Origin: Mustelus asterias | Lineage: Eukaryota | DNA: 64,000 bases | Direction: 5' to 3' | Assembly (NCBI RefSeq): GCF_964213995.1 | Contig: NW_027591667.1 | Coordinates: 1-64,000, forward strand | In this document: positions 1-64,000 of the stretch, in pieces | How positions within the stretch are numbered: position 1 is the stretch's first letter | Layout: every line of letters begins with the position of its first letter | The notes under the pieces: model-generated | Told to the model about the DNA's origin: nothing | Databases searched by the model: none | The model's input: the letters and a program-made list of their open reading frames with translations, nothing else | Translations under genes and position numbers: made by a program

Positions 1-19
1 TTGGACGGAATGGCTTGCA

Positions 20-190
20 TTGAAGAGTCAACCACATTACTGTGGGTCTGGAGTCACCTGTCGGCCAGACCAGGTAAGGATGGCAGATTTGCTTACCGAA
101 AGGTCATGAATGAACCAGATGGGTTTATGTGGCAATGGAACTTTTAATCTGCCTGGAATCATTCCCAAGATCTTAATTTCATAATTAGAA
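20..190 (-). mobile_element. tRNA-SINE family B fragment (SlmI-like core)
   Basis: Reverse complement of the core ccttacctggtctggcc...gtgactccagacccacag...tggttgactctt, also seen at 6500, 17030, 20490, 36930 and 47085. Confidence 0.75.
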
Positions 191-281
191 TGGGCTGGAT
201 GTGACTTCATTTTGTTGTTCATGCTATTTCCCATTTTAAATGTACAAAAGCACCCCTTCTCTTGGTCCCAAATAAAATTGG

Positions 282-510
282 GTATCTCAAGAACAGCTTC
301 TTCCCTGCTGCCATCAGACTTTTGAATGGACTTACCTTGCATTAAATTGGATCTTTCTCTCCACCCTAAGTACGACTGTAACACTACATTCTGCACTCTC
401 TCGTTTCCTTCTTTATGAATGGTATGCTTTGTCTGTATAGCGAGCAAGGAACAATACTTTTCACTGCATACTAATACATGTGACAATAATAAATCAAATC
501 AAATCAAAAA
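282..510 (+). mobile_element. Rex1/Babar LINE 3' end
   Basis: End of ORF (KNSFFPAAIRLLN) plus 3' UTR ending tgtgacaataataaatcaaatcaaatc, the same UTR as the RT-bearing copy at 32075-32800. Confidence 0.85.
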
Positions 511-620
511 CATGGAAAACTCATGAGGCATATTTTTATGGCCCCTCCCATCAACAGCATTTTCCTGTCCCACTGGAATCAATGGACTTTTGAATGACTC
601 CCCCCAATTTATGGACCCAA

Positions 621-1214
621 CATTTTATTAACAGGGGGTTGGAGTTTAAGAGCTCTGGGGTTATGCTGCAACTGTACAGGACCTTGGTGAGACCACATTT
701 GGAATATTGTGTGCAGTTCTGGTCACCTCACTATAAGAAGGATGTGGAAGCGCTGGAAAGAGTGCAGAGGAGATTTACCAGGATGCTGCCTGGTTTGGAG
801 GGTAGGTCTTATGAGGAAAGGTTGAGGGAGATCGGGCTGTTCTCTCTGGAGCGGAGGAGGCTGAGGGAAGACTTAATAGAGGTTTATAAAATGATGAAGG
901 GGATAGATAGAGTGAACGTTCAAAGACTATTTCCTCGGGTGGATGGAGCTATTACAAGGGGGCATAACTATAGGGTTCGTGGTGGGAGATACAGGAAGGA
1001 TATCAGAGGTAGGTTCTTTACGCAGAGAGTGGTTGGGGTGTGGAATGGACTGCCTGCAGTGATAGTGGAGTCAGACACTTTAGGAACATTTAAGCGGTTA
1101 TTGGATAGGCACATGGAGCACACCAGGATGATAGGGAGTGGGATAGCTTGATCTTGGTTTCAGATAAAGCTCGGCACAACATTGTGGGCCGAAGGGCCTG
1201 TTCTGTGCTGTACT
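621..1214 (+). mobile_element. CR1/HER1-type LINE, 5'-truncated, young
   Basis: ORF 594-1151 has [19 protein letters not shown]...FFTQRVV (CR1 ORF2 C-terminus); tail gggccgaagggcctgttctgtgctgtac(tgttcta)n; near-identical to 46120-46731. Confidence 0.95.
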
Positions 1215-1643
1215 GTTCTATGTTCTATGTTCTAACCCCACTTTGACAGGGCCTTAAGATTCCACCCATGGATCTCTTCAAGACCACAGATATCTTTCTG
1301 ACTGTTTTTTTTCCTGATGCCATCACATGATAGTTTCTTTCCACTCTCTCCACTGTTAGGCTATAACCAGCAAGGTAGGCTTTAAGATAAGTCTACTGAA
1401 GGAGGCCTCCCCCATGATACTCACCACTCCCCTCCAGCCCCCCCTGTCCCCCTTGTGGTGAAGCGAGAGTGGGAACAGCCCTCCATCCACCCTGACTGTA
1501 TCAGCTCCTGACCCCCAAACATCATTACCTCACCATGACCACTGAAATCTCCCCCCAACCATGATTAATTCCTAATCCAGTCAACCCCAGCCTTCCCAAC
1601 TGGATTGCCCCCAGCCCCTTCCTAATCCGCTCACTTCTCAGGT

Positions 1644-1929
1644 GGGTGGCATGGTAGCATAGTGGTTAGCACTGCTGTTTCACAGAGCCAGGGACCCAGG
1701 TTCCATTCCCGGCTTGGGTCACTGTCTGTGTGGAGTTTGCACATTCTCCCCGTGTCTGCGTGGGTTTCCTCCAGGTGCTCCGGTTTCCTCCCACATTCTG
1801 AAAGACGTGCTGGTTAGGTGCATTGATGTGAACAGGCGCCGGACTGTGACGACTTGGGGAATTTCACAGTAACTTCATTGCAATGTTAATGTAAGCCTTA
1901 CTTGCGACTAATGAGTAAACTTTACTTTT
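1644..1929 (+). mobile_element. V-SINE with non-HE1 tail
   Basis: tRNA head with A/B-box-like motifs, V domain (tgtgtggagtttgcacattctccccgtgtctgcgtgggtttcctcc), tail ttcacagtaacttcattgca...taaacttt. Confidence 0.9.
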
Positions 1930-3407
1930 CTCTTCTCAACTTTGTGGTCCTCTTTCCTCGCTTATCGGAATGTTTCAGTGACCAAATATTCAATCCCCAA
2001 ATTTTTGGCGAGTTTCTTGTTACTCCTCGTGCTCACTTGAATGCCAAAAGCAAAAACTTGATGCAATCTAATTTCTGTAGCTAACTGTTCAAGTTTCATG
2101 TTCAAGGCGGGATAATAAAAGAGAATCCCTCCCATGTGTTTTGAAGTACAGATTCTGCAGCTTGAAACAAGAGAGCTTTCCGAATTAAAATTTAGGAATT
2201 TTAGTTGAATATTTCTGAAATATTAGCAACAATTTATAGAGGGAGCGAGAGCATCCCAAAGGGCGTCACGAGGCATATTCAAAATTATACACTGCGGCTA
2301 AAAAGGAGATATTGGGGTAACCAAAAGTAGTGATTCAAGGATGATCTGAAATGACTGGGGTGGGGGGTGGTGGAGGTATTCAGAAAGGGATTGCCAGAAT
2401 TGGTGCATAAAAGCATGAACCATAGGTGGGGAAAAGGAAAGAGAGATACACAAAGTTGGAGTCAGAATAATGGAGCATTCAGAATGGTGGGATAAGACTA
2501 TGAATGGTTTGAAATGCTCAAACCCATTTTAATGATTCTTAATGAGTCTTGTTATCTAATTGTCATGGTGGTAATAAAGTCCCCAATAAATTTCAGTGCA
2601 CATTTTAAAATTTGAAGGACAGGTTACTTTTTCCCTACATTACCTATTGTTTGAGTACAGCAATAGATAGGACATACTACAATGTTAGCCAAATAATAGT
2701 AAAGCTAATTAAGGCTTCAGAAGTGACCTTAAAATTTCTCTTATGGTTAACAAGGTCTTCTTCACAAATGAGCTCGTCAATAAATGTAATTAAGGACTTT
2801 TAGCACAATGTTTAAGGTCATTTTTAAAAAATCACAGCCTATTAATGATCATTGACCAAACAATTCATCAGGGAAGCAATATTTTTCAAGCCCACTCGAC
2901 CATGATAATTAATCATCCTCCACAGAATATGCTACAATCGGCTTCCACAGGAAATGGTCTCTGGCAAAGTAATTGGCATTGATTTTCCAGCCCACGTCCC
3001 AGGCAGGAGGCACTTCTGCACTTGGAGTGGAAGCAAATTTCTGGGTTGGTTTTGTTATCACAATGGCAATAAGCAGCTGATATGAACAACAGCTGCAGCC
3101 CAGCTGTTGTGTAGTGAGGTGAGAGATCCAATGCTGCTGCAGAATGTATAGATTGGCAATTAAAGGGAGGGGCAGATAAGCAATTTGAAAGGAGTCATGA
3201 GATTTGGGAAGACAATTGCTGTTCACCATGATCTGCAAACTGGATATTTGAACATATGCTGAGAAAGAAAAAAATTGCATTTCCAACCTTAAGTTTTCCA
3301 ATGAAGTAAATGATTCTGCAATGTAAACCTAGGATTCCAAAAGGATTGATTAAATTAGAGGGTTAAGCTGTTATACTATTTTTCTTGGCAAGAAAACCAT
3401 TTCAGGA

Positions 3408-3700
3408 AGTAAAGTTTATTTATTAGTCACAAGTAAGGCTTACATTAATACTGCAATGAAGTTGCTGTGAAAATCCCCTAGTCACCGCACTCTGGCGCCT
3501 GTTCGGGAGAATTTAGCATGGCCAATGCACCCAACCAGCAAGTCTTTCGAACTGTGGGAGGAAACCGGAGCATCCGGAAGAAACCCATGCAGACACGAGG
3601 AGAACATGCAAACTCCACACAGACAGTGACCCAAGCCAGGAATCAAACCTGGGTCCCTAGCGCTGTGAGGCAGCAGTGCTAACCACTGTGCCACCATGCC
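3408..3700 (-). mobile_element. V-SINE with non-HE1 tail
   Basis: Reverse complement of the 1644 family. Confidence 0.9.
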
Positions 3701-3719
3701 ACCCCATGGTCTTTCAAAC

Positions 3720-4370
3720 CACTCTCACACATCTCCTTCACCTTCATTCCAATATTAAGTGCAATGAGCTGATGGACATTTTTCTCACAAAGATTGAGGC
3801 CATGTCTTCCACTGCCTCTGTTGCTTTGTTCGCTTCCCCCTACTCCATCTGGCCAAACTTTTTCTTATGTTCCCCAAACACCAGCCCTGAACTCACATCT
3901 CTCTCTAGATTCTATCCGATTTCCCATTTCCAAACTCACCTTTTTCCTCCTCCTCCCATTCTGTTCCCACCTTTAACATGCAACTTCTTTTCCCGGCTAA
4001 CTATTAGTTTATGTTAATAGTTCCTCCTCCTCAGAGACTGTCCCATTCAAATCTATCATCGCTCCTCTCCTCCCCATCTCCAGCCCCCCTATCCTCTCCA
4101 AGATCCTCAAACATTTTGTCATCTCCCAAAAGCTGATCTTTTGCACATTTTGATGCTTGACTTCCTCCAAAAATTACGCATTATATTCCTTGTGACTGTG
4201 ACCATGTTAAATTAATCCCCTCCCCTCAATTTTCTCAACCTATCTGCAGACTTCAATATGATTGATCATGCAGGCCTTCTTGAAAACCGCTCCTCCATTG
4301 TCCAGCTGAGTGGGATTACAGTTGCCCCGTTCTATTCTTAGTTATTGAATTGTGGCTGGAGAATCATTCG
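3720..4370 (+). mobile_element. L2 LINE RT fragment, decayed
   Basis: KCNELMDIFLTKIE, then a degenerate LxLSAxFxxxDH...VQLSG motif typical of L2 RT. Confidence 0.7.
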
Positions 4371-4818
4371 ATAAGGACTCCTCCCACTGTGGGGGTGATT
4401 CCCTACTCTGAGTCCTAATTGTCCCCGAGGTCAGGTGAACTTAATCTGCTGTGTTGCCACGAGAGGGGCAATCACCACAGGTGACCACTACGAGGCCTTC
4501 CCCTCCGCCCTGGCACATTCCTGATGCATCCTGACCACTATCTCAGTGGCTACCATCAGGATTCTCAAACAGGATTAGAGAGCTCAAAATCTTGCATGAT
4601 CCCACCATGCAAGGAAATGGAGGAAACAGCTGTCCCAGTGGGGGGGTGGGGAGGGGGGGGGGGGGTAGAAAATTGACACACTGTTCAATTTTTACTGTAA
4701 TTCTGTCTGATTGTGACTAATCATGATGTGGAGATGCCGGCGTTGGACTGGAGTAAACACAGTAAGAAGTCTCACAACACCAGTTTAAAGTCCAACAGGT
4801 GTATTTGGTAGCAAAAGC

Positions 4819-4853
4819 CACTAGCTTTCGGAGCACTGCCCCTTCGTCAGGTG
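4819..4853 (-). ncRNA. Minimal type I hammerhead ribozyme motif (PLE)
   Basis: Minus strand reads cac-CTGACGA-aggggcagtgctcc-GAAA-gcta-gtg. Confidence 0.8.
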
Positions 4854-6140
4854 AGTGGGAGTTCTGTTCACAAACAGGGCATATAAAGACACAAACTCAA
4901 TTTACAAAATAATGATTGAAATGCGAGTCTTTACGGGTAATCAAGTCTTAAAGGTACAGACAATGTGAGTGGAGAGAGCATTAAGCACAGGTTAAAGAGA
5001 TGTGTATTGTCTCCAGCTAGGACAGTTAGTGAGATTTTGCAAGTCCAGGCAAGTCGTGGGAGTTACAGATGGTGCGACATGAACCCAAGATCCTGGTTGA
5101 GGCCGTCCTCATGTGTGCGGAACTTGGCTATCAGTCTCTGCTCAGCGACTCTGCACTGTCGTGTGTCATGAAGGCCGCCTTGGAGAACGCTTACCCAAAG
5201 ATCAGAGGCCGAATGCCCGTGACCGCTGAAGTGTTCCCCAACAGGAAGAGAACACCCTTGCCTGGTGATTGTCGAGTGTACCACGGTGGACAGAGTACCC
5301 TTCGTCGTCCAGTACTTCCCCGGAGCAGAGAAGCTACGACATCTTCTCCGGAGCCTTCAACATGTCATTGATGAAGACAAGCATCTCGCGAAGGCCATCC
5401 CCTCACTCCCACTTCTTGCCTTCAAACAACCGCACAACCTCAAACAGACCATTGTCCGCAGCAAACTACCCAGCCTTCAGGAGAACAGTGGCCACGACAC
5501 CACACAACCCTGCTACAGCAACCTCTGCAAGACATGCCGGATCATCGACACGGATGCCATCATCTCACGTGAGAACACCATCCACCAGGTACACGGTACA
5601 TAATCTTGCAACTCGGCCAATGTTGTCTACCTGATACGCTGCAGGAAAGGATGTCCCGAGGCATGGTACATTGGGGAGACCATGCAGACGCTACGACTAT
5701 GGATGAATGAACACCGCTCGACAATCACCAGGCAAGAGTGTTCTCTTCCTGTTGGGGAGCACTTCAGCGGTCACGGGCATTCGGCCTCTGATCTTCGGGT
5801 GAGCGTTCTGCAAGGCGGCCTTCATGACACACGACAGCGCAGATTCGCTGAGCAGAGACTGATAGCCAAGTTCCGCACACAGGAGGATGGCCTCAACCGG
5901 GATCTTGGGTTCATGTCACACTATCTGTAACCCCCACGACTTGCCTGGGCTTGCAAAATCTCACTAGCTGTCCTGTCTGGAGACAATACACATCTCTTTA
6001 ACCTGTGCTTAACGCTCTCTCCACTCACATTGTCTGTACCTTTAAGACTTGATTACCCTGTAAAGACTCGCATTCCAATCATTATTTTGTAAATTGAGTT
6101 TGTGTCTCTATGTGCCCTGTTTGTGAATAGAACTCCCACT

Positions 6141-6175
6141 CACCTGACGAAGGAGCAGCGCTCCGAAAGCTAGTG
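6141..6175 (+). ncRNA. Minimal type I hammerhead ribozyme motif (PLE)
   Basis: cac-CTGACGA-a-ggagc-agc-gctcc-GAAA-gcta-gtg: catalytic core, stem II, reduced palindromic stem III, cac/gtg stem I. Confidence 0.85.
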
Positions 6176-6499
6176 GCTTTTACTACCAAATAAACCTGTT
6201 TGACTTTAACCTGGTATTGTGAGACTTCTTACTCTGATTGTGACTAGAACAGAGATCAAAACTGAACCCTGATTCTTTGTCTAACTGAAATCATTGTCTT
6301 CAAATATTAAGGATTGGCACCGCTGTTGTCGGACAGGCACAGTTGATTCTTTCACATGTTGGGAGTGGGTAAGTGGAAACAATAAGGCTGATTCTTCTTC
6401 CCTTAATCCAATTACTTACAGATAATCAAAGTGTTACCCAAGCATAGCCCCATATAAGCACTCTTTAGGGGAGGCTGTGACCACGTGTTATTGCACGGG

Positions 6500-6755
6500 A
6501 CGAGTGGTCTAGAGACCCAATACTCTGGGGACCTGGGTTCAGATTCCACCACAGCAGATGGTGACATTTGAATTGAATAAAAACCTGGAATTAAAATTCT
6601 AATAATGACCATGAAACCATTGTCAATTGTTGTAAAAACCCATGTCGTTCACTTATGTCCTTTAGGGAAGGAAATCTGTCGTCCTTACTTGGTGTGGCCT
6701 ACATGTGGCTACAGATCCACAGCAATGTGATTGACTCTTATCTGCCCTCTGAAAT
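6500..6755 (+). mobile_element. tRNA-SINE family B
   Basis: B-box-like ggttcagattcc, then atgtcctttagggaaggaaatctg...gactcttatctgccctctgaaatg. Confidence 0.8.
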
Positions 6756-6761
6756 GATCCT

Positions 6762-7300
6762 GCCATCCCAGGAATCAGTCTGGTAAACCTTTGCTACACT
6801 CCCTTCATAGCAAGAACATATTTCCTCAGATAAGGAGACCAAAACTGTGCACAATATTTCAGCTGTGGCCTCACCAAGGCCCTGTATAATTGCAGCAAGA
6901 CATCCCTGCTTCTGTACTCGAATCCTCTCACTATGAAGGCCAATACACACATTTGCCTTCTTCACTGCCTGCTGCACCTGCATGCTTACTTGCAGCAACT
7001 GGTGTACGTGGACACTGAGGTCTCGTTGCACATTCCCCTCTCTCAATCTACAGCCATTTAGATAATAACCTGCCTTCCTGTTTTTAATACCAAAGTGGAT
7101 AACCTCACATTTATCCACATTATACTGCATCTGCCATGCATTTGCCCACTTGCGCAAATTTGGAGATATGACATTTAGTTTCCTAATCTAAATCAATAAT
7201 ATATATTGTGAATAGCTGGGCTCCTGGCCCTGATCCCTGTAGTACTCCACTAGTCAATGCCTGTCATTTGAAAAAGACTCGTTTGTTCCTCCTCTTTGTT
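6762..7300 (-). mobile_element. CR1 LINE ORF2 fragment
   Basis: WQMQYNVDKCEVIHFG...QQAVKKAN in ORF 6738-7157. Confidence 0.9.
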
Positions 7301-8297
7301 TTCTGTCTGCTAATGGGATTTAGTTTGAAAGTTATCAAATCACGTTTGAACAGCATGCCAGTGAAATTAATTGATGTTGGAGGTAGACTGCAAGCACCTG
7401 TCTTTATTGTACCCTCTGTATCCATAGACCATGGCTTACTTACTGGCTGTGGGTCTCTGAAGACTTTAGACTGTCATTAGCTGTCAGACAGATATTTGTT
7501 TGGTCTACAGGTTGGCCATGGTAATCTTGGTTATTTCTGTTAAGGGAAAAATCAGGACATGTTGCCAACTGTTGACCTTTGCAAGTGCACAGACTTGCTC
7601 GTGTTTTCTGTTTCACCAAGCCCTGTTGACATATTGCAGAGCTGCCCATGTTGAATGGGTCAAATGGCATTGCATATTCACACTGACAAAAGGCACTGCT
7701 TGTCCAGGGTATTTAATTATAATTGATCTCGTAATTCTCTGTCATAAATGCCCATATCTGCTGACGAAAGAAGGCTGCCCATAAAATGAGGCACAACCTG
7801 CAGAAAGAGAGTTAAGGTTAACCAAGCTGCGACATTTGATTTCTTCTGAGCAGAGGGTCAAGGATGTTGGGAATGAGGATTCAATGGAGGAGGTGGTGAT
7901 GGCTGAATTAAGAGTCCTTCCGCCAGCTCAGAGCTCATATTATTTGCTGTTTACTGTTTATCTCATGACTTTAACATTCATTGTCTACATAAACGTACTT
8001 TAATATAACACACCACAAATTATTGCCATGTTTCAAGGGATGCATTCTTGTGAGCATTGTAAAATTGTCCTGTTTCTGAGGCAGGAACTAGTTTAACTAA
8101 CTATGCAGCTTTACCAGTACAGTTTCACATTCACATGCACACATATACATCAACCCTGATATGCATCAGCCATCTTCTTATTCTGTCTTTCTCAAATATA
8201 CTTCATTACATAACTCCTTAGACTCCTTACACCCACTTACCTGGCAAGCACATCCATCCTTCTTTTCTATGTACTTTATCACAAAAAAGCAGGGAAC

Positions 8298-8640
8298 TTA
8301 GAGTATTGCCTGACAAAAGCATTGTGGCAGCTCCCTAGAATTTGCAAAGACCTGCAGGAATATCTTTCTGTGGTTGCACACCAGCTGCACACTGAAGAAA
8401 TGGCAGTCCTCGCTTGCTGTCACAACTACTCCTGATTCACCTAGCGGTGTGTGGCTGCCAACTCTCCGCCTTAGGGAACCAGCCAGAGCCTGTGCCTGTG
8501 CACTCTGACTAGCATCATCACAGGCAGATTTTACATAATTGCCAGCTCTTGCAAATGGCCCATCAGTCACCTATCTTATGCATTTGTGGGCAGTCCAATG
8601 GATAAGTTGCACAACTTCACACCATTCATTTGAATGCTGA
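8298..8640 (-). mobile_element. PIF/Harbinger (HARBI1-like) transposase remnant
   Basis: TDGPFARAGNYVK...HFFSVQLVCNHRKIFLQVFA resembles the Harbinger DDE motif FHSLNVQLVCDH..FLxVxARFPGSxHD. Confidence 0.75.
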
Positions 8641-8689
8641 GCTTCTTGACAAGATACTCATATACCCACATGTGTGGAGGAGCAGAATA

Positions 8690-8800
8690 TACCTCAAGGA
8701 CTGCAGTGATTCAAGAAGCAGGTTCTTGGACAACTAGGGATGGACAATAAATGCTGGCCTAGCCAGCAATGCCCGCATCCCAAAATTAATAAAATAAAGA
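8690..8800 (+). mobile_element. 3' end of CR1-group (Zenon-like) LINE
   Basis: ggactgcagtgattcaagaag...agggatggacaataaatgctggcctagccagc; tail shared with SINE family B. Confidence 0.65.
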
Positions 8801-8947
8801 ACAACTTCCTGATCTCCAAGTTTACGCATGTGATGTGACTAGATATTACTTTCTGATTTACTCTTTAATAATGGTGAGCATTCATAGCCTCACCATAACT
8901 TCCACCGTAAATGCAACACCATCCACTCCGATGCTTTCTGTGGAAAT

Positions 8948-9097
8948 ATTGATTTGATTTATTATTGTCACATATATTAGTATACAGTGAAAAGTATTGT
9001 TTCTTGTGTACTATATAGACAAAGCATACTGTTCATAGTGAAGGAAAGGAGAGAGTGCAGATTGTAGTGTTACAGTCATAGCTAGGGTGTAGAGAAA
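8948..9097 (-). mobile_element. Rex1/Babar LINE 3' UTR
   Basis: ttgatttgatttattattgtcaca...gtgtagagaaag. Confidence 0.85.
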
Positions 9098-9217
9098 GCT
9101 TGGGCTTTGCTTCTCTTAGGAATGACTGGTGCTAAGGAAGCCTTCAGATTCAACTGATCTGGAATAATCACAATATGCAAACAATTTGAGACAGTCCTAA
9201 TGCTAAGTTTCAATTCT

Positions 9218-9830
9218 CTCATCGGAACATTAGGCAGACAAACAGATCATTCACCCCCTCAGGTCTGTTTTGACATTCAATTAGATCATGGTTGATCTGC
9301 ATCTCAGCTCCATTCATACACCTTTGCTCCATGTCTCTTGACAGCAATACCAAGAAAAATCTAGCAATCTTAGTTTTGACAGTTTCAATTAACCCAGCAT
9401 CAATGGCCAATTTGATAAGAGAGGCCCAGATTTTTACTGCGTAATAAAAGTGTTGCCTGAATTCGATTCTAAACAACCAAGTTTTAATTTTAAGATGATG
9501 TCCCTTTGTTCTTTATTTCCCACCAGGAGGAATTAGTATTGTTCTGTTGAATCCTTTTAACAGTTGAGGCACTTCCACAGAATCATAGAACTGTTGTAGT
9601 ACAGATGGAGGCCATTTGGGTCATCATGTCTGTGCTGGCTCTCTGAAAGAACAATTCACTGAGTGCCATTCCCCTACCTTCATTCTGTAACCCTGAACAT
9701 TCTTCCTTTTCAGATAATAATCAAACTTCCTCGTGAATGCCTCAATGGAACCTGCTTCCACCATAGTTAGTGCATTGCAGATCCTAACCACTTGCTCCAT
9801 TATATCGCTCCTCAATCTTCTATTCCCAAG
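9218..9830 (-). mobile_element. Two decayed CR1 3' ends
   Basis: Degenerate CR1 tails start near 9220 and 9578; translation includes VVRICNAL..VEAGSIEAF. Confidence 0.7.
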
Positions 9831-9831
9831 G

Positions 9832-10890
9832 ATTTTTTTTTCTAAAAATACACCTCATTCATAAAATTTGTAAAAATACATTACATAACAGTTCAAATTT
9901 CACATGAAATAAAAGTGAGATGGAGATCAGATTTTGCAATACAGTACATGAGATGTTGCGCTTTGTCATTACAGGTTATGTATACAATATACATTTACAG
10001 TTCATGACAAGCATTCTCTGATGCATACGGTCTGTGTAGTTTTACACAGTTTCTAGCTCCTTGGTATACTTTGGCAAGAGGACTTTAAGCAATGGTCTTT
10101 CCCTATTGAGTCCCCCTCCGGCAACTTCCCCAAGCTTGCATGCATCCCTCAGCATGTAGTCCTGCACCTTGGAATATGCCAGCCTGCAACACTCAGTAAT
10201 TGACAGCTCTTTGCATTGGAAGACCAGCTAGGCAGACCCAAAAAAGCATCCAAGATGAAGGTTCTCTGGCAGCAGTTGATGTTTATTTCAGTATTTGTCC
10301 CTGAAAACAGCCCAAAGAGCACTGAGTCCCATATTATAGAACAGATCCATTGTCAAAAAACACTGTATCTCTTTCCAGGCCCACTTTGAAAAGGAACATT
10401 CCATAAGAAGGCAGGCGGTAGTCTCTTGCCCACTATAGCCCTTCGAGAGTGCAGAACTAGTGAGACTCTGGGCTTACCAGAAGGATCTGATAGGGAGAGC
10501 CCTTCTCAACACCAACCAAGTCCTGGATATTGTTTAAAAGTTCTGATGATGTGATGGTGTACTCATGAACCATCCAACAGAATATAACGCTTCCTTTTTC
10601 TTTAGGGCCTCGAGGGTGTTACATGCAGACCACTGCCTGTTGGAATTGCTGTAAGTAGTGATTTTCTGCACCATCTTTTCCAACATCCAACTGAATGCGG
10701 CATTCTGCGACAGTGCGGCCCATCCCATCCTTCGCAACAATGGGGAAGAAGATAGAAGCTCAACATGGAGTGACACTTGGTGTTTGCATAACCAGAATCT
10801 ATTCAGAGCCTGATGCAGCCACGCAAAAAGATGGCCATCAGATGAAGGCGACACCTGGTATGTTTCTTTTTCCCCCTTTATCCAGAGGTT
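9832..10890 (-). mobile_element. Tx1-clade LINE 3' fragment
   Basis: Poly(A) tail (T-run at 9833-9841); translations SPLLRRMG...RQWSACNTLEAL and LVFQCKELSITECCRLAYSKVQDYMLRDA, typical of Tx1 ORF2 C-terminus. Confidence 0.8.
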
Positions 10891-11518
10891 GAACACTGTA
10901 TTCCAGTGCAGGGAACGCAATCCAGATGTATGCAATTTGTCCTCATACTTTAACCCTTTAAGCTCTGGTATTCTGTTGAATTTGCTCTGGACCCACGACA
11001 AGGTTAATATATCTCTCCTGAGGAGTGGTGCGCAAACTGAACACAGAGCTCCAGATCCTCACTCGTATTCAGTTCCCTCACAGATGTGTAGAATTATATG
11101 TCGTATGTTCGATATTCCTATTGCTTTCTGTTGCTGACGACTGGATTTCAGATTTATTATGGAGCTTGCATTTTCCATTGACACTGAAAGCTTTCCTGCA
11201 CCAAGCAGTGTCACTAAAACCACCAACGTATTTTGTTGCAGCTTGGGATGACCTGACAGGAAAGCAATTTATTTTGTGAGATTTTGAGCACAAACCAACG
11301 ATAATGGCAGCAGATAACTGAACGTGTTTAATTAAAACATAATTCACTCTTTTGATGGCTTATAATCATCTCGTAATGATGATTATTAATATGCATATTA
11401 CTTTTTTTAGCCTAACAGAATCATGAATAACACATGATTCAGAGCAAGCATGTCTTTAGACAAGCTCATTTCTATCATCAGGATATCCTCGAGTGCATCA
11501 TAGCTGAAGAATAATTTT

Positions 11519-12480
11519 TAAAATAAAAACAGAAAATGCTGGAAAAACTCAGCAGCCCTGGAAGCATCTGTGGAGAGAGTAACAGTCTCCATGGAGCTCC
11601 CAGAGCTCCCAGACGTCAACTTATGGCACTTAGAAAAAAAAATGAAGCAAAGTGTCATCTTCACCAGTAGGGGGCGTGGATAGAGTCTGCTCATACCGGG
11701 AAGCCAGCTGCAGACTGCTAGAGGGTGCAATTGCACATGCACCCACTGGCCGATCACCGCCCCCATTCCCACACCCCTTCTAGCCGATCACTGCCCCCGA
11801 TTTGAACCCCCCCAGCCAATCGCCGCTCCCGATTCCCCCACACAGCTGATCCATGATGCATGGTATGCAGCACATATGGACCTCCCCATGCCTTGCCTCC
11901 CCTTCAGGACTGTCTCTCCCCTTAAGTCCCTCCCTGCCCCTTAAGCCCCGCCCCTTACCACTGCCCAGTGCCGAGTGGGCAGCGCCAGCGTGCCAGGCTG
12001 GCAACTGTCAGAGTCCCAGGCTGGCAGTGCTAGGGACACTGCTCACTCCTGCCCCCGACCAATCGGGGGGGGCAGCAATCACTTCCAGTCCCAACAGTAA
12101 GGCCATCACATCAGGTCCCTGTTGCTGGGTCCATACGAGATCCTTGCTGGTGAGGACCTCCACCGGCGAGGTCATTAAGGCAAGTGAGCCTGGACAACTG
12201 CGTCCTGGACTCACTAATAATATTAAAATGAGATCATATATATTTAAATCAGCCCCGAACCCAGGGAGACAGGACCGGTAATATCGCGAGAGGCAGAAAA
12301 CAGAGCGTAAACCCCAGTTTCTCACCTCTTGCGCAATCTTACCGGCTCCCCTCGCCGATCAGCTGGCTTGATGAGTTGATAAGATGGTTCCCTATATCTC
12401 CACAGTTGCTGCCAGGCCTGCTGCGCTTTACCAGCAGTTACTTGTTTCAGATTTCCAGCATCCAGGGTACTTTGCTTTTA
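11519..12480. mobile_element. Inverted PLE-type termini enclosing a GC-rich MITE-like repeat
   Basis: aaataaaaacagaaaatgctggaaaaactcagcag at 11521, degenerate inverted counterpart at about 12395-12465; GC-rich interior. Confidence 0.5.
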
Positions 12481-13605
12481 TTTTAATACTTTTTGAAGTC
12501 GAGCCATCTTATTTTGTCGGCAAAGGTAACAGCTTTGAACTTGTCATGGGAATTGCTGGCGTATGGGCTGAAGGTGGTGAAGAACCATCCCTGGCCACAC
12601 AAAGCCCAGGAGATTTTAACAGTCGAGCTTCGTTTTCTATCCTTTTGCGGGCGGGTGGAATTTGTGACTGCCAGAGTCTGACAGCCCACCATTGGAGGGG
12701 AATATGGTATTGGAAAATCCATGATTGGAGGGCGATGGGGTGAAGCGCAGGGCAGGGGAGGCCCAAGATTTAATTAAAAAAACATTAAACCATGGGCCTG
12801 CATCATCACTGATGGGTTTGAGACCATTCCAAATTAGTTGGGCCCACAGTTTAAATGGTATGCAGGTCCCACTGATGTAATTGAGCTATGGCTTTACCAC
12901 TGAAATTAAGCCTGCACTCTTCTCTGGAGAATGGTCTTCCTGTGTGTAAACATGTGCAAATTAGCATAATTTGACAGAGATATTCAAAACCATGAGGGTC
13001 TGGATAGTGTACATCGGCAGACCTGTTCCAACTAACGAAAGTATTGAGAGCCATCATCCTTTTTCTTGCCTCTGTAATTGTTGGAAACCAGTTACAACGC
13101 TTACCTATTTTTAGTTTTGAATTAATGTCAGTGGCAGAATCCACAAACCTTCAGAGTTTTCCCCACATTTTCTGTTTATTTTTAGTTCTGATTCCAGTAG
13201 GTCTGTATCAGCAGTTCAGCAATTCTAAAGACTTTTGAAAAAAAAAAAAATGTTTTCATGCATTTTGCGCTAAGGAAATTGAGAGTGATACCGGGGAATT
13301 AAATACATTTCCAGTTTTACTATGCAGTGTCAGCATCAGTTCCTCTGAATTCAAATGCAGCATAAAGCATTCTTCAGACTGCTTCAAGGTCTTAGGAGTA
13401 CACACTGGTTACACTAGCTCCAGCACCAAAAACTCTTGTAATTGCTGAGTGAGACTGCCAATTTAATCTGTCAAATTGTGGGCAGTTTTGTGCTTTAAAA
13501 CATCCCAAGCAGCTTGAGACATTTAACGGCATTAACATAGCTAAATAAATGCAAAGTTGTTGTTGTCGAGCTACATTTTGGGACTATCCAATCTCTGATG
13601 ACTGG

Positions 13606-13894
13606 AAAGTTTTATTTATCAGTGTCACATGTAGGCTTACATTAACACTGCAATGAAGTTACTGTGAAAATCCCCTAGTTGCCACACTCCAGAATCTGTT
13701 CAGGTACACTGAGGGAGAATTTAACGTGGCCAATGAACTTAACCAGCACACCTTTTGAACTGTGCGAGGAAACCGGAGCAAACCTACGCAGACGCAAGGA
13801 GAACTCTGCACAGGCAGTGACCATAGCCGGGAATTGAACCTTGGTCCCTGGTGCCATGAGGCAGTAGTGCTAACCACTGTGATACTGTGTCACC
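13606..13894 (-). mobile_element. V-SINE with non-HE1 tail
   Basis: Same family as 1644, with a small internal deletion. Confidence 0.85.
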
Positions 13895-14034
13895 CTACAA
13901 AGTAAACACAGAGCAGCTCTACCCCAATAATATTGTTAACATCGAACAGAACCATGGATTTCAATAGAAGTGAAAATCAAGAGATGTTTAATGGCTAGCT
14001 TTAATGTTGCCTGTTTTCAGAGGATCTACATTGC

Positions 14035-15545
14035 TTTGATTTGATTTATTATTGTCACATGTATTGGGATACAGTGAAAAGTGTTGTTTCCTGCGTACTA
14101 TACAGACAAAGCATACCATTCATAGAGTACATAGGGGAGTAGGAAAGGAGAGGGTGCAGAATGTAATGTTACAGCCTTAGGTAGAGTGTAGAGAAAGATC
14201 AACTTAATATAAGGTATGTCCATTCAAAAGTCTGATGGCAGTAGGAAAGAAGCTGTTCTCGAGTCAGTTGGTACGTGATCTCAGACTTTTGTATCTCTTT
14301 CCCAACAGAAGAATGTGGAAGAGAGAATGCCTGGGGTGTGTGGGGTCCTTCATTATGCTAGCTGCTTTTCCGAGGCAGTGGGAAGTATGGACAGCGTCAA
14401 TGGATGGGAGGCTGGTTTGCGTGATGGACTGGGCTATGTTCACAACCCTTTATAGCTCCTTGCAGTCTTGGAAAGAGCAGGAGCCATATCAAGCTGTGAT
14501 ACAACCAGAGAGGATGCTTTCTATGGTGCATCTGTAAAGGTTGGTGAGAGTCAAGAACAAAGAACAAAGAACAATACAGCACAGGAACAGGCCCTTCGGC
14601 CCTCCAAGCCCGCGCCGCTCCCCGGTCCAGGATTGAATCCTGAATCCAGGATCCCCGCCCAATTTTCCAGCCTATCTACATACTAATATCCTATCCCCGA
14701 GCTGTCCCTCAGAGCTATGATGCTTTGTTCATCACAACCTATTAACTCACCCCTACCCCCCCATTCCAGACCATGTGATCTCCAGGGAGAGGCGAAAACC
14801 CAGAGTGAAAACCCCAGGGCCAATATGGGGAAAAGAAAATCTGGGAAATTCCTCTCCGACCCCCTGAGGCGATCGAAACGAGTCCAGGAGATCACACTGG
14901 CCCTGATCGGAAAATGCTTCCCAACCCTATTCATTTCCACTTCCACGAACACCATATGAATTCCCTGCCCCCGAGACAGGTTCCCAACTATCCGCAGTCT
15001 CGCTCTGTACTGGCACCAGCAAGATGATCATAGAATGAAGCCTTGAAACGAGAAACAAAGAACAATTCTTTGTTCGTAGTGGACATGCTAAATTTCCTTA
15101 GCCTCCTGAGAAAGTAAAGGAGTTGGTGGGCTTTCTTAACCATAGTGTCGGCATGGGGGTCCAGGACAGTTTGCTGATGATCTGGACACCTAGAAACTTG
15201 AAGCTTTTGACCCTTTCTACTTTGTCCCTGTTGATGTAGACAAAGGCATGTCCTCCACTACACGCCCTGAAGTCGATGACTATCTCCTTCATTTTACTGA
15301 CATTGATGGAGAGATTATTGTCATCACACCAGTTCACCAGATTCTCTATCTCTTCCCTGTACTCCGTCTCATCATTGTTTGAGATCTGACCCATTATGAT
15401 GGTTTCACCAGCAAACTTGAAAATTGAGTTGGAGGGGAACTTGGCCACACAATCATAGATGTATATGGAGAATAGGAAGGGGCCGAGGACACAGCCTTGC
15501 GGGGCATCGGTGTTGAGGATAATGGTGGAGGAGGTATGAGGGATC
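14035..15545 (-). mobile_element. Rex1/Babar LINE RT and 3' end, interrupted at 14553-15073
   Basis: APQGCVLGPFLFS...KFAGET...IVIDFR...FKFLGV in ORF 15098-15616; (gattt)n tail at 14035. Confidence 0.9.
14553..15073 (-). mobile_element. Non-coding CR1-tailed mosaic retroelement
   Basis: 3' ~75 nt match the CR1 tail at 42675; non-coding structured body; splits the Rex1 sequence gagagtc|gtag. Confidence 0.8.
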
Positions 15546-15637
15546 CTGTGTATACGTGGTCCTGTTTGCTTCAGTCTATGCAAAGACTTCATTTTAAGAT
15601 ATTTCTGCCTATGCACAATTACATTTAAATTCTAGAC

Positions 15638-16050
15638 TGTAGGGGTTAACTAACTCCACTGAGCTGAACAATTGTAGATAACTTGACTACATGTAGAATC
15701 AGAAGACATGATGGGTTAACTAAACATTGACTGCATTTTGAAGGGTAAACAATGCAGGCAAACAACAATTTCCCATAACAGCTGTGAGGATTGTTTTTCT
15801 AGATGGAGGCGGCATGTGAAGGGGGCTTCCAATAACGAGATAAGGGTTGAAATATATTTTTGATTTTAGAGTGTGTGTGTTCCAGTTCAGCTCAGTTCAG
15901 GTCTTAGATCGGGCCTGGCTGAGAAGCCAGTCTCCAAGTTCGTTTTTTTACTTCTGTCACATTAATTCTTGAAAAGAACAAAAGTTCTTTTCAATAAAAG
16001 AAAACCATTTTAAAACTCATACCTCTTCAAACGAATGAATGGACCCAACA
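15638..16050 (+). mobile_element. Probable solo LTR
   Basis: TGTAGGG...CCCAACA ends, AATAAA near 15993, flanks agac/agat (imperfect 4-bp TSD). Confidence 0.55.
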
Positions 16051-16784
16051 AGATGTCATTGCCTTGCCTCACTGATTGTGGTCTGCCGATCCAGTCGCAG
16101 AGGGAGGGGCCCTGGGCCGTGTTATTGGGGCTCCGTGCTCATCTTCAGTTCTGGAATCCCCCCACCTCCAACCTCACACCCCTTCCCAAACCGCCTCATC
16201 TTTTACAAAATAGTAAAACCTCAGCAGCCTCTGTCGCTCCCTCCTCGACTAGTTGCCTGTCTTATTCCTTGTGCATGCCTCAAGTTAACCATTTGTACTG
16301 TTCGGCCAATATTTTCCTGCTCTTTCAGATTCACCAGAGTCTGATTTTGCTCTGCATTGCTTGATGAATCCCTACAAATGCAGAGTAATCAGGCTCTGAT
16401 TGGATGCCAACTGCACTGACTGCGCAGGGTACACCCATTAGTCGGGGACCTGTGCCTAGGCATGGTGTGCTTTATTATAAATCAGCCTCTGCCTGTTTTG
16501 CACAATCTTTAAAGTCCATATTACAAGCTCAATGAGTATAGTGCTTCATATCCTCAGTCTTTATCAGGAATGAATGTAACATGGTTGTATCCAGCCAGTA
16601 CCTCATTATAGAGTTCACCTGACTATGGCAAGCCATGTGAGACCTTTAGTAAGTACATGATTGCATTTCAATCCAAACAGTCAAAATGATCTCCTCACCT
16701 CCTCAATCTATGTGTGTAGAAATACTTTCTAGCCCAGCATCTCAGTATTTACAAGTATTGGAACATGTTATAAACTTATCAAGG

Positions 16785-16990
16785 ATGACATGGTGTTGCA
16801 ATGGTTCACGCTACTGCCTCACAACTGCATGGACCCGGGGTCGATTCTGACCTTGGGTATCTGTCTCCGTGGAGTCTGCACCTTGTCCCTGTGTCTGCGT
16901 GGGTTTCCTCCGGTTGCTCTGGTTTCCTCCCACAGTCCAAGGCCATGCAGGTTAGGTGGATTGACCATGCTAAATTTTCCCTCTGTTTGT
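16785..16990 (+). mobile_element. HE1-like V-SINE, 3'-truncated
   Basis: tRNA head plus V domain. Confidence 0.85.
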
Positions 16991-17029
16991 CAGTCCTCTG
17001 ATGGACTGGCATCCCATTCTGGGTGTATC

Positions 17030-17396
17030 CTTTTTTTTATTCATTCATGAGAGAGGGGCGTCGCTGGCTGGCCAGCATTTATTGCCTATGCCTAGTTGCC
17101 CTTGTTTAGAAGGCAGTTGAGAATCAACCACATTGCTGTGGCTCTGGAGTCCCATGTAGGCCAGACCCAGGGAAGGATGGCAGATTTCCTTCCTTAAAAG
17201 ACATGAGGGAACCAAATGAGTTTTTCTGACAAATCGACAATAGTTTCATGGTCATCAGCAGATCCTTAATTCCAGATATTTTTTATTGAATTCAAATTCC
17301 ACCATCTACCGTGGAGGGATTCAAACCCGGGTCCCCAGAACATTAGCTGAGCATCTGGATTAATCGTCCATAATACCACTTGGCCATTGCCTCCCC
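17030..17396 (-). mobile_element. tRNA-SINE family B, full length
   Basis: Tail gctggccagcatttattgcc, core, and head with B-box (ggattcaaaccc on +). Confidence 0.85.
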
Positions 17397-17424
17397 AGTG
17401 TCTGTCGGGATAGGCTCCTACTGG

Positions 17425-18301
17425 AATTGCGGATAGCGAAGAGCATTGTCGGGCAATACTGCAGGATATAGATAGGCTGGAAAATTGGGCGGAGAGGTGG
17501 CAGATGGAGTTTAATCCGGATAAATGCGAAGTGATGCATTTTGGAAGAAATAATGTAGGGAGGAGTTATACAATAAATGGCAGAGTCATCAGGAGTATAG
17601 AAACACAGAGGGACCTAGGTGTGCAAGTCCACAAATCCTTGAAGGTGGCAACACAGGTGGAGAAGGTGGTGAAGAAGGCATATGGTATGCTTGCCTTTAT
17701 AGGACGGGGTATAGAGTATAAAAGCTGGAGTCTGATGATGCAGCTGTATAGAACGCTGGTTAGGCCACATTTGGAGTACTGCGTCCAGTTCTGGTCGCCG
17801 CACTACCAGAAGGACGTGGAGGCATTGGAGAGAGTGCAGAGAAGGTTTACCAGGATGTTGCCTGGTATGGAGGGTCTTAGCTATGAGGAGAGATTGGGTA
17901 GACTGGGGTTGTTCTCCTTGGAAAGACGGAGAATGAGGGGAGATCTAATAGAGGTATACAAGATTATGAAGGGTATAGATAGGGTGAACAGTGGGAAGCT
18001 TTTTCCCAGGTCGGAGGTGACGATCACGAGGGGTCACGGGCTCAAGCTGAGAGGGGCGAAGTATAACTCAGACATCAGAGGGACGTTTTTTACACAGAGG
18101 GTGGTGGGGGCCTGGAATGCGCTGCCAAGTAGGGTGGTGGAGGCAGGCACGCTGACATCATTTAAGACTTACCTGGATAGTCACATGAGCAGCCTGGGAA
18201 TGGAGGGATACAAACGATTGGTCTAGTTGGACCAAGGAGCGGCACTGGCTTGGAGGGCCGAAGGGCCTGTTTCCTGTGCTGTACTGTTCTTTGTTCTTTG
18301 T
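17425..18301 (+). mobile_element. CR1/HER1 LINE 3' part, young
   Basis: Uninterrupted ORF 17504-18226 (WQMEFNPDKC...[13 protein letters not shown]) plus CR1 tail. Confidence 0.95.
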
Positions 18302-18669
18302 ACTCTCTGTGACCTTGAATAGGAGTAAGCGGTTAAGTGAAGTGAAAACCTTATCTACTCAGCTCAATTTCACAAAATAACTGACCATTTTATTCAAGAA
18401 AACCTCTTCAGAAACATGGTCCTCCATTAATCAACCAGCTTACCTCTGTTAAAGCAACAGAAAGGAGGATGTAGACTAATGGCTAAAAATCGTGAACCCA
18501 AGTTCATACCAAAAGCTATTTACATATAAATGACAACAATCAAATAGATCATTTGACCCAGCCAGTCACTATAGGTGTTTGATCTCTACATCATCAGTAG
18601 TTCTCATTGCAAATAGCCACTCTGTCCTTATCTCCTTTTATCCTCTTTTCCTTTAATCGCCTACCTAAT

Positions 18670-20226
18670 AGGAAGGCAGATTATTACCTGAATGGGTGTA
18701 AATTGAGAGAGGTGGATACTCAGTGAGACCTTGGTATCAGTCACTGAAAGTAAGTGCACAGGTACAGCAGGCAGTAAAGAAGGCAAATGGAATGTTGACC
18801 TTCATAGTGAGAGGATTTGAGTATAGGAATAGGGATGTTTTGCTACAATTGTATAGGGCGTTGATGAGACCACACCTGGAGTATTGTGTGCAGTTTTGGT
18901 ACCCTTATCTGAGGAAGAATGTCCTTGCTATAGACAGAGTGTAGCAAAGGTTTACCAGGCTGATTCCTGGGGTGGCAGATCTGTCATATGAGGAGAAACT
19001 AAGTCAGTTAGGATTATGTTCACTGGAGTTGAGAAGAGTGAGAGGGGATCTCATGGAAACTCATAAAACTCAAACAGAGTTAGACAAGATAGATTCAGAA
19101 AGAATGTTCCCAATGGTGGGGGAGTCCAGAACTAGGGGTCATATTTTGAGGACAACGGGTGAACATCTTAGAACTGAGGCGAGGAGAAATTTCTTCACCT
19201 AGAGCGTGCAAATGTGTGAAATTCACTATCACAGAATTTAGTTGATGCCAAAACGTTGTCTGATTTCAAGAGGAAATTAGATGTAGCTCTATAAATGCAA
19301 CGTGATGCATTTTGGTAGATTGAACCAGGGCAGGACTTACTCAGTTAGGGAGAGTTACAGAGCAAAGAGATCTAGGGGTACAGGTTCATAGCTCCTTGAA
19401 AGTGGAGTCACAGGTGGACAAAGTGGTGAAGAAGGCATTTGGCATACTTGGTTTCAGTGGTCAGAACATTGAATACAGGAGTTGGGACATCTTGTTGAAG
19501 TTGTACAAGACATTGTTAAGGCCACATTTGGAATACTGTGTACAGTTCTGGTCATCCTATTATAGAAAGGATATTATTAAACTAGAAAGAGTGCAGAAGA
19601 GTTGTACTAGGATGCTACCGGGACTTGATGGTTTGAGTTATAAGGAGAGGCTAGATAGACTGGGACTTTTGTTTCTGGAGCGTAGGAGGCTGAGGGGTGA
19701 TCTTATGGAGGTCTATAAAATAATGAGGGGCATAGATCAGCTAGTCAATATCTTTTCCCAAAGGAAGGGGAGTCTAAAACTAGAGGGCATAGGTTTAAGG
19801 TGAGAGGGGAGAGATACAAAAGAGTCCAGAGGGGCAACTTTTCACAGAGGGTGGTGAGTGTCTGGAACAAGCTGCCAGAGGTAATAGGAGAAGCGAGTAC
19901 AATTTTGTCTTTTAAAAAGCGTTTAGACAGTTACATGGGTAAGAAGGGTATAGAGGAATATGGGCCAAATGCGTGCAATTGGGACTAGCTTAGAGATTTA
20001 AAAAAAAAGGCAGCATGGACAAGTTGGGCTGAAGGGCCTGTTTCCATGCTGTAAACCTCTATGACTCTATGACCTCTGACTCTTAGGGCTAAAGGGATCA
20101 AGGATATGGGGGGGACGGGGGATCAGGATATTGAATTCGATGATCAGCTATGATCAAAATGAATGGCAGAGCAGTCTCGAAGGGCCGAATGGCCGGCTCC
20201 TGCTTCTCGCCTCTATGTTTCTATGT
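18670..20226 (+). mobile_element. Older CR1 with a nested younger CR1 (about 19291-20072)
   Basis: Two ORF2 C-termini; the host breaks at gatgtagctct and resumes at ctcttagggctaaaggg. Confidence 0.9.
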
Positions 20227-20489
20227 AATCTATTCTTAAATTTTCACAGAGTGTCTGCTGCAATCATGAACTCCAGTTGTGCATTACAGACCTCTGTATA
20301 AACATGTTTCTCCTGTTTGCTGCTTGAAATAGCTTATGTTTAAACGTATGATTATATTGCCTTGTCCTAGACCCATCAATCACGAGTTTATTTCTATCTA
20401 CTCTATCGTATAAAGGTTCAGGCAGCCAAGGGTTAATGTGGAACTGGAGAACAGTACCAACCAGGTACTGATTTTTTGTAAATTCATCA

Positions 20490-20783
20490 AGCCAGCATTT
20501 GCTGCTATCTCTAATTGCCCTTCAATTGAGTGGCTTGCTAAATAAACCATTTCAGAGGACAATTAAGAGACAACCACATTGTGATGGGCCAGAGCATGTA
20601 AGGACAGCAGATTCCTTTCCCTAAAAGACATTAATGAATCAGATGGGTTTTTACGGCAATGGTTTCATGGTCGTCATTAGACTTTTAATTTCACCATCTC
20701 CCATTGTGGGATTCGAACCTTGGCCCCCAGAGCATTGCCCTGGATCTCTGGCATACTAGTCCAGGGATAATACCATCACGCCA
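20490..20783 (-). mobile_element. tRNA-SINE family B
   Basis: Core and B-box match the 17030 copy. Confidence 0.8.
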
Positions 20784-21201
20784 CTGATTTTCCTTTCATT
20801 ATTATCTGGAGAACTGCCTTTGTGCAACATGACCATAAAGCTTGCCGTGAGGTGCAGTGGGCGGCACGGTAGCACAGTGGTTAGCACTGCTGCTTCACAG
20901 CTCCAGGGTCCCGGGTTCGATTCCCAGCTCGGGTCACTGTCTGTGTGGAGTTTGCACATTCTCCTCGTGTCTGCGTGGGTTTCCTCCGGGTGCTCCGGTT
21001 TCCTCCCACAGTCCCACAGTCCAAAGATGTGCAGGTTAGGTTGATTGGCCATGCTAAAATTGCCCTTACTGTCCTGGGATGCGTAGGTTAGAGGGATTAG
21101 TGGGTAAATATGTAGGGATATGGGGGTAGGGCCTGGGTGGGTTTGTGGTCGGTGCAGACTCGATGGGCCGAATGGCCTCTTTCTGTACTGTAGGGTTTCT
21201 A
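20784..21201 (+). mobile_element. HE1 V-SINE with 75-nt 5' leader
   Basis: Head starts at 20859; tail gggccgaatggcctc...ctgtagggtttcta; leader identical to 53661-53735. Confidence 0.9.
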
Positions 21202-22415
21202 AGCTCAGGAATAGAAAGAATTTAATCACAATGTTGCGGGTTTATTATAGGCCTCCCAAGAGCCAGCTGGAGGGACAGATATGTAGACAGACTTTGGCAA
21301 GGTGTAAAAGTAGCAGGGTTGTTGTGGGAGATTTTAACTTCCCCTATATTGACTGGGACTCACTTAGTGCTAGGAGCATGAATGGGGCAGAGTTTGCAAG
21401 GAGCATCCAGGATGGCTTCTTGAAGCAGTATGCAAATAGTCCAACTGGGGAAGGGGCCATACTGGACCTGGTATTGGGGAATGAGCCCGGCCAGGTGGTC
21501 GACGTTTCAGTAGGGGAGCAGTTTGGGAACGGGGACCACAATTCAGTAAGCTTTAATGTACTGATGGATAAAGATAAATGTAGTCCTCAAGTTAAGGTGC
21601 TAAATTGGGGGAAGGCTAATTACCACAATATTAGGCAGGAACTGAAGAATGTAGATTGGGGGCAGATGTTTGAGGGCAAGTCAACATCTGGCATGTGGGA
21701 GGTTTTCAAGTGTAAGTTGATAGGGATTCAGGACCAACACATTCCTGTAAGGATGAAGGATAAATATGGCATGTATCAGGAACCTTGGATAACGAAAGAT
21801 ATTGTGAGCCTAGTCAAAGAGAAAAAGGAAACATTTGTCAAGGTTAGGAGGCTTGGAACACACAAAGCCAGTGTGGAATACAAGGAAAGTAGAAAGAAAC
21901 TTAAGCAAGGAGCAAGGAGGGCTAAAAGAGACCACGAAAAGTCATTGGGCAGCAGGATTAAGGAAATTCCCAAGGCTTTTTATACATGTATAAAGAGCAA
22001 GAGGGTAGCCAGGGAGAGGGTTGGCCCACTCAAGGACAGGGGAGAGAACCAATGCGTGGAGCCAGAGGAAATGGGTGAGGTATTAAATGAATACTTTGTG
22101 TCAGCATTCAACAAAGAGAAGGACTTGGTGGATGATGAGTCTGGGGAAGGGTGTGTAGATAGTTTGGGTCATGTTGAGATCAAAAAGGCAGTGGTATTGG
22201 GGGTCTTGAGAAACATTAAGGTAGCCAAGTCCCCAGGGTCTGATGGGATATACCCCAGAATACTGAGAGAGGCAATGGAGGAAATTTCTTGCGTCTTGAG
22301 ATAAATCTTTGTATCCTCACTGGCTACAGGGGAGGTCCCAGAGGATTGGAGAATAGCCAGTGTTGTTCCTTTGTTTAAGAAGGATAGCAAGGATAATCCA
22401 GGTAATTACAGGCCA
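21202..22415 (+). mobile_element. CR1 ORF2 internal fragment (APE endonuclease and linker)
   Basis: VYYRPP, VVGDFNFP, ILDLVL, GDHN, KSPGSDGIYPRIL, NPGNYRP. Confidence 0.92.
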
Positions 22416-22464
22416 TTGCAAACAAATGATAATTTCCTTTGGATAGAGAATTGTTACAAATGAA

Positions 22465-23010
22465 TGAAAATCTCTTGGAAAAAGTCAACCACAGGTACAG
22501 CTGGTCATGACAGCAGGCAGAAAAGGTACTTACTGCATTAAAAGACTCTTTGAAGATCCAATTTGTAGCCCTGAAAAACCAAGAGCACACAGGAATAAGG
22601 CTCTGCTAAGGAGAAACTGTTCAGTGTGAAGAACCAACCTTCACATACGAAAGATGAGCTTGCTAATGAAAAATTCGAACTTGCTGAACTTGAAGCGTCA
22701 GAAGTATCTATTAAGTATCATGAGAAATGACTGGAACAAGAAAAGGGATTACCGATGAATCAGAACAGCTGATTGACTGCAGAATTAACAACCAAGCCTA
22801 ATGAACTTCTGGAATTCCATCATGAAAAGAACAATTAAATTCTTGAACTTTGATCCCATATGAATAACATGAAAGATGAGGTGCACAGTGTAGAAGAGGA
22901 ACTCAAGGCTGTCAGGCAGCTAACTCAGAAACAAAGACAACTGAGCTCACCAGAGTAGCTGCTGAACTGAATGAAAATATCCAGAAACTGGAAAAAAGGA
23001 TTGGAAAATA
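22465..23010 (+). pseudogene. TPR: Processed pseudogene fragment of nucleoprotein TPR (N-terminal coiled coil)
   Basis: Translation [54 protein letters not shown] aligns to TPR as I recall it ([57 protein letters not shown]); later ETKTTELTR and ENIQKLEK also fit; contains stops and deletions. Confidence 0.85.
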
Positions 23011-23324
23011 AGAGTGTAAGCAAATATTTGGCTGTCATTATGTAAAACAAGTGAAAGTGAAGGTGTGAGGTTTAGAATAAAACCTTTCTAATTAAACACT
23101 CAAAGGTCAGAATTCTTAATTTCTAACGCTAAGGTCCCCAGCTGTGCTTGACCTACAGGATACAGATAACTAGTATTGATGGATCATGTAGAATTTATTA
23201 AGCAGGATTTTATATATACTTGACGAGAAGCAGTGAAGACAACATAGACGTTTCACATCTCTCAAGATCCCAGGAACTCTTGGTGTTGTCAGCAAGGCGA
23301 TGTCCCTTTCCTTTGTCTTTGAAA

Positions 23325-23460
23325 TATAGAAGCATAAAAGATAGGAGCAGGAGGAGGCCATTTCGCCCTTTGAGCCTGCTCTGCCATTTATCACGATCAT
23401 CATAGAAACCCTACATGGCTGGTCGCCCAACTCAATAGCCTAATCCTGCTTTGTCCCTAT
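23325..23460 (-). mobile_element. CR1 3' tail fragment
   Basis: ataggagcaggaggaggccatttcgccctttgagcctgctctgccatt. Confidence 0.75.
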
Positions 23461-23627
23461 AATAATCTTGAACTGTGTCCAAAATAGTCATATTCCAGAA
23501 GCCACAGTATCACTTCCAACAAAGACCGCGATGTTCCAACTTATATTCCTCAGTCTCTCATCATTTCAGGATCTCTTATTTGGAAACAGTCCAAATTTCC
23601 CTCTTCCATTGGCTAAGGAAGCACCTA

Positions 23628-24770
23628 TAAGACATAGGAGCAGAATTAGGCCACTTGGCCCATCGTGTCTGCTCCGCCATTCAATCATGGCTGATAATTT
23701 TCTCATCCCCATTCTCCTGCCTTTTCCCCATAACCCCTGATCCCATAGAACCATAGAAAATTACAGCTCAGAAACAGGCCTTTTGGCCCTTCTTGTCTGT
23801 GCCGAACCATTTTTTGCCTAGTCCCACTGACCTGCACTTGGACCATATCCCTCCACATCCCTCTCATCCATGAACCCGTCCAAGTTTTTCTTAAATGTTA
23901 AAAGTGACCCCGCATTTACCACTTTATCCGGCAGCTCATTCCACACTCCCACCACTCTCTGCGTGAAGAAGCCCCCCCTAATATTCCCTTTAAACTTTTC
24001 TCCTTTCACCCTTAACCCATGCCCTCTGGTTTTTTTCTCCCCTAGCCTCAGCGGAAAAAGCCTGCTTGCATTCACTCTATCTATACCCATCAAAATCTTA
24101 TACACCTCTATCAAATCTCCCCTCAATCTTCTACGCTCCAGGGAATAAAGTCCCAACCTATTCAATCTCTCTCTATAACTCAGCTTCTCAAGTCCCGGCA
24201 ACATCCCCTTATCAATCAAGAACCTATCTATCTCTGTCTCAAAGACATTCAATGACCTGGCCTCCACAGCCTTATGCGGCAAAGAGTTCCACAGATTCAC
24301 CACTCTCTGGCTGAAGAAATTCCTCCTCATCTCTGTTTTAAAGGGCCGCCCCTTTAGCCTGAGGTTGTTCCCTCTGGTTCTAGCTTATCCTACTCGTGGA
24401 AACATCTTCTCCACGTCCACTCTATCCAGGCCTCGCAGTATCCTATAAATTTCAATAAGATCCCCCCTCATCCTTCTAAACTCCAATGAGTACAGACTCA
24501 GAGTCCTCAACCATTCTTCATATGACAAGCTCATCATTCTAGGGATCATTCTTGTGAATCTCCTCTGGACCCTTTCCAAGGCCAGCACATCCCTCCTTAT
24601 ATACGGGGCTCAAAACTGCTCACAACACTCCAAATGGGGTCTATCCAGAGCCTTATACAGCCTCAGAAGTACATCCCTGCTCTTGTATTCTATCTCTCTC
24701 GACATGAATGCTAATATTGCATTTGCCTTCCTAACTGCCGACTGAACCTGCACGTTAACCTTAAGAGAAT
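23628..24770 (-). mobile_element. CR1 with nested younger CR1 (23745-24202)
   Basis: ORFs 23818-24330 and 24385-24588 are CR1 C-termini; two tails; atccc at both junctions. Confidence 0.92.
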
Positions 24771-24811
24771 TTTATGTCACTTTATGTCATCTCACCTTAT
24801 GTCACCCCACA

Positions 24812-24965
24812 TTGTGTGGAGTTGTCGTCGTTGGACAGTAGGCACAGTAAGTAGTCTCACAACACCAGGTTAAAGTCCAACAGGTTTATTTGGTAGCACA
24901 AGCTTTCGGAGCGCTGCTCCTTCATCAGGTGAGTGCAGGATTTGTTTCACGAATCAGACACAGAT
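24812..24965 (-). mobile_element. PLE terminal fragment with hammerhead motif (24897-24931)
   Basis: Minus strand reads cacCTGATGAaggagcagcgctccGAAAgcttgtg followed by the PLE end sequence. Confidence 0.85.
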
Positions 24966-25345
24966 TTGTTTCACAAACCAGACACCTCATATTTGCAAAT
25001 CTTGTTTTATGTGTCATTAACAAAGACACAGCTCTAGCTCTTACCTCCTTGGGCCCTTCAGAGTTTATATGCCATTGCAAACAAATGATAATTTCCTCTA
25101 GATAGAGAATTATTACAAATGCCAAAAATCTCCACCCATGTTTGTAGCTGGGATTTTTGGGTGCTACTGAAAGTGAATGGAGTTTTGGCTGGAATGCCAA
25201 ATTCTCTGTTCTTGCTTGCAGTGGGATGGCATGAAGGAGATTGGAGAATCCCACCCAAAGTCACATCCTCATGACAACATATTTTAACCCAAACCCACAA
25301 ATACAAAAATCGTTTGGAACAAAAGTTAAGAACACTTCCTGTCAT

Positions 25346-26295
25346 ATTTGATTTGATTTATTATTGTCACATAGAACATAGAACAGTACAGCACAGAACC
25401 GGCCCTTCGGCCCACGATGTTGTGCCGAGCTTTGTCTGAAACCCAGATCAAGCTATTTCCTCCCTATCATCCCGAAGTACTCCATGTGCCTATCCAATCG
25501 CTTCTTAAATGTTCCTAAAGTTTCTGACTCCACTATCCCTGCAGGCAGTCCATTCCACACCCCAACCACTCTCTGAGTAAAAAACCTACCTCGGACATCC
25601 TTCCTATATCTCCCACCATGAACCCTATAGTTATGCCCCCTAGTTACCGCTCCATTCACCCGAGGAACGTTCACTCTATCTATCCCCCTCATCATCTTAT
25701 AAACCTCTATCAAGTCTCCTCTCAACCTCCTCCGCTCCAAAGAGAAAAGCCCAAGTTCCCTCAACCTTTCCTCATAAGACCTATCCTCCAAACCAGGCAG
25801 CATCCTGGTAAATCTCCTTTGCACTCTTTCCAGTGTCTCCACATCCTTCTTGTAGTGAGGTGACCAGAACTGCACACAATATTCCAAATGTGGTCTCACC
25901 AAGGTCCTGTACAGTTGCAGCATAACCCCACGGCTCTTAAACTCAAACCCCCTGTTAATGAACGCCAACACACTATGGGCCTTCTTCACGGCTCTATCCA
26001 CTTGAGTGGCAACCTTCAGAGATCTATGGATATGAACCCCAAGATCTCTCTGTTCCTCCACATTCTTCAGAACCCTACCTTTGACCCTGTAATCCACATG
26101 TATTAGAATACAGTGAAGAATATTGCTTCTTGTGCACTATATAGACAAAGTGTACCATATGTTCATCGAGAAGGAAAGGAGAGAGTGCAGAATGTAGTTT
26201 TACAGTCATAGCTAGGGCACAGAGAAAGATCAACTTAATGCGAGGTAGGTCCATTCAAAACACTGATGGCAGCAGGGAAGAAGCTGTTCTTGAGA
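25346..26295 (-). mobile_element. Rex1 3' UTR interrupted by a young CR1 (25373-26094)
   Basis: ORF 25453-26097 is a CR1 C-terminus; cacat at 25368-25372 and 26095-26099 splits the Rex1 tail. Confidence 0.92.
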
Positions 26296-26367
26296 CAATA
26301 TCAGAAAATCAAGGTTTCCTTCTGGTAGAGATTAGTTACGGCAATACATGGGTTTTGTTTAGAGATA

Positions 26368-27010
26368 AAGGGGTGATTCCCTGGGCTTGTTAACTCCAAT
26401 CGTGAATTGCGATGGCCCAGAGAATAGGGAGTCAACAAAAAAGTGGATTTGGCGCCAGGGCCAAACCCACTGTGACCGTCCCAGACCGCTCTGCTAGTCC
26501 AAAGCGGGCGAGAACCCGATGCATATTCAAAACTACCAACTTAAATATAATTAGCAGGTTTGCAGCCCGAGTCAAATAGCTCCCACTATTCACCCCCCTC
26601 CCCAGTGGGATTAGCACTGGGTGAGCATTCATACAGATCCTCACAATGAGGACCTGGCATCTTGGGCCCCAAGGGTCAAGGAAGCACCACCAAACCCTCA
26701 GCAATGAGAGGCATCCTCCCCTACCCTTCACATCACACAGGCATGAGGTTTATCTGACCTGACCCCACCCCCCCCCAACTCAGGCCCCCTCCCCCTCAGA
26801 TCCCCCAAACAGCTTCCCTTCCCTCCTGGACACCCCACTCAGCCTCCCTTCATGCCATAGATCTTGGCAGTACCAACAGTGCACTACCCCCTGGCACCCT
26901 GCCACTGACACCCTGGCCTAACACCTTGATCCCCATGGGGGGGGCTCAAAGAGGTAGGTCCAGTGGCCATATGCAAGGGGTAGACCTCACCACGTTCCAC
27001 CAGTTTGGGA
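26368..27010. mobile_element. GC-rich non-autonomous DNA transposon remnant (Harbinger-like)
   Basis: Starts ggggtgattccc, like the GC-rich repeats near 51027 and 59468. Confidence 0.45.
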
Positions 27011-27871
27011 GTGTTGTGGTTGAACTGCCACTTCTAGGCCTGACAGACCTGAAGCTCACCCTGGCATGGTGATTTCAGGCAGCCCTTTGATCACTATCTG
27101 CATTCCAGCCTGTCAGCTGTGCAAATTCTGAAGTGACCAGATCACTTTAACCTCCATGCCCCCTGTTCACCTGGCAGGATTTAAAATCATTGCAACACTC
27201 CATTCTACAGCAGAGATTTTCCTTTCCCCCTGTCAGAAGTTGTGCGTGTGAGCAGACCCCTTTGAAGCTCTCTGACATAGAGGAGATGTTAATTTCACCT
27301 GGGGGGGCTCCCAGTTGTGCATTCAGCCCTAATGTATGCGCACAGCTTTGATTTGAAGTTGCTGTGGTTTCCCAGCAAGCAGAACTCGTTGAAACCCTCT
27401 CCACCTGCAACAAGTTCAACGTGCAGTACCTCATAAAAGATTCAGCTGTCAGCTCAATGACCTCCAGCCACCTGTGTTTGTTTTGATTTCCTTTCCTGGT
27501 TGAATGCACCTCAAGTACCCCATTGATCTTGACAGCAATGCAGACAGAGTCTAATCCTGACTGACAGCCTGTGGTTTCACTTCTTTTACATCCCCAGAAA
27601 TGTTTTTTTTTCCAAAAAGGAACTGATTTTTACTTTCTTGAGGCTGCTACAGCACCCTGAGGTGAGCAGGCTGAATATCTACCCTGCTCACTGATTGACT
27701 AATTTCTGGATGGTGCCTTCAAACAGGCATTGGGTGTCTAAGTTACATATTTACATATCTAATCTGGAGAACAGGTACAAAAATAATTTAAAAGTTAATT
27801 GAATGATGCCCTTATCTCAAGGGGGCTGGAATACAAAAGTTAAAAGAAGTGATGCAGCAGTTGGATAAAAT

Positions 27872-28190
27872 TATAGAATAGAATATCTACAGTGCAGATG
27901 GAGGCCATTCGACCCATCGAGTCTGCACCGACCACAATCCCACCTTGGCCCTATCCCCATGCATTTACCCTCGCCAGTCCCCCTGACACTAAGGGTCAAT
28001 TTAGCATGGCCAATCCATCAACCTGTACATCTTTGCACTGTGGGAGGAAACCTGGGCACCTGGAGAAAACCCACGTGGACACGGGGAGAACGTGCAAACT
28101 CCATACAGACAGTGACCCGAAGCTGGAACTGAACTCAGGTCTCTGGCACTGTGAGGCAGCAGTGCTAACCACTGTGCACCGTGCCATCCC
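27872..28190 (-). mobile_element. HE1 V-SINE inside an old CR1 fragment
   Basis: Full head, V domain and CR1-like tail. Confidence 0.88.
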
Positions 28191-28624
28191 GATTCTGGTT
28201 AGATCATTTTGGGACCAAGTTTTAAGCATCATGCCTAAGGAAGGATTTATTAGCTCGGAAGATGAGGAAAGGGTATGAAGAGATATGTAGAAAAGGCAAA
28301 TAAATGGAATTAAAGTACAGGCCAGCCAGATACCCAACAAATTTAGCAATGGGCCCAACATCTGCGCAAAGTAGCAACAGGCCAGCCCCCTGCTAAATTG
28401 CTATGGTTTATGGCTGAAAAACTGACACAATGTAGAGCGAAATTCTCACTCTTTTGGTTACAGAAAAATTAGGCTAAAAACTGGAAATATTACCAAAAAG
28501 GCACACGTGTTGAAGTCATGGACCAATTTTCCTAAAGTTTCAGTAATCATGCAAAGGAAATGTAATTCATCCCTTAAGTTTGGTCAGGGATAAAGAATGT
28601 TCATTATGTATTACAGTTAAAAAT

Positions 28625-28830
28625 ATGGATGCGGTTTTCTGTCAGAATCTTCCAGTCCTGTCAAAGGCAAACCCTCACAACGGGTTCCCTGGTGGCAGGG
28701 CGGGTGAGTCACACAAAAAGGCATAAACATCGGTGGGACTGGAAGATTCCAGCAGCGGCCAATGGTGGGCCACCGCCACCACCAGAAAACACACCACAGC
28801 AGGAGGGCAGGACTGGAAAATCTCGCCCTA
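28625..28830. mobile_element. MITE (Harbinger-like)
   Basis: gaatcttccagtcc with inverted ggactggaagattc and ggactggaaaatc; tatg on both flanks. Confidence 0.55.
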
Positions 28831-30541
28831 TGAAATGCCCATACTTCTGTTTAATATTTATACCAATAATTCATTTAAAAATTAATGGAATTATGTAAAT
28901 ACTTAACTTAACATTCTGTGTAATTATTTGATGTGCCCTCAATAAATTAACAAGTGATTCTCATGCCTTCTGTCGTAGTGCTTTTTGCATAAGCACCTGC
29001 AAAGTCCAAATGTTACACATTATTTATTAAATCTTACATCTCTGCAAGTAAGCTGACGCAGTCAAAAAGAACTCTTCATACAAATCAACACCTGGATTAG
29101 TCCTAGAGGTAAAGTAGTGGAGGTGAAATTTTATAATCTTTGCTGACTGCCTCCTTCGATGGTACTTTGTATTCATTCAATGGATATGAGCATAATTTGC
29201 AAAGCCAGCATTTATTGCCCATTCCTGATTACAAATCTTGTTGGAGCTGCACTCATCCAGGCAAGTGGAGAGTATTTCATCACACTCCTGACTTGTGCCT
29301 TGTAGATGGTGGACAGACCTGGGGTCAGAAGATGAGTTACTCGCTCCAGATCTCCCAGTCTCTGAACTGCTCTTGCAGCCGTAGTATTTATAGGGCTGGT
29401 CCAGTTCAGTTTCTGGTTAATGGCAACGCTTAGAATATTGATAGTGGGGCATTCAGCAGTGGTAATGCTATTGAAAGTCAAAGGGAGATGGTGAGATTCT
29501 CTTTTATTTGAAATGGTCATTGCCTGGCAGCTGTGTGGTGCAGATTTCATTTCTCACTTAACAGCCAAGCCTGAAAGTTGTCTATATCTCACTGCTTGCA
29601 GGCATGGGCTTCTTCAGTATCTGAGGAATTGCAAATTGTACAGCTCACTGTGCAATTGTCAATGAACATCCCACTTCTGACTTGATGTTGGAGGGAAGGT
29701 CATTGCAGTAGCTGAGAATACTACCCTGAGAAACACTTGCAGCGATGTCCCAGGCCTAAGATGATTGGCCTCCAACAAACCCAGTTATCTTCCTTTGTGC
29801 TAAGTATGACTCTAACCATTGAAGAGTTTTACTTTTGATTCTCATTGATCTCAATTTTGTGAAGGCTGCTTGATGCTACATTTAGACAAATGCTGACCTG
29901 GTATGAAGTACAGCAAATCTCAACCCACCTTTGAAATTCAGGTCTTTTGTCAATGTTTGGACCAAGGGTGAGCTGAGACCTGAAGCCAACTGGCTCTGGT
30001 AGAACTCAAACTGAGCATCAATGAGCAAGATATTGGTGAATAAATGTTACTTGACGGCATTGCCAAGAGGACACTTTTCATCAATTTCCTGACATTTGAA
30101 AGTAGACTAACGAGGCTGCAATTGTCTAGATTAGATTTCTCGGTGCTTTTTGTAAACATTCTGGGCAGTTTTTCACATTCTTGGGTAGATGCCAGAGTTA
30201 TAGCTGTACCAGAACAGCTTGGCTATCAGCATGGCTAGTTCTAGAGCAAAGTCTCCAGTACTACAGCTAGAATATTATCAATGGTATTCACCCTTGCTGT
30301 ATGTGATGTCTTCAGTCCTTTCTTGATATTAAGTGGAGTAAACTGAATTGACTGAAGACTGGCATCAGTAATGCTGGGAATCTAAGGAGGAAGCTAAGAT
30401 GGATTATGTACTTCTAGTTGATGATGCTTGCAAATGCTTCATTTTTGCACCGACCTGATGGGCTTCACTATAATTAAGGATGGGGATGTTTGTGGAACCT
30501 TCACCTCCCATTAGTTGTTTAATTTTGCTGCGCTATTCGAT

Positions 30542-30776
30542 TTTTTTTTCACAGAGGGTGGTAAGTGCCTGGAATGAGCTGCCAGAGGAGGTGGTAGATG
30601 CAGATGCAATAGCAACAGTTAAGAGATATCTTGACAGATACATTAATAGGCAGAGAATAGAGGGATATTGACAGTGTTTGAGGCAAAAGATCTTTAGTTT
30701 CGAGACACATCATGTGTCGGTGCAGGCTTGGTGGGCCGAAGGGCCTGTTCTTGTGCTGTTCTGTTCTTTATTCTAT
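30542..30776 (+). mobile_element. CR1 3' end
   Basis: FFSQRVVSAWNELPEEVV plus tail. Confidence 0.88.
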
Positions 30777-30894
30777 TCATGGCTTAATGTGGCTGGATTG
30801 CAAATCTTTGACCTGATCTGTTGGCTGCAGGATCATTTAGCTCTGTCTATTGCATGCTGCTTCCACTGTTTGACATGCAATTACCCTGAGTTGA

Positions 30895-31003
30895 AGCTGA
30901 AATAAAAACAAAAACAATTGCTGGAAGTACTCAGCAGGTCAGACAGTATCTATAGAGTGGAACAGAGTTAACATTTCAGTTCAGGTTGACCCTTCATCAG
31001 AAT
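30895..31003 (-). mobile_element. PLE-type terminal fragment (second family)
   Basis: tgctggaagtactcagcaggtc...acatttcag...cccttcatcagaa; minus strand holds a hammerhead-like CTGATGA...GAAA. Confidence 0.6.
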
Positions 31004-31194
31004 CTGCAGCTTTACCAGGATTGGTACCTCATTTGTGGGTGTGCCTGGAGCTGCTCTGGACATTCACTGGACCATGTTTGGTCCCTCAGCTTGACTGTAG
31101 TGGGAGAGTGAAGGATATGCAGGTATGAGGTTACAGATTGTGGCTGAACACAATTCTACTGCTGCAGTTGGTTTACAGAATTCATAAATGCCCA

Positions 31195-31522
31195 GCCTTT
31201 TGGCTAAGATCAAGTGTATGGACGGCAGCCCATGGTCGGCCGCACTTGGTCGAGGTCATTAGGTTACGCTGAGGCCTCATATGTTTCATATGAAGCAATT
31301 TTTAAAAGCGGCATCTCGGCCTTTTGGCTAAGATGCAAATGAGCTCAAGTCTTGGAGGAGGATCCTCCCCCTTCTCCAATCAGCTTGGCTCATGTAGATC
31401 AGGCCCAGGACAGGGTGGTTTGGTCGCTCGCTCTGTCTTGGCAGCCTGGATCTGAAATGTCTCGACTTGTTGAGACTCTGAATTGGATTTGATTTGATTG
31501 AATTGGAAAAGTATTAAAAAAA
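31195..31522 (+). mobile_element. U2 snRNA-headed SINE-like element, copy 1
   Basis: gccttttggctaagatcaagtgta equals U2 nt 12-35; second U2 module at 31311-31350; A-tail; TSD atgcccag at 31188-31195 and 31525-31532. Confidence 0.88.
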
Positions 31523-31651
31523 TGATGCCCAGTTAGTTAGTTAGTTGTTCAATCCATTATGAATCATTCCGTTTAGCACAGTTGTATAGCCACAAATATG
31601 AAAGGGGATATGATCAGTGTGAAATGGGACTTTGGTTTCACAAGGACTATG

Positions 31652-31802
31652 GATGCTAGAACCTGAAACAAAAAGAGAAAATGTTGGAAAATCTCAGCAG
31701 GTCTGACAGCATCTATGGAGAGAAAATAGAACTAATGTTTCGAGTCTGGGTGACCACTGATGCTGTCAGAGCTGCTGAGATTTTCCAGCATTTTCTGTTT
31801 TT
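31652..31802. mobile_element. Fold-back PLE-type mini insertion
   Basis: gaaaatgttggaaaatctcagcaggtctgacagcatc and inverted gatgctgtcagagctgctgagattttccagcattttc. Confidence 0.7.
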
Positions 31803-32074
31803 GTGTCACTCCTACCAATAGTGCCTTGGACAGATGCATCTGCAACAGGTAAAATGGTGAGGATGGGGTCTACTAGGTTTTTCCCTCTTGTTGGTTCTCC
31901 CACCACCTGCCGTTGGCTCAGATCTCCCACCACCTGCTGTTCAGGATTCAGCCAGCTCAGTCAGTAGTGCTGCTAATGAGCCATTCTTAGTGGTGGACAT
32001 CAAAGTCACCAACCCAGATTACGTTCTGTGTCCTTATTACCCTCAGTACTTCTTCCAGTTGGCGAAATCTTTTG

Positions 32075-32802
32075 TTTGATTTGATTTGATTTATTATTGT
32101 CACATGTATTAACATACAGTGAAAAGTATTGTTTCTTGCGCGCTATACAGACAAAACATACCATTCATAGAGAAGGAAATGAGAGAGTGCAGAATGTAGT
32201 GCTACAGTCATAGCTAGGGTGTAGAGAAAGATCAACTTAATGTGGTGGTCCATTCAAAATCTGACAGCAGTCGGTTGTTACGTGACTTCAGACTTTTGTA
32301 TCTTTTTCCTGAAGGATGAAGGTGGAAGAGAGAATGTCCGGGGTGCATGGGGTCCTTAATTATGCTGGCTGCTTTGCCAAGGCAGCGGGAAGTGTAGACA
32401 GAGTCAATGGATGAGAGGCTGGTTTGTGTGATGGATTGGGCTACATTCACGACCTTTTGTAGTTTCTTGTGGTCTTGGACAGAGCAGGAACCATACCAAG
32501 CTGTGATACAACCAGACAGAATGATTTCTATGGTGCATCTGTAAAAGTTGGTGAGAGCCATAGCTGACATGCCAAATTTCCTTAGTCTTCTGAGAAAGTA
32601 GAAGCGTTGGTGGGCTTTCTTAACTATAGTGTCAGCATGGGAGGGCCAGGACAGGTTATTGGTGATCTGGACACCTAAAATCTTGAAGCTCTTAACCCTT
32701 TCTACTTCGTCCCCATTGATGCAGACAGGGGCATGTTCTCCTTTACACTTTCTGAAGTCGATGACCATCTCCTTTGTTTTGTTGACATTGAGGGAGAGAT
32801 AA
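32075..32802 (-). mobile_element. Rex1/Babar LINE 3' part
   Basis: VIDFRK...KAHQRFYFLRRLRKFGMS...FYRCTIE...DPMHPGHSLF in ORF 32232-32768, plus tail. Confidence 0.92.
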
Positions 32803-33886
32803 TCTTGTGATATTCTGAATTTGCACTGACTGGAGAAACATTTGACATCTACAAAAAAAATTACTGAATCTATGACCTAGTGTTGAGAGGACTGGTATTT
32901 TTCACTGGAGGCTTTCCTTAACATAATTCACTGCAGGACTGTCATGGAAGAGCAGAGGCTACAGCTGGCTCAGCTAACAGATTGAAGATCAACAATGCTC
33001 AGTCATCCTGCCTCAGGAAGGAAATGCTAACTCACGCTTTGTAGAAGTTTAAAACACCATCATTTACAATGGTATAACATAATGTGCAATTACTCAGCAG
33101 TCAACTCAACCAGTCCCCAACAGCTACACAATGTTACTACTCAGAGATCCCTTGAGTTCCTTGAATCTCCGTTTCCGTATAGTAAAAGCCAGTATTTCAA
33201 TCTTCTGGGATTTGATATCCAGTCCAAAGTAACATCCTGTAGAATATCTTTCAATGAATAATTCCTCCAAAACCACGTCTGACATCCTCAAATGTGCAGC
33301 ACCCCAAAATTCTGTTCTGCGTTCTCAGCCATCAGCTTTGACAGGAGCATGCTGAAAGGGCCAAATTTTAGGCTGGGGTCCAGCTACAAGAGCAGTATAA
33401 AAGATTGAGGCCAGGGGTGGAAATATTAATCATCAACATTCCCTAATCCTTATTTTTGTTGTTGATACATCCAGAATCAATACATCCGATGAGACTGTAT
33501 ATGTCAGATTGCTAAAATATTGGAAGGGAGGTCCTGACCAGTAGCAAAGCCTGAACCCCCGAGGAAGTTATCAAATTAAAACAAATTGTAAACCATATGT
33601 TCCTAAAAAAAGGGAGTTGGTGTGGAAAGGTGACACATACTTATTGGGAGAGATTATCAAGGTACTTTCCCCCGTTCTGTTTTTTTTTAATGATCCGGGA
33701 GAATGTTAAATAAGAGTCAGATTAGAATTCTAACCTCTAAACTATTGTAATGGTTTATGACAAAAATATGAAAGAAATACGACAAATCTCACACCCTTCT
33801 GCCTGTTGGAACCTGGTAACGATGGCTGGTCTGGAGCTTGAGAGGTCCTGGCACTGTTTACAATCCCGGTCCGAGGTGAAGTCCAA

Positions 33887-34290
33887 TGTCCTGGGGCGAA
33901 ATCCCCCTTTTACAGTGTGGCACAAACAACCTTACGCAAGACTTGGTCTCAACCCATGCTTGGAAAACAATATACAAAGATAACAATAGCAGGTCAACTT
34001 GAACTGTGATTACAGTGATACTATCATATGGTGCAAAACACAGTCGTATTCCATCCTTAGATTTCTACAGCATGGATATTGCTAAGTCGGCTGGCAAATT
34101 TATTAACTCTTTACTTTCTATACACCCCCTTTACCAGCACACCAAGAGGATTTTCTAGCCTTTTGTACTAGTAGGCACCCTTGATGTGCTGTTCATTGCA
34201 CATTGCTTTCATTGCTGTCTCAAACAAGAACCTCCTCAATGCTACAAACCTGACACAATGAACCATGTGGGATTCCTGCCCCAGGAGCTC
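33887..34290. mobile_element. Possible solo LTR or TIR element
   Basis: Inverted ends tgtcctggggcgaaatccc and gggattcctgccccagga. Confidence 0.4.
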
Positions 34291-34515
34291 CAACAACACC
34301 CATGGAATTTTGGGTGCTTTAATATACGATCATGTTGTATATGATCAATACTAACACTAATGGAAAACTACCATTTCCCTCACTGTAATTAATGACAGAC
34401 ATGTAATTCTGGAAATGAGTGCAAGTGAACATATGAACATATGAAAATTAAATTAGTTTGTGTTAAACTATTTTAGTGGAAGCATCAACCTCTTCCTTTA
34501 CAAATCACATTCATT

Positions 34516-34818
34516 TCAGTTTATTTATTAGTGTCAGAAGTTGGATCACATTAACACTGCAATGAAGTTACTGTGAAAATCCCCTAGTTGCCACACTGTG
34601 GCATCTGTTCGGGTACACCGAGGGAGAATTTAGCATGGCCAGTGAACCTAATCAGCACGTCTTTCGGACTGTGGGAGGAAACTGGAGCATCCAGAGGAAA
34701 CCCACTCACAGACACGGGGAGAATGTGCACACTCTGCACACAGAGTGACCCAAGCCAGGAATCGAATCCGGGTCCCTGAGAGCCAGCAGTGCTAACCATT
34801 GTTCCACCGTGCCGCTCC
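34516..34818 (-). mobile_element. V-SINE with non-HE1 tail
   Basis: Same family as 1644. Confidence 0.9.
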
Positions 34819-35399
34819 CAATAAGCCTATCTAAATAGCACCAAAATAAATGCTTTACATTTTGCTCCACATTTCAGAAAAAGCAATGTGGCATTAATAA
34901 TGTTAAAACATGCATTAGCTTCAAGAATAATAGTGTTTCTTTCAGGTCTTGAGCGAGTGGAAATTCTTGTTCCAGCCCCCACTGCTAATTAGGGACAACC
35001 AGCAAATCAGAAACATGGCAATAGCCATTTGCCATTTACCATTAGAGTAAATTACAAAGACAGCGGGTAAAGCTTAGTCAATGCACCAATTATTTCGGAC
35101 AGTTCAATAAGCAATTGCGCTGTGCTTTCCTATTTAATAATCTGCTGATTTTAGGCAAAGTCAGCTCTGCTCGAAGTTTCAATCAGCTGTTTGCGCCTCA
35201 TTAACATGTAATTACATTAGCAAAGAGATTGTGGATGCAACTGCTAACAATTAGGAGCAGCAGTTGCTAAGTGAGATTTCCTGTTTTTTCGAAAATATGT
35301 TAGTCATTTATCTTTTTGGTTTGTCTGTTCACCAGGTAGAGTGAGCAAATCATGCTGTCGATAACAAGCCCATTGGAAACTGCACAAAATTTGGTGCAA

Positions 35400-36400
35400 A
35401 AACAGAATGCTGCAGATATGGGAAATCTGAAATAAAACCCAATAGTGTTGGAAGTATTCAGCAGATCAGGCAGCAACTTTGGGCAGAGTTAACATTTCAG
35501 GTCTATGAACTTTCTGATGAACCAATATAAATACTTGTATTTAGCTTTTCGGTGACAGCTGTGGCTCAGTTGGTAGCACACTTGCTAAAGATGGATTCTC
35601 CAACCTTCGATCATAGCGCGAGAATCATGACTGGTCTCTACTAGCGGAGACCTGGCGCAATGGCTGCGCCAGGGGGATTGGAGGCCATTGAAGCCCATGG
35701 GTGGTCGGGGGCATGGCCAGGTGGTGTCCATCGAACCCACCTTGTGATGCCACCAGACACCCCGGCAGTGCCCACCGGACACCATGGCAGTGGCCACCAG
35801 GCACCCCAGCAGCGCCAGTTGGCTATCCTGGTGGTGCCAGATGGGCACTGCCAGTGTGCGAGAGACAGTGCAAAGGGGGTCAGGCCTGAGTGGGGGCTAT
35901 GATCGGGGTCTATGATGGATGGAGGGGGGAATCATGCAGGGGTTGGGCATGTTGGGTGTCAGGCGGGAAGACCAACCGGGAAGACTATGATGCCAGCAAC
36001 CCATGTTGGGAAGGTGGTGGGGGAACATGCTGCTGAATAGGGAGAGTTCTCGATACCCGTGGGGGGAATGAGGGGATCTCCCAGTGCACTGTGAGGTCGG
36101 GGTGCCCTTGTGAAACAGCGCTCGAGTGCTCTGAAGCTGGGCTCATCAGCATGTTTAGGCCCTGACAACCTTCCCACCAGCCACCCCGCCAGTACCAGCA
36201 CGAAACTCCCAACTCTTCGAAAAGTGACTGAATGTGGGAGGATTGCGGTGCAAAGTGTGCCTGAGAGACTGATGTGGATCGCTCTGTTAGTCTCGCCGTT
36301 ATAACACTTAGTTGTTTCTTGGCAGAGTTCCACCTGTTAACTCTCTTTCCCTCTGACACTTTTGCTGAGAATTAACAGCATTTTCTGTTTTTATTTTGGA
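35400..36400. mobile_element. Degenerate inverted PLE-type termini around a GC-rich Harbinger-like remnant
   Basis: 35400-35515 versus 36330-36400; the interior minus strand weakly resembles Harbinger GWLLG..LMTP..ERR. Confidence 0.4.
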
Positions 36401-36929
36401 ACAGGTTGTGTTTTTTACATTCTGCCCTCCCTCCTACTCATGTGCTCAAATGACGTCACCAAAATGACATCCGACTCGACACAGACAGGCGGAATGTACA
36501 CGTGGACACCATTTTGGACCTGAAATGTCATCCACGGACCTCGAAATACAGGCGCCATGCAACCCAATTTTGCTATCCCCAATTCTGTTAAATGCATTGT
36601 TTAAAATAATAAGTACTTTCTAGGTATATCAAATTTCACAGATATTTTAGTGAAAGATTGTAACTGAACTGTACTGCATAGACCAAAGCACATCAACCAG
36701 ATTATGACTCCCTAGCTGTTTTAAGAAAAAGTAATTCCAATTATAATGTCTTTCAATATTAAATGAACAACTTGAATTCAGCAGCTTTTAGCTACTGTTT
36801 TTGATAAGCAACAGTTTAGTGTATGGAGTTTTATACTGAGGACTAAAAATTTAATGTGGTGATTGTCCCTTTAAAGGCAACACAGCAGAAGAGGGTCACC
36901 TGGCTTGAGGGACCAATTTTTAAAAATTA

Positions 36930-37263
36930 ATTTGCTGGCTGGCCAGCATTTATTGCCCATCCCTAATTGCCCGAGGGCAGTTGAGAGTCAACCACATTGC
37001 TGTGGCTCTGGAGTCACATGTAGGCCAGACCAGGTAAGGATGGCAGATTTCCTTCCCTAAAGGATATTAGTGAATGAGAGTGTTTTTCCCGACAATTGAC
37101 AATGATTTCATGGTCATCAATAGATTCTTAATTTCAGATTTTTAAAAATTGAATTCAAATTCCACCATCTGCCGTGGCGGGATTTGAAACCGGGTCTCCG
37201 GAGCATTATTTGATTTTCAGGATTAATAGCCTAGTAATAATACCATTCGGCCATCACCTCCCC
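36930..37263 (-). mobile_element. tRNA-SINE family B, full length
   Basis: Matches the 17030 copy. Confidence 0.88.
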
Positions 37264-38699
37264 AGCAATTGGGAATGAGAATGAGAATCACTCGGGGGTG
37301 GAGTCCTACCTTAGGCAGAAGACATGTAGAAGACATCTAAGGACTGGGGTAGCCGGTGGGCTGCTCTAGAGCAGTGGGCTGAGGGCAGGGTAGGGGTTGG
37401 GGGGGGGGGGGGGGGGGGGGTGCTAGCCTCTGTTCGCATTTTTCCACTTAATATTAAATTAATATGCATCTTTCCTTCTTTGTCACATAATTACCTTAAT
37501 ACTTAGTGTTACTGAAATGTTCTGCTTCAATAATGTTTCATCTCAAAGCTTTCATTCAGCGATCTTTCCCAGCCATATTAAAGGACACAATCCTCCAACT
37601 GTTTACATATTTCTTTGCTTGCTTTTCATCTTCTCTCTCATATACATGTTTAAATAAAATGTAACTGAGTAAAGTTGTCTATTGGGAAAGTGTCACTGTC
37701 ACAAAGCAGCGGTGGTAATATTTACCATTTCTCACAGACTGATTAAATTACATGGTCTAGTCTGGAAGATTGATCAGTTTATCTCTCTCATTGTTTTTAA
37801 TTGCTTTTAAGGTATTGTTGCAAAATGACTAATCACTCTCACAAGGCCAAAACATACAACTCTATCCCAGGGGGATCAGCCCGGTTGATGGAAGATGTTA
37901 CTGTTGTACAAGAAGCTGGGGGAGTCATTTAAGGGAAAAAGATTTCAACAACTTCCAGTGTTTATATTAAGCTAGAACTGAATGTATAGATGGGGGCATC
38001 TGGGCCTGGGCGTTCCCGGCCTGGTGGAGAAGGCGTTGGAGGCATGGTGGGAAGGCCAGGGAAACAGCCATGTCAGGATATCATCCTGGCACATTCCCGC
38101 CACTGAGGGACTTCCCCAAGGCTATTTTGCGGCAGCTCCGGTTTTCTGCTAATGTCAGAGAGTGCCCTCCACCCCCCCCCCCCCCCCCCGCCCCACCGCC
38201 CCGCCGGCCCCTGCCATGTCAGCCCAATTGATGCCCCCTTCCAGGAAGAGGCCACAGTTATGGCAGACTGTGATCATAGAAAGCCGTTGCCTTGTCAGTA
38301 AATTGGCCTAAGATCCCTTTTCCCATCACCACTTTGGGAGTCTTCAGCGCAGCACTTTGTGTTGGTTGATTACGGAGTCTGCAATTTTGAGGTGCCTCCA
38401 CGATCACCGGCCTGCTGTGCCCGGTGGGATAGTTGAGGTTCCACAGCTGTCAGCCCCCTGATTAAATGTACACATTCAGGAGCCCCCAGGACAGTGATTG
38501 CAGAGGCACCTACTTAGGCTACCTCCCTTCCAGAAGATTTCTCTGCAGGTCTCAGCTCATTAGGTCCCAAGCTCAGGGTTCCGGAGTCTGTGGGAGAATC
38601 CAGCCATCACTACGGAGCCTCTCTCAATGGGAGTACGCAAAGACACATTCCCTCTGTAAATAGCACTTCTGCAATTGACAAATTTGTTCTCCTCTGATC

Positions 38700-39366
38700 T
38701 ATTATGCAAGTACTGCAAACAATTAGGAAAGCTAATAGAATATTGTAATTTATTGCGTGAGGAATACAAAAGTAGGGAGGTCATGCTACAGATGTAAAGG
38801 TTTATAGTGAGACCATGATTGGAGTACTGTGCATAGTATCGTTCACCTTATTTAAGGAAGGGTGTAAATGTGTTGGAAACAGCTCAGAGAAGGTTTACCA
38901 AACTAATACCTGGAATGGGTGTGTTGTTTTGTGGGGAAAGGTTGGACAGGCTGGGCTTGTATCTGCTGGAATTTAGAAGAGTAAGAGGTGACTTGATTGA
39001 AACATATAAGATCCTGAGGGGTCTTGACAGGGTGGATGTAGCAAGGATGTTTCCTCTTGTGGCAGAATCTAGAATTAGGGATCACTGTTTCAAAATAAGG
39101 GATTGCCCATTTAAAATGACGAAGAGGTGATTTTCTTTCTCTGAGGGTTGTGAGTCTTTGGAACTCTCTTCCTGAAAAGATGGTGGAAAGAGTCTTTGAA
39201 TATTTTTAAGACAGACATAGTCTAGGTAAGCATGGGGAGGTTATCGGGGATAGTCAGGATGCAGATTTGAAGTTACAATCAGATCAGCCATGATTTTATT
39301 AAATGATGGAGTAGGCTCGAAGGGCCGAGTGGTCTATTTCACCTTCTTGTTCTTATGTTCGTATGT
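38700..39366 (+). mobile_element. CR1 3' fragment, older
   Basis: LETAQRRFTKLIPGM...RGDLIETYKILRG plus tail. Confidence 0.88.
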
Positions 39367-40159
39367 TGGCATGGTTAACTGAACAATACTACAGATAAAA
39401 GATTACATTGAGAAAAGTTTAAGCAACAGCAGAAAATCTATCCTGCAAATCATGTCACTAATTTAGTCACACTCTGGGAGTAAAATCTTGCCTCTGGAAG
39501 ATGCTATTTGGCACTTGAATAAACTAATGAACATCAAAGAAATTTGATTTGCAAGGCAAGTGGAAGAGGCAATGAAAAAGGAAGTAAAATGGATGCAATT
39601 AACTTACATAACCACTAGGACTTCTCCAGCGCTTAAGACAATTGTATTTCTTAAAAAATGCCGTGATCAAATAAACATGCTCATAATTTTGGACCTTAAT
39701 TGAAATGTCCACATGCTAATGAGGTGGTTTTGATCGTGTATTAATCTGGTATCTATAGGCTTCAACTTGCCCATTTTCTCATCCCTACATAGCAAGTGTC
39801 ACATCAATATGTTTCTGAGTATTCGTGTTAAGCAGAACAAAATTAATCTTTACTGTAAACTTCAAAAGAAGCACAGTGCCAAAGAAAAGTCATCTGGGAT
39901 TGCAGACAGAAGGATAATGGCATGAAACTAGATAGAAGTGTTGAATGAAAGGCCCCCCCAGCCCTTTATAAAAAATAATATGTTGCTGTACTTTGATTCT
40001 TTCATAAGTCACTTACATAACGACATCAAAGGCACACAGTGTAAATGCAGCACTAATGCCACAGCCATATCGGGAGGAAGAAAGCACAGGTTTCAGCTTC
40101 TTAATGTGGGAAAACTCCTAGTTAATTCCCCCACCCAAAATAAATAAGAATGCATATGG

Positions 40160-41330
40160 GAACTTGCTTTTTTTTTATCAGCTGTGGCGTAGAGTGTAAG
40201 AGCAAGGAGATAATGTTGGGGCTGTACAGAGCATTGGTTAGGCCACAGCTGGAGTATTGTGTGCAGTTCTGATCACCTTACTATAGGAAGGATGTGATTG
40301 CACTGGAGGGGATACAGAGGAGATTCACCAGGATGTTGACTGGGATGAAGCATTTGAGCTATAAGGGGAGACTGGATAGGCTTGGATTGTTTTCGCTCAA
40401 GCAGGGGAAGCCAAGGAGGGATATGATGGAGTTCAATCCAGATAAACGCAAAGTGATGCATTTTGGTAGAACTAACGTAGGGGGGGAGCTATACGATAAA
40501 TGGCAGAACCATAAAGGGTGTAGATACGCAGAGGGACCTGGGTGTGCAAGTCCACAGATCCTTGAAGGTGACGTCACAAGTGGAGAAGGTAGTGAATAAG
40601 GCATATGGCATGCTTGCCTTTTGAGGACGGGGCATAGAGTATAAAAGTTGGGGTCTGATGTTGCAGATGTATAGAACGTTGGTTCGGCCGCATTTGGAAT
40701 ACTGCGCCCAGTTCTGGTCGCCACACTACCGGAAGGACGTGGAGGCTTTAGAGAGAGTACAGAGGAGGTTTACCAGGATGTTGCCTGGTATGGAAGGGCT
40801 TAGTTATGAGGAGAGATTGGGTAAACTGGGGTTGTTCTCCCTGGAAAGATGGAGGATGAGGGGTGACCTAATAGAGGTGTATAAAATTATGAAAGGCATA
40901 GATAGGGTGAACGGTGGGAAGTTTTTTCCCAGATCGGTGGTGACGTTCATGAGGGGTCATAGGTTCAAGTTGAATGGGGGGAGGTTTAACACGGATATCA
41001 GAAGGATGTATTTTACACAGAAGGTGGTGGGGGCCTGGAATGCGCTGCCGGGCAAGGTGCTGGAGGCGGACACACTGGGAACGTTTAAGACTTATCTAGA
41101 TAGCCACATGAACGGAGTGGGAATGGAGGGATACAAAAGTTTGGACCAGGGAGCAGCGTGGGCTTGGAGGGCCGAAGGGCCTGTTCCTGTGCTGTATTGT
41201 TCTTTGTTCTTTGATTGAGGTGTATGGGATTATGAAGGGTTTGGGCAGGGTGAATGGGAAACAGCTGTTCCCCTTGGTTGAGGAGTCAATCACGAGGGGA
41301 CATAGTTTTAGGGTAAGGGTCTGGAGATTA
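40160..41330 (+). mobile_element. Older CR1 with nested young CR1 (about 40425-41212)
   Basis: ORF 40658-41218; the host resumes at ttgattgaggtgtat after the tail. Confidence 0.9.
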
Positions 41331-41823
41331 TCATGGACATTTGGCTCATGGGTCCGATAATAAAGTTAGGTCCCCCAGCTGAATTCAACTGCTGCAGCAC
41401 CAGGTTGCATTGATCAGCGAGGTCAGAAGGGAATGTTGATAATATTGGTCACATTTGCGTCATGTGATTGAAGTCATAATAAACTGATAGGGAAATAATG
41501 AGAAATTCCTTTATTGAGAGAGTGGTTAGAATGTGGGGTGTTTGTGTCAAATGGCGTTGTTGTCAAAAGGAAGCTCGAGGAATAGATTGGGGAAGAAGGA
41601 AAAGCATGATATGCTGAAAAGCTGAGATAATGAAGGTGGATTGGGAGCAGGCATGTGTGGACTAGTTGGGTGAATGGCTTGTTTCTCTGCTGTAATTCCA
41701 CATAATGATATGGGATGAGGAGTTGTTTGAATGGAGTAGAATTAAAACTAGAGTGTTGGAAGAAATATACGGCAGGAGTTGGGTAAATATTGTCATCTGC
41801 TGACCTTTCCTTATCTAGTCAGA

Positions 41824-42145
41824 TTTTCTTTTTAATATACTTTTCCAATTCAATCAAATCAAGTCCGAATCATAGTCTCAACAAGTTGAAACATTTCCGA
41901 TCCAGGCTGACAAGACAGGGCATGCAAGCCTCTACCCTGTCTTGGGCCTGATCTACATGAGCCAAGCTGATTGGAGGAGGCGCAGGTCTTCTTCCTCCAA
42001 AGCTTGATCTCATTTGCATCTCAGTCAAAAGGCCGAGATGCCGCTTTTAAAAATTGCTTCATATGAAACATATGAAGCTTAAATGCAACCCAATGGCCAC
42101 TACCAAGTGCAGCATCGGCATAACCACACCTGATCTTAGCCAAAA
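41824..42145 (-). mobile_element. U2 snRNA-headed SINE-like element, copy 2
   Basis: Minus strand ttttggctaagatcaggtgt...gcatctcggccttttgactgagATGCAAATgagatcaag...aattggaaaagtatattaaaaagaaaa; colinear with 31195-31522. Confidence 0.88.
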
Positions 42146-42673
42146 AATGCTTATGGCACTGTATCCACAACTTCACCATCTCACGCCTGCTACTGACTTC
42201 TTCTGTCACCGATACCCACTTCATCTTTGTTATGGCAACTGGCTTCATCTTGCCAATTATATGAAATCGCAACCCATTCCCTGGCCCTCTTCCCACCACC
42301 ATCTCTGCCGCCCCACTTCCACCCACCCACTCCCTGGTCCTTACAGCATCCGGCTGAAGTTCTTCCCAAGTTGCACTGGGCCTTAAGTAGGTGACTGGGA
42401 ATGACATCATTTGGGTGAGCATTGTGCTGACTGATACATGACATGGAGCTCAGAATCAAATTTCAAATGAAGACAGGTACTCTGTCACCTGCTATCACTT
42501 TGCATTTGCACTTGCAAGAATGAGGACTTTGAAATTTGACTTAATACTGGTTTTCTTATTGTTGAGGAAATAAGCATTCAACATGGAAGTGTCATTCAGC
42601 GGATGAAATAATAAACTACAATTAACAAAGTAAAGATTAATTAAGTCACAGCCACCTAAAAATACCATATTAA

Positions 42674-43092
42674 TAAGAACAAAGAACAAAGTACAATACA
42701 GCACAGGAACAGGCCCTTCGGCCCTCCAAGCCCATGCCGCTCCCTGGTCCAAACTAGACCATTCTTTTGTATCCCTCCATTCCCACTCCGTTCATATGGC
42801 TGTCTAGATAAGTCTTAAACGTTCCCAGTGTGTCCGCCTCCACCACCTTGCCTGGCAGCGCATTCCAGGCCCCCACCACCCTCTGTGTAAAATATGTCCT
42901 TCTGATATCTGTGTTAAACCTCCCCCCCTTCACCTTGAACCTATGACCCCTCGTGAACGTCACCACCGACCTGGGGAAAAGCTTCCCACCGTTCACCCTA
43001 TCTATGCCTTTCATAATTTTATACACCTCTATTAAATCTCCCCTCATCCTCCGTCTTTCCAGGGAGAACAACCCCAGTTTACCCAATCTCTC
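42674..43092 (-). mobile_element. CR1 3' end, young
   Basis: ORF 42754-43137; near-identical to about 40810-41212. Confidence 0.93.
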
Positions 43093-44117
43093 TGTCTGTA
43101 ATTGTCCAATGATTTTGATAGAAGTCCTTTGATACATAAGTGCACTGATTTCACTTGAATTACTACAAGATCAAGACCATAGGTACATTTCTCACTCCTT
43201 TTAAGAATACTTTGCAACTTAAATTAAATACTTAAAATGTTGGACTTTATCAGGAATAACAAGATGCTGTGCAATAGGCGACATACACCATTTTAGTCAT
43301 GAAATTTGCTTATTATTTCCTTCAGCTAAATATTTTCATGCATTAGTTGGTTGCTTCTATGTGATGACCTATGAGTGCATAACTGTAATGGTTTGTACAT
43401 TCCTGTTCTAAGTCTCCAGGCAAACCTTGGCTTGTGGTCAGCTTCTAGAAATCGAATGCAGAACTTAATTAAAATTTTGCTGGAGTTTGAAGGAACCATT
43501 GACCCAATACTGGGAAAAATGCCAAATAAACAAAGAATAATGTTAAGGAAACCATATGCTATTTTATAATTAGCTGACTATATACGCTTGATGCTATCAT
43601 TGTAATCATTGATTAGTCAGTTACCCTACTGGTTGCTGTGTTAAGTGCTTATTGATATCAATGCTCTGAATAATGTGATTTGCTCTACAACATACTGCAG
43701 TTGCACTTTTTTTCAGGTTCCATCTCTTGTTATCCTACCATCTGCAGCTGAGGAAAACAATGAGTAGACCTGCAAACTCCTCCTCAGTCCTGGTTTCAGA
43801 TCGAGACCATAAACCCGGTGAAAAGTTTTCAAAGTTGGATATAAGCTTACGCTATTTTTTTTTCCAATTGAGAATCTTTGCCTCTGCCAAGATTAAACTA
43901 ATGAGGAGTTATTTTTAAACATTGTGGAATTAAGACTTTTTCGCAGTTATGGTACATTTGCTTGCCAGCCATGTGCGCAATGTATTTTAATGCTCGTCAG
44001 TTCTGTTCAGTGAATTAATGAATCGACTACAGCAATTTGGAGATCATTGGGAAGATCAGTCTCCAGGCATCACACAGAAATTACTGACAGATCACTTCGA
44101 GGCACTCACAGGCACTT

Positions 44118-46731
44118 CGAGGGGGATCTGCACACTGAGGTAATATGGGCTGAGGTTAGAAATAGGAAAGGAGCGGTCACGTTGTTAGGAGTTTACTATA
44201 GGCCCCCAAATAGTAATAGAGATGTGGAGGAAGAAATTGCTAAGCAGATTATGGATATGTGTTGGGGTCACAGGGTAGTTGTCATGGGGGACTTTAACTT
44301 TCCAAATATTGATTGGAACCTTTGTAGGTCAAATAGTTCGGATGGGGCAGTTTTTGTGCAGTGTGTGCAGGAGGGTTTCCTGACACAATATCTGGATAGG
44401 CCGACAAGAGGTGAGGCCACATTGGATTTGGTACTGGGAAATGAACCAGGCCAAGTGTTAGATTTGGTTATGGGAGAGCACTTTGGAGATAGTGACCACA
44501 ATTCGGTGTCTTTTGTTATTGCAATGGAGAGGGATAGGGCCGTATGGCAGGGCAAGGTTTACAATTGGGGGAGAGGTAATTATGATGCGATTAGGCAAGA
44601 ATTAGGGGGCATAAGTTGGGAACAGAAACTGTCAGGGAAAGGCACTAATGAAAAGTGGAATTTTTTCAAGGAACAAATACTGGGTGTCCTTGATGGGTAT
44701 GTCCCTGTCAGGCAGGGAGGAAATGGCCGAGAGAGGGAACCATGGTTCACGAAAGAGGTGGAATGTCTTGTGAAAAGGAAGAGGGAAGCTTATGTAGGGA
44801 TGAGGAAACAAGGTTCAGATGGCTCGATTGAGGGTTACAAGTTAGCAAGGAACGAGCTGAAAAAGGGGCTTAGGAGAGCTAGGAGGGGACGTGAGAAGTC
44901 CTTAGCGGGTCGGATCAAGGAAAACCCAAAGGCTTTTTACTCGTATGTGAGGAATAAAAGAATTACCAGGGTGAGGTTAGGGCCGGTCAAGGACAGTAGT
45001 GGGAACTTGTGTATGGAGTCAGTAGAGATAGGCAAGGTGATGAATGAATACTTTTCTTCAGTGTTCACCAAGGAGAGGGGCCATGTTTTTGAGGAAGAGA
45101 AGGTGTTACAGGCTAATAGGCTGGAGGAAATAGATGTTCGGAGGGAGGATGTCCTGGCAGTTTTGAATAAACTGAAGGTCGATAAGTCCCCTGGGCCTGA
45201 TGAAATATATCCTAGGATTCTTTGGGAGGCAAGGGATGAGATTGCAGAGTCTTTGGCTTTGATCTTTGGGTCCTCACTGTCCACGGGGATGGTGCCAGAG
45301 GACTGGAGAATGGCGAATGTTGTTCCTCTGTTTCAGAAAGGGAATAGAAATGACCCTGGTAATTATAGACCGGTTAGTCTTACTTCGGTGGTTGGTAAAT
45401 TGATGGAAAAGATCCTTAGGGATGGGATTTACGACCATTGAGAAAGATGCGGATTAATCCGGGATAGTCAGCACGGATTCGTGAAGGGCAAGTCGTGCCT
45501 CACAAATTTGATAGAATTTTTTGAGGAGGTAACTAAGTGTGTTGATGAAGGTAGGGCAGTTGATGTCATATACATGGATTTTAGTAAGGTGTTTGATAAG
45601 GTCCCCCATGGTCGGCTTATGATGAAAGTGAGGAGGTGTGGGATAGAGGGAAGTTTGGCCGATTTGGCTGTCTGATCGAAGACAGAGGGTGGTGGTGGAT
45701 GGAAAATGTTCGGATTGGAGGCAGGTTGCTAGCGGAGTGCCACAGGGATCAGTGCTTGGTCCTCTGCTCTTTGTGATTTTTATTAATGACTGAGAGGAGG
45801 GGGCTGAAGGGTGGATCAGTAAATTTGCTGATGACACCAAGATTGGTGGAGTAGTGGATGAGGTGGAGGGCTGTTGTAGCCTGCAAAGAGACATAGATAG
45901 GATGCAAAGCTGGGTTGAAAAATGGCAAATGGAGTTTAACCCTGATAAATGTGAGGTGATTCATTTTGGTAGGACAAATTTAAATGTGGATTACAGGGTC
46001 AAAGGTAGAGTTCTGAAGACTGTGGAGGAACAGAGAGATCTTGGGGTCCATATCCACAGATCTCTAAAGGTTGCCACTCAAGTGGATAGAGCTGTGAAGA
46101 AGGCCTATAGTGTGTTAGCTTTTATTAACAGGGGGTTGGAGTTTAAGGGCTGTGGGGTTATGCTGCAACTGTACAGGACCTTGGTGAGACCACATTTGGA
46201 ATATTGTGTGCAGTTCTGGTCACCTCACTATAAGAAGGATGTGGAAGCGCTGGAAAGAGTGCAGAAGAGATTTACCAGGATGCTGCCTGGTTTGGAGGGT
46301 AGGTCTTATGAGGAAAGGTTGAGGGAGCTAGGGCTATTCTCTCTGGAGCGGAGGAGGCTGAGGGGAGACTTGATAGAGGTTTATAAAATGATGAAGAGGA
46401 TAGATAGAGTGAGCGTTCAAAGACTATTTCCTCGGGTGGATGGAGCTATTACAAGGGGGCATAACAATAGGGTTCGTGGTGGGAGATATAGGAAGGATAT
46501 CAGAGGTAGGTTCTTTACGCAGAGAGTGGTTGGGGTGTGGAATGGACTGCCTGCAGTGATAGTGGAGTCAGACACCTTAGGAACATTTAAGCGGTTATTA
46601 GAAAAGCACATGGAGCACACCAGGATGATAGGGAGTGGGATAGCTTGATCTTGGTTTCAGATAAAGCTCGGCACAACATCGTGGGCCGAAGGGCCTGTTC
46701 TGTGCTGTACTGTTCTATGTTCTATGTTCTA
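44118..46731 (+). mobile_element. Long CR1/HER1 LINE: endonuclease, RT and 3' UTR, few lesions
   Basis: ORFs 44047-45441, 45481-45675 and 45854-46648 with GDFNFP, SDHN, GNYRPVSLTS, YMDFSK.FD, KFADD, RPHLEY; stops and frameshifts between them. Confidence 0.97.
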
Positions 46732-46874
46732 GATAGTACCTCCATATCTCCATGTGAGTACACTATATGGTACCAAACACAGAATGCTGTACAACAATTT
46801 GAGTATTGCTGAAAAAAGAAGAAGCAGGCCAAAGCGTTTTTGTCTTGTGTTCATCAGGATACTTCGCAATAAAT

Positions 46875-46952
46875 ATTTTTCTTGTCTATATAGCACAAGA
46901 AAAATACTTTTCACTGTATACAACTGACAATAATAAATCAATTCAAATCAAA
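46875..46952 (+). mobile_element. Rex1 tail fragment
   Basis: aatacttttcactgtatac...gacaataataaatcaattcaaatc. Confidence 0.7.
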
Positions 46953-47084
46953 CACTGATGAGAAGAAAGTGCTGATTGATTGGCAAGTAGACTCTGATTG
47001 GTGGAGGCATTGTCATGGAGAATGCACCAGGTGACTCACAGTTAACTACCAAGCATTGTTTGAAATTTAAACCAGGCAGTTTGA

Positions 47085-47251
47085 CTTTTTTATTCATCCG
47101 TGGGACATGAGCATCACTGGCTGGCCAGCATTTATTGCCCATCCCTAGCTGCCCAAGGGCAGTTGAGTGTCAACCACATTGTTGTGGCTCTGGAGTCACA
47201 TGTAGGCCAGACTGGGTAAGGACGGCAGATTTCCTTCCCGAAAGGACATTA
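47085..47251 (-). mobile_element. tRNA-SINE family B, 3' half
   Basis: Tail plus core. Confidence 0.8.
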
Positions 47252-47759
47252 TTGGTCGAGGCATTGCCCTGAGGAATGAGTCTGAAATAGCTGTCACTCA
47301 TCTTGTTTAGTTGGAACAGGTGTAATGTTCTTTTTGTCTGCAAAGATGAAGGCCCTGTCTACAACAACTTACATATGTAATTCAAAGTACCTTAGGATGT
47401 TTTATGACTTTAGACTGATAGTGGTCTGGATTTTGAAGAAAGTGGCGGAGCTCCAAGAAAGCTGCACTGAGAGATCTAACAACATCTGTAGTGAGAACTT
47501 TTAACTCTCTCAGCATGCAATTCATTGTAGCATCATTTAATAGGGTTTCCCAGTGCCAAGCTGCCATAATATTACCAACCAAGCTGTCCAGGCAGCCAAT
47601 CACATTAAAAGTTCTCATAGACAGCCAGCCAGGCAGTGAAAAATATTAACATTCAAATCACTTTTAAAAATTTTTACAGAGACACGGAGACATGCATGCA
47701 AGATTAAGATGGAAGATGAAATATGGACACACATTATATTTTTGTTTTAATTATTATGT

Positions 47760-48072
47760 GGGTGGCATGGTGGCACAATGGTTAGCACTGCTGCCTCACA
47801 CAGGGATCCAGGTTCGATTCCCGGCTTGGGTCATTGCCTGTGCGGAGTCTGCACGTTCTCCCCTTGTCTACGTGGGTTTCCTCCGGGTGCTCCAGTTTCT
47901 TCCCACAGTCTGAAAGACGTGCTGGTTGGGTGCATTTATCATTCTAAATTCTCCCTCAGTGTACCCAAACAGGCACCAGAGTGTGGCGACGAGGGGATTT
48001 TCACAGTAACTTCACTGCAGTGTTAATGTAAGCTTACTTGTGACACTAATAAATAAACTTAAACTTAAACCT
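47760..48072 (+). mobile_element. V-SINE with non-HE1 tail
   Basis: Ends tgtgacactaataaataaacttaaacttaaac. Confidence 0.9.
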
Positions 48073-48689
48073 TATAAAAACAATCTGGTTCAAAAAATCT
48101 TGCAAATAATCATAATGGAGTTATTTAACAATATTTCATAAATATAAAATTATGTTTTCAAGGCCAAAGCAGTTGTTCAAGAGTAGCTATGACATTGATC
48201 TGTATTAGAAATACCAGTTACACCTCATTGAACAATACTTAGTTTTCATGGGATTTCTAACAACAACATGAGGATGGAAAAGAGGAAGTTCTCACCACCT
48301 TTCTTGAATTGCCACTTTAAATCTTTTGATTTCACAATAAACCTCCTCATCTTTAAAATGATAATCTTTGAAAGTCTTATGGAACATCTGTTTTTTAAGA
48401 TACATATGATTGATTCTCCTAATTCTTCTGCTGCTTGGTCCAATTGGTGACACATAGACCTGGAATTTGTGGAGTTTTTTGACAGTGAACTGTCAGAATT
48501 CGCTATCATTACACCATCAATTCTAGCAGCACAAATCTTTGGGATTGAGCACAAACACAGTTTAACACAGAAATCCTGAAATTGCAATCTATCATTCAAT
48601 ACTCTACCACAGGCTGTTTGTGGACTCCCTCCTAGAGCCAGAAATCACTACCCGGCTGAAATCTATCAGTGACTGAGAAGCATTGAGTG

Positions 48690-49180
48690 GATGATGGATT
48701 GCACAGAAGGCACTGTAGGCAGTAGACGGGGGCAAGACAAATAGGAGTCAGAGTTTGGAGGTTGGAATGCAAAGATGCAAAGCCATGAACAAATTTAAAC
48801 TACCATTTTGATGTGCTGGGAGACAGGGGCCAGTGGAGGTCAGCAATAATGAAAGGAAGGTCGGACTTAGTGTTGGATAGGATGGAGGCATTGGGGTATT
48901 TTGGACAAGTTAGAGTTTGTGTAGGGTGAAAAATAGGAGACAAGAATGCTTTTGCAATACCAAACGTTTAGGTAATGATCATGTGGATAAAGTTTCAATG
49001 GGGTTAAAATAGATGCAGCGTGAGGCTGTGTTCCAGAGATCTTATAATGGATTGGATATGGGGTGTGCCGTCTGTGGTTTGCATGTTCAAGTTCAGTGAG
49101 GACGTTGATGTGCATCAACTGATTCAACATGAGGGAGCAGTGGGGGAGTGATCAAGAATACAGATTTCTGATAAGAACAT
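48690..49180 (-). mobile_element. Decayed L2 fragment
   Basis: Resembles antisense L2 ORF2 3' region (ggacttagtg...ttttggacaagttagagtttgt). Confidence 0.45.
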
Positions 49181-51024
49181 CTTGCTAAGAAATTGATGGC
49201 TCTGCATCTGTTTTACAGGCATAAAACCAATGTCTAAGCATCCATTTGCAGTGAGTGGTGTGCATACACTTCCTCTGTGTAAGAAATGCACAAATTGCCA
49301 TATTGGTTAGAGTCTCTCAGTCAGCATTCAGGACGTGAGTTTGAACCTGGTATTAGGCCCCTGTTTTACTTATGAAATGAGCTAACGCCTGTTCCAGATT
49401 CCTTTGCCAAATTAGATTGGGAATGACGGCAACAAGCACAGTACAAACTGCAGTTAAACTCTCCCCATGCTTAGGTGCCAAACAGAGATTTTGGTCTTTT
49501 TACATGCAGTTGATGGCACCCTGCACCATTGGGAATCTCACCAGCCTGCCAAAGCTTTGTTCCTCCTGCTTGTCTCCAGTAAGAGAGAAATCTATGAAGT
49601 CCCCTCTCTTGTCACACTGGGCCTTGGTCGCCCTCTATCAGTGATCTAGACTGTGAACTGCGGGCAATGTTGCTGACTCCTTTCTGGAAAGATTCTCACT
49701 AGTTTAGATAACCTTCACTAATGATCAGGCAGACGGTGGCGAGCAGGAAATGTATGGTGGGTGAGGAGCTACTCAGAGCCGGTGAAAGCCCAACCCAGCC
49801 CAGCCTCCTCAGCAGGGCTCCTGATATCAGCTGAGCCTAAAGGAAGCTTTATGTGATTAACAGTTCCACTTTTAGTTTGAGTGTTTTTAATTTTTAATGG
49901 TGATCTTCATGGTCACTGACAGCGTCATACTTACTTTCCTCTGTCGCTGTAAAGGTCTTGTTGTAGGAGGTAGCACAGTTCAGTGACTACAGGCTTGGTG
50001 AAACATAACCACCTCAGACATTGCTTCTGCCTGAGGTGGAGGCAGGACTGTTCAGCTGGGGTTATTAAGAAAGGATATTATCTGGATCTGTAAGGTCCAA
50101 AATGGCAGTATATTTCCCAAATCAATGTTAGAGGCTGTTTAATATCACATTCTGCCCACTCTGCATGCTTTCAGCATACACCTGGCACATCCACACAACA
50201 TTACAATCATGGTGTGTTGTGTAGGCCAAGCTATAATTGGCCCATAGGAATCTGGTTGACATTTTTCGAGCTCTGGGACCAGCAGTACCACAGAACTGAA
50301 TTTTGCATTCACAGCGTCTGACTTGATCCTTGACATTTTACATCCTGAACAAGGGAGAGAGAGGAATCCCCACAAAACTGACTCTCATTGAGAGGACAGC
50401 TGGACACTGCCATTCGAAAGGAAAGCTAAACGTTTTTACTTACCTTCCTGAGGAACAGTTGTGTTCGTCCTGGTTCCACAATAAAAAGCTGGACCACTGC
50501 AGGCCACTGCTCACTGTTACAACTCCTTCTTCCTCCAAGCTCTCCAAAGTTTGAGGCCAGAAATATTCATTTCATCCCGATAACCAGCAAACTGTCTCGG
50601 GGGCTATGAATCATGCGTACATCTTGCTAGTGGTATTTTCATGAGGTTGCTAATGCATGTTCACTGCACTGGGATCATGCCCCAATTCAGGTGCCATCTT
50701 GGTTTTCAACCAGAGTTCCTGTAGCATTAGCCGCCTCGATTAAATTCAAATCACTGAGAGTCAAAGGAAGGAGATGCTTGGTGAATAAACTTGGTGAATT
50801 ACTGAAGGGTTCAATTTAGATCATAGATGCTACAGCCACAGTGTGTTAGTGATGGAGAGGATGGATAATCCACTTTTCAGTTCTCTTTCTGATTATTGTG
50901 AAGCCTCTTGTTGCAATTTTGCAAATCAGTGGAAATAAACCATTGCGATTTAAAAGAACATTAATAGGATGGGTGAAATTATTGGCCCACTGCAACAAAT
51001 TCCAGCTTTATTGTGCCAAAGTCT

Positions 51025-51903
51025 TTGGGAGCAATTCTCCCAGCCTGCTGAGCTGCTTGAGTAGCGCAGCGGGCTGGGAGACATCAGCACTGGCCTCTTC
51101 GCGGGATTCCCGCTGGGCAGCTGGGCCTCCACATGTTTCCCAGCCTAGGTTTTTCACCGCAAATCTGTTCGCACTGAAAATCAACGTGGCAGTGATTTAC
51201 ATGTGTTACCGTACCTTTTCATGTAATTAGCGGGTCTGTGACTGAATTCTTCCCCTTCGCCTCTCCCTTGCTAGCATCTCCCTCCCTCCCCTCTGATGTG
51301 ATGTCACGCTGGCAGGGTTTACAACTGCTCTCTGTGTGAAAGGCAGCAGTGAGGCCAGCACATTCTGGGTGACTGGATGGTGGGGGCAGTGAGGGGGCAG
51401 CTTACTGTGGGTGAATGGGGGGCCAGCGCACTGTAGTGGGAGGCTGGGAGTGGGGGGTTGGGTGGGGGGAGTCCAGCGATGTCTGGGTCAGTGGGGAAAT
51501 GGGGAGGCCAGCGATGTCCATGGCAACGTGAGCGGGGGGGGGGGGGGGGGGGGCGGGGGGAGATGGTGAGAGGCCAGTGATGTTCTTATGAAGAGGAGGG
51601 AGTGAGAGGCCAGCAATCAAGCCAGCAATGCGCGTGGGGGGTGGGTGACAGGCCAGCGATGTTAATGCTGGGAGGATTTGTTTAGCAATCTCCCAGAGAT
51701 TGCACGTGGCCCGTTCACCGCGCTGACTTCAGCCTCTTCAGGGTGATAGGTCCCGCTCACCACTTTTCAGAGTGATTCACGCTAGTACACTCTTCACAGA
51801 GTGTGGGAGTTTCATTCTGAAACTCCCGCTAAAATAAATTGGCGGGAGTTACTCCAGTTTTTATGTAATTCGGCACTTGGAATTTCTTTGGTAGAATCCT
51901 GGT
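51025..51903. mobile_element. GC-rich MITE-like element (Harbinger-like) with poly-G
   Basis: Ends gggagcaattctccca and tttggtagaatcctggtc, flanked by ttt; interior resembles 59468-59700. Confidence 0.5.
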
Positions 51904-52174
51904 CTTTATTTCTGATGAATGGGTCCATTATTTGTAAAGAACGACTTGTAACTACATTAAAGAGAAACATACAATGAAGTGGCCGGATCTACTGTTTGGG
52001 TTCATTGTCAACTCCAAACTGTGTGCATGTGCATCTATGTTTATGTATGATATAGATGTGAATGCCACAGCATCAAATGTCCCAAACTAGGATTAGTTAA
52101 ATAGTCCTCACAAAGAAATTAATCTCTCGGGCTGGGTCTGCAAGACTGGCATAACTATGGGTTGTATAATCTTA

Positions 52175-52610
52175 TAATAATACAGTGCAGAAGAATTGAC
52201 CCATTGTGCCGATGCCAGCGTTTTGAAAAAGCTAAACAATTAGTTGCATCCCCTGTTGTTTCTCAACAGCCCTGCAAACCATTCGCTTTCAAGTATTTAT
52301 CAATTTTGAAAGTTACTATTGGATCTGAATCCCCCATCCTTTCAGGAGATGCAGTTCATAACAACTCAGGATGTAAAAAATATTTCCTCCTGCTGTCTCT
52401 GATTCTCTTACCAATCACCTCAAATCTATGTCCTCTGGTTACTGGCTTTTCTGCCACGTACAGCAATTAGTTTTTCCCCTTTTACACAACCAAAACCCTC
52501 CATGATTTTAAACACCTCTATCAAATCTTCCTTTAAACTTCTCTGGTGTAAGGACGACAACCACAGTTTCTCTAAATTGCCACAGCCCTCCCTCATCCAG
52601 TAAATCTCTT
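52175..52610 (-). mobile_element. Decayed CR1 3' end
   Basis: ttttaaacacctctatcaaatc, the antisense of DLIEVFKI. Confidence 0.65.
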
Positions 52611-53247
52611 TGAAGCCTTAAAAAAAACGTTCAAAAGATAATTTTTGGGGCCAGAAAAATGGGATTTACAATGGTTTGAAAAGAAAATCCTTTCTCTTTG
52701 TCTGCTTTTTGAGGTTTTAAACATTTATTGCTCTCCGCACCTTTTCAGTTTCTTCCTCTTCTTTTCTACATCTAGAATATCCTGCACTTCTTTGACAAAG
52801 TGAACTATCACAGTGTTTAATTATTCATTAACAGAGAGAGTATTTAGTTATCTTCTTGTGTTACAGTTTCTCATTAACATTCTTCATTAAATTCTACGCA
52901 ATAGCATTTGTTGGTGTTGGTATCATTTCAGCAATAGGCATAATAAATCCAAGTAAAATAAGTACAATCTTCTCATTCACCATATTTAACTCTCCTTGCC
53001 CACCTCAATTTTACCCATTCAGCAATAATTTAATTGCAATAGTGACATGGGAGAAAAGTGAGGTTCAATTGTGAGACCAACATTCAACAGTCTCTCAAAG
53101 GAGGCAGGCAGGAAATAAGAGAAAAGGCCATGATCGTATTAGCCACAATGTTATTGAATGGTAGAGTGGGCTTGAGGTGTCAAATGATCTACTCCTGCTC
53201 CTACTATCATTCAAATGACTCCAGGATTTTCCTACCACTACTACATG

Positions 53248-53547
53248 TGGCACGGTGGCACAGTGGTTAGCACTGCTGCCTCACAGTACCAAGAACCCAG
53301 GTTCAATTCCTGGCTTGGGTCACTGTCTGTGTGGGGTTTGCATGTTCTCCCCTTGGCTATGTGGGTTTCCTCCCACAGTCCAAAGATGTGCAGGTTAGGT
53401 GGATTGGCCATGCTAAATTTTCCCTTAGTATCAGGGGGACGAGCTGAGGCAAATGCATGGGGTTATGGGGATAGGGTCTGGGTGGCATTGTGGTCAGTGC
53501 AGACTCAATGGGCCAAATGACCTCCTTTCCTTTGTAGGATTCTATGA
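53248..53547 (+). mobile_element. HE1 V-SINE
   Basis: Head, V domain and ggattctatga tail. Confidence 0.9.
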
Positions 53548-53660
53548 TATTGTACTTTCTGCCATTGGTCCTGAATTTTTATTTTTATAGCACTGTTATA
53601 CATGAAGATGTGTTCCAATTTATCTTTACGATTATGTTTTATTTCATTAAGATTCACTCT

Positions 53661-54077
53661 CTGATTTTCCTTTCATTATTATCTGGAGAACTGCCTTTGT
53701 GCAACATGACCATAAAGCTTGCCGTGAGGTGCAGTGGGCGGCACGGTAGCACAGTGGTTAGCACTGCTGCTTCACAGCTCCAGGGTCCCGGGTTCGATTC
53801 CCAGCTCGGGTCACTGTCTGTGTGGAGTTTGCACATTCTCCTCGTGTCTGCGAGGGTTTCCTCCGGGTGCTCCGGTTTCCTCCCACAGTCCAAAGATGTG
53901 CGGATTAGGTTGATTGGCCAGGTTAAAAATTGCCCCTTAGAGTCCTCGGATGCGTAGGTTAGAGGGATTAGTGGGTAAATATGTGGGGGTAGGGCCTGGG
54001 TGGGATTGTGGTCGGTGCAGACTCGATGGGCCAAATGGCCTCCTTCTGCACTGTAGGGTTTCTATGATTTCTATGAT
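53661..54077 (+). mobile_element. HE1 V-SINE with 75-nt 5' leader
   Basis: Head starts at 53736; leader identical to 20784-20858. Confidence 0.92.
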
Positions 54078-54099
54078 CAGCAGCAGCAGAATTGTATTT

Positions 54100-54430
54100 A
54101 ATCACAATCTATAACCTCATGGCTCGTCATATCCCCCAGGTTCAATGAAAAGTGCAGGAGGGCATGTCAAGAGCAACACCAGGCATACCTAAAAATGGTG
54201 AAGCTACAACACACGACTACTTTGTACTCATGCCAAACAGTGGAAACAGTATGTAATAGACAGAGCTAAGAAATATCACAACCAACGGATCAAATCTAAC
54301 TTCTGCAGTCCTGTCATATCCAGTCATGAATGGTGGTGGACAAATAAACAACTCACTGGAGGAGGGGGCTCCACAAATATCCCCATCCTCAGTGATTGGG
54401 GAGCCCAGCACATCAGTGCAAAAGACAATA
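54100..54430 (+). mobile_element. CR1-group (Zenon-like) LINE internal fragment
   Basis: Sense counterpart of decayed sequence near 30780-31090; [16 protein letters not shown]...IPIL. Confidence 0.6.
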
Positions 54431-54798
54431 GTAGGGAGGTCATGCTTCAGTTGTACAGGGCACTAGTGAGACCACATCTGGAGTACTGTGTACAGTATCG
54501 GTCACCTTATTTAAGAAAGGATATAAATGCATTGGAAGCAGTTCAGAGAGGTTATTAGACTAATACCAGCGATAGGTGGGTTGTCTTATGAAAAAAGGTT
54601 AGACAGGCTAGGTTTGTATCTGCTCGAGTTTAGAAGAGTAAGAGGCAACTTGATTAAAACATATAAGATCCTGAAGGTACATGTAAAAGAGATGTTTCCT
54701 TTGTGCGAGAATGTAGAACGAGGGATCAATGTTTAAAAATAAATGATTTAGGACAGAGATAAGGAGAATGTTTGTCTTTCAGTGGCGAGTGAATCTTT

Positions 54799-54923
54799 GG
54801 CCCTGATTTTACCGGCACGCCCGCCCTGAAATTGGGGTAGGCGAGGCTCGCAGACGGCATGCTCCATTGGCCTCGGGCGCGATCTTACGAGTCTTGGGCG
54901 GGCATGCTGGTAACATTCTGGCC
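54799..54923. mobile_element. ~125-bp MITE (PIF/Harbinger-like)
   Basis: ~28-bp imperfect TIRs ggccctgattttaccggcacgcccgccc and gggcgggcatgctggtaacattctggcc; ttt on both sides; related copy at 55936-56062. Confidence 0.8.
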
Positions 54924-54962
54924 TTTGAATCTTCCTCAAAAGGCAGTGGAAGCAGAGTCTTT

Positions 54963-55096
54963 GGGCAAGATTTTCCGACCGCGCTCGCCCCAAGCCTGAA
55001 ATTCCCACCCAAGGTCAATGGACCTTTGCATGGTCCGCCGAATTCTCTGTCCCACCCGCTACGATTCCCGTGGTGGGCAGGATGAGAAAATTCCAC
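54963..55096. mobile_element. MITE
   Basis: gggcaagattttcc and gagaaaattccacc ends; interrupts CR1. Confidence 0.65.
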
Positions 55097-55707
55097 CTTC
55101 TGGAATACTTTTAAAGTAGAGGAAGATAAATTCTGGCAAGCGATGGGGGTGAAAGGTTATCGGGACAGGTGGGAATGTGGAGTTGAGGCTACAATAAATA
55201 ATGTTATTGAATAGCGGAGCAGGATCAAGAGACAAAGTCCCTTACTCCTGCTCCTAATTCATATGTTTCTATGTCTGTGTTTACTCACAGACCTCATGCC
55301 TGGCAGCAACTCTCAACCAGACAACACACAGGAATCTTTACCATAAAGTCTCCAGAAGGTTTGAAGTGCAGTTATTCTGAGTCCTCTTTCCTCTCAGATA
55401 GAAAATGCCTGCTCTTTTCTTGTGTCTAATATTCAAAACTTAATATGTGGGCATTGCAATTTCAAACCTTTTATAGCACTCTGCAGAGCAGAATAGTGGC
55501 TGCTTCAGTAATCCACATCCCAACAGAATCTTGCACTTTCAAAGGTTTGTTTTAAATGTTGTTTTTTTTTGTGTTATTAGACAAAAATGAAATGAATTGA
55601 ACTTTTTTTTCACTTTCACCTGTCTCTGTTGCTTCTCAATTTATGACATCTCTTTCAAAATAAGATTTCTTCAAATAGCTGTGCATGTACTGTCAACATG
55701 TACTTTT

Positions 55708-55828
55708 GATGTGGAGATGCCGGCGTTGGACTCATCACTCACCTGATGAAGGAGCAGCGCTCCGAAAGCTCATGAGACCAAATAAACCTGTTAAACTTTA
55801 ACCTGGTGTTCTGCGACTTCTTACTGTG
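55708..55828 (+). mobile_element. Mini PLE insertion with hammerhead (55740-55774)
   Basis: Inverted tail plus cacCTGATGAaggagcagcgctccGAAAgctc; TSD aacat(g/a)tactttt at 55695-55707 and 55829-55841. Confidence 0.88.
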
Positions 55829-55935
55829 AACATATACTTTTATCAGCAAGTTGCAGTTTAAATTTAGGGGGTGCAATTTAACAAATTCTGTCTTTTTCTT
55901 GAATATTGTTAAATTGCTGTTGCTGGCTCACACAT

Positions 55936-56062
55936 ATGCTGGAATTTTACAGGCATGCCTGCCCCGATTCCGGAGGTGGGCAAGGTTCGGAGAATGGTAT
56001 TCTCCGTTGGCCTCGGATGGGATCGTACGAACTCCAGAAGGACGTGCCGGTAAAATTCCACT
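55936..56062. mobile_element. MITE, same family as 54799
   Basis: ggaattttacaggcatg and cgtgccggtaaaattcc TIRs. Confidence 0.75.
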
Positions 56063-56240
56063 CATAGAGTCATAGAATCATTACAGTGCAGGAAGAGGCC
56101 ATTCAGCCCATTGAGCCTGCACCGACCATGATCCCACCCAGGCCCTTTCCCTGGAACCCCACGTATTTACCCTGCTAATCCCCCTGACACTAAGGGGCAA
56201 TTTAGTATGGCCAATTAACCTAACCCACACATCTTTGGAT
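56063..56240 (-). mobile_element. HE1 V-SINE 3' half
   Basis: catagaatc tail, ccctgacactaaggggcaatttag. Confidence 0.85.
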
Positions 56241-56788
56241 GTGAACACCACATTAGAGTTTGGTACTGTGCAGTTGGTGAACATTCTTCAAACACTAAAA
56301 GGAATAACTGTCTAACCCTGTCAAATGTGCTTTTTAACAACAGCTCTCACATTAGCCTATAGTTTTGTAGGTGTCTACCTCCTTTATCTAGTTTTGTGAA
56401 ATCTGTCAAGAAAGCATCACATTAAAACTGATAAAATGAAAGACAGTGTTTGTTATTCATACTTCAAAGTATATTTACACAGAAGCTCCTCTTAACAACA
56501 TTCTTTGAAGTAGTATTGTTAAATGACTAATGAAAACAAACTGTTGGCCTTTCAGCATGCCATACCCAAGAAAAAGACAGGCATGAAGATATGACAAATT
56601 TTCAAGCTATTTTAAAAAAGGACACAAAGGCTTAGGATGGCCACAGTATATCATCTAACTTCTTCAGCATTTGAACTGTTAGATAATAGAGCCTGTGATC
56701 TGATTAAACATGGACCTGAGTGATGGAATCTTATAGCCACTTGTGAGATTCACACATTCCATTGTTTAAGAATGGATCAAAACTTACA

Positions 56789-57058
56789 TGATGTGGAGAT
56801 GCCGGCGTTTGACTGGGGTAAACACAGTAAGAAGTCTCACAACACCAGGTTAAAGTCCAACAGGTTTATTTGATAGCACAAGCCACTAGCTTTCGGAGCG
56901 CTTGCTGCCCCTTCATCAGGTGAGTGGGAGTTCTATTCCTGTTTGTGAATAGAACTCCCACTCACCTGACAAAGGGGCAGCGCTCCGAAAGCTAGTGGCT
57001 TGTGCTATCAAATAAACCTGTTGGACTTTAACCTGGTGTTGTGAGACTTCTTACTGTG
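56789..57058. mobile_element. Fold-back PLE mini element with two hammerhead motifs
   Basis: ~115-bp near-perfect inverted arms around ctgtttgt; TSD tcaaaacttaca at 56777-56788 and 57059-57070. Confidence 0.92.
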
Positions 57059-57185
57059 TCAAAACTTACAGACAATAAAATTTGTAGGCAACTCATCTGC
57101 ATGTGTCAGTAGCAACTGTTATAATTCAGGTCAGAAACTCCAAAGTGTTTTATGAAGTCCATCTGGATCATTAGTTTTGCAACTT

Positions 57186-58009
57186 GTATTTGGCTAGAGT
57201 GAGCATGAGGTATTTCACTTCAGGTGTGATTCAACTAACCCACTAGGCAGTTTTCATCAAACAAATTTTATTTAAGAATACTGTTAACATGTATAGAAAG
57301 GAAATTAGCAATACATTTTACCAATTACAAAAAAGAAAGAAAAACAACCATGATATTGTATAATCTTTAATAAATAAATGAAATGTTCCAATCAAACAAA
57401 CTTCCCTGTACAAAACCCTTGTCACAGGTTTCGCACAGAAGACACGAATGCTCGCGTGATGCTGGAACCTAGTCTCTTGGTTGGATGCTGCGGCTCTCTT
57501 GATGCGTACACAGACAATCTTGGAGTCAGAACAGCTTTTCAAAACACCAGGGGGAGAGAGGCTCTAGATACTAGCTAGCAAAAACACCAACAGTAGAATT
57601 TTCATTCTTGGTAGGCAAGACGCTCTGCTTCCAGCTCGCCAGCAGAATTTTCAATACCAGGGAAAGAGAAAGAACCGCTGCTTTCAATCTGATGTCTACG
57701 CCCTTCTAAACTAAAACTGCAGCCAGCAGCCAAACTGAAAATGAAACCTTGAATTAACTAGGGAAAAAAAATTGTCCAAAACACATGACCTGCCAATCAG
57801 TCTTTCTCCTAACAATGCAGGGTCATAAAACAAATTCCAGAAAGTACCTGAGACCCAGAGTTAAAATAAGCAAAACTCCATTTAAACCATTGAAACAGTA
57901 ATAAAAGGACTTCTAGCAAACAGCCCGGCAAAAATGAAACTAAAGGTCTGTTATAGCTGCAGAGAATATGATTTTTTAAAAAAATTCTTAAAGGTACACT
58001 AACATTACA
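57186..58009 (-). mobile_element. Possible solo LTR
   Basis: TGTA...TACA ends and an A-rich stretch with a tttatt (antisense AATAAA) signal; no clear TSD. Confidence 0.4.
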
Positions 58010-58060
58010 GGACAACAGAGACATGCAAATTCCATGGGTGTTAAATGAATATGAAATGGT

Positions 58061-58185
58061 CTCATCTGATGAAGGAGCAACGCTCCAGAAGCTTTTGATT
58101 CCAAATAAACTTGTTGGACTTTAACCTGGTGTTGTGAGACCTCTTACTGTGCCCACCCCAGTCCAATGCAGCATCTCCACATCAT
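58061..58185 (+). mobile_element. PLE terminal fragment with mutated hammerhead
   Basis: CTGATGAaggagcaacgctccAGAAgc followed by the full tail ...catctccacatcatg. Confidence 0.82.
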
Positions 58186-58996
58186 GCTCTGAAAGAGACT
58201 GAAATAATTCCAAATTGTAAACATATTATTTTTCCTTCATCTGTATCAAACATTTGTGTCCGTGATAGTCTGTGTAAGGCAGTTTAAACCCCTGGGGCAA
58301 GTGTGTGCTCATAAATAATTTTCTTTATTTTAAAATTCACCAAAGCTTGCTGCCTGAAATCATTTAAATTGGGAAAAATAACTCTGAAGGTATGAAAATG
58401 CAGCAACCCCACAAATGTAAGCACTTTAATCATGGAAAACAATATAGCACTAACTGTTTGGGACAAGTGGTAAAATAATTTTAACAAAGTGGAGGTAAAT
58501 CCTTGGTTTCCTACATTATTTGCGCACTAAATATTATTGGCAGGAAAATATTTTGAGGCCACCTATCCCTGCAATTTCATGAGTGGAATTTTAATCACAT
58601 AGAAAAGTGACATTCTTCCTTTTAATTTGAAGAAAATTTAAGTCATTGCAGAAGAAGCTGAGAAAATTGCAACCTATAATGATGTGCTCAGTGAGAACTC
58701 TGAGCTGCTATCAATATAATACCAGGATGCCTCTTACTGTTGTAATAAACTCAATAATAATGTGGGACATTTTGTAATATCTGTGATGGATGAAAACAAG
58801 CAAAGGAACTGAATGTACAACAGGCATTTTACCTTAATGGATGCTGGTTACATGGTTACAACTGTGAGCACTCAATTCTTTTAGAGTCCATTGACTACAT
58901 TTACAAAGCACAAAAGAGCAGATACAGCAGATAAAATATGGTTGAAAAAAGGAACAATAAACCTAACCAAGCTGAAGTTTTATGTACCAATGTCAT

Positions 58997-59108
58997 TAGG
59001 GGCTAGAAATTCGTCCATGCATTGCATTAGTCCCATGAGCAAAGTCAAAATGGGTACACGACATTGCCTCTGGGCAAATGTAACGCATGGCAAAATTTCT
59101 AGTTCTAG
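58997..59108. mobile_element. Short MITE
   Basis: ctagaaattcgtccatgc and gcatggcaaaatttctag inverted ends. Confidence 0.6.
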
Positions 59109-59467
59109 CTGACTTAATGTCTTAAATGTTATGGGATTGATTTATCTGGAGTTCTTCTTAGATACAACTGTTTTCAACAGGAGTTGAAGTATGCACCACG
59201 TGCCTTGGATGAAAATTCTCACAGGGTGATACACTATTCCAACTGGAAATTTATTCCTCCTGCGGCACATTTAGACACAACGCTTTGTGCAACTCCAAAT
59301 CATAAAGTTCAACCCATCACTTGCTATGACAAGAACTATACCAGAAAATAACCTGAATCACAACGTGAATAAAACTAAAGAACAAGATTGAGATGATTGA
59401 AAAATACTTGGAAACACTAAAAGTCTGCATCTATAATAGTCATTCACAGGATAGCTGAATACTTCAT

Positions 59468-59705
59468 GGGGGTGATTCTCCCAGCCCGCTGCGCTGCCAT
59501 AACCTCTGCGCATCTCCCAGCCCATGATTTTGAGCGTCATCAGCTCTGTGCTGGAAATCAACATGGAGCTGATTTCAATATTATAATCTGCATTTGCATT
59601 TGATTAGCGGGCCCAGGACTGAAGTCTCTGGGCCCACTAGCCACTCCCCCACCCCACCTCACCAGGAGCAGCTCACTCCAGCGGGGTTTACGACTGCTCC
59701 CCCTC
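59468..59705. mobile_element. GC-rich MITE-like remnant
   Basis: ggggtgattctcccagcccgctg resembles the start of the 51025 element. Confidence 0.5.
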
Positions 59706-60221
59706 TTCGTAAGACTAACCCCATATCTCTGGAATCAATCTACTGAGGGCAGCACAGTGGTTAGCATTGGTGATCCGGGATCTGCCTCTGCTCCTGATCC
59801 ACATTGGAGCCGGCGTCCGCCATGCTCCTGCCCCTGCGGGCAGTGCTGTGCCAATGTCCAGTCATGTTTCATTATGTCCAACCCTTAATTATCCAGCCAG
59901 CGTGAAATCGTGTTCAGGTTCGAATTGTGGTTGGAGGCAGGAATTGCGCCACTTCTGGCCTGCTGATCGTACATGCACAATGTGAGCAATATTCCAGCCA
60001 TAGTCTGCTAACAGATGAAACATGTATAGAAATGATGGAAGGTTCAGTCTGTTCTGTCTGGTGATAATGATTTACCAGTTCTTTCTTCCAATCAAGATCA
60101 TTATTCACATGTCTTGAAAACTATTAATTCCTGAAATTCCATCAGCACCTCTCCTGGCGCTGCCTTTTTGGCAGTGGTTCAATGAAAATCCTGTTTATGC
60201 ATTTCAAGTATGTCAGCAAAG

Positions 60222-60895
60222 TTTGGTTTGATTTGATTTATTATTGTCACATTTATTAGTATACAGTGAAAAATATTGTCTCTTGTGCGTTATACAGCCA
60301 AAGCATACCATTCATAGAGAAGGAAAGGAGAGAGTGCAGAATGTACTGTTACAGTCATATCTAGGGTGTAGAGAAAGATCAATTTAATATGAGGTAGGTC
60401 CATTCAAAAGTCTCATGGCAGAGGGGAAAAAGTTGTTCTTGAGTTGGTTGGTACGTGACCTCAGACTTTTGTATCTTTTTCCTGACGGAAAAAGGTGGAA
60501 GAGAGTAAGTCCAGGATACGTGGGGACCTTGATTATGCTGGCTGCTTTTCTGAGGCAGCGGGAAGTTTAGACAGAGTTAATGGATGGGAGGCTGGTTTGT
60601 GTGATGGACTGGTCTTCGTTCATGACCTTTTGTAGTTTCTTGCAGTCTTGGACAGAGCAGGAACCATACCAATCTGTGATACAACCGGAAAGAATGCTTT
60701 CTGTGGTGAGAGTCATAGCGGACATGCCAAATTTCCTTAGGCTCCTGGGGAAGTAGAGGCGTTGGTGGGCTTTCTTAACTATAGTGTTGGTGTGGAGAGA
60801 CCAGGACTAGTTGTTGGTGATCTGGTAACCTAGAAACTTGCAGCTGTCGACCATTTCCACTTCATTCCCATTGATGTATATCCTCCACTACGCCC
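60222..60895 (-). mobile_element. Rex1/Babar LINE 3' part
   Basis: Colinear with the 32075-32760 and 14035 copies. Confidence 0.9.
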
Positions 60896-60914
60896 CAAGG
60901 AAATCCCGTATAAT

Positions 60915-61200
60915 AAATATATAATTGCTTTAGAAGCAGTTCAGAGAAGGTTCACTGGAGTCACTCCTGGGATGAAGAGGTTGTCTTATGAGGAAAGACT
61001 GGACAGTTTGGGCTTGTACCCACTGGAGTTTAGAAGAATGAGAGGTGATCTTAATGGAACATAGAAGACCGTGAAGGGAATTAATAGGGTGGACACCCAG
61101 AGGATGTAGCGTTGAGACCACAATCAGATCAGCCATAATCTTATTGAATGGTGGAGCAGGCTTGAAGGACCAAATGGCCTATTCCTGTCCTATGTTCCGA
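60915..61200 (+). mobile_element. CR1 3' fragment with internal deletion
   Basis: LEAVQRRFT...LSYEERL plus tail. Confidence 0.8.
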
Positions 61201-61671
61201 TGTAATTATGTTAAATGTATCCAAGTCAGATGGTGAAGTATAAAACCAGATGCTGATCCTTTTCTGTATTGTCGGCTTTTTTCACAGAATGAAGCAGTAC
61301 ATTTCTCTGCTTTCTACTTCCTAATTAACCCAGTGACCCAGCAGACCCATTCCGCATGCTCTTCTTGAAAATGAATTGAAACATTCTAATAAAAGGGGTC
61401 GCAGCTTCTGATGGTCGCTGTAACAAAAACAAAACTTTAAAGGAAACTTATAAAAGTAAATTAAAATGTCATTGGTATGGGCGATGCACTCTAATCCCTG
61501 TGGTATCCATCAGTTGCAAATGGCCTCAATCATCCCAGTGGACACCGCATACTCCCATTCCTGGGAAGTTCCTTTTCATGTGTGCTCAAAGACAATCACT
61601 CAATATCCACGCCCCGTTTACCCATAACAACTTAATTGACATTTTGAGAGATCTACAGGCATTTAGAGACG

Positions 61672-63093
61672 CAAGGACTGATTAGGGACAGTCAGCATTG
61701 CTTTGTGAGTGGAAAATCATGTCTCACAAATTTGATTGAGTTTTTTGAAGGGTAACCAGGAAGGTAGATGAGAGCAGTGCAGTTGATGTTGTCTACATGG
61801 ACTTTAGCAAGGCCCTTGACAGGGTACTGCATGGTAGGTTGTTGCATAAGGTTAAATCTCACGGGATCCAGGGTGAGGTATCTAAATGGATACAAAATTG
61901 GCTTCTTGACAGAAGCCAGAGGGTGGTTGTAGAGGGTTGTTTTTCAAACTGGAGGCCTGTGACCAGCAGTGTGCCTCAGGAATCAGTGCTGGGCCCACTG
62001 TTATTTGTCATTTATATTAATGGTTTGGATGAGAATATAGGAAGAAGTTTAACAATACCAGGTTAAAGTCCAACAGGTTTATTTGGTAGCAAAAGCCACA
62101 TGTGTTTACCCCAGTCCAACGCCGGCATCTCCACATCATGAGAATATAGGAGCATGGTTAGTAAGTTTGCAGATGACACTAAGATTGGTGGCATAGTGGA
62201 CAGTGAAGAAATTTATCTCCAATTGCAACGGGATGTTGATCAATTAGGCCAGTGGGCTGACGAATGGCAGATGGAGTTTAATTTAGACAAATGCAAGGTG
62301 ATGCATTTTGGTAGATTGAACCAGGGCAGGTCTTACTCAGTTAATGGTAGGGCGTTAGGGAGAGTTACAGAACAAAGAGATCTAGGGGTACAGGTTCATA
62401 GCGCCTTGAAAGTGGAGTCACAGGTGGACAGAGTGGTGAAGAAGGCATTCAGCATGCTTGGTTTCATTGGTCAGAACATTGAATACAGGAGCTGGGACAT
62501 CTTGTTGAAGTTATACAAGATATCGGTAAGGCCATACTTGGAATACTGTGTGCAATTCTGGTCACCCTATTATAGAAAGGATATTATTAAACCAGAAAGA
62601 GTGCAGAAAAGATTTACTAGGATGCTACCGGGACTCGATGGATTGAGTTATAAGGAGAGGCTGGATAGACTGGGACTTTTTTCTCTGGAGCGTAGGAGGC
62701 TGAGGGGTGACCTTATAGAGGTCTATAAAATGATGAGGGGCATAGACAAGGTAGATAGTCAATATCTTTTCCCAAAGGTAGGGGAATCTAAAACTAGAGG
62801 GCATAGGTTTAAGGTGAGAGGGGAGAGATAGAAAAGTGTCCAGAGGGGCAATTTTGTCACACAGAGGGTGGTGAGTATCTGGAACAAGCTGCCAGAGGTA
62901 GTAGTAGAGGTGGGTACAATTTTGTCTTTTAAAAAGCATTCAGAAATTTACATGGGTAAGATGGGTATCGAGGGATATGGGCCAAATGCGGGCAATTGGG
63001 ATTAGTTTAGGGATTTTAAAAAAGAAAGGGCGGCATGGACAAGTTGGGCCGAAGGGCCTGTTTCCATGCTGTAAACCTCTATGACTCTATGAC
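61672..63093 (+). mobile_element. CR1 RT and 3' end, interrupted by a PLE fragment
   Basis: MDFSKA, VPQES, KFADDTK, WQMEFN in ORFs 61797-62066 and 62154-62831; same subfamily as 19291. Confidence 0.95.
62043..62137. mobile_element. 95-bp PLE-end insertion
   Basis: Inverted PLE end plus tail; perfect 14-bp TSD atgagaatatagga at 62029-62042 and 62138-62151. Confidence 0.9.
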
Positions 63094-63421
63094 ATAGAAT
63101 CATAGAATCCCTGCAGTGCAGAAGGAGGCCATTCAGCCCATCGAGCCTGCACCGACCACAATCTCACTTGGCTCTATCCCCATAACTCCACATATTTACC
63201 CCACTAATCCCCCTGACACTAATGGTCAATTTAGCATGGCCAATCAACCTAACCTGAACACCTTTGGACTTTGGGAGAAAACCGGAGCACCCGGAGGAAA
63301 CCCACAGAGACACGGGGAGAATGTGCAAACTCCACACAGACAGTGACCCGAGGCTGGAATTGAACCCAGGTCCCTGGCGTTGTGAGGCAGCAGTGCTAAC
63401 CACTGTGTCATTGTGCCGCCC
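63093..63421 (-). mobile_element. HE1 V-SINE, tail-to-tail with CR1
   Basis: Full head, V domain and tail. Confidence 0.9.
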
Positions 63422-63488
63422 ACATAGCATTAACATTTCAGGCTATTGAGATGCAGATTCATTTTCACTGTGTGAGAATACCTCCTTG

Positions 63489-63771
63489 AGCGGCACGGTG
63501 GCACAGTGGTTAGCACTGCTGCCTCACAGTGCCAGGGAACTGGGTTTGATTCCCAGCTTGGGTCACTGTCCGTGTGGAGTTTACACATTCTCCCCGTGCC
63601 TGCGTGGGTTTCCTCCGGGTGCTCCAGTTTCCTTCTGAAAGACGTGCTGGTTAGGTGCATTGACCCAAACAGGCGCCGGAGTGTGGTGACTAGGGGAATT
63701 TCACCGTAACTTAATTGCAGTGTTAATGTAAGCCTTACTTGTGACTAATAAATAAACTTTTACTTTTACTT
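63489..63771 (+). mobile_element. V-SINE with non-HE1 tail
   Basis: Same family as 1644. Confidence 0.9.
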
Positions 63772-64000
63772 TGAGCCCCATTCTTTCCAACATCATTGAT
63801 CGTGTTAGTATAAAGCGAAGATCTAACCCAATTGCAACTGCTCCGGAATTGGACCCAATGGGGATGATTTTGAGCCCACACTCTCCAGCAGCGGGAATGG
63901 CGGTGTGGGCTCAAAATCCAGAGTGCGCGCGATTCGTGCTGGCGGGTTTGTGAGTTCCAATCTTACCAGTACCTTGCTGGTGGAGTGGCATGAAACACAC

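Follow-up and report, generated by a model that had tools for sequence, protein, structure and literature searches.

Short interspersed elements (SINEs) headed by small nuclear RNA (snRNA) sequence, or SINEU, have been described from crocodilians, where SINEU-1, -2 and -3 are distinguished; that report found none outside crocodilians, presents the families as mostly old and as preferring Mariner-N4_AMi, and names SINEU transcription as an open question (Kojima 2015, PMC4494074). Short high-copy retroposons of cartilaginous fish are also known, namely CmiSINE and SacSINE1, which, unlike the shark SINE described here, combine a tRNA head and pol III boxes with an L2 tail; the accessible text of this chondrichthyan SINE paper mentions neither snRNA nor SINEU (Luchetti 2017, PMC5499810). 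In snRNA/LINE-1 chimeric retrocopies, a 5' piece of an snRNA is likewise joined to a retroelement and flanked by target-site duplications (TSDs); according to the sections of the source at hand, these chimeras form by ligation or template switching, as one-off products with variable junctions, whereas the junctions of the shark SINE are fixed in many-copy subfamilies (PMC11838501). No shark SINEU was found in the literature searched; Repbase, Dfam and most subscription journals lay outside the scope of this search, and an entry there is possible.

A first-pass annotation of the window (the whole 64,000-nt stretch of Mustelus asterias DNA that was analysed) proposed two dispersed copies of an element of this kind. 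The first copy, at 31195-31522 on the plus strand, opens with a 5'-truncated head, U2 nt 12-35 (31195-31218), which matches the U2 gene of the same genome in 24 of 24 positions; full copies begin at U2 nt 1, and the subfamily lacks U2 36-38. Behind the head lie module A (31219-31310), with a perfect AT-rich hairpin, a T5 run and a predicted masking strand; a second U2 head (31311-31336), matching U2 nt 4-27 in 23 of 24 positions over 31311-31334, remodelled into a longer hairpin and representing the older 5' end of the element; module B (31339-31392), a hairpin that duplicates the first hairpin of a sister family, here called family B; module C (31394-31497), homologous to family B; and the 3' end (31498-31522), which closes with an A7 tail (31516-31522). 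The 8-bp TSD copies occupy 31188-31195, the last base being common to the head, and 31525-31532. The second, colinear copy (41824-42148, minus strand) belongs to an older subfamily, has a U2 15-34 head and aligns with the first from 42145 to 41829 (82% identity over 327 nt, E 3e-88); a TSD was looked for at this copy and not found. The U2 head, the second U2 module, the A-tail and the 8-bp TSD of the first copy had been noted from the letters alone and were borne out, as was the absence of a tRNA head and of an ORF, none being longer than 40 codons. The proposed location inside an old LINE fared less well, with one 69% repeat match in the upstream flank and none in the downstream flank.

The SINE is 339 nt long, with a longest ORF of 40 codons and three T4+ runs, and a search for an internal pol III promoter yielded no B box, no tRNA and one loose A-box-like match. 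An Rfam scan of the whole window returned nothing at the element, and the Rfam U2 model applied to the element alone gave 23.6 bits for the window copy, under the U2 threshold of 46 bits, so that the SINE does not qualify as a U2 snRNA gene or variant. Further downstream, at 31681-31791, there is a 110-bp inverted-repeat element that is abundant at other loci and shows weak Rfam microRNA matches below the cut-off.

Genome-wide, an internal 18-mer of the SINE has 5,356 exact matches (reversed control, 0), a floor for the copy number. A DNA search of the 3.68-Gb genome returned 2,352 candidates, the 40 that were scored being mostly 97-98% identical and distributed over many contigs, and a random sample of 200 kb contained one SINE copy, too few to refine the copy number. 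The inference of a high-copy non-autonomous retroposon of the SINEU kind, drawn originally from two copies, is upheld by the 5,356 matches, far from a mere handful. We examined 74 copies (the top matches, the first 30 on contig 1, their neighbours and both window copies) and tabulated their ends: 67 of the 74 have a U2 head that starts at nt 1-15 and ends at nt 34-40, seven are headless, and none of the set extends upstream, while exact TSDs of 7-26 bp, mostly beginning at A or AT, flank 42 of the 74. Junction classes mark out subfamilies, one junction being identical in 26 of 84 copies, and these fixed classes, together with a shared internal design, define a family, unlike independent chimeric retrocopies. 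The youngest subfamily is 99.4% identical to its majority sequence (27 copies, a biased set picked for likeness to the window copy); the window element, which belongs to this subfamily, is 98.4% identical to the majority and is a young copy. Same-strand SINE pairs less than 450 bp apart number 10 among the 100 matches listed (0.07 expected). Sixteen sequencing runs from eight organisms contain 0.23-0.66 of the sampled SINE words, counted as unaligned word matches, which is a lead, and only a lead, to a possible presence of the SINE in several species; no RNA run was listed as containing these words.

By its design features the SINE belongs to the SINEU class, the crocodilian families being compared by description as given in the available part of the report (PMC4494074). 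It shares with them a U2-derived head, repeated 5' addition of snRNA heads (here an internal second head and a set of double-headed copies), a length under 500 bp, a poly(A) tail, internal T-runs, the absence of pol III boxes, tandem copies sandwiching a TSD, and a Tx1 partner LINE that has shared targets and an snRNA head (Tx1-Mar in crocodilians); family B resembles SINEU-3 in design, both consisting of remodelled U2. Unlike the situation in that report, the family belongs to a cartilaginous fish, U2 genes are still targeted by the partner at the Keno site, some SINE copies lie in U2 genes at the promoter, and the shark SINE is young, with a predicted masking hairpin and hyper-edited copies. 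If this assignment is true, SINEs with an snRNA head, so far described from a single reptile order, also occur in cartilaginous fish, where their origin was probably separate.

The claim that the element contains none of the 3' part of U2 holds for U2 111-191, which is not detectable in the SINE body (249 of 2000 shuffles as good), and fails for about nt 40-100: the 3' part of module C (31433-31497) aligns with U2 40-110 (15 of 2000 shuffles equally good) and represents degenerate U2 with a stem-loop kept. Family B, about 200 nt long, consists of a U2 head, a hairpin, degenerate U2 through the 3' half and an A-tail; a search with a U2-headed fragment returned 2,575 candidates, and the family is older than the SINE (92.8% to the majority, 26 copies). 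Its loci (L180-L209, e.g., G000:C1:155290766-155290886) span the U2 head to the 3' stem-loops, and its Rfam U2 score, 31.3 bits, is likewise below the 46-bit threshold. Family B aligns with U2 40-191 with a score of 113.5 (best of 2,000 shuffles, 62.5), and the 3' part of the SINE aligns with family B with a score of 88.5 (best of 2,000 shuffles, 49); module B matches the family B hairpin with E 6e-8 in an old copy and E 0.13 in the youngest subfamily. Given that the 3' third of the SINE resembles family B and that module B duplicates its hairpin, the right half descends, as judged from these alignments, from a family-B-like monomer, in front of which a new U2 head and module A were added. Module A shows no significant similarity to U2 40-110 (607 of 2000 shuffles). 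The notion that the element as a whole imitates the structure of full U2 was dropped in view of the forced global Rfam alignment and of the shuffle results for module A and U2 111-191.

The predicted RNA fold has a z-score of -7.7, and in the consensus fold U2 25-37 pairs with a strand in module A (in the window copy, about 31242-31250 with U2 25-35). Over 42 copies, 97% of the paired cells are paired and the covariation exceeds all 500 shuffles, with the reservation that the fold was derived from the same sequences as the pairing test and that related sequences can beat a shuffle control; compensatory pairs number 5 of 57, one of them in the masking helix, and 39 of 500 shuffles have as many. 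Indels are concentrated in loops (36 of 169 loop columns vs 2 of 114 paired columns). The masking helix is predicted by this model to hide the U2 stretch that pairs with the branch site, which we take to be U2 33-38.

A candidate for the partner is a 5.2-kb Tx1-type LINE found in the U2 arrays on contigs C24 and C21. Its ORF1 contains RNA-binding and zinc-knuckle domains, and its ORF2, with an unbroken 1,144-aa frame in five copies, encodes an apurinic-type endonuclease and a reverse transcriptase (RT) alongside a zinc-finger domain. The LINE bears its own U2 head, and in the arrays the sequence after its A-tail is U2 from nt 39 on. This 3' flank corresponds to that of Keno and Utopia, the apurinic-type endonuclease to that of Keno, and TSDs in U2 of up to 20 bp to those of reptile Utopia; in contrast to Keno and Utopia as described in the available part of the source, the shark LINE has relaxed specificity and its own U2 head, and the SINE itself is non-coding (Kojima and Jurka 2015, PMC4640811). 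None of the 114 protein matches is labelled as a named Keno protein, and we call the LINE Keno-like by its endonuclease/RT type and insertion site. Its protein fragments are 69-72% identical to Scyliorhinus and Heterodontus proteins, and about 45% to amphibian ones over longer stretches, in keeping with a host among the cartilaginous fish. The LINE tail has 602 dispersed matches genome-wide, with U2 following in one of the 30 listed, which is not strict U2-gene specificity; 21 of 41 LINE ends have a TSD of 7-21 bp. The window itself contains an old Tx1-like fragment (10093-10850, minus strand) that is 64% identical to the ORF2 region of this LINE.

The SINE and the LINE have similar TSD lengths and site bias, and they are found together: no more than 60 bp separate the LINE tail from the start of a SINE at 5 of 30 tail loci and in 7 of 19 long tailed LINE copies (chance below 5e-4 each), and one locus (L145) reads SINE-TSD-LINE-TSD-SINE-TSD, with one TSD common to the two SINEs and the LINE fragment. 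Through these common sites and TSDs the LINE qualifies as a Tx1 element with a shared target preference, and we consider its partnership with the SINE highly probable; it is the likely motor of the SINE, presumably by way of its own enzyme. The annotation had offered two alternatives, an independent SINEU or a derivative of a U2-targeting LINE that had lost site specificity. A U2-targeting Tx1 LINE with relaxed specificity does appear to be involved, although the SINE is very probably not a deletion derivative of it, and the evidence supports taking the two alternatives as complementary, the SINE being built from U2 pieces and riding the Keno-like LINE. One common host repeat also contains several young SINE copies and one LINE copy at roughly matching positions (loci L003-L005, L016, L024, L026, L241, L287 and L297, of which four on C85 may be duplicates of one insertion); this repeat is possibly a preferred target outside U2.

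SINE copies also reside in U2 gene arrays, an arrangement that had been named in advance as contrary to the retroposon reading and that turns out to support it. Seven copies are directly followed by U2 nt 39 onward, and eight were found, among more than 5,000, that begin at +1 of U2-gene upstream DNA. Of these, the C24 and C21 arrays contain one each; the other six are in dispersed pieces, two of them on C14 and one each on C1, C8, C6 and C23. At least about 240 nt of the U2 upstream sequence is retained in five of the eight. One of the U2-upstream searches gave 17 matches to unrelated repeats among 23, which were left out. Copies that start exactly at U2 +1 point to transcription from the U2 promoter. 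Furthermore, dispersed TSD-flanked blocks contain array spacer DNA (L139, L159 and a C14 block); since mature U2 RNA could not have supplied the spacer, these blocks very likely arose by retrotransposition of RNA that came from an array and included the SINE. We also identified 18 double-headed SINE copies (control, 0) in which the first head ends at U2 51-57, the lower edge of this range being fixed by a search pattern that accepted first heads extending to nt 51 or beyond; in the U2 arrays, insertions have TSD ends at similar positions, U2 52-58. Template switching to U2 RNA could give chimeras like the double-headed copies. Taken together with the arrangement of the promoter-fronted copies, these comparisons make borrowing of the U2 gene promoter by the SINE probable. 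The promoter-fronted C24 copy was considered as a master and rejected: its private variant is unique (one match genome-wide) and seen nowhere else, so that it has no detectable offspring.

We propose a tentative model in which a U2-derived SINE is moved by a U2-headed Keno-like Tx1 LINE and transcribed from U2-lodged copies through the U2 promoter, a combination that we regard as reasonably probable. Copies of the family are dispersed, end in an A-tail, are flanked by TSDs and have one internal design in common. The LINE endonuclease and RT would act on loose A/AT sites for LINE and SINE alike, and repeated use of one site, visible in the shared sites, would build tandem stacks; in U2 genes both enter before nt 39. 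There the U2 head of the SINE would replace the 5' end of the gene, so that the snRNA promoter would drive an RNA from U2 +1 through the SINE, the very unit that is found dispersed; an insertion that leaves U2 1-52/58 in front would yield a transcript giving rise to double-headed copies. The complementary strand is predicted to fold over U2 25-39 and might keep the RNA off introns. Part of the RNA pool would be hyper-edited from A to I, probably by ADAR in duplex with antisense copies, and such RNA would still be reverse-transcribed into germ-line DNA. The fullest version of this scenario, an independent young shark SINEU that makes up for its lack of a promoter by homing to U2 genes, is inserted there before nt 39 by the Keno-like LINE, gives a capped, head-masked RNA from the promoter of the gene, is scattered by the relaxed endonuclease and is A-to-I edited before insertion in at least 0.5% of copies, is tentative and falls a little short of probable. 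If promoter borrowing is true, a small-RNA gene of the host serves the SINE as target and promoter alike; with a young SINE, an intact-looking LINE and candidate U2-promoter source loci coexisting in one genome, SINEU transcription becomes directly testable.

Runs of A>G changes in 2 of 42 aligned SINE copies were the first sign of editing. A search pattern requiring one such change found 30 loci (L268-L297; control, 0), of which 26 carry 7-35 A>G changes each, in total 484 A>G vs 53 G>A and 64 T>C; in 82 unselected copies the corresponding background is 141 vs 145. Outside the search pattern, 24 copies have changes at 234 of 1,287 As, compared with 42 of 1,330 in controls, with no excess of T>C. 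Edited As have a G too rarely on their 5' side (p 3e-10) and too often on their 3' side (p 5e-4); ADAR enzymes disfavour a 5' G and favour a 3' G. The 26 copies thus combine clustered one-strand A>G changes, the ADAR-type neighbour bias and independent patterns, and the clusters likely represent A-to-I RNA editing written back into the genome, the pattern suggesting an ADAR as the enzyme. Twelve of the 26 belong to one subfamily, and 14 keep credible TSDs, after 4 of 18 calls that matched neighbouring SINE or internal sequence were dropped. At least 26 copies in about 5,400 are edited. No A>G cluster occurs in the window copy, in 20 long LINE copies or in 26 family B copies, neither of these sets having been selected for editing.

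Inheritance from one edited master was rejected, given 12 distinct sets of changes and the failure of 318 of 595 site pairs to fit a single tree, as was editing through an inverted neighbour at the insertion site (3 of 30 loci vs 1 of 26 controls). Editing through the element's own hairpins was also rejected: unpaired As are changed more often (101 of 432) than paired ones (133 of 855), which makes a duplex with an antisense copy likelier. The hyper-edited copies indicate that SINE RNA was present in germ-line cells, probably in double-stranded form, and that editing does not always block retrotransposition; if the interpretation is true, germ-line RNA editing has left, in these copies, a heritable trace in the genome of a vertebrate. 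In human L1, one study found no editing of L1 RNA, according to the part of the text available (PMC5224506), and our literature search surfaced no paper on hyper-edited genomic SINE copies.

The same SINE and LINE motor are compatible with another source of RNA: dispersed masters could be transcribed from chance host promoters, with heads acquired through ligation or a switch of template, in which case copies lodged in U2 genes would be dead-end Keno by-products. A search behind two U2 upstream types yielded no promoter-fronted member of the youngest subfamily, one resident variant, on C24, has left no detectable offspring, and in L251 the second of the two heads alone is edited, which fits two separate RNAs; the excess of edited unpaired As suggests antisense pairing, as in host read-through RNA, and the accessible portion of Kojima 2015 favours template switching for the 5' additions of SINEU and upstream promoters for transcription (PMC4494074). 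Such masters predict 5' extensions of host DNA, however, whereas the 67 headed copies start within U2 1-15 and all 5' extensions characterised were U2 or U2-array DNA; moreover, the junctions are fixed within subfamilies (26 identical among 84), and the heads therefore appear to be inherited rather than added anew each time. We consider dispersed masters unlikely.

The other explanations that we weighed are far less probable. Descent of the SINE by internal deletion from the Keno-like LINE, with both ends of the LINE kept, would account for the identity of the youngest subfamily and the LINE over 33 nt at the 5' end, with the junction after U2 35 among them, and for the weak co-terminal likeness of the SINE tail to the LINE 3' end (8 of 2000 shuffles), and real deletion derivatives of the LINE do occur in the arrays (L045); but beyond the U2 head the SINE has no other significant match in the 5.2-kb LINE, the LINE 5' UTR is not significantly similar to the SINE body (144 of 2000 shuffles) or, in a second test, to the SINE or family B (432 of 2000), and the SINE body traces to U2 through family B, which makes this descent very improbable. 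We give slightly less credence still to the suggestion that the SINE carries its own snRNA-type promoter parts, an upstream copy in a stack driving the next from U2 +1. Tandem stacks are common, and ATGCAAAT, which we take to be octamer-like, is located 190 nt upstream of the 3' end, some 200 nt from the next stacked head, while 10 nt located 82 nt before the end match one of the U2 gene types in its -61 region, presumably the PSE; yet this match would be about 95 nt away from the next head instead of 60 nt, both motifs are in U2-derived or paired sequence and may be by-products, and no octamer was found in the upstream DNA of the genome's own U2 genes. Least probable of all is mobilisation mainly by another LINE (CR1, L2 or L1) with a secondary Keno-like association: CR1-type LINE remnants predominate in the 64-kb window and the SINE has no clear tail in common with the Keno-like LINE, but it inserts at the exact Keno position in U2 genes and shares TSDs with that LINE in mixed stacks, with similar TSD lengths and site bias.

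Several features of the U2 loci themselves were recorded. There are two U2 gene types (L031-L040, L081-L086) that differ in their upstream DNA and 3' halves (about 89% identical) and are arranged in units of 1,833 bp on C24 and about 450 bp on C21. At 44.81-44.94 Mb of C24 (L041-L044), an 8,035-bp unit composed of an intact U2 gene and a double-headed Keno-like LINE with a broken ORF2 has been amplified at least a dozen times in tandem. An internally deleted LINE derivative (U2 head, LINE 5' UTR and LINE 3' part) is located in a U2 cluster (L045:3650-3900, with repeats in L094), and one deleted derivative is preceded by a stretch that may resemble the U1 5' end. Finally, array U2 genes at L048:2125-2331 and 3974-4180 carry short internal duplications in the region of nt 19-37, near the LINE target site.

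Follow-up and report, generated by a model that had tools for sequence, protein, structure and literature searches.

Short retroposons headed by U2 snRNA sequence have been defined in crocodilians as the SINEU families, and the sections of Kojima 2015 (PMC4494074) that deal with them report none outside these hosts and leave their transcription open. U2 genes are also the target of LINEs: Keno, a member of the Tx1 clade, is described as U2-specific (PMC4494074; PMC4640811), and an insertion site after which U2 resumes at nt 39 is given as common to Keno and Utopia in the relevant part of one of these sources (PMC4640811). As for RNA editing of repeats, the pertinent passages report DNA traces without an A>G excess (PMC2873906) and L1 RNA that is unedited (PMC5224506), and in its section on the subject a 2016 review treats as undetermined what ADAR editing contributes to the evolution of Alu subfamilies (PMC4982230). 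The literature covered here, which takes in few subscription papers, contains no report of ADAR-type clusters in genomic SINE copies; nor, with Repbase and Dfam lying outside that coverage, does it contain a U2-headed SINE of cartilaginous fishes, although one may be catalogued there.

The stretch of DNA analysed, referred to as the window, comprises 64,000 nt from the cartilaginous fish Mustelus asterias (contig NW_027591667.1, positions 1 to 64,000) and holds two copies of an element of about 335 nt that is SINE-like in having a U2 snRNA head, an A-tail and target site duplications (TSDs). As judged from its sequence, the element is a retroposon that is non-autonomous and consists for the most part of U2 snRNA pieces in rearranged order. 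It is probably transcribed from a U2 promoter, copied by a Keno-like LINE and selected for its hairpins, with a minority of its RNAs edited by ADAR before reinsertion. The two copies, and the parts of copy B, are as follows; the letters (a) to (d) mark hairpins that had been proposed in a first-pass annotation.

31188..31195, plus strand: 5′ copy of the 8-bp TSD of copy A, the 3′ copy starting at 31525
31196..31522, plus strand: copy A, U2-derived SINE-like element of the youngest subfamily
41824..42145, minus strand: copy B, U2-derived SINE-like element of the '41k-type' subfamily
42124..42145, minus strand: U2 snRNA head, U2 nt ~15-36 with A30G and A35G relative to the U2 genes of L092 and L107
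42094..42142, minus strand: H1, in predicted folds, in which the head pairs back onto an inverted U2-like stretch (the next 35 nt)
42056..42078, minus strand: H2, identical with hairpin (a)
42016..42041, minus strand: H3, an internal second U2 head with extended stem-loop I
41957..42013, minus strand: H4, which includes hairpin (b), itself at 41971-42000
41899..41953, minus strand: H5, which includes hairpin (c), itself at 41904-41949
41875..41892, minus strand: H6, identical with hairpin (d)
41824..41853, minus strand: 3′ end and A-rich tail

Copies A and B are 82% identical over 327 columns, and no ORF of 150 aa overlaps either of them. Copy B is truncated at its 5′ end at about U2 nt 15 and has no TSD. 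Positions 41825-42156 are missing from a contig of organism C (run X8), which carries 14 other letters instead and is likely to represent the empty site of copy B with a small target deletion. Family pieces were also present in sequencing runs of several other organisms; three of four runs that were guessed to be RNA contained them, which has no bearing on transcription. Copy B is flanked at 1.6 kb by two inverted CR1-like 3′ fragments (40811-41149 and 42754-43092) that are 94% complementary, and a second long inverted pair lies at 4755-5276 and 5717-6239. The ORFs at 21120-22304 (plus strand, 394 aa) and 44047-45441 (plus strand, 464 aa) lie in purine-skewed stretches and are probably LINE-derived.

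The copy number of the element is in the thousands. DNA searches of the 3.68-Gb genome of the species returned 2,135 to 3,389 candidate copies, and the assembly (G000) holds 6,044 exact 3′ motifs and 4,614 exact head motifs, the latter count taking in U2 genes, LINE heads and a sister family, F2. Sixty evenly spaced 10-kb stretches (600 kb) contained two copies of the element and one of F2. Full-length copies start at U2 nt 1, have a head of U2 nt 1 to ~38 and end in an A-rich tail, and TSDs of 8-23 bp flank 49 of 101 head-bearing copies. The consensus sequences measure 303-330 nt before the tail, with three or four internal runs of at least four T in each, a feature that speaks against transcription by RNA polymerase III. 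From 171 extracted copies 147 non-duplicate ones were retained, and these include three large subfamilies (35, 33 and 29 copies) with 98.0, 96.1 and 96.3% identity to their consensus, that of copy A standing at 98%. The subfamilies have their internal rearrangement in common, and descend from master elements rather than representing independent chimeras.

The path from U2 snRNA to the element is indicated by F2, an older second U2-derived family of about 225 nt that was found by pattern search (L175:1492-1712; L202-L231). F2 consists of U2 nt 1-33, short duplications and then degenerate U2 up to about nt 180, with mutations in the branch-point region and the Sm site. It aligns with nt 40-181 of U2 from the same genome with a score of 351, with the 3′ third of the element with scores of 284-287 and with H4 of the old subfamily with a score of 182, and in each case none of 500 dinucleotide shuffles scored as high. 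A direct alignment of U2 with the old consensus is also significant (0/500 shuffles). Direct alignments with the two window copies are weak (z 1.8-1.9), so that it is F2 that links these copies to U2 and carries the case for homology.

Following these alignments, H6 is a derivative of U2 stem-loop IIb, and H4 and H5 are two copies of a remodelled module of U2 nt ~24-62, the 3′ arm of H5 being derived from U2 39-62; the similarity between H4 and H5 themselves has z values of 3.6-9.3. Comparison with U2 identifies H3 as a second U2 head, and the 3′ arm of H1 resembles reversed U2 (3/500 shuffles as high). For H2 no similarity to U2 was found by alignment. An Sm motif is present in the U2 gene and absent from all six consensuses. 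At the level of alignment, then, a U2 origin is shown for the head, H3 and the 3′ half, the last corresponding to U2 nt ~24-100, together with a loss of the Sm site. The earlier proposal of an uncatalogued RNA does not stand if it is meant as an RNA of unknown origin, since F2 connects the 3′ half with U2 snRNA. The series U2, F2, element presents a housekeeping RNA that has been refolded step by step.

A search based on zf-RVT identified a LINE with a zinc-knuckle ORF1 and a 1,144-aa APE-RT-zf-RVT ORF2. The LINE sits in U2 genes at L091, L092 and L107, with U2 resuming at nt 39, and dispersed copies, many of them outside U2 genes, carry a U2 head. Among the 30 LINE loci returned, nine of which are one tandem array, seven contain the SINE, often directly behind the LINE tail, against a background of two SINE copies per 600 kb in the evenly spaced stretches. 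It is likely, given the common U2 site and this co-location, that a Keno-like Tx1 LINE mobilises the SINE. At one locus, L092, the SINE itself is inserted in a U2 gene: the sequence that precedes it is the one found upstream of the intact U2 gene nearby, and U2 resumes after its tail. This arrangement makes it likely that RNA polymerase II transcribes the element, starting from a U2 promoter.

The tails of SINE and LINE are weakly alike (for the three subfamilies, 10, 41 and 49 of 500 shuffles reach the same score), and the target motif after the tail is loose, with ATCT at 13 of 153 SINE and 8 of 33 LINE junctions. The SINE was also considered as an internally deleted LINE, an idea that was rejected on the grounds that the likeness of the LINE 5′ UTR to the element body is not significant and that of the 3′ UTR is weak. 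The 3′ arm of H1 recreates the U2 target site on the opposite strand, and at five junctions (L006, L053, L072, L099 and L191) the H1 loop has received an inverted SINE or LINE tail. Keno-like LINEs have inserted into U2 gene arrays, which are of two sequence types, at L091, L092 and L093 (G000:C21, ~28.04-28.08 Mb) and at L107 (G000:C24, ~44.8-44.9 Mb); on C24 a unit of LINE and U2 recurs about every 8 kb, and on C21 a TTGGA-type satellite adjoins LINE 5′ ends. A possible secondary target (55738-55828) is represented at L033, L047, L295, L316 and other loci.

The four hairpins (a) to (d) of the first-pass annotation are present in both window copies, hairpin (a) forming a perfect 10-bp stem in copy B and carrying one C·A mismatch in copy A, at 31274-31296. 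Two further helices, H1 and H3, had been missed. The two copies fold beyond chance, with z scores of -5.06 and -6.45 and none of 100 dinucleotide shuffles folding as well, and the consensuses of the three large subfamilies have z scores of -6.0, -7.3 and -10.3. H2 comprises 6 bp in the older subfamily and is lengthened by a 9-nt insertion in the younger ones. The stem differences reported between the two copies are indeed there, although several of them are private decay and not inherited change: the mismatch in (a) is found in one of the 76 copies having that column, the changes in (d) in 2/138 and 1/81 copies and a T>G in (c) in 2/138. The loops of (b), which had been called unrelated, are alignable between the copies.

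Inherited and private changes were separated with the help of a tree that comprises 138 of the 147 copies, the former being those on branches with at least five descendants and the latter the terminal changes, which represent decay after insertion. With the structure of the old subfamily, 39 inherited changes fall in stems and 118 in unpaired positions, compared with 527 and 364 private ones (p 1e-15), and structures derived independently from two younger subfamilies give the same avoidance of stems (p 2e-5 and 0.002), all of these figures being inflated by loop misalignment and by the use of consensus-derived structures. The stem-biased conservation seen between the two window copies thus holds across the family. 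Inherited changes also keep base pairs more often than private ones, with 22 kept and 7 broken against 196 and 282 in the old-subfamily structure (p 3e-4), or 14 and 7 against 120 and 282 when A>G and CpG changes are left out (p 0.001). The two younger-subfamily structures give p 0.015 and 0.056, the second of these, with the structure of the youngest subfamily, being not significant, as is the value without A>G and CpG changes (0.11).

Significant covariation within the family, a further expectation of a selected fold in the earlier account, was not found: one of 63 pairs changed on both sides, and 439 of 500 shuffles gave as high a count. This sole pair reads A-U, G-U and G-C across subfamilies in a set of 20 chosen copies, and 10 of 500 shuffles attained the observed covariation score, a result that relatedness alone can give. 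RNAalifold worked with the 20 chosen copies; its result for the 138 decayed copies, with only 11 pairs, was dropped. Deeper comparisons, made directly on the sequences, do reveal compensation, in a small number of events. Between H4 and H5 four of the six middle pairs differ on both sides, all of them Watson-Crick; H3 has three substitutions relative to U2, each of which turns a mismatch into a Watson-Crick pair; and one pair of H6 is C-G in U2, U-G in F2 and U-A in the element. The proposal that source elements were selected for an RNA fold is accordingly sustained in part: inherited changes spare stems and mostly keep pairs, and neither covariation nor a catalytic RNA accompanies this.

The hairpins could in principle have arisen without selection for RNA function, as a by-product of fold-back template switching, in reverse transcription or replication, that perfects inverted repeats and purges mismatches from master copies. 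Such switching would account for the 3′ arm of H1 as an inverted copy of U2, for the insertion that lengthens H2, which is itself palindromic, and for the near absence of stepwise covariation, and a single switching event could produce all four double changes between H4 and H5. It is, however, an unlikely explanation, in that internal loops and G-U pairs have not been perfected but are retained by every subfamily, private changes lack such a bias, and one pair reads A-U, G-U, G-C across subfamilies and another, from U2 via F2, C-G, U-G, U-A. Selection on the fold of master copies is the preferred reading.

A second characteristic of the family is an excess of A>G changes in its genomic copies. 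Private A>G changes number 167 at 10,461 sites against 140 T>C at 13,152 (p 4e-4), and in the 137 copies that were not chosen by an edited pattern the figures are 118/8,917 and 91/11,217. On the sense strand the head motif with AA>GG occurs 51 times, or in about 1% of heads, and the TT>CC control once. The T5/A4 linker offers the same context on both strands, and there 18 instances of the sense pattern stand against none of the mirror pattern. Full copies were recovered at 26 of 30 loci selected by the head; leaving aside the sites used for selection, they have 221 A>G and 22 T>C. For loci selected at a 3′ site the number is again 26 of 30, three identical duplicates among them, with 307 A>G and 19 T>C. 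A single copy may contain up to 33 A>G changes, and the edited 3′ doublet is found at 37 places against 6,044 unedited ones. The clusters follow element sense on both assembly strands (27/24, 21/16 and 11/7), their patterns vary between copies and subfamilies, and the flanking repeats of 76 A>G-rich loci are unbiased (p 0.26). The A>G clusters are sense-only and confined to the element.

No A>G excess was found in a control of 102 tRNA-SINE copies (p 0.43) or in five LINE tiles, one of which has a T>C excess (p 0.002). A set of 16 CR1 ends gave p 0.045, driven by one fragment at L295. This CR1 3′ fragment (L295:930-1220) has seven A>G and no T>C changes, on the strand that is also affected in an A>G-rich SINE close by, and lies outside the TSD of that SINE. 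The F2 member L176 is also A>G-rich. Adjacent or duplicated copies with the same A>G pattern occur at L185 and L186 (G000:C7, ~73.26 Mb) and at L319-L321 (G000:C71), and may stem from duplication, either tandem or segmental, or from an edited copy having transposed again.

The clusters are best explained as element RNA that was edited by ADAR and then reverse transcribed into the genome, which is likely to be their origin. Being strand-specific, they suggest that the element RNA is double-stranded in cells. The rate of change is highest for an A preceded by U (0.45-0.49) and lowest for one preceded by G (0.11-0.14). Predicted stems and loops are edited to an equal degree (24% vs 24%; 25% vs 28%), so the editing calls for more than the local hairpins, and a longer duplex is indicated, for example one formed by an inverted pair. 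Inverted neighbours, which are present within 1.5 kb at 6 of 84 ordinary loci, could supply it. Misincorporation by the reverse transcriptase, a process acting on the locus or an assembly artefact would be more in keeping with the missing stem preference and with the edited-looking CR1 fragment in L295. These origins are nevertheless very unlikely when set against clusters that follow element sense on either assembly strand with no mirror pattern, unbiased flanks, LINE bodies that show no excess when copied by what is likely the same reverse transcriptase, a depletion after G that fits the ADAR signature as given in the relevant passage of PMC2873906, and the TSDs retained by several edited copies. 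ADAR editing of the element RNA is the explanation adopted here.

Two extensions of the editing account were tried and rejected. One holds that subfamilies change through editing. The branch totals lend this no support, inherited changes comprising 14 A>G and 13 T>C; on two branches there are A>G pairs and nothing else, and sites polymorphic for A and G coincide with editing hot spots (rho 0.47, 73 sites), a correlation that is partly circular because A>G was disregarded in the choice of references. The other, that reverse transcription requires 3′ hairpins free of editing, came from head-selected copies, in which the 80 nt preceding the tail motif show no edited A among 189, and it fell when copies selected by the 3′ doublet proved to be edited throughout. 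Recognition of 3′ hairpins by the reverse transcriptase, one of the functions suggested earlier for the fold, is likewise not supported, as copies edited in their 3′ part were still inserted.

The body of the element has no family in Rfam and the window no match at gathering score, and to this extent it is uncatalogued, although it is still U2-derived. Matches up to E 10 in the window number five and are at chance level. Other SINE and F2 copies give partial matches to RF00004 of 24-47 bits, driven by the head, compared with 170-190 bits for genes. A catalytic structure, also among the earlier suggestions, was not found, there being no Rfam ribozyme family and no hammerhead core in the sequence. 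That the body is an independent functional RNA carried along by the element, a self-cleaving ribozyme or new RNP scaffold, is highly unlikely, for although very strong folding, a body without an Rfam family and an H2 without a traced origin speak in its favour, most helices trace to U2, the hammerhead core is missing, the fold is a chain of simple hairpins whose loops change freely, and copies beginning at U2 nt 1 are what a U2 promoter would give without any cleavage.

For the U2-derived retroposon proposed here, insertion of the element into a U2 gene would place master copies under a U2 promoter, from which RNA polymerase II would transcribe them. The Keno-like Tx1 LINE would copy the element RNA into the genome, selection would keep the chain of predicted hairpins in the master copies, and a minority of the RNAs would be hyper-edited by ADAR and then reinserted. 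Among the most speculative steps, the hairpins may stabilise a polymerase II RNA that has no Sm site. In the same vein, H1 would cover the branch-point recognition region, and the hairpins may hide the splicing-active 5′ sequences of U2, namely the branch-point recognition region and the U6-pairing region. A bolder version, possible and distinctly tentative, is that a cartilaginous-fish spliceosomal RNA has turned parasite: U2 derivatives without an Sm site, transcribed from the U2 promoter and copied by the LINE that targets U2, would have been selected for a fold that conceals the splicing-active 5′ end, with inverted insertions of their own making feeding ADAR, edited RNAs returning to the germline genome and some of these founding subfamilies. 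If that version is true, the genome holds a dated archive of germline A-to-I editing.

The proposed element would extend U2-headed SINEs beyond crocodilians and name a candidate partner LINE for one of them, and the copy in a U2 gene behind the promoter region would give a concrete answer to how such elements are transcribed. The A>G-rich genomic copies would be a read-out of germline editing from DNA only, and with dozens of ADAR-type copies the role of editing in SINE evolution, as against its role in curbing transposition, becomes testable.

The element is SINEU-like in class; membership of SINEU-1, -2 or -3 is not claimed. In the sections of PMC4494074 that describe them, SINEU families share with the element a U2-derived head, a length below 500 bp, an A-tail, repeated U2-derived segments, internal oligo-T, TSDs or target truncation, tandem insertion and a probable partner of the Tx1 clade, and F2 resembles SINEU-3 as there described in being an altered, nearly whole U2. 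The host is a crocodilian for SINEU and a cartilaginous fish for the element, and SINEU targets Mariner-N4_AMi whereas the candidate partner of the element targets U2 itself. Unlike SINEU as presented in those sections, which describe neither conserved hairpins nor A>G-rich copies, the element has one copy behind a U2 promoter region and a 3′ half that is traceable to U2.

Keno, so far as the cited descriptions extend, is matched by the LINE of this genome in its APE and RT domains in ORF2, its zf-RVT and the resumption of U2 at nt 39, and the SINE at L092 uses the same U2 site. Unlike the U2-specific Keno, the partner LINE has many copies outside U2 genes, with a U2 head; and the SINE is non-coding and not an internal deletion of this partner LINE. 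U2 snRNA itself (RF00004) is the source of the head, H3, H4/H5 and H6, from which the element differs in having no Sm site, a replaced stem IIa and duplicated segments. In contrast to U2 retropseudogenes, thousands of copies of the element have one rearranged structure and fall into subfamilies. With hyper-edited RNA of inverted Alu repeats, as treated in the passages on editing in PMC2873906, the element has clustered A>G changes and their depletion after G in common, and with APOBEC-edited retroelements, for which the marks are G>A in the part of PMC4866542 concerned, it shares editing marks that are fixed in genomic copies. Unlike those of ADAR-edited RNA, the A>G changes described here lie on the sense strand of SINE copies in the genome.
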